29,775 bases of DNA from a virus (Duplodnaviria > Caudoviricetes). Shown one piece after another: positions 1 to 29,775 of the stretch. The stretch is taken from positions 1-29,775 of the IMG/VR virus record IMGVR_UViG_3300022867_000044; one strand, 5' to 3'. Within the stretch, counting starts at the first letter, position 1; each line of letters opens with the position of its first letter. Under the pieces are notes generated by a model. That model saw only the letters and a program-made list of their open reading frames with translations. It searched no databases and was not told where the DNA came from. The translations under genes were made by a program, and so were the position numbers.

Positions 1-65
1 AGTCCAAACAAAGCGTTAAGACCTGGCTCGAGTTCTTTTACTAACTGGGAACGTGAAATAGCCAT
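1..65 (-). CDS. Major capsid protein, 5' end only (runs off the window)
   Basis: Manual translation from ATG at 65 gives MAISRSQLVKELEPGLNALFG, an N-terminus typical of Mu gpT-like/HK97-fold capsids in this phage group. It lies downstream of the scaffold and decoration genes. Confidence 0.8.
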   Translation of the reverse strand, partial: MAISRSQLVKELEPGLNALFG

Positions 66-67
66 GA

Positions 68-652
68 TTAGGCTCCTTGTCCAGCGACACCGGCACTACC
101 GTACAAGTGTTCGTTAATCTTAACCACAACCACAACGTTGTTGGCGCCTGCTTCATTGGCTGGGGTGCTTAAAAAGCCAACAATTTTGACGTTCAACGCA
201 GCGGTATTGGCGACGGTTGAGGAGTCGAGCTCCATGGCGGAAACACCCGAAACAGTGTTACCTGAACCAACGGTTACGTCAGCGTTCTTGCCAATGTCGG
301 CCTGAACAACGTCTTCGTCTGCTTGGATGGTAAACAACTGGTTTGGATCGTCAACCACGTCAGCAATAATCTTGCCTTGTGTAATGTTGACTGAGCCAGG
401 GTAGTAGTTGCTAAACGTTGGCTTGCCGGTGGTGGGGTCAACGTAGTTACAACCGTTGAACACGCCAACTGCTGCCGTATGGGTAGCGGGGGCGAATTGA
501 ACCAAGTAGCCGTCATAAACGGTGACGAGGTCGCCTTGGAAAATTGCTCCGGACTGATTATCCGCAATTTCGTAACCATACTGCTTTTGCCCACCAGTGG
601 CGGACAGGTTACCCATTGGGCGTAGACCGAAGGCTTTGTCGATATTAGCCAT
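68..652 (-). CDS. Putative head decoration/capsid-associated protein
   Basis: 194 aa, rich in Gly/Ala/Val/Asn with beta-type composition (MANIDKAFGLRP...), immediately upstream of the capsid gene. RBS AAGGA precedes the start. Confidence 0.6.
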   Translation of the reverse strand: MANIDKAFGLRPMGNLSATGGQKQYGYEIADNQSGAIFQGDLVTVYDGYLVQFAPATHTAAVGVFNGCNYVDPTTGKPTFSNYYPGSVNITQGKIIADVVDDPNQLFTIQADEDVVQADIGKNADVTVGSGNTVSGVSAMELDSSTVANTAALNVKIVGFLSTPANEAGANNVVVVVKINEHLYGSAGVAGQGA

Positions 653-670
653 TTGTCATTCCTTAAGAGG

Positions 671-1153
671 TTACTTTTCGGACCCTACGTCGCGAAAAGA
701 GACTTGTGATTGTCGTTGTGGATTATTGATACGCATGGTCGAATGGGAATTCGACTTCATCATTTCATTGTCCACGGACTGAAGTTGGTCATGGGTGCGA
801 GATGCGTAATACGCGTTTCGCTCGTTAGCTGTCTCCTCGGGTATCTTCGCTAGCAACAAGCCTCCCACGCTGAGTACACCAGCATGTCGGCCGTCTTCCA
901 CGCTTGGAGACTTGAACTCAGGGTGATCTTCGGCACGCACTAATTCGTAGCCTTCACGAAGTTTTGACGAGACGTTAATACGATCCTCCTGACCACCTGC
1001 TTCCGCACGGATCCAACGATGTTTAAACCCAGGAGGCGCTTGCGGCGCATCCAATCGTGAGGGAGGAGTCCATGGTTTACGCCGCGCAGTGTTGTCACGA
1101 GATGAATCGTCACGAGAACCGCGAGTAAGTTTTGGCAAGTTTGTGTCGCTCAT
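671..1153 (-). CDS. Conserved phage head-module hypothetical protein
   Basis: 160 aa with WTPPSRLDAP..PPGFKHRWIR and GGLLLAKIPEE motifs, of a kind usually seen between scaffold and capsid genes. Confidence 0.7.
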   Translation of the reverse strand: MSDTNLPKLTRGSRDDSSRDNTARRKPWTPPSRLDAPQAPPGFKHRWIRAEAGGQEDRINVSSKLREGYELVRAEDHPEFKSPSVEDGRHAGVLSVGGLLLAKIPEETANERNAYYASRTHDQLQSVDNEMMKSNSHSTMRINNPQRQSQVSFRDVGSEK

Positions 1154-1157
1154 GGTA

Positions 1158-2057
1158 CTACTCCTTAACGTATTTGGCGTATTCCTCTAGCGGAACACCC
1201 AATCTTTTTGCAATCGCAACCTGGCTCGGTGAGAGCTTGACGGTGCGGCGTGCTCTATTAACCCCAGATGATCTGGAGGCAGGCGCAACCGTTTGCACGG
1301 GTCGGTTGGCACTGTTACGGGATGATGCACCACCAGAAAACTTATGTGGAAAAGATGCAGTCATCCTACGATCTAGCTCATCATAATACTCATCGGACGT
1401 TGGGTCAAACTTTTCGTCACGAACAAGCTGAATATGTATCCCTTGTGCCGCATGTGTCATGGGTACGTCCTTCCCAAACCAATCATTACGATCAGCCCAG
1501 TCTTCGGCCTTAGGGTCGGGTTCCGCGCGCCGAGCAGTCGCTTGTTGCGCATAGGCTTGCTGCTGCTGCGCATAGGCTTGCTGCTGCTGCGCTTGAGTGG
1601 CTAGGCCTTGACGGTAGTTTTCCGTCTCCACCATACGGCGTTGATCATAGTGAGCCGAGGTCAGTCGTTCTTGAGCCTCGGTCTCTGTATCTATATCACC
1701 TTCTTCACGGGCTTTGCGGATGATCTGCTTTAGTGTCGCAATCTCTGTCTGCAAACGACCCTGTGTGGCCACAACGCGTTCTTGGTCCGTGCGCTTGAAC
1801 CGATCTTCAAGCTGCGTGGCTTTCTGTTGCACGTTACGGGCATAAGCGATGGCCGCCTCTTCACGGCGCTGTGTCTCCCGTAGGCGAGCCGTCAGCTTGT
1901 CAATGCGCTTCTGTACCTTGCCACTGTAAGAGTCAAGCTCCTCTTCTTGTTGAGATTGCTCAGTAGGCGCAACCTGCTCTACACCTTCTTCGCTGACCTC
2001 AACGGTTGTTTCAGTCTCGTCGGCTCCAACATCATATTCAAGTTCTTCGTTCGACAT
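1158..2057 (-). CDS. Putative capsid scaffolding protein
   Basis: Acidic N-terminus, long coiled coil, C-terminal SQVAIAKRLGVPLEEYAKYV helix. Position between portal/GroES and capsid fits a scaffold. Confidence 0.7.
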   Translation of the reverse strand: MSNEELEYDVGADETETTVEVSEEGVEQVAPTEQSQQEEELDSYSGKVQKRIDKLTARLRETQRREEAAIAYARNVQQKATQLEDRFKRTDQERVVATQGRLQTEIATLKQIIRKAREEGDIDTETEAQERLTSAHYDQRRMVETENYRQGLATQAQQQQAYAQQQQAYAQQATARRAEPDPKAEDWADRNDWFGKDVPMTHAAQGIHIQLVRDEKFDPTSDEYYDELDRRMTASFPHKFSGGASSRNSANRPVQTVAPASRSSGVNRARRTVKLSPSQVAIAKRLGVPLEEYAKYVKE

Positions 2058-2067
2058 GTGCTACTCC

Positions 2068-2541
2068 TTAAGCAATATGCAAGACGTCTTCGGGGTCACT
2101 TACGATCCCTAAGATTTCATCATCGTTTAACAATCGAATTTCGCCACCATAAATAGCGATCCGCGCACCAGCATAGCGACCAAAGATAATCCAGTCGCCT
2201 TCCTTGCACCAAGGTCCTGAGGGGAACTTAGCTTGGTCAGCATAAGCAAGACTACCCATCTTTAGCACATACCCACAAGTGGTGCCTAGTTGTGTGCGCT
2301 TCTGGGTTTCTTCTGCCAAGAGAATGCCACCCTTGGTTTTTAGCGTACCGCGATAGGGGAGAATAGCAATACGCCAACCCGTGGGGCGCGGTACGCGGTT
2401 AACAACGTCGGGGTTCAAGCTTTCAGGCTCAAACTTGCCGCTGTCATCGTAGGCATCAAGCAAGGAAGGTTGTGTGTTCTCCTTTGCTGTTTGCCACTTA
2501 CGCTCGAGTTCTGTCATGGGTGCCTCAACTACCTGTTCCAT
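2068..2541 (-). CDS. groES: GroES/Cpn10-like co-chaperonin
   Basis: RPTGWRIAI..KTKGGILL (mobile loop)..GYVLKMG..KEGDWIIFGRYAGARI..EIRLLNDDEILGIV matches the Cpn10 pattern, with a ~50 aa N-terminal extension. Confidence 0.85.
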   Translation of the reverse strand: MEQVVEAPMTELERKWQTAKENTQPSLLDAYDDSGKFEPESLNPDVVNRVPRPTGWRIAILPYRGTLKTKGGILLAEETQKRTQLGTTCGYVLKMGSLAYADQAKFPSGPWCKEGDWIIFGRYAGARIAIYGGEIRLLNDDEILGIVSDPEDVLHIA

Positions 2542-2560
2542 TGGAACATCTCCTCTCAGG

Positions 2561-2749
2561 TTAAAAATCTTTTTGGGATTCCTTGATCATCTGCTTGACC
2601 ATGTCTTCCATTATTTTTAAGCCTTCGAGACGTCCCATCATGAACCGGTATCGCTCCATATTGGCGATAGTACCGTTGAGCACGATGTTTTCGGAGTCGG
2701 CCTGTAGGCGTCGAATCTCCTTGAGCACTGCCTCTGCAAATTCAAGCAT
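2561..2749 (-). CDS. Small hypothetical protein
   Basis: 62 aa helical ORF (YRFMMGRLEGL) directly upstream of the GroES-like gene, same strand. Confidence 0.7.
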   Translation of the reverse strand: MLEFAEAVLKEIRRLQADSENIVLNGTIANMERYRFMMGRLEGLKIMEDMVKQMIKESQKDF

Positions 2750-2764
2750 GGTTAGTTTCCATGT

Positions 2765-2789
2765 AAAAGCAGACGGATAACCCCGTCTG
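2765..2789 (-). terminator. Possible intrinsic terminator/hairpin
   Basis: Minus strand CAGACGG-GGTTAT-CCGTCTG followed by CTTTT, in an intergenic gap. Confidence 0.45.
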
Positions 2790-2805
2790 AAGGCTTAATA
2801 AACTT

Positions 2806-3174
2806 CTAGCAAATACGGGTTGCTTTTTTGGTGCGCACGCGACCTTGACCACGGGCCGTGACCATACCACCTTTTTTAAAGCCTGTAACCGACAGATCTT
2901 TGGCTGCGGCTTCAGCCTTTTTCATTTGCTTTTCTTCTTCAATATCCGCCATCATGTCCTCTTTGGACAACGAATCACGGACATTCTTTTTGTCACCAGA
3001 AGTCTTTCTTGGTGAAACCATGCCACGCAGTCGATCAATAAACGTAGGCTTTTCCTGCTCCTTCTTTTTCTCAGCCTTTGCCTTCTCGCGATCACGAACC
3101 CGTTGCGCGGTTAACTGTGCGCGCTCACTGGGGGTCATCTCGCTTTCCTTCTTTACCATCTTGCTTGTTGCCAT
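2806..3174 (-). CDS. Lys/Glu-rich hypothetical protein (possible internal virion protein)
   Basis: 122 aa, highly charged, with an FKKGGMV motif and basic tail. RBS AAGGA precedes the start. Confidence 0.65.
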   Translation of the reverse strand: MATSKMVKKESEMTPSERAQLTAQRVRDREKAKAEKKKEQEKPTFIDRLRGMVSPRKTSGDKKNVRDSLSKEDMMADIEEEKQMKKAEAAAKDLSVTGFKKGGMVTARGQGRVRTKKATRIC

Positions 3175-3183
3175 GTTAGTTCC

Positions 3184-3333
3184 TTAGTAAATTTTAACAG
3201 GGGTATTGCCATCACGCTTTTTAACCGTGCGCACAACGCCAGAGTTTGTCTTGGCTGACTTACGGGGAGCCACCACCTTTTGCTTAATGCTCTCGGTGGT
3301 ATTTTTTACTGGACTGGGTTTTCTATTGCGCAT
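3184..3333 (-). CDS. Small basic hypothetical protein
   Basis: ATG at 3333 overlaps the portal end and gives MRNRKPSPVK...PVKIY (49 aa). The longer ORF-track version (to 3531) mostly shadows the portal. Confidence 0.55.
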   Translation of the reverse strand: MRNRKPSPVKNTTESIKQKVVAPRKSAKTNSGVVRTVKKRDGNTPVKIY

Positions 3334-5707
3334 TATTGTTTCCTTGCATATTGTCTTTGAGCACTTCAACTCGCTCACGACCGACCTGTGCCCGCAACTG
3401 AGCGATGTTCTCTTGGGAGTCAATCCGCGCTTGTGCGTTTTGCTGATCCTGTTGCAGCTTCTGTGAATCCAACTGCAACTTAGCTTGGTCCACTTGTGAG
3501 TCTGTTTGTTGCTCTTGCGCACGGAGCTCAAGTTCCTTTTCCTTCAAGGCAACCACTGGATCTGCTTGCCCACCGCCGCCACCAGCTAACTGGTTCTGCA
3601 TGTCGCGGACCTGTTGCAGATACTGCGCAATCAACAAGGCAATCATGCCTTCACGCTGGATGTCAGAGATCATGCCCTTTGGATCCACACCGTATTGCTT
3701 AAACAGTTCCACTGAGACGTCCTCTTCTGCTTTCAGGCGGACGTGCTCTAAGATGTGCTTTTGCAACGTGGTGGCGGCCAATGGATTGTTGCCAATCAAC
3801 GGGCTAAGTCCTGCCATCAGGTGTGCTGCGATGTGCGCATCGTGTTGCTGTCCCGCAAACGCTTTGAGCTCCATGCCGTCCATAACGTCCCCGTTCTCTG
3901 TTGCGGGGTCCTTGGGCATTTGTGAGTTCTGCGGGCGCAAGATGCCGTCAATGTCTCGAACGTTTAGCGCTGCATACACGCGGTAATACGCTTCGTACAT
4001 GTTGTGCATCTGAGGCGCGGATTGCGCCAATTGCAATTGTGTCTGTGCCAGCATCAAACGCTGAGCGGTCGAGAATATGTTAGGGTCAGCAACCGGTAGC
4101 ACTGCCACCATGTTGTTGAAGTCTTGACGCTTAATCGAGCGACTCGCGCCTGGTACATCGTACGGATACTCGTCAGGAAGGTACTCACCAAAGCCTTGGG
4201 CAAGCATCTTGAATTCTAATGACTGTGAGTAGTGCAGACGCTTGTGTATGGCAGACATCACCATTGAGCCTCGCTCAAGCAAAGCAATGGTTGTGCCTAC
4301 AGCGGCCTGCTGATTGCCGTCCCCTACTTGCATGTCCGCGATGCTTGCCAAACGGTTACCCGCTTGGACCGTGAAGCCCATTAACTGGAACAAGACTTGG
4401 CTCGGTTCCTTGTAAGGCATTGGCATGAGTGAGGCAGAAAGCTCCGCGCCCCCCGCGTCAATGTCTCGCCACTCGCCCGGCTGGATAGGCTTGTCATCGT
4501 CCGCGATCCGCGCGCCTTTGGCCTTGAATCCTGCGGGTAGGTTCGAGAGTGTGCCCGCATCAAGCAATTGGCGCAATGCAGCGGTTGCTGTCTTGGACAA
4601 GCCACCAATCAGGTGTACAAAACCTAAGCCATAAGCACCCAAGCCTTCGATCAACACATAGTGCACAAAGTACTCGCGGCGTAGCTTAAGCTCGTCTTCC
4701 TCTTTCCAATTGCGACGAACACCCACGACCCTGCCTGAGGACTCATCAAGCGTGACCACATAAGGCAACTTAATGCCCGTTGGCTCACCGCTATCGTCCA
4801 AGTCCTCAAAGCCAGGCAGATCCAAGTCAACAATAAACTCGAGCAGGAAGATTTCCTCTGACTCGCCGGACATGGACATACCAATGGCGCGGTCTACTGC
4901 GTCTTGAATCTGATCCGAGGGCCGTGATCCGTCTTGAGCCTGAATGTTCAAGTCCAAATACTCTCCCGCAAATACCCTTTTCAGGTACTCGTTGGAATCC
5001 ATTGGTAAGCGGTGCGTGATCCGTGGGCATTGGCTCATGACGCTTGAGCCGTGGTACGGGATGTACACGTCGTCAGCCAAGCAGAGCTTGCTGACCATAC
5101 GGTCTAGTTGGCTGTCAAAGTAAACCTTCTTAAAGACCGAGCCACCGTAGCCGAGATAAAACAACGCCTGATCCATCTCCGGCGTGTACTCTTGCATGAC
5201 GTTGGTGATCTGGTAATTCATAAAGTCTTGAACACGCGCGGCTTGTTGCGACTTGTCCAATGTTTCCTTGCCCACCACTTGCGTTCTGACGGGGCCACCA
5301 GAGGGCATCAGTTCCTTCATGGCTTGGGATTGGAACTGCACAATTGCCTCGGTCAGCATGGGATGTACCACGCCTGCCGCACCACGGAACGGCTTGGTGC
5401 GCTCGTCAATCTTTAAGCCCAACAGATCCAAGCCCTTGGCGTAAGTCTGCTCCCAATCGGCGCGCGACTCCTTGTCTGCATCAAACAGTTGCAAGAGGTT
5501 GTCGCCAATATTGTTCAAGTCTGATGGATCAAGGACCTCGGCCAAGTTGGCGTAAAACGGCACATCCGGCTCGTCTTCCCCAATCTCAATAACCGCACTG
5601 CCATCATCTTCCAAGATGATTTCAATGTCCAACATGCCGGACATGTCTTCCTGTTCTATCTCAATGGAGACTTCAGGTAAGGAGTTCAGTGCCTTGTCAA
5701 TCGACAT
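3323..5707 (-). CDS. Portal protein
   Basis: 794 aa, P22-like portal pattern (FYANLAE, HPMLTEAIVQFQ, FKKVYFD, GAYGLGFVHLIGGL, GTLSNLPAGFKAKG) with a Gln-rich C-terminal coiled-coil barrel. Lies downstream of TerL. Confidence 0.9.
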   Translation of the reverse strand: MSIDKALNSLPEVSIEIEQEDMSGMLDIEIILEDDGSAVIEIGEDEPDVPFYANLAEVLDPSDLNNIGDNLLQLFDADKESRADWEQTYAKGLDLLGLKIDERTKPFRGAAGVVHPMLTEAIVQFQSQAMKELMPSGGPVRTQVVGKETLDKSQQAARVQDFMNYQITNVMQEYTPEMDQALFYLGYGGSVFKKVYFDSQLDRMVSKLCLADDVYIPYHGSSVMSQCPRITHRLPMDSNEYLKRVFAGEYLDLNIQAQDGSRPSDQIQDAVDRAIGMSMSGESEEIFLLEFIVDLDLPGFEDLDDSGEPTGIKLPYVVTLDESSGRVVGVRRNWKEEDELKLRREYFVHYVLIEGLGAYGLGFVHLIGGLSKTATAALRQLLDAGTLSNLPAGFKAKGARIADDDKPIQPGEWRDIDAGGAELSASLMPMPYKEPSQVLFQLMGFTVQAGNRLASIADMQVGDGNQQAAVGTTIALLERGSMVMSAIHKRLHYSQSLEFKMLAQGFGEYLPDEYPYDVPGASRSIKRQDFNNMVAVLPVADPNIFSTAQRLMLAQTQLQLAQSAPQMHNMYEAYYRVYAALNVRDIDGILRPQNSQMPKDPATENGDVMDGMELKAFAGQQHDAHIAAHLMAGLSPLIGNNPLAATTLQKHILEHVRLKAEEDVSVELFKQYGVDPKGMISDIQREGMIALLIAQYLQQVRDMQNQLAGGGGGQADPVVALKEKELELRAQEQQTDSQVDQAKLQLDSQKLQQDQQNAQARIDSQENIAQLRAQVGRERVEVLKDNMQGNNNAQ

Positions 5708-5738
5708 ATTCTTGCCTTGGTAAAGGGTTCACGCGGCT

Positions 5739-6533
5739 TTAAGCGCCTTGTTCATTTGGGTCAATTGCGCGTCCCAGCGCACGGTCACGCTCTTCAATGG
5801 TGCCGGTTCTCGTTGTCATCATAGAGCCTTCACCGCCTGTGTCTTCTTGCCAAGTAACTTGGCCATTGGTTCTCGGCCCTGGCACGCTTCCATCTAGGCT
5901 TAGCCCAAACTCACTCCTAAAGCGGTCAATGATGTACTGCCGAGTAGGGTCTACTGGGTTCTCTATTGCTTGCTTGACTTGGTCCCTGATGCCTCCAAGC
6001 CCGCCACCTGATACCTGCCGTGCGTCTTCTTCGGCCTGTAGTCTGGCGCGTTCTTCTTCGGCCTGTTGGTCTTGCTTAGCCTGAGCTTGCCTATTTAGTC
6101 CCGCTTGTATGCCCGCTTGGAGTCGAGCCTGCTCTTCGGCCTGTTGTGCCGCTTGTTGTGCTGCCGCTTGTTGTGCTGCCTGTTGTGCTGCCTGTTGTGC
6201 TGCCGCTTGTTGTGCCGCTGCCGCTTGTTGTGCGGACTGCACAATAGGCGCCGTCCAGTCATACGTGCTCTGTTCCATCCCACCAAACGCCGGTGCCTCT
6301 AAATTAAACATAGGCACAGGAGGCGTATTTGTCGATAGGTCCGGCATTTGAAACTGATAGCCGGGCTGAGACATCTCCTCTAAAGTTGGCAAGCCACCTA
6401 CCGCACCGCCCTCGGCCATGCGCACCGCGCTCATCATACGACTCGCCTGTCCCTGTGGGGTTTGAGGCCGCATAGGCTGGTCGGTTTCTTGCTGCATCAT
6501 TTGCGCAAAGCGCTGTCGGGCGATGGAATTCAT
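5739..6533 (-). CDS. Low-complexity Gln/Ala-rich hypothetical protein
   Basis: 264 aa between TerL and portal, with an MAEGG motif and (A)AAQQ repeats. Confidence 0.65.
   Translation of the reverse strand: MNSIARQRFAQMMQQETDQPMRPQTPQGQASRMMSAVRMAEGGAVGGLPTLEEMSQPGYQFQMPDLSTNTPPVPMFNLEAPAFGGMEQSTYDWTAPIVQSAQQAAAAQQAAAQQAAQQAAQQAAAQQAAQQAEEQARLQAGIQAGLNRQAQAKQDQQAEEERARLQAEEDARQVSGGGLGGIRDQVKQAIENPVDPTRQYIIDRFRSEFGLSLDGSVPGPRTNGQVTWQEDTGGEGSMMTTRTGTIEERDRALGRAIDPNEQGA
6138..6232. repeat. Coding tandem repeat (12/15-bp units encoding AAQQ/AAAQQ)
   Basis: Imperfect repeats of GC(C/T)TGTTGTGC(C/T)GCC on the + strand. Confidence 0.8.
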
Positions 6534-6574
6534 GTGTTTTCCCTAAGGGTCCTGTTTATAGCCGATTGTAACCA

Positions 6575-9007
6575 TCAATAGTACTCCGGCACAACATCTT
6601 CTACCTGCTCAGGGTCGTCTTCATCCGATAACAACGCAATAAAGTTGCCTTGCCGAAAGCGCATTAAAGCCATTGTGGTCGAGTCTACCATGTCATCGTG
6701 ATCCCCGTTAGGAAAAGCAGCACACTCCTCCACCAACTCCTCCGCCCATGCCGTGTCGGGTGCCCACACCAACCCACTCTCCAAAATAGGTGACACCGCG
6801 TTTGCCCGCGAGACCTTGTCCGTGCCCGTGCGCCGCCCACCAGGCGTGTAAGTCGTCACAGGAATGCCGAGCCTGCGCATTTCCTGCTGCAAGGACACAC
6901 CCGTTGCCTTGGCCTCAATCAACACATTGTCTGGATTCCAGTACTTGTACTCGTCTAACGCCACCCGCTTTAACTCAGGAAAGTCCCACCGACCACGCTT
7001 CACGCCCAACAAGATAATGTTCGCGCCCTCGTCCATTGACGGGAAGAACACACCCCACGTCGTGATGACAGAAAAGTCCGCCGTCTCCTTTTTTGAGTAC
7101 GCCGTGTCATACGATTGAATAATATAATCAACCGCGGGCGGTGAGTCTTGGTCCCAGCGCTGCCACCACTCCCGCTTTAAAATCGCCCCCTCATCATTGG
7201 TCGGCTGCTGTTGGTACATCGCGTTCCACTTCTGCACGGACAACGATGCGCGGACCGCTTCTAATTCCTCAAGCTTCCAGTACTCCGGCCACAAGGGCTT
7301 GCCTGACGGCATGATGGCAGGAAACTCAATGACCTCCCACTTGTCCGCATTGTGGCTCGTCTGCGCCTTAATCAGGCGTGCTGTAAGATCTCTCGTGCCC
7401 CATCTTGTCATTATTATGAGAATAGCCCCGCCAGGTTGCAAGCGAGTTCGAGGTCCACCCTGATACCAGTCCCAAGCGTTCTCAAGCGCTAACTCACTCA
7501 TCGCATCTTGCTCGGAGTTGTGTGTTACCACGTAGCCCCGACCGGCTAAGAATAAACCGTCCGGCCTGTCTACCGTAATACACTGGACTGACCCTGTCGT
7601 TCCAGTCGCCTCAACGGTGATACTGCGTGAGCGCTTGTCTTGTGGGGTGCGTGTGTACATACGCTTTCTAGGCATGCGAGCGCAATCCTCTAACCGAAAC
7701 ATCACTCTGTGTTGTGTTTGAGCGCTTGCCCACCGACCACGGTTGTCCTCATACGAACGCATTTGGCACTTGACGCCTAAGGAATGCAGCAGTTCCACTG
7801 CCGACCTAACTAGCCCAGCGTTAGCACTATAAAACCCCGCTTGACCTGTTTTCGTCACAGATCCGTCCGTGTCTACCAAGCCCTGTAACAAGGACATACG
7901 TTGGCTTTCAGATGCTAGCAAGTACTGCTCAGGCACATGCTTGTTGTTCAAAACCCCTAACGCTTTTAGCTGCTGGTGTAGCCCGTATACGGTGAAGGTG
8001 TACCCACACTTCGTAAATCCCCCCACCTTATATCCCGCTTTCTCAAACTGCTCAATCATGTACGGCTGGTCATCCGGATGAGCTGTAATGCGGCCGGACG
8101 AAGACGTGCCATCCCCAAGCCACGCGCCAAGGACCCAAGGGTCGACAGGTAGACACGCTTCTGCGTATTGCACGGGTTGATGCCTGGGCAATATCGGACG
8201 GTTTTTTTGTGGCCAACTTGCCAAGTACTCCGCTGTTTGATTGACCACCCGCGCTCTAGCTAAATTCGTGTCCGAATTAATCCCCCACAAATGTTTGGCA
8301 TCGCACAAGATTTCTTCATTGTCGTCCGTTATAACGGAGTAAAGCTCCCTGTCATGCCAAACTGCGGACTTTGATACCACACGTATGGGGTTGCCATCAG
8401 GACCAAACACTTGGTCTCCAACTTTCAAATCCTGTATCTCCACAAACCCGTTTGGCGTAGGGATTGGCGTCGTGATCTCCAAAGCATGCGGATCATCAAT
8501 TACCAACAAATCCGCACCGCGGCCCGTGACAGCACCGCCCACACCGACAGCAAAGTAACTGCCACCCTTGTTCGTGTCCCAGCGACCAGCTGCCTTGGAA
8601 TCAGACTTTAACTTCACCTCGGGAAACAACTCCTCATACTTGTCCGTGTCCATCAAGTCACGTACCTTCCTGCCAAACTTCACCGCTAACTCAGCCGTGT
8701 GTGTCGCCTCAATGATCTGGAGCCGCGGATCACGGCCCATGAGGTACGACGGCAGCAGATATGACGATAGCTCGGATTTTGAGTGTCTCGGTGGAAGATT
8801 CAAAATCAACCGTTTCAACGTCCCATTGGCAATGCGATCAAACGCATCTGCAATCTTCTTGTGGTGCGCACCCAGTATCGCCTCAGGCCACATGTACTTA
8901 ACGTAGCTTAAGAACGAATCACGGGCCGCGTCTCGGGCTTCAATCTGCGAGAGCCTCAGCTCAAGCTTTAACCGCTCACTTTCAACGTCTTCCGGCTCAC
9001 GGACCAT
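6575..9007 (-). CDS. terL: Terminase large subunit, intein-containing (810 aa precursor, ~487 aa spliced)
   Basis: Walker A LPPRHSKS, GGAVTGRGADLLVIDDPH (Walker B), IMTRW coupling motif, RNase H-like nuclease with SYDTA and FPNGDHDDMVD. Confidence 0.95.
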   Translation of the reverse strand: MVREPEDVESERLKLELRLSQIEARDAARDSFLSYVKYMWPEAILGAHHKKIADAFDRIANGTLKRLILNLPPRHSKSELSSYLLPSYLMGRDPRLQIIEATHTAELAVKFGRKVRDLMDTDKYEELFPEVKLKSDSKAAGRWDTNKGGSYFAVGVGGAVTGRGADLLVIDDPHALEITTPIPTPNGFVEIQDLKVGDQVFGPDGNPIRVVSKSAVWHDRELYSVITDDNEEILCDAKHLWGINSDTNLARARVVNQTAEYLASWPQKNRPILPRHQPVQYAEACLPVDPWVLGAWLGDGTSSSGRITAHPDDQPYMIEQFEKAGYKVGGFTKCGYTFTVYGLHQQLKALGVLNNKHVPEQYLLASESQRMSLLQGLVDTDGSVTKTGQAGFYSANAGLVRSAVELLHSLGVKCQMRSYEDNRGRWASAQTQHRVMFRLEDCARMPRKRMYTRTPQDKRSRSITVEATGTTGSVQCITVDRPDGLFLAGRGYVVTHNSEQDAMSELALENAWDWYQGGPRTRLQPGGAILIIMTRWGTRDLTARLIKAQTSHNADKWEVIEFPAIMPSGKPLWPEYWKLEELEAVRASLSVQKWNAMYQQQPTNDEGAILKREWWQRWDQDSPPAVDYIIQSYDTAYSKKETADFSVITTWGVFFPSMDEGANIILLGVKRGRWDFPELKRVALDEYKYWNPDNVLIEAKATGVSLQQEMRRLGIPVTTYTPGGRRTGTDKVSRANAVSPILESGLVWAPDTAWAEELVEECAAFPNGDHDDMVDSTTMALMRFRQGNFIALLSDEDDPEQVEDVVPEYY
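7517..8485 (-). mobile_element. Class 3 intein with LAGLIDADG homing endonuclease (323 aa)
   Basis: Inserted at DDPH|ALEITTPIPTPNG...GYVVTHN|SEQD. Ala1 start, block B CDAKHLW, block F VQCITV, block G THN/S. Endonuclease motifs LGAWLGDG and LQGLVDTDG. Confidence 0.92.
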
Positions 9008-9177
9008 GCTACGGGTGCCTATTTGGTTTGAGATTTATAAATTTTCTAGTGGATATTGGTTTATACAACAAAGGGGTGTGTTTCGGCAAGCCCGTCCTTC
9101 ATTTACTTCTAGGCACTCATATTTTGTGCGAAATCGGGCATAAACCTCGGACACCGCGCAAGGGGGCGATTTTGGGG

Positions 9178-9194
9178 TGAGAATGCTTCTCATT
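9178..9194. promoter_or_regulatory. Fur-box-like dyad
   Basis: TGAGAAT-G-CTTCTCA(TT), a 7-1-7 inverted repeat one mismatch from TGAGAATnATTCTCA. Confidence 0.5.
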
Positions 9195-9242
9195 CGCGTT
9201 ACCATACCAAAGCCCATAGGTACCCTAACCCTCCCCTCCCAT

Positions 9243-9258
9243 TGTTTCACGTGGAACA
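9243..9258. promoter_or_regulatory. parS: parS site (chromosomal ParB-binding consensus), copy 1
   Basis: TGTTTCACGTGGAACA fits TGTTNCACGTGNAACA at all 16 positions. Confidence 0.85.
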
Positions 9259-9259
9259 C

Positions 9260-9329
9260 GGTCCGCGGTGCTTGGTTCGTGGTGCTTGGTTCGTGGTGTT
9301 TGGTCCGTGTTGCTTGGTTCGTGGTTCAT
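9260..9329. repeat. 7-bp periodic array (GGTGCTT/GGTTCGT variants, 10 units)
   Basis: GGTCCGC GGTGCTT GGTTCGT GGTGCTT GGTTCGT GGTGTTT GGTCCGT GTTGCTT GGTTCGT GGTTCAT. Confidence 0.85.
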
Positions 9330-9338
9330 TGCCCCTGA

Positions 9339-9439
9339 CTATCAATGCCTGGCTCGCGATAGGTTAACGCTATCCGCTATCGATGCCTGGCTCGCGATAG
9401 GTTAACGCTATCCGCTATCGATGCCTGGCTCGCGATAGG
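9339..9439. repeat. 38-bp tandem repeat, ~2.7 copies
   Basis: CTATC(A/G)ATGCCTGGCTCGCGATAGGTTAACGCTATCCG starting at 9339, 9377 and 9415 (partial). Confidence 0.95.
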
Positions 9440-9449
9440 CTTGGTCTAT

Positions 9450-9547
9450 GGATCGCGGCTCACGGCTCACGGCTCACGGCTCACGGCTCACGGCTCACGG
9501 CTCACGGCTCACGGCTCACGGCTCACGGATCACGGCTCACGGATCGC
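9450..9547. repeat. 7-bp tandem array GGCTCAC (14 units, 10 perfect consecutive)
   Basis: GGATCGC, (GGCTCAC)x10 at 9457-9526, GGATCAC, GGCTCAC, GGATCGC. Confidence 0.95.
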
Positions 9548-9551
9548 GAAT

Positions 9552-9567
9552 TGTTTCACGTGGAACA
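9552..9567. promoter_or_regulatory. parS: parS site, copy 2
   Basis: Identical TGTTTCACGTGGAACA. Both copies are preceded by AT, giving an 18-bp direct repeat. Confidence 0.85.
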
Positions 9568-9860
9568 TTGATCACGGTTCGCGGTTCGCGCACCATGGGT
9601 AACGCACCACGGGGAAATAGTGACGGATCAAGGGCAACGGATCACGCGCCTTGTTTACATTCCGTGAACACTAGCACAATATAATCAATCAGTATTCACA
9701 AATCGTGAACACTTGGTTAAACGATTAGGGACAATTAATTTGACTATGATACTTCTCGCATCAATAGAAAAATACAATGACCAGTTAGGTGCTAGGAGTG
9801 TTTTTTGTGTTATCGTGTATTTGTACTTACTTGATTCACTATATATAGAGAGAAAAAATC

Positions 9861-10097
9861 ATGACAACAACTCATTATGACTACGCCATTAACGAAATGT
9901 TCGCTTCAGCTTTGATTACTAATGACTACACTACAGTGACGGATAGCGAATACGCTACACTTGACCAATGGATCGATGATAATGAGATAAGATCAGGCTA
10001 TTGGACTATTGAAGACGATCAACGTGAAACTGCAAAATGCGAGATCACTGGATTGTTGTCCGTTTGCATCACAATTCGTCAATATTTTCGCCGTTAA
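9861..10097 (+). CDS. Small acidic hypothetical protein (early region)
   Basis: 78 aa, preceded by the shared leader TATAGAGAGAAAAAATCATG. Confidence 0.75.
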   Translation: MTTTHYDYAINEMFASALITNDYTTVTDSEYATLDQWIDDNEIRSGYWTIEDDQRETAKCEITGLLSVCITIRQYFRR

Positions 10098-10133
10098 TAC
10101 GGTATTTTTCAAAACTATACAGAGAGAAAAATC

Positions 10134-10460
10134 ATGAAAAAGACAATTAGCTTACACGGCTTTGTTAGCGCGTTTACTGAGATGGGTCGTTATGATCAGT
10201 TTTCGCTTGAGGGTTTAAAAGTCATATATAAATTTATCACTGACCACGAATCAGAAAGCAGTCAAGAAATAGGTCTTGACGTTATCGCGATCTGCTGTGA
10301 AGTCACAGAATCTACACCATCACAAATTTTCGTTGACTATGCTGTCACCGGCATTGACCTAAAAGACCCAAATTTAATGGCGAAAGCCTTTGAGTACTTG
10401 GAATGCAAAACCATTGTTTTGGGACAGACTGAAACAACTATTATTTATTACGAATTTTAA
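10134..10460 (+). CDS. Hypothetical phage protein
   Basis: 108 aa with GRYDQFSLEGL..LDVIAICCE. Shared leader TATACAGAGAGAAAAATCATG. Confidence 0.8.
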   Translation: MKKTISLHGFVSAFTEMGRYDQFSLEGLKVIYKFITDHESESSQEIGLDVIAICCEVTESTPSQIFVDYAVTGIDLKDPNLMAKAFEYLECKTIVLGQTETTIIYYEF

Positions 10461-10473
10461 AGGGGTTACTTTC

Positions 10474-10650
10474 ATGACCATTATTCACTACTATTGTAAA
10501 CACAGACAACAAGGCGATATGCCGCGTTTTTTAATACAGATAGATTCGCCATGCAAGCGTTATAAATTCAGAATAGTCACGATCAACGGCAATTTAATCG
10601 GTTATTTTGATCATTGCGATAGCGCCTTAGCCTATTGCGACTCGCAATAG
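10474..10650 (+). CDS. Small hypothetical protein
   Basis: ATG at 10474 after an AAGGGG RBS gives MTIIHYYCKH... (58 aa). Confidence 0.55.
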   Translation: MTIIHYYCKHRQQGDMPRFLIQIDSPCKRYKFRIVTINGNLIGYFDHCDSALAYCDSQ

Positions 10651-10763
10651 GTACACTCTTGTTTATCAGATTTACCCTTTTAATAGTTATTTTTAATTAG
10701 CGGACAATGCCGGTTTCAAGTTAAATTGGCAGTGTCTCAAACCTATACAGAGAGAGAGAAATC

Positions 10764-11162
10764 ATGAAAGAAATCAAAATCACACAAGCAAACTCGCAAA
10801 AAATTGAAGAAGCTTTGCGAGAAATCAATTTGAAATCTACAGCGCATACGTACACACGCTTTGATCAAGTCGAAAATTTGACGGTAGACGCTGAAAGCAG
10901 ATTGACAAAGCTACTCGGCGCAAAAAAGCATTTTACTGGAGCGATATTTGATGCGATCAGCGGCGCCGCTGTGCCGAGTTCTTACAAATATTTACGTGAT
11001 GCGACGTGTGTTAATTTGGTGCGCAAAGCTGGTGGCTGGTATCTAATCGATGCGGTTTCAACCGTCATCCATAAAGCAGGCGGCAAAAAAATACTTAGTT
11101 TGACATCTGATCAAGACGCTATCGTATGTAAAAAAGTACGTACGAATTACAGTCGCTGTTAG
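10764..11162 (+). CDS. Hypothetical phage protein
   Basis: 132 aa with AVPSSYKY and GGWYLID. Shared leader present. Confidence 0.8.
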   Translation: MKEIKITQANSQKIEEALREINLKSTAHTYTRFDQVENLTVDAESRLTKLLGAKKHFTGAIFDAISGAAVPSSYKYLRDATCVNLVRKAGGWYLIDAVSTVIHKAGGKKILSLTSDQDAIVCKKVRTNYSRC

Positions 11163-11262
11163 ATTGAACACTCAAGCCCGTGCCGGTTTGGCACGGGCAA
11201 CTATGAAGCAATTTTGCTTAAGGCCGCGGCAATCAAGGCCCTAATTAATTCGGAGTTCTAAA

Positions 11263-11487
11263 ATGAAAACAATTTACTGCTTGTTTGATTGCGATCATAA
11301 GGCCATAGGTAACCCCATGGGATATAAAACCGAATCGGCCGCACGTGCAGTCGCCAATAACCCGAAAAATAAAGCTTATGCCTCAATTAAACAGGCATGG
11401 CGCGCTAAAGTTTCAAAATGGGCGTTTTTAGATAACCGTTATCAAAGCTTCGAGCACTGCTATCAGATAGAAACCCTTTATAGATAA
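11263..11487 (+). CDS. Small hypothetical protein
   Basis: 74 aa with a GGAG RBS. Confidence 0.7.
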   Translation: MKTIYCLFDCDHKAIGNPMGYKTESAARAVANNPKNKAYASIKQAWRAKVSKWAFLDNRYQSFEHCYQIETLYR

Positions 11488-11555
11488 AATCAATCCCGCA
11501 AATGCCGCGTTTTGTTATAGTGGCATTGTCTTAAACCATACAGTGAGAAAAAATC

Positions 11556-12290
11556 ATGAGCAAACTACTATCAATCGACACCAACTCAAAGACCGTTAAG
11601 GGCCAAAAACAGGGCTTTATTACCGGTATTCTATATTTAGCACCTGCCGAGTTATCAGGCCGCAATGTATGCGCTAACGCAAAGACGGCCGGATGTACAG
11701 ACGGGTGCTTGAATAAGGCCGGTTTAGGTGGCGTTTACAGTAGCATTCAAGAGGCCAGAATTAGGAAAACTAATTGGTTTTTTGACGATCGCCAAAGCTT
11801 CATGATTCAAATTGTAAAAGACATCGAAGCGTTACAACGCAAGGCCGCCAGGCTTGGCTTGATTCCTGTCGTTCGCCTAAATGGGACTAGTGACATACGG
11901 TGGGAAACCGTGAAATTTGATTACACGTTTGCGCACGACAAAACGCGTTTAGTAACCATTTTCCAATTATTCCCCGACGTGCAGTTTTACGACTACACCA
12001 AACTAAGCAACAGAAAAGACATCCCTTCAAATTACGATTTGACGTTTTCGTTTTCAGGCCGCGAAGCTTACCGGATCCATAACTTGAAAGCGTTCGCACA
12101 AAAGATGCGCGTTGCGGTTGTTTTCCATTCCAAAGACTTGCCTACTGAATTTTTCGGTAAGCATGTGTTGAATGGTGATGAGTCGGACTTGCGGTTTTTG
12201 GATCCGCAAGATTCGATCATAGGGCTGTACGCAAAGGGCCCCGCTAAGAGGGATACCGGCGGGTTTGTTGTTCACTTAGTGCGGGGTTAA
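11556..12290 (+). CDS. GP88-like Cys-motif (putative Fe-S/radical-SAM-related) phage protein
   Basis: ILYLAPA..VC-x7-C-x3-C, VRLNGTSDIRWE, QFYDYTK, YDLTFS, GDESDLRFLDP, AKGPAKRDTGGFV. Family recognised from memory. Confidence 0.7.
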   Translation: MSKLLSIDTNSKTVKGQKQGFITGILYLAPAELSGRNVCANAKTAGCTDGCLNKAGLGGVYSSIQEARIRKTNWFFDDRQSFMIQIVKDIEALQRKAARLGLIPVVRLNGTSDIRWETVKFDYTFAHDKTRLVTIFQLFPDVQFYDYTKLSNRKDIPSNYDLTFSFSGREAYRIHNLKAFAQKMRVAVVFHSKDLPTEFFGKHVLNGDESDLRFLDPQDSIIGLYAKGPAKRDTGGFVVHLVRG

Positions 12291-12292
12291 CC

Positions 12293-12460
12293 ATGGATCA
12301 GGATTTGGCACTACTTACATTGGCCGCAAAGTGTGGCGCATATCAATTGGGATGCATCAGGGCGTTGGCTTTGCTTCAAGATGGCGATGCTACTGACACG
12401 GATGCCATACGTGTAGCGCGTCTTTTGGAAGAGATTTTGAAGGGAAGCGATCATGCGTGA
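12293..12460 (+). CDS. Small hypothetical protein (55 aa)
   Basis: Manual translation MDQDLALLTLAAKCGAYQLG...GSDHA, starting 2 nt after the upstream stop. Confidence 0.6.
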   Translation: MDQDLALLTLAAKCGAYQLGCIRALALLQDGDATDTDAIRVARLLEEILKGSDHA

Positions 12461-12536
12461 AATTCTTAAGGGTATCTTATACGGCGCGGTTATCGGCGTG
12501 CCATTAATTATCGTTCAATTACTTTGGGGGATTTGA
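12453..12536 (+). CDS. 27-aa single-TM peptide
   Basis: MREILKGILYGAVIGVPLIIVQLLWGI, with an AAGGGA RBS, overlapping the upstream stop. Confidence 0.55.
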   Translation: MREILKGILYGAVIGVPLIIVQLLWGI

Positions 12537-12538
12537 TT

Positions 12539-12742
12539 ATGTACGAGGTGCAAACATATACATTTTGTGACGGTTACGTTAACACGTGGCTAAACGCAGA
12601 CGACACACCAAGGCAGTACGCCACACGCAAGCAAGCCAAGGCAGACTTGCGCGATTACTTCGCCGACTGTCAGGGAGCGGTAGACGACGGCGAGATACTT
12701 GATTTTGAGAATGATTTAATTATTGTGAGGGTTGAACTATGA
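12539..12742 (+). CDS. Small acidic hypothetical protein
   Basis: MYEVQTYTFCDGYVNTW..., with a GGGGG RBS before ATG 12539. Confidence 0.7.
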   Translation: MYEVQTYTFCDGYVNTWLNADDTPRQYATRKQAKADLRDYFADCQGAVDDGEILDFENDLIIVRVEL

Positions 12743-12852
12743 CTATGCAAGCCAAAGGAATGCTACAAACAATCAAACGCTTAGTGCTATTCATACTTGC
12801 TCAAGCGGCAATGGGTGCCGTGTTCAAAGACAAGAACAAACGCAAACGCTAA
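12739..12852 (+). CDS. 37-aa hydrophobic/basic peptide
   Basis: ATGA overlap with the upstream gene; MTMQAKGMLQTIKRLVLFILAQAAMGAVFKDKNKRKR. Confidence 0.45.
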   Translation: MTMQAKGMLQTIKRLVLFILAQAAMGAVFKDKNKRKR

Positions 12853-12867
12853 CCGATAAACCCCTAC

Positions 12868-12893
12868 AGCGGCCATTATTGGCCGCTTTTTTT
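12868..12893 (+). terminator. Intrinsic terminator closing the plus-strand early cluster
   Basis: AGCGGCCA-TTAT-TGGCCGCT followed by a T-tract, at the convergence with the minus-strand nuclease gene. Confidence 0.85.
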
Positions 12894-13292
12894 GGTTAGT
12901 TGATAGGCAAGGTCCGACCAGTCAATCGCGGTCAATGTGTAAGACGCGACAGGCTCGAGCTTTACTCCGTGCTCGACCAGATCAAGCGTCTGGTGGTTAC
13001 TGTACAGTCGCAGTGTTGCAGGCTGCTTTGACGTAGGGCTTGGGTGATACTCGACCAAGATGAACGTAGGACAGCCTGCGGTCGCGTGTTTGACGTGGTA
13101 ACTAATCTGATGAGGGGATAGATTCACTTTTAACCCCTTCGCCACCACCTTCAATTCGACCATTAGGAACTTCGAATTTAAAGCTACCAAAAGATCCGGT
13201 GTGCCCAGATTCACCCGCGACTCGATCCGCGTCAATATCGCCTGAGTTAAGTTCCGCTTGATCCTCTGGTAAAGCTTCGCTTCCTGAGTCAT
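12876..13292 (-). CDS. PD-(D/E)XK nuclease, VRR-NUC/Holliday junction resolvase-like
   Basis: EAKLY..TRIES..GTPDLL..MVELK..LSPHQ motif series. ATG at 13292 with GAGG upstream. Confidence 0.8.
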   Translation of the reverse strand: MTQEAKLYQRIKRNLTQAILTRIESRVNLGTPDLLVALNSKFLMVELKVVAKGLKVNLSPHQISYHVKHATAGCPTFILVEYHPSPTSKQPATLRLYSNHQTLDLVEHGVKLEPVASYTLTAIDWSDLAYQLTKKSGQ

Positions 13293-13899
13293 TTTCAATT
13301 GTCCTCACGTCAATATCTTCAATAGTACTCTGAGCACCACCGTAGATTTTTTTGATTTCCTCAAGCTTGCGCATAACTTCTTCTTTGCTCATGCTGTCGA
13401 TGGTTCCATGGCGGATTTCTTTGCGGTCAATATAAATGCTGCCCAAAGCTTGCCCTCTTCGGTACTCCGCGGTCACCGCAGCACCATAGTTTCCCGCTTC
13501 CAATGCCTTATCACGAATATCCATCAAGTCGCGCATATGTCGCTCGTATGTCGTGCCGTACTTTTCGGCCACTTCACGCCGAAATTCCTTGATAGCGGCC
13601 ACTACGTGGGGGTTTTTGACAGGATTCGTGAGTGTGTTGGCCACACGAACAGCCATGTTATCCTGATACCCCGCCCGAAGTGCCGCTTCACGTGGGGTGA
13701 CGTGACCAGAGCCGGCGACAAGTTCTTGTACAAAAGTCCACTCTCGACTGGTCAAGCTTCGCTTCTGGTCTTTCAAGGGACCCACGTCAGTGGCTAGCCG
13801 CTCTTCCATCCGTGGGGAGTACAGTGGGCTTTCCAGTGTCGGATCGTTCTTTAGTGCCTTGGGCTGCCGTCCCCGAGTACGGCCTGATGTCGGACCCAT
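13102..13899 (-). CDS. terS: Terminase small subunit
   Basis: LTSREWTFVQE..PREAALRAGY..NPHVVAAI HTH followed by oligomerisation helices (IRDKALEAGNYGAAVTAE..GQA) and an acidic tail. Confidence 0.8.
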   Translation of the reverse strand: MGPTSGRTRGRQPKALKNDPTLESPLYSPRMEERLATDVGPLKDQKRSLTSREWTFVQELVAGSGHVTPREAALRAGYQDNMAVRVANTLTNPVKNPHVVAAIKEFRREVAEKYGTTYERHMRDLMDIRDKALEAGNYGAAVTAEYRRGQALGSIYIDRKEIRHGTIDSMSKEEVMRKLEEIKKIYGGAQSTIEDIDVRTIENDSGSEALPEDQAELNSGDIDADRVAGESGHTGSFGSFKFEVPNGRIEGGGEGVKSESIPSSD

Positions 13900-14162
13900 T
13901 AAGCGATCCTCCGAGCAACCCAGACAGAATAGTTCGTGGGCATCGGTCGAACAGTAAAGACCCTCGTTGGATACCTACGCTTAAAGCTTTTGAGTGCATT
14001 CCTGACTTTAGTCGCCTGCGCGGCACTATAGACTAAGAAGTAATCATTCACAATTAACGCCTTGAACGGGTAGCGTGAGCGTCCGTTCTTTTCCGCAGGC
14101 ATCGTATGCCCGCGACTGGCGATCCCCGTCCCTTCCACGGGCTTATCAAAATGTCTTGGCAT
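13899..14162 (-). CDS. Small basic putative DNA-binding protein
   Basis: 87 aa with RYPF..NDYFLV..FTVR..VWVARRI. TAATG coupling to terS, GGAG RBS. Confidence 0.7.
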   Translation of the reverse strand: MPRHFDKPVEGTGIASRGHTMPAEKNGRSRYPFKALIVNDYFLVYSAAQATKVRNALKSFKRRYPTRVFTVRPMPTNYSVWVARRIA

Positions 14163-14169
14163 AACAGTC

Positions 14170-14760
14170 TCCTTGATTTGACGTAATAGACACCCGTAAC
14201 GGGCGTAAGCACCGCTACAAGCCTAAATACTACCCTAAAAAGCACCACTAGGCAAGAAAACACCACCAATCCAAGCCCAATCCCCCTCAAATTAGGGCAA
14301 ACATTACGGCAAAAAAACAGAGACGTAATGGCGCGCGTCACGGCAAACCCAGACAAACCGTTAAAAGCCTCGAAACACACCACTAAGGGCAACACTAAGG
14401 GTGCTTACGGCACATTACGTCAAAAAAAATAAACGGGAAGGCAAAACATTACGTCAAACTCTATAAGGGGTGTGTTACATACAATATTAAATATTTCTTA
14501 GGAAAAAAGCCGCGCGCGTACCCCGTAAACTAGATACTTTTATTACGTCATTACGTTACACCAAATCTGACGTAATAAGTACCCACTTGAAGAACCGCAT
14601 GGATAAAGGCTCATTACGGCATTACACTATAGGGGTGTTACGGACGTGTTTTTTTTCGTTTTGTTTTTTTGTATGTAACACACCCCTTACTAGATTCAAC
14701 GTAATGCTGTTTTTCGATTCAACGTAATATGCCGTAATAAGTACCCACTACAAAGCAGAA
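14170..14760. other. Candidate replication origin (iteron-rich divergent intergenic region)
   Basis: Twelve ATTACG/CGTAAT hexamers, a 21-bp perfect inverted repeat, a 17-bp direct repeat and A/T tracts, between divergent transcription units. Confidence 0.6.
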
Positions 14761-14769
14761 AAAAACCTG

Positions 14770-14799
14770 TTGTATTATATTGCGCAACAGTGCTACTAT
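14770..14799 (+). promoter_or_regulatory. Putative sigma70-type promoter
   Basis: TTGTAT-N18-TACTAT with extended -10 TG, overlapped by a CTGTTG...CAACAG dyad, upstream of the 14870 ORF. Confidence 0.45.
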
Positions 14800-14869
14800 T
14801 GCCCTGTAGCGTTTTACACAGTACTTATCACTTACTTTTTGTACCAAACCAAAATACTGGAGAAAGATC

Positions 14870-15169
14870 ATGACACACTTTAAACAACCCTGCCCCGTGG
14901 GCCGTGAAGCGCGACTCACGCCATTTGGCTCTCGCACCCTGCTCCGAGACGCTTCTTACCATCTGTCTGACGCGGAGGTTGCGCGACTGATTGCTGTCTT
15001 GTCCCCTGCCGTTTCTGTGACGGATGAGGGTCCGACTGTTTTTCTGTCTGCCCGCCAGGTGGTGTCAGGTGGCGACACGGCTTTTTATCTTGACTACGAT
15101 GCTGTTGACGAGGTGGAGCCCGACCCTGATTTAAACAGATACTCTGCCCACCCTGACTTTTCCCTGTGA
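14870..15169 (+). CDS. Hypothetical protein
   Basis: 99 aa with a GGAG RBS. Confidence 0.65.
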   Translation: MTHFKQPCPVGREARLTPFGSRTLLRDASYHLSDAEVARLIAVLSPAVSVTDEGPTVFLSARQVVSGGDTAFYLDYDAVDEVEPDPDLNRYSAHPDFSL

Positions 15170-15191
15170 ACCGACAAGACTGGAGAAACAC

Positions 15192-15668
15192 ATGCCAAAA
15201 AAGCCCCCTTACAAGATGCCCAAGCCTGTTTTCAGGTACCCTGTTGCACCACCCACTTCCCAGACAGCTGTAACCACCACCCAGACCGTCACACAGCCCG
15301 CTGGTGAGCCGCAAAGCCTGTCCTTGGATGGTAGGAGTCCTTTGCCTCCAAAACCGCTTAAAAAGCCCCCTTCTATGAACCCCCCACCAAACCCTTCTGC
15401 ACCCCCGCCCGAAGCTCCCAAGGCTCCCAAAAGATCCCCCGATCCGTACGAGTCGTTTACGCTTGATTTGGTGGTTTTGCACGTCCGGTTGCCCTTGTCC
15501 CTGAAGCGTGAAGTCCGGTTCGCGGCCCGTGCCTCTGGCGTCACGCTCTCGGCTTACGTGCGTGCTTGTCTGGTCAATGCCCTGCCTCCTGCCCCTGAGA
15601 AGCGCGTAGGGGCTCTAGGACACGTCTATCGGCGTCTGGTCGTGTGGTTTGCTGGGGTGAGATTCTAA
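15192..15668 (+). CDS. Pro-rich protein with C-terminal ribbon-helix-helix (Arc/CopG/HicB-like) domain
   Basis: VLHVRLPLSLKREVRFAARASGVTLSAYVRACL fits the RHH pattern. GGAG RBS; TAATG coupling to the MTase. Confidence 0.7.
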   Translation: MPKKPPYKMPKPVFRYPVAPPTSQTAVTTTQTVTQPAGEPQSLSLDGRSPLPPKPLKKPPSMNPPPNPSAPPPEAPKAPKRSPDPYESFTLDLVVLHVRLPLSLKREVRFAARASGVTLSAYVRACLVNALPPAPEKRVGALGHVYRRLVVWFAGVRF

Positions 15669-17026
15669 TGGCTCCCGAGACCCCCCAGACTCTACAACCC
15701 AGCCCTCTGACATACCTTTCCGTCTGTTCTGGGATAGAAGCCGCTACCGTGGCGTGGCATGACTTGGGATGGCAGCCGGTTGGTTTCTCGGAGATAGAGC
15801 CTTTCCCCTCTGCTGTCTTGGCGCACCATTATCCCAACGTCCCGAACTTTGGGGACATGTCGGCGTTACCCGCTCGTATCTTGTCGGGTGAAGTTGTTGC
15901 ACCGGACATTTTGTGTGGTGGCACGCCTTGCCAGGCATTCAGTGTGGCGGGACTGCGACAGTCTTTGTCCGATGACCGTGGGAATTTATCCTTAACTTTT
16001 TGTGAGATCGCAAATGCAATTGACACTATTAGAGCAAGACGATGCGAGTCTGCCGGCATTGTCTTCTGGGAAAACGTCCCTGGGGTGCTTAACACCGCAG
16101 ACAACGCCTTTGGCTGTTTTCTTGGGGCAATTGCCGGAGAAGATGGTGCATTGGAGCCGCCAAGGGGAAGGTGGAAGAACGCTGGTTGTGTGTTTGGACC
16201 ACAAAGAGCAGTCGCGTGGCGCGTGCTTGACGCCCAATATTTCGGAGTGGCCCAACGCCGCCGACGTGTGTTCGTTATCGCAAGTGCTCGAGACGGGTTC
16301 AATCCCCTCGAGGTACTTTTTGAGTTCGACGGCGTGCGCAGGGATCTTGCGCCGAGCCGAGAAGCGGGGGAAAAAGTTGCCCCCTGCGTTACAAACGGCC
16401 CTCCTTTCAGTCGCACAGGCAACGAGCGCGTAGAGTGCGAGGCGATAGTGCCGGTTGGCAACGTACAAGGCGGGGACGTGACGACCTTGTCTTCACGCGA
16501 GTACAAGGGCTTGAGTTGTGGCAGGGACGGCATGACATCTGCTGCTGTCATACACACGGCACCCATAGCCCTGCAAGATGTCTCAGGTCGGGACAAGGCA
16601 CAAAATGGTAAGGGCTGGAGTGACACGGCAGGGCCACAAGGTGCGGGCATCAACGAGGAAATCTGCTTCACGCAAAACGCCACGGACGTGCATGGTGTTG
16701 GCACTTACCCAGTCGGTTGTTTCAAGGGCGGAGCGGGTAGCGCAGCGGGTGGTATTGGATACAGCGAGACTCTTAGCCCCACGATTACAGCTGCTGACAG
16801 TGGCTCCAATCGCACGCCGGTCATACATCAGCAAATGCAAGTCAGACGCTTGACCGTGACAGAGTGTGAGAGATTGCAGGGTTTTCCTGACGGCTACACA
16901 GCCATCCCGTGGCGCAAGAAGGCTGCCGAAGACTGTCCGGATGGTCCGCGGTACAAGGCCCTTGGTAATAGCTGGGCGGTGCCCGTGGTCAAGTGGCTTG
17001 GTTCGCGGATCGAGACTCAGTGTTAA
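15668..17026 (+). CDS. C5-cytosine DNA methyltransferase
   Basis: Motifs I (SVCSGIEA), IV (GGTPCQAFS), VI (ENVPG), VIII (QRRRRVF), IX (RRLTVTECERLQGFP) and X (YKALGNSWAVPV). Start taken at the TAATG overlap. Confidence 0.93.
   Translation: MAPETPQTLQPSPLTYLSVCSGIEAATVAWHDLGWQPVGFSEIEPFPSAVLAHHYPNVPNFGDMSALPARILSGEVVAPDILCGGTPCQAFSVAGLRQSLSDDRGNLSLTFCEIANAIDTIRARRCESAGIVFWENVPGVLNTADNAFGCFLGAIAGEDGALEPPRGRWKNAGCVFGPQRAVAWRVLDAQYFGVAQRRRRVFVIASARDGFNPLEVLFEFDGVRRDLAPSREAGEKVAPCVTNGPPFSRTGNERVECEAIVPVGNVQGGDVTTLSSREYKGLSCGRDGMTSAAVIHTAPIALQDVSGRDKAQNGKGWSDTAGPQGAGINEEICFTQNATDVHGVGTYPVGCFKGGAGSAAGGIGYSETLSPTITAADSGSNRTPVIHQQMQVRRLTVTECERLQGFPDGYTAIPWRKKAAEDCPDGPRYKALGNSWAVPVVKWLGSRIETQC
16014..16433 (+). 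CDS. Nested out-of-frame ORF, putative MTase beta-type polypeptide
   Basis: +1 frame inside the MTase. CSLSQVLET..YFLSSTACAGILRRAEKRGKKLP resembles the M.EcoHK31I beta polypeptide as recalled. Start uncertain (GTG 16002 or ATG 16014). Confidence 0.7.
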   Translation: MQLTLLEQDDASLPALSSGKTSLGCLTPQTTPLAVFLGQLPEKMVHWSRQGEGGRTLVVCLDHKEQSRGACLTPNISEWPNAADVCSLSQVLETGSIPSRYFLSSTACAGILRRAEKRGKKLPPALQTALLSVAQATSA

Positions 17027-17065
17027 TGTTCTGATAGGCAAAGTAGGCTTGAATGCCTACTTGGC

Positions 17066-17323
17066 TCAATGTCCTTGAGCCGTGGTCCGTGGACCGTGGT
17101 CCGGTCTGTTTATTTCGATGATCTCGCCCTCTTCAACGTTTTCAATATTGAAGAGCTCGTCCTCTTGCAAGACGGGTCCGATGAAGGCGAGCTGTGAGCC
17201 GTCCTTCTTAGTCAGATAAATCAACTGTAGGCGGTCGCCGGCTTCTGGTTCAAGAAGCCTGATGGCGCCGTCTAGGTGCGTGCCGAAGAGCAGGCGTCCG
17301 TTGTTGTCATTGATCGTGTTCAT
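17066..17323 (-). CDS. Hypothetical protein
   Basis: MNTINDNNGRLLFG..., overlapping the end of the upstream gene. Confidence 0.6.
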   Translation of the reverse strand: MNTINDNNGRLLFGTHLDGAIRLLEPEAGDRLQLIYLTKKDGSQLAFIGPVLQEDELFNIENVEEGEIIEINRPDHGPRTTAQGH

Positions 17324-17603
17324 GTTGAGATAATACCCCAACGAGCTTCTCAATGTAATGACCGGCTTTCTTTAGTTCTTGTATGCTTTCGTCCTTTGTC
17401 CCCATTCGCATGATGTACTTCAGCGCCCCGCCTCGGTAGTAGCCGATCTGCTGCTCGAGCGGCCAAGTGTCGACCACGGCCCACGGCTCCACGCCCATCT
17501 TCTTGTAGTGCTGTCCGCCCTCTTGTCGGTCGTTGGCGTCTAGGCGAGCCTTGAGCAGGTCGCCCAAGGTCTGGGGCTGTGTTCGCGCTTCTGTTAGTTT
17601 CAT
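17307..17603 (-). CDS. DUF3310/SaV-like protein
   Basis: QEGGQHYKKMGVEPW..GYYRGGALKYIMRMGTKD..ELKKAGHYIEKL. ATG 17603 follows a CAGAGAGAA leader. Confidence 0.8.
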   Translation of the reverse strand: MKLTEARTQPQTLGDLLKARLDANDRQEGGQHYKKMGVEPWAVVDTWPLEQQIGYYRGGALKYIMRMGTKDESIQELKKAGHYIEKLVGVLSQHEHDQ

Positions 17604-17628
17604 GGTGTTCTCTCTGTAGGGTTTGTTG

Positions 17629-18117
17629 TTATCCAAAGACGCCTCCACTGATCCAGTTTAGATATTGCCGGTTGACCTGGTGCTGTTGTGTTGCGTTGCG
17701 CTTGGGCACCAGAGCGTGAGCCAAGGCCCGCATGTGCTTGGCCTCTTGCGTGAGTTGGGTCTCAATGGCCGCGATCTGTGAGGGGTCCACTGCGCGGCGT
17801 TTCGCTTCTTGCACTTCGCGACGAGTGGCGGGCTTGGTCGCGTCCGCTTTGTCGCCCCGTACATAAGTCGCGGACATTGACGTGCCCTTCTGTGTCCATT
17901 TTTGGATGTACACGCCTCGTACCCACTTCATCAAGGCCAGAGTCGCTTTGGCCGCGGTAATACTACCGCCTGCTAGGTCGGCTATTTCCAGGGCGGTCAA
18001 GCCATTGGGGTGGCGGGCGATGACGCGCGCGATCTGTGCTTGCAGCGGGTTAGGGGACTCGAAAAAGTCGTTAAAGGTGGTGGGGTTGAACTTATTTTTG
18101 TGTGGCCCTGTGCTCAT
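17629..18117 (-). CDS. Putative winged-helix DNA-binding protein
   Basis: HPNGLTALEIADLAGGSITAAKATLALM...VYIQKW. Confidence 0.6.
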   Translation of the reverse strand: MSTGPHKNKFNPTTFNDFFESPNPLQAQIARVIARHPNGLTALEIADLAGGSITAAKATLALMKWVRGVYIQKWTQKGTSMSATYVRGDKADATKPATRREVQEAKRRAVDPSQIAAIETQLTQEAKHMRALAHALVPKRNATQQHQVNRQYLNWISGGVFG

Positions 18118-18374
18118 GGGTTTAGCTCCTTGTACGTTGCCATTGCCCCGCGTATGAACCCCATCTCGAACGCTTTACGTAGCGTGAAGATGCCGAGCTC
18201 CGCCTTGGGTGTGTTGTCAATAAACTCTTGGGCGCAGACGCCCGCTTCGTTCTGTGCGCGAGTGAACATTTTGTCGCGCTTCTGTCGCTCGATGTCGCGC
18301 CACGCTTCCTCTTCTTCTGGCGTTACCTGTAAGTACGGGTTGGGTCGTGTGTTTTGTGTTGCATTTGTGTTCAT
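18114..18374 (-). CDS. Hypothetical protein
   Basis: 86 aa with ATGA overlaps at both ends. Confidence 0.7.
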   Translation of the reverse strand: MNTNATQNTRPNPYLQVTPEEEEAWRDIERQKRDKMFTRAQNEAGVCAQEFIDNTPKAELGIFTLRKAFEMGFIRGAMATYKELNP

Positions 18375-18601
18375 TTGGATTCTCCTTTGCCCGTGAGCCG
18401 TGTAATGAGGCTCTGGGTCTCTTGTTCTGCAATACCGCTCTCACGGACGTTGCGACTAATCTCAGCGAAGGTGTAGTGGCGTGTCATGAAGATCAGGACG
18501 GTCAAGTCCACGCCTGTTAGTGTGAACACCTTGTCCTTGTTGTCCGCCAGGTGTTGTTCCATAGCGGCAAAGGTGGGTGCGGTAAAGATTTCGTGGTTCA
18601 T
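18371..18601 (-). CDS. Hypothetical protein
   Basis: ATG 18601 with an AGGAG RBS gives MNHEIFTAPT... Confidence 0.65.
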   Translation of the reverse strand: MNHEIFTAPTFAAMEQHLADNKDKVFTLTGVDLTVLIFMTRHYTFAEISRNVRESGIAEQETQSLITRLTGKGESK

Positions 18602-18611
18602 TGTATTTCTC

Positions 18612-19097
18612 CTAGTTATTGTCACAAAGGTCCGTGGGCGTGGTGCTGTATTCGCACATGTCGATCATGTCCTCTGGGTTGCCGGTACGTCTGCTGTAGT
18701 TAAGGCCACCGTCCACGGCTATGGCTCCGCACTTGCATGTAACAAAGTCATGGCGGTGCTTGGAGACGATCAGGTCGCCACACTTCTTGCATTGCAGTGC
18801 GTTGCGGGTGAGGTACTCTTTAGTCACCTGTTTCTCCTTTACCCACAAAATGGGTGGGCGGGTTTTCTCATACTCAGCGACCAGCAGGGTTAGTGGCCAC
18901 ACGAATTCTGTTTCAAAGGTCTCTAACCACCGTGAAAAGCGCTCCCAGTCTCGATCGTGCATGGGAGGCAAGGCGATCTCTTGGGGGTATCCTTCTTCCC
19001 CATGGACATCTATCCGACCCGCTGCCCAGCAGTCGCCGTTCTTAGCGATCCAGTCAGTGTTGATCGGCCCCATCCAGTTTGTGCTGTATGAGATCAT
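18612..19097 (-). CDS. Two-domain hypothetical protein with C-terminal Zn-ribbon
   Basis: Trp-rich N-domain followed by NALQCKKCGD..SKHRHDFVTCKCGAIAVDGG. Confidence 0.7.
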   Translation of the reverse strand: MISYSTNWMGPINTDWIAKNGDCWAAGRIDVHGEEGYPQEIALPPMHDRDWERFSRWLETFETEFVWPLTLLVAEYEKTRPPILWVKEKQVTKEYLTRNALQCKKCGDLIVSKHRHDFVTCKCGAIAVDGGLNYSRRTGNPEDMIDMCEYSTTPTDLCDNN

Positions 19098-19378
19098 CCA
19101 TTCTTCTCCCTAAGTTTGGCTTCGATAGCACTAAAGTCTTTATCGCTCACACTATGCGCTCCCTCTCGTCTCAACTGCGCAATGTTTGCATCCGTCAGCC
19201 CGACCCACGCGTGCTTCTGTGGTGACTGGTATAGTGGAAATCTCTCACTGAGCATACCAAGTACTCCCGATAAACCCGCACCCGATTTAGTCCAAGACAA
19301 CTTCTGTGATATATCTCCCCCGTGTGTTTCTACCGGAACAATCCATGCTACAGGTTCGTGGCTTTCTGCTTTATTCAT
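19094..19378 (-). CDS. Hypothetical protein (EPVAW-type phage accessory protein)
   Basis: HEPVAW...PLY..WVGLTD..AIEAKLREKN. Confidence 0.7.
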   Translation of the reverse strand: MNKAESHEPVAWIVPVETHGGDISQKLSWTKSGAGLSGVLGMLSERFPLYQSPQKHAWVGLTDANIAQLRREGAHSVSDKDFSAIEAKLREKNG

Positions 19379-19550
19379 TACTATCACCCATCTCAAACCA
19401 CTCCCAGACCAGCGCATCAATGGCGGTCTCTATTTCTTGTTTGATCATGTTCTCGTTGGGCGTGTCGGTGTACTTATGGGCGCGGTTCCAGCCGCGCATG
19501 ATGCCATCCTTGATGCACATCTCCAGCACTAAATAAGGTTTGGGTTTCAT
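19371..19550 (-). CDS. Hypothetical protein
   Basis: MKPKPYLVLEMCIKDGIMRGWNRAHKYTD..WEWFE, with a GAGAGAAAA leader. Confidence 0.7.
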   Translation of the reverse strand: MKPKPYLVLEMCIKDGIMRGWNRAHKYTDTPNENMIKQEIETAIDALVWEWFEMGDSNE

Positions 19551-19655
19551 TTTTCTCTCATTCTGGTCATTTAACTGGTTTGTGAACACTTTTACGCACA
19601 CTTTTATGCACATAAATGCACACAAAACATACACTTTTGGTAACTTTATGTAGAC

Positions 19656-19940
19656 TTAACCCAAAATACGCTCGTACTTCAAATCAGTGCCGTTGAGCGC
19701 GTCCAGTTCTTCCTCAGACAGTTCCGTGCCATCGGTATAAAAGCCACGGCTGAAGTAAGCGTCACAAAAGTCAGGGTAGTCGCGGTAGTCGATACCATCA
19801 ATCTCCAAGGTGCAGTAGTCAATGCTCCGTTCTTCGCGGACCAAGTCACGTAGGTCGTCAATCACGGCCATGGTGGTGCTGCTCAGGTTGTCCTTGGTCT
19901 TTAGTTCGTCAATCGCGCGCATGAGTAGTTGTACGTTCAT
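19656..19940 (-). CDS. Acidic hypothetical protein
   Basis: IDGIDYRDYPDFCDAYF motif, with a GGAGAG RBS. Confidence 0.75.
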   Translation of the reverse strand: MNVQLLMRAIDELKTKDNLSSTTMAVIDDLRDLVREERSIDYCTLEIDGIDYRDYPDFCDAYFSRGFYTDGTELSEEELDALNGTDLKYERILG

Positions 19941-19974
19941 CTTTCTCTCCAATCAGTATGTTGTTATTTGCTTG

Positions 19975-20154
19975 TCAGTTGCTTGTCGGGACGTTTGCTT
20001 CTTCGCTTAATGAGGACATGCTCTTGTAGTACGCCCATTTGGCGAGCGTCTCAGGGTCCTCGCTTGGTGGCGTCCAGCCATGGCGGCGAAACAACGCCAA
20101 GACATCTGTCCGGACAGCGGGTGTATAAGCTTGGTGTTCGTCTTTGAGTACCAT
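19975..20154 (-). CDS. Hypothetical protein
   Basis: MVLKDEHQAYTPAVRTDVLALFRRHGWTPPSE, with a GGAG RBS. Confidence 0.7.
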   Translation of the reverse strand: MVLKDEHQAYTPAVRTDVLALFRRHGWTPPSEDPETLAKWAYYKSMSSLSEEANVPTSN

Positions 20155-20180
20155 TTCTTTCTCCAGTATAAAAGGTATGA

Positions 20181-20333
20181 TTAGTAGCAGGTGGTGGTGC
20201 AGTTGCCCTCGTAACAACAGGTTTGGCAGAGGATAACTTTGCCCTCTGGTGTGACAACACGGGTGGAAGTGCACTGAGCATAGACGGCGCCTGCAAAGAG
20301 CAAGCAAAATACGCCAAAAGCAACTTTCTTCAT
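20181..20333 (-). CDS. Secreted Cys-rich mini-protein (50 aa)
   Basis: Manual translation MKKVAFGVFCLLFAGAVYA|QCTSTRVVTPEGKVILCQTCCYEGNCTTTCY. AGGAG RBS and ATGA overlap. Not in the ORF track. Confidence 0.8.
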   Translation of the reverse strand: MKKVAFGVFCLLFAGAVYAQCTSTRVVTPEGKVILCQTCCYEGNCTTTCY

Positions 20334-20500
20334 TTCTTTCTCCTCTCTAAAGTTTGTTCAACTCGGTCGGCCCATTTGTTAAGAGCAACATCGGTACGCG
20401 ACAAAGCCAATTTAAAACAAGAAATCACAAATGCCAAGGGTAAAAACGCCACATAGAAAAATAAAATCACCCACGTAGAGGCGATAGTTAAAAGCTTCAT
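20330..20500 (-). CDS. Small membrane protein (56 aa)
   Basis: MKLLTIASTWVILFFYVAFLPLAFVISCFKLAL...RRKK, with ATGA overlaps at both ends. Confidence 0.65.
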   Translation of the reverse strand: MKLLTIASTWVILFFYVAFLPLAFVISCFKLALSRTDVALNKWADRVEQTLERRKK

Positions 20501-20724
20501 GACAGTGTCTCCTGAATTTCGTCTTCCAAATTAATCAGAGCGGACTCGCTCAAAGCGCCCAGCACACGCACCTTGCGGGGCTTCGTGGCCCGTGGGCCGA
20601 GGACCAAGATATACGCATCGGTGATATCAATCTGTTGCGGCAGATCGAAGTCGGGATCCTGTGGTAGTACGCTATAGCGTACATGAATGTCGAAGAGGGT
20701 TTGTGATTCAAAAACGTGGGACAT
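20497..20724 (-). CDS. Hypothetical protein
   Basis: 75 aa with an AAGGAG RBS. Confidence 0.7.
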   Translation of the reverse strand: MSHVFESQTLFDIHVRYSVLPQDPDFDLPQQIDITDAYILVLGPRATKPRKVRVLGALSESALINLEDEIQETLS

Positions 20725-21220
20725 ATATCTTTCTCCTTGGTGCTACGGGCTCGGGTTTGTCTGGTGCGGGTGGTTCTGCCACGATGGTGCTCTTGTCCAC
20801 GGGTCCTGTCAGTGGGGGCGGGATCAAAAGCTCTTGAATCGTGGGCCGTGGGGTTTTGGCCAATGCTAAGGCCAGCGCTTCGGCCGCTGCTTTAGCGCGC
20901 GCCTTAGCGGTCACGGGCTTGCGGCGTTTGCGCTTGTCGCGTGCGCCCTTGGGGCGACCCATTTTCTTAGGTTGGGGTGGCACTAACTCGAAGGTCTCCG
21001 CGCCTGGTGAGGCTTCTTGCAATAGCCGGTTGAACTCTCGTTCAATGGCGCCCATGGCAGCGTGGCCGATGGTGCAGTCCAGATAGTCTTTTATCTCGCG
21101 CAGCATGTTGTAGTGGTCACGGCGGATCATGATCGTGATCCACGGTTCGCGGCGCTTGCTCGGTGACGTTGGCTTCATTAGCCAATTGGCGCGTGCATAT
21201 TTTCGTTTGTCGTAAGTCAC
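20708..21220 (-). CDS. Putative DNA-binding protein (RHH-like N-part, AT-hook-like GRPKG, Pro-rich tail)
   Basis: Likely GTG start at 21220 after GGAG. Contains WITIMIRRDHYNMLREI and KKMGRPKGARDKRKRR. Confidence 0.6.
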   Translation of the reverse strand: MTYDKRKYARANWLMKPTSPSKRREPWITIMIRRDHYNMLREIKDYLDCTIGHAAMGAIEREFNRLLQEASPGAETFELVPPQPKKMGRPKGARDKRKRRKPVTAKARAKAAAEALALALAKTPRPTIQELLIPPPLTGPVDKSTIVAEPPAPDKPEPVAPRRKIYVPRF

Positions 21221-21274
21221 ACTTTCTCCCTCTCCACCACACTTATGATACATATATCCCGCTATGATATACCC

Positions 21275-21300
21275 AAAAAAAAGCCCGCGCAAGCGCAGGC
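21275..21300 (-). terminator. Intrinsic terminator downstream of polA
   Basis: GCCTGCG-CTTG-CGCGGGC followed by T8. Confidence 0.85.
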
Positions 21301-21334
21301 CAAAAGGTCCTTTCGGAACCAAGGAGAGATTCAA

Positions 21335-23203
21335 TTATACCGCTTCACCCCACGAAGGTCCAATTTCTACATCAACGCGTGAGGGTACTTCCAAATCTGC
21401 GGCTTGGCACATGAGTTGTGCGGCCTCCTCGGCTTCCTCGCGGTTGTTGACACTGAGGGCAAGTTCATCATGCACTTGAAGCAGGATATTAAAGCCCGCT
21501 TTGTGTAGGCGGAGCATGGCCGCTTTGGTCTGGTCGGCGGCCGAGCCTTGGATCAGGCGGTTCAAGCCCTTATAAGTCATGGCGCGCTTGACCCGTGGGC
21601 CGTACTTCACGACGGCCTGTTCGTAGGGCAGTGCCTTGTTGATGCCCCACGCCACGGGCTCGAAGAGCGGGAAGCGGCACTTCCTGCCCAGTAGTGTGCG
21701 AATGCAGCCACCCGATGCCGGATGCTCAATGCGACGCATGACCGCGTCAATCGTGCCACGCAGGAACGGGACCTTGGTGTGGAAGTCTCGAATAATTTCT
21801 CCAGCTTCATCAACAGGTAACTCAAGCTGGGCGGCAATTTTATTCTTTCCGGCGCCATAAGTTATGGACAATCCCAAAACTTTTGCTTGTTTCCGGTCGA
21901 TGCCCGCCATGTCGGCCACCATCTGGTGGAAGTCCGTGTCGGGGTCATCCTTGTAGCTTTGCACCACCTTGTCAACGCCAGGTAGCCCGAGCAGGGAAGC
22001 GTAATGCACAAGAATACGGGGCTCTTGTGAACTGAAGTCATTAGACGCCCATAATTGACCCTCTTCGGGCAAGAACAGGCTACGGATGGCCGGACCGATG
22101 ACTGGGTGCCGTGCTGGCACCTGCTGGAGATTCGGAGAAGCCATAGAGAGGCGTCCTGTGACCGTGCCACCATCATCGGAGCGTAGTTGGTTCACATGGG
22201 GGTGGATGCGTCCGTCAGCAGCAGAGAAGTCCAGATACGGTTGCAAGAAGGTGCCATAGGTTTTGTTGATCTCGCGCGCTTCCACAATAAGCTTTGCCAA
22301 TGGGTGGTAGCAGGTCTCGAGAAACGTTTTGGTAAAGCTTGGCAGGTTAGTCTTGGAGCGCGGGTACTGAATGCCTTGCTTGTCAAAGGCGATAGCCACG
22401 CTAGCCGCGGCCCAGATGTCCACGCCCACGCCTACGCTCTTCTTGATCTCGGCCATGATCTTCTTCTCACGGTCCTGCATCTGGTCAATGAGCCGTGATG
22501 CTTTATCCCTATCGAATTGGATACCCTTATAGGTTAAGTCTATCAGTACAGGCAGCAGTTCTGTTTCAAGATCGAAGATGGATTCCACTTCTTCGCGGCG
22601 CAACAGTGTCTGGAAATGGTGCCAGAGCTTGAGCGTCAGTGCCGCGTCCTGCTCGGCGTAAGCGCCCACGTACATGGCGGGTAGCTTCCACATGTCCTTC
22701 TTGGGGTTTACCCCAAAGTCTGCGGCGGCTTCGCGTAACCCCTGCTCTGATTTCGTTTGTTTGAGGTATTCGAACCCCAACGCATTCAGTGAGTAAGAGA
22801 ACCGATTCTCGTCCAAGACAGCTGCGGCCAGCATGGTATCAATTACCCTACCCTTGATTTCGAATCCCTGAGCCTTGAGCCACCCACAATCGTAGGCGGC
22901 ATTGTGCATGATTTTGTCGCATGGAAGCAACAGTACCTGCTTGATGAAGTTCTCGACGATGCGCTTGTCAAGGTTGCCGCCCCCTTGGTGGGCGACGGGG
23001 TAGTAACCCTGCCATCCGTCTACTGCCACCGCGTAGCCGATGATGTAGCCGTCCTTACGTGGCCAACCTGGACCGTACTTCTCTAGATTAGGGTCACAGG
23101 TTTCCAAGTCGATGGCGATTTCTTTCGCCTCAGAAAGATCGGGAAAACCCTGAGGGGGCATCCACTCAGAAGGTGTAGGGAAAAGCGACATTGTTTTGAT
23201 CAC
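21335..23203 (-). CDS. polA: DNA polymerase family A with 3'-5' exonuclease
   Basis: Exo motifs DLET, HNAAYD, YAEQDA. Polymerase motifs TGRLS..PNLQQ, A (DFSSQEPR), B (RKQAKVLGLSITYG), C (QVHDE). Confidence 0.95.
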   Translation of the reverse strand: MIKTMSLFPTPSEWMPPQGFPDLSEAKEIAIDLETCDPNLEKYGPGWPRKDGYIIGYAVAVDGWQGYYPVAHQGGGNLDKRIVENFIKQVLLLPCDKIMHNAAYDCGWLKAQGFEIKGRVIDTMLAAAVLDENRFSYSLNALGFEYLKQTKSEQGLREAAADFGVNPKKDMWKLPAMYVGAYAEQDAALTLKLWHHFQTLLRREEVESIFDLETELLPVLIDLTYKGIQFDRDKASRLIDQMQDREKKIMAEIKKSVGVGVDIWAAASVAIAFDKQGIQYPRSKTNLPSFTKTFLETCYHPLAKLIVEAREINKTYGTFLQPYLDFSAADGRIHPHVNQLRSDDGGTVTGRLSMASPNLQQVPARHPVIGPAIRSLFLPEEGQLWASNDFSSQEPRILVHYASLLGLPGVDKVVQSYKDDPDTDFHQMVADMAGIDRKQAKVLGLSITYGAGKNKIAAQLELPVDEAGEIIRDFHTKVPFLRGTIDAVMRRIEHPASGGCIRTLLGRKCRFPLFEPVAWGINKALPYEQAVVKYGPRVKRAMTYKGLNRLIQGSAADQTKAAMLRLHKAGFNILLQVHDELALSVNNREEAEEAAQLMCQAADLEVPSRVDVEIGPSWGEAV

Positions 23204-24732
23204 AGCATGAATCCTCTTCGTACGTTCTTAGGGTAAACGATATGTAAAGCCTGCCTGGTTCGCGTCATGGCCACGTAGTGCAACCGGTTTAGGGCATCAG
23301 GGTCGGTGTCGTACAATTTGGCAAACCGTCCTGACAGGTCCGTGATCAGTAAAACGTTGTCCGCTTCCCCGCCTTTAGCACCGTGGATCGTGGACAGTTT
23401 GATTTGAGCCTCGCTACGCAAAGCAGTCTTACGTCGCAGTAGAGCGATAATGTACTCGCGTTTGTCCTCCCCAATCTTGGTCAGTGCTTCGTGCCAGATC
23501 TTATTGGTCAAAAGACCGTGGGCCGTGGTCAGTGAGCCGTGGCTATAGAGCGCCTCTGGATCAGCCTTTGATAGCGTCTTGTGTCCCCGTGCGATATAAT
23601 CAGAACCGAGGTACTTGTAGATCTGTTTGGCCACAGTGAGAGGGATTTCTTTACCCTTTCGCAACGCTTCCCATCCCAGCACGGCGGATAGGATGCTCTC
23701 AGAAATGCTTTTTTGTCCATTGCGCTCGAACAAAAGCCCTTGCGACTTGATCCAGTCGTACAACCCGTTTAGCGTGTAGTTGGCAGCGGCCAAGATAAGC
23801 CACTGGCCTTTAGAGATGTCCACGTCTGTGGCATCATTGTAAAACAAAACATGGCCATCGTAGTCGCGGGGCTCCCAGACTTTGGGCTGTCGTTTGCGAA
23901 TGCGGCGCACGACTTGGTCGGCGAGCTTGTGGACTCGAGCGGGCACGCGGTAGGAGTGGTCAAGGACTTTGACTTCGCCAGGCAAGGCTAAAAAGCTTTG
24001 CACATCCGCCCCCGCCCAGTTGTAAATGGCTTGATCGTCGTCACCGGCAATGTATATACGTTGGCTATACATGATCAATTGCTGCACCAAATTCCACTGT
24101 AGGCGCGAGAGGTCTTGTGCTTCGTCAATGATCAGCACCTCGAGCCGTGGTAAGCGCTTCGGATCCTCGATCAAACGCTCAAGTAAATCCGTGAAGTCCA
24201 TCAGACCGTTGCTTTGTTTGTACTGTCGATAGCACCGTTCAACGTACTCTAAGTGATACCATTCGATTTCCATGTTGCTTTGGTTGTAGTACGTGCGCAG
24301 GTCTTGCCCGCGGATACGGGCGATGTTTATTTCGTTTAGCACTGGATGGTCGGTGTGGATGATGTACTCTTCTTCGCCCTTCTCAATGGCAAGTTCCAAA
24401 CCGGCTGACTTGGCAAAGTCGAGATACTGCTGCGGGGACATCAAGTCCTTATTACCGACGCCCAAGCACTTGTACGCCAAGCTGTGTAGCGTCCTAAACC
24501 ACGGGAAGTCCAAGTCTGCGTTGAGCTCAGTGAACTTCACTTGCGCGCGCTCCCGAGCCTCGGTGGCAGCTTTACGTGTGAACGAAAAGTAACCCACCTT
24601 GCTCGAGGGCACGCCTTGCGCAAGTTCCTTCTCCATGATGTTCAGAAGATACGTCGTTTTGCCAGTGCCTGGCTACGGAGGGCCGAAGACTTTAGTCGTC
24701 CTCGGCCCGATTTCCTTTTCAAGTGTGTTCAT
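23200..24732 (-). CDS. UvrD/Rep-like SF1 helicase with in-frame TAG at codon 20 (candidate recoding)
   Basis: ATG 24732 (TGATG overlap with primase) is in frame with the 23200..24636 ORF and reads ...KVFGPP*PGTGKTT. Other motifs intact: FTRKAA, TLHS, DEAQD, GDDDQAIY, SYR, STIHGAKGGE, YVAMTR. Confidence 0.85.
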
Positions 24733-26261
24733 CAGAACGGAGACTCCTCTCTTGACGTCGGTGTCTCAAACGGCGCATCCTGCTTGGCAAATTTCGGCAT
24801 ACGCCAAACACGGGTCGTGCGGCTTTTGAGGTACATGCTGACAGGATCTCCACCGACCTCACGCAAGCGCTGTGCAATCTTAGGCGCAGTCAAAGCCATG
24901 AAGTTATTGCGACGCAAGAACGTCTCAAGGTCCTTCATCCGAAAGTACACCATGCCCTCTTGGTCATCCGTCCAAGGTCTGCCCATGAGCATCTCTTCAC
25001 GGTCAAGGGCTTGCTGCATGTGCGTGGTAAATTCTTCTACCAAGTCCATGAACCGACCCGTGACGCTTGTATCCTCGGAGGCTTCAACAATCTGTTCAAG
25101 CTCCACCATCTCCCGCAAGAGTGCGTTAAGCATGGCTTCCCAGTCTTGCTTGCGCAAGGTCGGGGGCAGCATGTTAATACGCTCAACACACGTCTTTTGA
25201 AACGAGGGCTGGTTAAAGAGCGAGTCTGTTTCTAGTTCTAAGCGCTTGCCATTGATATCCAAGAACCAAAGAGGCGGCTCACTGTTGTACTTAGACAACG
25301 AACTGATCTGTGGGGCATCAGGCGCGTCTGCACCAATACCGAATTTGCGTGTACGACAAAGACCACTGTTGCAAAACGAATTCAGTGGCGCGTCCTTGCA
25401 CTTGTACTTGTACTCTTTTTTGCCCAACTGCTTTGACACAAGTTGAAGTTCTGCCACACCAAGTGGTGGGTCAAAATACTTCATGTTGTATTCCATCAGC
25501 TTGTCTTCCCACGCGGTGGGTGCGGCACGCTTTAAGTAAATGCCGACGTTAAACAAACCATTGTTGCGTGTGCCTTCAGGAAAGCCTTGTGCACACAAAG
25601 CCTGTAGGCATGGTGGACCTTCCTTTATCGCTTGCTCAGCTTGCTTAGGCTCTTCAGGAAAGTTCAACGGTGCTTGCTGTACGTACATATCGTATAGCGC
25701 GTAGAACTGCTCCAAAGTGGATGCTGTGCCGTCATCATTGATGCAATAACGCAAGCCCTGTTCCCCGCCAAAGTAGGGCAGGTTCAAGAAGTTGCCGGTG
25801 TCGCCTCGCTCAACCAAGATCTCGGATTGCTTTGGAAATATCTCTCGCCCCGATTCACCCAACTGGGCGGCGGCAGCCTTCAAGTAACGTTGCATGTCTG
25901 CGGCGGGCACAGGCTCTGCTGTAAACAAGAAAACATGGGCACCACCCGACTTGCTACGGCACACGACCATAGGCAACTTTAACGAGCGGACACGGGTAAT
26001 CAGGCCTTTAAGGTCGAGCGGATATTGATCAATGTCAATGCAACCCCAAATGCAACTATTGTCTGCACGAATTGGGATAATGCCTAAACTCGGTTCGGCG
26101 CCCTCAAGGTGCTTGACCCAGAGTTCGTCAATGGGGGGCTTGCGCACAACAACGGCTTTGCCGGCTTGCTTGCCATTGCCCTTAGCCCCTTCTATCTTGT
26201 ATGTTCCGTAAGCGATATCTAAGCCAGAAAAAATCGCTTTAAACCGTGTGATGTCGGTCAT
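24732..26261 (-). CDS. Archaeo-eukaryotic-type primase (AEP catalytic domain plus Cys-containing PriL/PriCT-like region)
   Basis: WGCIDID, RSKSGGAHVF, EIFPKQ, GNFLNLPY, PPCL..GTRNNGLF and further Cys residues. Confidence 0.8.
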   Translation of the reverse strand: MTDITRFKAIFSGLDIAYGTYKIEGAKGNGKQAGKAVVVRKPPIDELWVKHLEGAEPSLGIIPIRADNSCIWGCIDIDQYPLDLKGLITRVRSLKLPMVVCRSKSGGAHVFLFTAEPVPAADMQRYLKAAAAQLGESGREIFPKQSEILVERGDTGNFLNLPYFGGEQGLRYCINDDGTASTLEQFYALYDMYVQQAPLNFPEEPKQAEQAIKEGPPCLQALCAQGFPEGTRNNGLFNVGIYLKRAAPTAWEDKLMEYNMKYFDPPLGVAELQLVSKQLGKKEYKYKCKDAPLNSFCNSGLCRTRKFGIGADAPDAPQISSLSKYNSEPPLWFLDINGKRLELETDSLFNQPSFQKTCVERINMLPPTLRKQDWEAMLNALLREMVELEQIVEASEDTSVTGRFMDLVEEFTTHMQQALDREEMLMGRPWTDDQEGMVYFRMKDLETFLRRNNFMALTAPKIAQRLREVGGDPVSMYLKSRTTRVWRMPKFAKQDAPFETPTSREESPF

Positions 26262-26276
26262 TCTCTTTCTCGTTGT

Positions 26277-26300
26277 AAAAGTCGGGGCTTGCGCCCCGAC
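26277..26300 (-). terminator. Intrinsic terminator after the SSB-like gene
   Basis: GTCGGGGC-GCAA-GCCCCGAC followed by TTTT. Confidence 0.8.
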
Positions 26301-26307
26301 CCATGAC

Positions 26308-27099
26308 TTAGAAGGGAGTGCTGTCTGCTTGTGCTGTTGCTGCTTCGTCGTGGTGCTTTACCTTGACGTCACCACTTGACACAGATGCGGCAAATGCTTT
26401 GGCTGCTTGGTACAAGTTAACATCTTCAATTGCACCAATACGCTCGACTTCCCAACCAAACCACTTGCCCTTGTCATTAGACTCGGGCACCGTTGTTAGA
26501 CGGTAGAGTTGCGAATAGATAGGAGGGGTGTACAAGCCGTTCTTACCTTGGAGCTTAACAGACATCGCCATGCTGTTCCACTTGCGGGACTTCTTAAGCT
26601 GTGTGGACTTCATGACAATCAAAGCCGGTTGAGGAACGCCCCCAGCATCAACCACCACCACATAATGGTTTGCTGTGTTTTCAATGTAATTACCGTTATC
26701 CAAAAAGTCCTTGCTCTCGCCAACCTCACGATGCGTCTTGCTCAAAATATCGCTCGTGCTTGGGTGGATGGCGATTGGCGCACCACTGCCGGAACCTCGT
26801 GGTGCCCATTCAATGTAGACACGGTTGTAGCTACATGAAATAACGTTGATTCCTTTTTTACCGTCGTGAAGTTCGCCGGTAACCGTGTTGTAAATCATGC
26901 CAGGAAGTGCTCCCTCAACTTCTCCTACCTCAGGCGAGGTGTTGGTTAGTAACCGCAAAAACGGAAGCGCGAAGTCTTCCTGATTCATGTTGTCAAAACC
27001 AGCGTGAGCGTCTTGCTCAAAGTCTGACATGATTGCCAACGCGTTGGCGTCGTCTTGAACTGCAATATTTTTGCTCATGATCCGTGATCCTTGATTCAT
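26308..27099 (-). CDS. Putative single-stranded DNA-binding protein
   Basis: 263 aa (alternative start 27078) with an aromatic/beta-rich core and a C-terminal DSTPF tail, upstream of primase. Confidence 0.6.
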   Translation of the reverse strand: MNQGSRIMSKNIAVQDDANALAIMSDFEQDAHAGFDNMNQEDFALPFLRLLTNTSPEVGEVEGALPGMIYNTVTGELHDGKKGINVISCSYNRVYIEWAPRGSGSGAPIAIHPSTSDILSKTHREVGESKDFLDNGNYIENTANHYVVVVDAGGVPQPALIVMKSTQLKKSRKWNSMAMSVKLQGKNGLYTPPIYSQLYRLTTVPESNDKGKWFGWEVERIGAIEDVNLYQAAKAFAASVSSGDVKVKHHDEAATAQADSTPF

Positions 27100-27650
27100 T
27101 AAGATTTGATAGTTGCTTTTTGGCCGATGTACACGCCAAAGAGATCAGTTGGGAACTCGTTGCCTCGTTCCACTTGTTCACGAACCCAAGCTTTTAAGGT
27201 CATGGGTTCGATCTTCTCAGCTTGATCGGCAGGAAAGCCTTTCTCGCCAAGTAGATTCAATAGGCCATTGCAGAGCTCATCTTCACCGCGGCCAAAGCGT
27301 ACAGAGACCGTGTTCTTGATGATATCGTCAAAGCCATTTTGTCGTAGCCACGCATAAGCTTCTGCGCGACGTGCCTCAGAGATAGAGGCGCTGTAGAAGG
27401 GCTTTACATCAATGCTTGAGCCGTCTTCCATGCGGAAGGACTTCATGCCGATGCTGGCCAATGCTTCTGGGATTGTTTCTTCGGTGAGTTTACGAAACTG
27501 CTCTTTGCGTTCTTTAAAGACACGCTCAAGGTCCTCAATCTCACGTTGCAAACCCTTAGCGCGTTTGCCAAGAGCCGCGATGCCTGCGATCTGGTCGTCT
27601 TGCACTTGCATGACGCCTGCATCTTCTTCGAACATGTTAGTAATCGTCAT
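27099..27650 (-). CDS. Conserved replication-module hypothetical protein
   Basis: Coiled coil followed by AWLRQNGFDDIIKN and TLKAWVRE. AAGGAG RBS. Confidence 0.75.
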   Translation of the reverse strand: MTITNMFEEDAGVMQVQDDQIAGIAALGKRAKGLQREIEDLERVFKERKEQFRKLTEETIPEALASIGMKSFRMEDGSSIDVKPFYSASISEARRAEAYAWLRQNGFDDIIKNTVSVRFGRGEDELCNGLLNLLGEKGFPADQAEKIEPMTLKAWVREQVERGNEFPTDLFGVYIGQKATIKS

Positions 27651-27975
27651 AGTTTTCTCCTTTCTTTGAGAATAAGTCTACCTGTATTGGAATATACCGC
27701 TTGTCAAACCTGTCCCACTTTAAACACCGATACCGACCACCGTTAAGCGATGCGGCTGTTGCACACACGACACCAATTGCTGTTGGGTCGCCGATAAGCA
27801 GAAGATAATCGTCATCGCAGAATTTTTCAAGCTTTCTTTTTATGCGGCGAATTGTTGGCGCAATAGAAAAAGCAATCTGTGCGTTGGGCGGCAGAATTGT
27901 TAAGATATCACCAAACGCAAGTGCGCTTGAAATGTTGTGTTGCGCCGTCTCGGATACGACGTATACAGTAGCCAC
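27637..27975 (-). CDS. Hypothetical protein
   Basis: GTG start after AAGGAG; contains DDYLLLIGDP and LKWDR..YIPI. Confidence 0.7.
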   Translation of the reverse strand: MATVYVVSETAQHNISSALAFGDILTILPPNAQIAFSIAPTIRRIKRKLEKFCDDDYLLLIGDPTAIGVVCATAASLNGGRYRCLKWDRFDKRYIPIQVDLFSKKGENYDDY

Positions 27976-28059
27976 CTTGCTTTCTCCTTTCTAAAGATGA
28001 AACCGTAGTGTATACTTTCTTTTGTCGGGGCGCAAGTTCCCTCCAGAGAAAGAAAGAAG

Positions 28060-29571
28060 ATGACAACTGAATTTTTGGATACCTATCCATACAAGAACCC
28101 ACCCTTCCTGCATCAAAAGGCTTACCTAGAGCGGTTCTGGGAAAAGCGACTGTCCGCATTATTTGCCGACATGGGTACGGGAAAAACGTACATGGTCATT
28201 AATAATTTTGCGATGCTCTACGACCGTGGCGAGATCAATGCGGTGGTGATTGTGGCACCCAAAGGCGTGTACCGTAACTGGTCTAGGCTAGAGATCCCGA
28301 AGCACATGCCCGCGCACATTGAATACCAAATGGCGCTGTGGACACCTACGCCAACAGTGGCGCAGGACAAAGCCCTGTACGGGCTCTTTGGCATAACGGA
28401 TGACTTGAAGATTTTGGTCATGAACATCGAGGCGTTTTCAACAGAGAAGGGCACGAAGTTTGCTTCGCGTTTTTTGTCTGCGCATGACGCGTTTATGGTC
28501 ATTGACGAGAGCACGAGCATCAAGAACCCTACTGCCAAACGTTCTAAGAACGCTGTTAAAGCGGGGCGCTTGGCGCGTTATCGACGGATCATGACGGGTT
28601 CGCCTGTTACCAAGAGTCCGATGGACTTGTTTCAGCAGTGCGGGTTCTTGTCCTATGACCTGCTTGGGCACACGAGTTACTACACGTTTCAAAACCGTTA
28701 TGCGATTATTCAAGAACGTAAACTTTCGTCGCATTCTTTCCGACAGGTCCTGGGCTACAAAAAGCTAGACGAGTTGCAGGAAAAGCTCACCCAGTTCTCT
28801 TTTCGAGTGACCAAGGACGAGTGCTTGGACCTGCCGGATAAGGTCTTTTTGCGCCGCGAAGTTCGCCTGACCCATGAGCAATTGAAGTTGTACCAACAGA
28901 TGCAAAAGCAGGCCATGGCGGCCTTGGCAGGAGACATCTCAAGCACTGTCAATGCGTTAACACAAATCATGCGTTTGCAGCAGATCGTTTGTGGCCACAT
29001 CACGATGGACTCTGGTGAAGTTGTGGCGCTTGAGAACCACCGCATGGATGAGCTAATGGACGCCATCGCGGAGTCGCAAGGCAAGATTATTATTTGGGCG
29101 CACTACCGCCACGACATTGCGGCTATCCGTGTGCGACTGCAAAAGGAATACGGCATGAACGCCGTGGCCACGTACTACGGTGACACGCCTGATGAGGAAC
29201 GTCCCCTGATCGTGGAGCGGTTTCAAGACCCGAAGAGCGAGTTGCGGTTCTTTGTTGGGCAACCGCGAACAGGCGGCTATGGCTTGACGTTAACCGAAGC
29301 GCACACCATGATTTACTACTCCAACGGGTATGACCTAGAGGTGCGGTTGCAGTCGGAAGCCCGCATTGACCGTGCAGGACAGGTTAACAAAATGACTTAC
29401 ATTGATCTTGTCGCACCAAACACGGTGGATGAGAAGATTGTAGATGCGTTGATAAAAAAGATGGATATCGCCAACGAAGTAATGGGGGAGAAGGCAAAAG
29501 AATGGATCAAGCACAACAGTTTCACTGCCTACAGAGAAAAAGATACCGCTACGAGCATCTCCAGAGAATAG
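28060..29571 (+). CDS. SNF2-family SF2 helicase
   Basis: DMGTGKT, IDES, TGSP, GGYGLTLT, QSEARIDRAGQ. Confidence 0.92.
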   Translation: MTTEFLDTYPYKNPPFLHQKAYLERFWEKRLSALFADMGTGKTYMVINNFAMLYDRGEINAVVIVAPKGVYRNWSRLEIPKHMPAHIEYQMALWTPTPTVAQDKALYGLFGITDDLKILVMNIEAFSTEKGTKFASRFLSAHDAFMVIDESTSIKNPTAKRSKNAVKAGRLARYRRIMTGSPVTKSPMDLFQQCGFLSYDLLGHTSYYTFQNRYAIIQERKLSSHSFRQVLGYKKLDELQEKLTQFSFRVTKDECLDLPDKVFLRREVRLTHEQLKLYQQMQKQAMAALAGDISSTVNALTQIMRLQQIVCGHITMDSGEVVALENHRMDELMDAIAESQGKIIIWAHYRHDIAAIRVRLQKEYGMNAVATYYGDTPDEERPLIVERFQDPKSELRFFVGQPRTGGYGLTLTEAHTMIYYSNGYDLEVRLQSEARIDRAGQVNKMTYIDLVAPNTVDEKIVDALIKKMDIANEVMGEKAKEWIKHNSFTAYREKDTATSISRE

Positions 29572-29775
29572 ATGCGCCCGAGGGCCGTCGTTATGTCTAC
29601 GGGGAGCAGAAGCTGCCGAGCGTGACCAATATCCTGTCGTCTACAAAAGACCGCAAGGAGCTTGACGCGTGGGCCGCGAGGGTTGGACCAGAGAACGCGG
29701 AGCGTATTAAGAACGAGGCGGCCACTGTTGGCACCCACATGCACAATGTTATTGAGCGAATGCTCGCGTACCGCG
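29502..29775 (+). CDS. PD-(D/E)XK exonuclease (MGME1/Cas4-like), 5' part, runs off the window
   Basis: Manual translation ...GRRYVYGEQKLPSVTNILS..LDAWAARVGPENAERIKNEAATVGTHMHNVIE. Overlaps the helicase end by 70 nt. Confidence 0.75.
   Translation, partial: MDQAQQFHCLQRKRYRYEHLQRIDAPEGRRYVYGEQKLPSVTNILSSTKDRKELDAWAARVGPENAERIKNEAATVGTHMHNVIERMLAYR

Follow-up and report, generated by a model that had tools for sequence, protein, structure and literature searches.

The question raised by this locus is how a viral helicase gene is read when its P-loop is interrupted by an in-frame stop codon. The gene lies on the minus strand of the window (the whole stretch of viral DNA analysed, 29,775 nucleotides), and its P-loop reads GPP-TAG-CCA-GTGKT. 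Comparison with related genes suggests that this 6-base insert is likely bypassed, and likely the leftover of a homing-endonuclease cassette whose target it would break. Taken separately, bypassing of the insert by ribosomes is very probable and, with rather less confidence, nuclease immunity is probably the reason that the insert exists. The site is conserved, and most likely marks a programmed hop of the ribosome, carried by a homing element.

The window is a virus contig about 50% complete, and the public sequencing runs that carry it are salt-lake metagenomes, none of those listed being RNA. Its helicase is a UvrD-helicase (PF00580 and PF13361, Pfam) placed between an AEP-type primase (24732..26261, Pfam) and a family A DNA polymerase (21335..23203), all on the minus strand, with Pam3 gp33/gp34-like genes nearby. 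The primase TGA (24734-24732) overlaps the helicase ATG (24732-24730) as TGATG, and the polymerase overlaps the helicase stop. Read from 24732, the helicase frame gives MNTLEKEIGPRTTKVFGPP, then the stop, then PGTGKTT, and is open from there to a TGA at 23202-23200. The first open reading frame (24676..24732) comprises 19 codons that cover the first beta strand and the start of Walker A and end in Gly-Pro-Pro, the second proline codon, CCG (24676..24678), being the putative take-off codon. The in-frame TAG (24673..24675) and the putative landing codon CCA (24670..24672) are the two halves of the insert, and GGC (24669-24667) is the first codon after it. The second open reading frame (23200..24669) encodes the rest of a UvrD/PcrA-like superfamily 1 helicase, from GTGKT to its stop. 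It matches PcrA (E 2e-20), and motifs I-VI are present, motif I only with the insert skipped. Gene callers start the second frame at ATG 24636 and obtain a 478-aa product from which, as the preliminary description had pointed out, the P-loop is lost.

That description had also placed the stop and proline codons inside Walker A, which the frame bears out, and had named an assembly error as a way in which they might be spurious. Contigs of six public runs span the insert (two comparisons of four runs each, two shared), and no indel or joint is listed there; the first comparison lists no substitution in 24578-25013, and the second gave 40 of its 96 differences. Genome-wide amber recoding can be set aside, since TAG closes 10 of the 42 translated open reading frames of the window, as an ordinary stop, and relatives have TAA or TGA at the same spot. 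No tRNA genes were found in the window. Elsewhere in it, the large terminase (6575-9007, minus strand) has an apparent intein after Walker B (a LAGLIDADG-like Pfam match) and an intact Walker A; a tandem 21-nt-like repeat (9448-9560, plus strand) gives GSRLTAH repeats in a short open reading frame at the switch from the structural block to an AT-rich block; and a cytosine methyltransferase-like frame, recognized by eye (15644-17026, plus strand), lies on the strand opposite to its neighbours.

The interruption recurs. Viral, metagenome and genome collections were scanned by pattern; together with two homology scans this yielded 463 loci, the metagenome scan taking in 120 of about 140 matches and the second homology scan sampling 3 of 64 parts. 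Once the loci had been dereplicated and screened against a helicase profile (E below 1e-3, with the pattern residues excluded), the set comprised at least 94 distinct interrupted variants, among them that of the window, and 117 intact helicases; 73 chance pattern matches were discarded. Proline-stop-proline-like codons were thus found to recur among homologous helicases, as had been foreseen if the hop were real, in genes with 25% to 67% identity to that of the window. The cassette is nonetheless a minority state: the two homology scans, both blind to the P-loop, had it at 4 of 75 and at 3 of 78 scorable loci. The genome-collection scan gave 40 matches, mostly chance, its few helicase ones all in metagenome bins. 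No cultured model was found, the closest phage record, DSL-LC04 (66%; the one examined of 92 records), being intact, and blastn with the cassette returned short chance matches only. The preliminary description knew of no such case in a phage helicase; the literature search, in which most subscription papers fell outside the scope, likewise found no report of helicase P-loop bypass. Three loci (L109, L160 and L234) carry the cassette together with an apparent intein extension of the helicase, and related helicases extended by apparent inteins (PF14890 listed) occur in P0041, P0067, P0085 and P0087. Between primase and helicase there is often a conserved frame of about 85 aa whose function is not clear (L023, L185, L384, L394 and others); its label in DSL-LC04, 'sigma-G factor', looks doubtful.

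Just upstream of the stop, an 11-bp hairpin is predicted (24680..24708, minus strand; 5' arm 24708-24698, loop 24697-24691, 3' arm 24690-24680) with one G-U pair and a 7-nt loop, its 3' arm covering the Val-Phe-Gly-Pro codons. It stands in both the MFE and centroid folds just as first described, and none of 200 shuffles was as stable (z = -3.37). Homologues share the hairpin, and it covaries among them: one at or below -15 kcal/mol ending at the Gly-Pro-Pro codons is predicted in 89 of 91 interrupted genes versus 3 of 116 intact ones (among intact genes of at least 48% GC, 8 of 39 reach -12). Among 40 distinct arm pairs, between 33 and 40 are paired at any one of nine stem positions, and compensatory swaps occur, the third base of the glycine codon being C:G in 28, G:C in 7, A:U in 2, U:A in 1 and unpaired in 2. 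The stem register was chosen per sequence, which favours pairing, but with the same procedure 79 of 91 interrupted genes score at least 20, whereas none of 115 intact ones does. One cassette helicase that lacks the predicted hairpin (L109) directly follows a Mom-family gene (PF25680; upstream frame 1859-2461).

A Shine-Dalgarno-like motif at the foot of the hairpin had been missed in the preliminary description. In 68 of 91 interrupted genes a GGAG precedes the stem by 2-5 nt, even though the loop varies between 7 and 37 nt in length, and in 54 of these 68 no in-frame start follows the motif at 4-14 nt. Most relatives have AAGGAG at the foot; the window has a weaker AAGGA (24713..24717, minus strand), 4 nt before it, whose role is putative. 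An extension of the stem in which GGAG pairs with the proline codons is ruled out, as the motif is kept whatever the third base of the first proline codon (C 40/47, G 12/20, T 11/18, A 5/6). A further stem, GCCAG/CUGGC over the landing codon, does fold in the window as had been claimed, but -4 kcal/mol is reached in only 13 of 94 variants and the stem is probably incidental. The peptides of the first open reading frame in relatives run to 9-34 codons and have in common only their last few residues, (K/R)(V/I)FGPP-like, so that no conserved nascent-peptide signal was found among them. DNA inversion between the hairpin arms was also considered and rejected by reasoning, as it would leave the stop in place.

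As to purpose, many relatives have an HNH endonuclease gene between primase and helicase, where the window has none. Two pairs of near-identical genomes (L006/L007, 99%; L393/L394, 97%) each include one member with both nuclease and cassette; the extra gene, of about 500 nt and inserted before the helicase, encodes an HNH_3 endonuclease (six of seven references match Pfam, the seventh being probably in the wrong frame). Where the flank is 600 nt or longer, a gene of this family directly precedes 29 of the 67 interrupted helicases and none of the 107 intact ones; among relatives of at least 50% identity the counts are 20 of 36 and 0 of 20, respectively. Counted in independent pairs, the association is 6.3 to 0 (median p 0.03, range 0.004-0.125). 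Four more interrupted genes (9 with short flanks), and no intact one, follow a gene of a second, Cys-rich HNH-like family, and low-scoring LAGLIDADG-like or NUMOD4-HNH genes occur at isolated loci. One weak, unrelated HNH lies upstream of an intact helicase (L438), other nuclease genes precede some intact helicases (L432, L438, L461), and database matches to the HNH protein were generic only. At the level of the family, then, the nuclease is linked to the modified allele and the cognate alleles lack both.

The cassette also appears to move. Downstream of the insert, the alleles differ at 8 positions in the first 45 nt and none in the next 45 (L006/L007), or at 5 and none (L393/L394), a clustering that would follow if the element carried a copy of the gene's 5' end along with it. 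L093 and L087 differ by the loss of about 490 nt with the nuclease in it while the cassette stayed, which is the state of the window, where no HNH match was found in the half or so that the contig represents. On a FastTree tree of 120 helicases the cassette state changes 15 times, 11 of them forced by strong branches; deep all-cassette clades in this tree reflect sampling, and gain is not separable from loss. A tie between mismatched landing codons and the nuclease was tried and dropped: the raw Fisher p of 0.004 (27/34 vs 17/38) becomes 1 in independent pairs (2.2 to 1.0).

These observations bear on the strongest of the rival explanations, in which the same hop persists because it regulates or limits the amount of helicase and not for nuclease immunity, much as the preliminary description had it when it suggested that bypass sets or regulates that level. 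In its favour, cassette, hairpin and selection persist in the 34 of 67 loci that have neither profiled nuclease family, a count that also speaks against immunity, as does the lack of a nuclease in the window; take-off depends on the speed of termination, which could be sensed; and a regulatory role has been proposed for bypassing in phage Hau3, in the portions of that paper available (PMC10732093). Against it, the cassette state has changed at least 11 times on the tree, and likely 15; near-identical genomes live with intact genes; and the cassette is a minority that arrives with a nuclease. No evidence for a regulatory function was found, and we consider it unlikely. Given that the cassette travels with homing-type endonucleases, an insert that confers immunity to the nuclease and is neutralized in translation is the better-supported purpose.

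If ribosomes do hop, the codons on either side of the gap should be those that a single tRNA can use, and to a large extent they are. Take-off is from CCG in 60 of 94 cassette variants, as compared with 19 of 117 intact genes. The landing codon, in scans that left it free, is YYN in 85 of 87 variants versus 14 of 73 chance matches: CUG 24, CUA 17, CCG 15, CCA 14, CUU 8, UCN 4, CCU 2 and UUG 1, or 49 CUN and 31 CCN by class, the two exceptions being GCG and CAC. CUC and CCC are absent among the 87, and UUR occurs once, although it makes up 884 of 3711 leucine codons (24%) in the same genes; selection at the landing site is therefore on the codon and not on the amino acid. G35-G36 of tRNA-Pro could pair with YY through Watson-Crick or G-U pairs, and a 2004 title by Herr et al. 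reportedly concerns minimal pairing. The matched landing codon of the original proposal consequently holds for the window (CCG to CCA), where landing and take-off codons can pair with the same tRNA, but not as a rule for the family, which lands on CUN more often than on CCN. An exact match is thus not required; CUN and UCN codons are pairable only loosely, and most landing codons need a second-position G-U pair.

This looseness is a point in favour of a second alternative, in which the insert is removed or changed in RNA by micro-splicing or editing, or in which only the stop is skipped and one extra residue is added: CUN codons match tRNA-Pro poorly. Splice-site or ribozyme features are lacking, however, an Rfam search of the window gave no matches, and the sole constants of the cassette are codon-framed. 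Likewise, stop-skipping does not account for a landing position selected for its codon, and no insert of any length, one residue included, follows GPP in the top 120 of 2889 protein matches to the TAG=Q translation (118 have the exact GPPGxGK, 1 has a GAP form and 1 is truncated). We regard removal in RNA or skipping of the stop alone as very unlikely.

Plain readthrough of the stop by a near-cognate tRNA, with the enzyme working on a two-residue longer loop (GPP-x-P/L-GTGKT), is confronted by the same protein matches, and we regard it as very unlikely. It would be helped by the C that follows the stop in 81 of 87 variants, a weak termination context, by the in-frame length of 90 of 94 gaps, and by one variant in which the stop is replaced by TGG (L243:1801-1829, with full hairpin and Shine-Dalgarno motif), which may reflect a sequencing error, a sense-codon hop or a tolerated Trp-Pro insert. 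Among 89 classified variants the position is otherwise TAG (39), TAA (26) or TGA (23). Since the other patterns demanded TRR, a scan of IMG/VR was also run with any codon allowed: 43 of its 48 matches are helicases, all 43 with a stop and none with a sense codon, and the five sense-codon matches are non-helicase frames, judging from their translations. Further, the four remaining gaps change frame, which excludes plain readthrough for them. These are a 7-nt gap (CCG TAA T CCT GGT, on three contigs in variable-gap scans), an 8-nt gap (CCA TGA TG CCG GGC) and a 10-nt gap (CCG TAA GAGT CCG GGT), each with a proline codon just before GGN, and a 13-nt gap whose landing codon, ACA, fits tRNA-Pro poorly. 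The inner part of the last (L346:2004-2039) reads Gly-Lys-Thr in the downstream frame. The idea that the Shine-Dalgarno motif serves as a ruler of gap length is unsupported, as these four variants do not have a shorter Shine-Dalgarno distance. The 5' hairpin also speaks against readthrough; we know of no case in which such a hairpin serves as a readthrough signal.

Whatever the mechanism, the gene is under selection. Fifteen cassette pairs and fifteen intact pairs were compared downstream of the gap. One pair in each set is saturated; the other 14 give a dN/dS of 0.05-0.22 with the cassette and 0.02-0.20 without it, so that the relaxed selection expected of a null allele is not seen. Motifs Ia-VI, described at the outset as intact, survive, depending on the motif, in 51-58 of the 58 full-length cassette genes; two cassette frames close early (L209 and L215). 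Within the window population 36 of the 48 differences listed are synonymous, over about 348 synonymous and 1110 non-synonymous sites, a bias to which recombination could add, because intact alleles 98.5-99.2% identical to the window helicase, with a different N-terminus, exist (P0124, P0127, P0128, P0133, P0134). The least credible reading of all, a dead gene or a P-loop-less protein restarted at ATG 24636 or at a CUG landing codon (24 of 87, CUG being a rare start codon), with a host or co-infecting helicase used instead, can point to the gene callers' 478-aa product, to the same ATG start in 7 of the 14 cluster members listed besides the representative, and to intact alleles in the same cluster, but it is contradicted by the dN/dS and motifs just given, by the conservation of GTGKT after the stop itself, by a hairpin that covaries over distances of 25% identity, and by landing codons (CCA, CCG and CUA, the window having CCA) that are not starts.

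The minimal 6-nt programmed bypass first proposed for this site is thus strongly supported by comparison: codon choice, the covarying hairpin, out-of-frame gaps and purifying selection all argue for it. Mechanistically, the ribosome would stall when Pro-Pro peptidyl-tRNA sits on CCG and the stop occupies its A site; proline before a stop slows termination, according to the available part of one study (PMC3082878). The peptidyl-tRNA-Pro anticodon would release CCG, and the hairpin, its 3' arm in the E site and exit channel, might zip up behind the ribosome and pull the mRNA through, as proposed for the 5' stem-loop of gene 60 in the passages available of a 2016 review (PMC5009743). The ribosome may be kept in place, while the hairpin is looped out, by the Shine-Dalgarno-like motif at the hairpin foot. 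The tRNA-Pro would then re-pair six nucleotides on, at CCA in the window or at CUN and UCN through G-U pairs in relatives, and decoding would resume at GGC to yield ..VFGPPGTGKT. On the DNA side, the nuclease would cut the intact P-loop sequence and the cassette would bring its own version of the gene's 5' end when it homes in, after which lineages such as that of the window may lose the nuclease and keep the immune allele; the T4 bypass insert blocks nicking by MobA, as the accessible part of a preprint reports (bioRxiv 2022.08.31.505936). Some observations fit this scheme poorly, namely the landing codons GCG, CAC and, in the 13-nt gap, ACA, and the second-position G-U pairs common here, whereas T4-family cassettes differ at the wobble base only, going by the same part of that preprint.

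A broader proposal, to which we assign even chances, is that the cassette is a portable 'translational micro-intron' in which Shine-Dalgarno motif and hairpin act as a motor for an efficient hop over a stop without a nascent-peptide signal, landing mostly through second-position G-U pairs and lent to several endonuclease families as self-immunity in P-loop genes. Were it correct, short programmed bypassing would be common and overlooked in wild phages, and this would be the first natural in-frame stop-hop family. The implications are considerable even on the narrower reading. Established cases of programmed bypassing are very few, and the T4 cassette is called unique in the portions of the bypass literature available; the helicase cassette would be an independent, widespread and minimal version, with a signal of about 50 nt in all. 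Its natural series of gaps, stops and landing codons offers a test both of the model in which a hairpin behind the ribosome drives forward movement and of how loose P-site re-pairing may be. It would support the view that bypassing evolves, besides introns and inteins, as a third means by which homing nucleases shield the allele that carries them, and it would explain P-loop-less helicase calls in databases.

The features by which bypassing is recognized are found here: a non-coding gap in a conserved protein, a stop after the take-off codon, a pairable landing codon and conserved mRNA stimulators. The nearest parallel in organization, with no sequence homology implied, is the 50-nt cassette of T4 gene 60 and MobA (bioRxiv 10.1101/2022.08.31.505936; 10.1101/2024.12.09.627546), which, in the passages available, likewise has a stop after the take-off codon, landing by the same tRNA, a 5' stem-loop and Shine-Dalgarno contact, adjoins an HNH nuclease with an element-borne replacement copy of host sequence, and outlives loss of that nuclease while other nuclease families take over. 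The differences from that family, on the same passages, are as follows. Its host gene is a topoisomerase, the large subunit with NTE/CTE defining the family, whereas here it is the P-loop of a UvrD-like helicase, a gene not split into two subunits as T4 gene 60 is; its gaps are 20-50 nt against 6-13 nt, and its tRNAs are Gly or Asp in place of Pro. The helicase cassette has neither the T4-type A-site take-off stem with tetraloop nor a conserved nascent-peptide signal. The T4 Shine-Dalgarno lies 6 nt before the landing codon (a mini version 5-7 nt before it being typical), while that of the helicase cassette, where stop and landing codon make up the whole gap, is 5' of the hairpin; and second-position mismatched landing, common here, is unlike T4. 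The helicase cassette is outside the T4 gene 60/MobA family, as gene, tRNA, gap and signals all differ.

Closest in layout is the terminase bypass of Streptomyces phage Hau3 (10 nt, or 7 nt in a prophage; PMC10732093), which the passages covered describe as triggered by a rare UUA codon, proposed as regulatory and present in only 3 of 100 terminase genes, with no nuclease link in those passages. Stop-hops in E. coli are synthetic, the helicase cassette having by comparison conserved stimulatory signals, and in the sections available the 2016 review (PMC5009743) knew of no natural in-frame stop-hopping. Finally, collaborative or intronless homing shares with the helicase cassette a free-standing nuclease that adjoins a conserved gene and an insert that blocks its target, as far as the available text of that work goes (PMC2988022); there the insert is spliced out of RNA or protein, whereas here it is likely removed by the ribosome.
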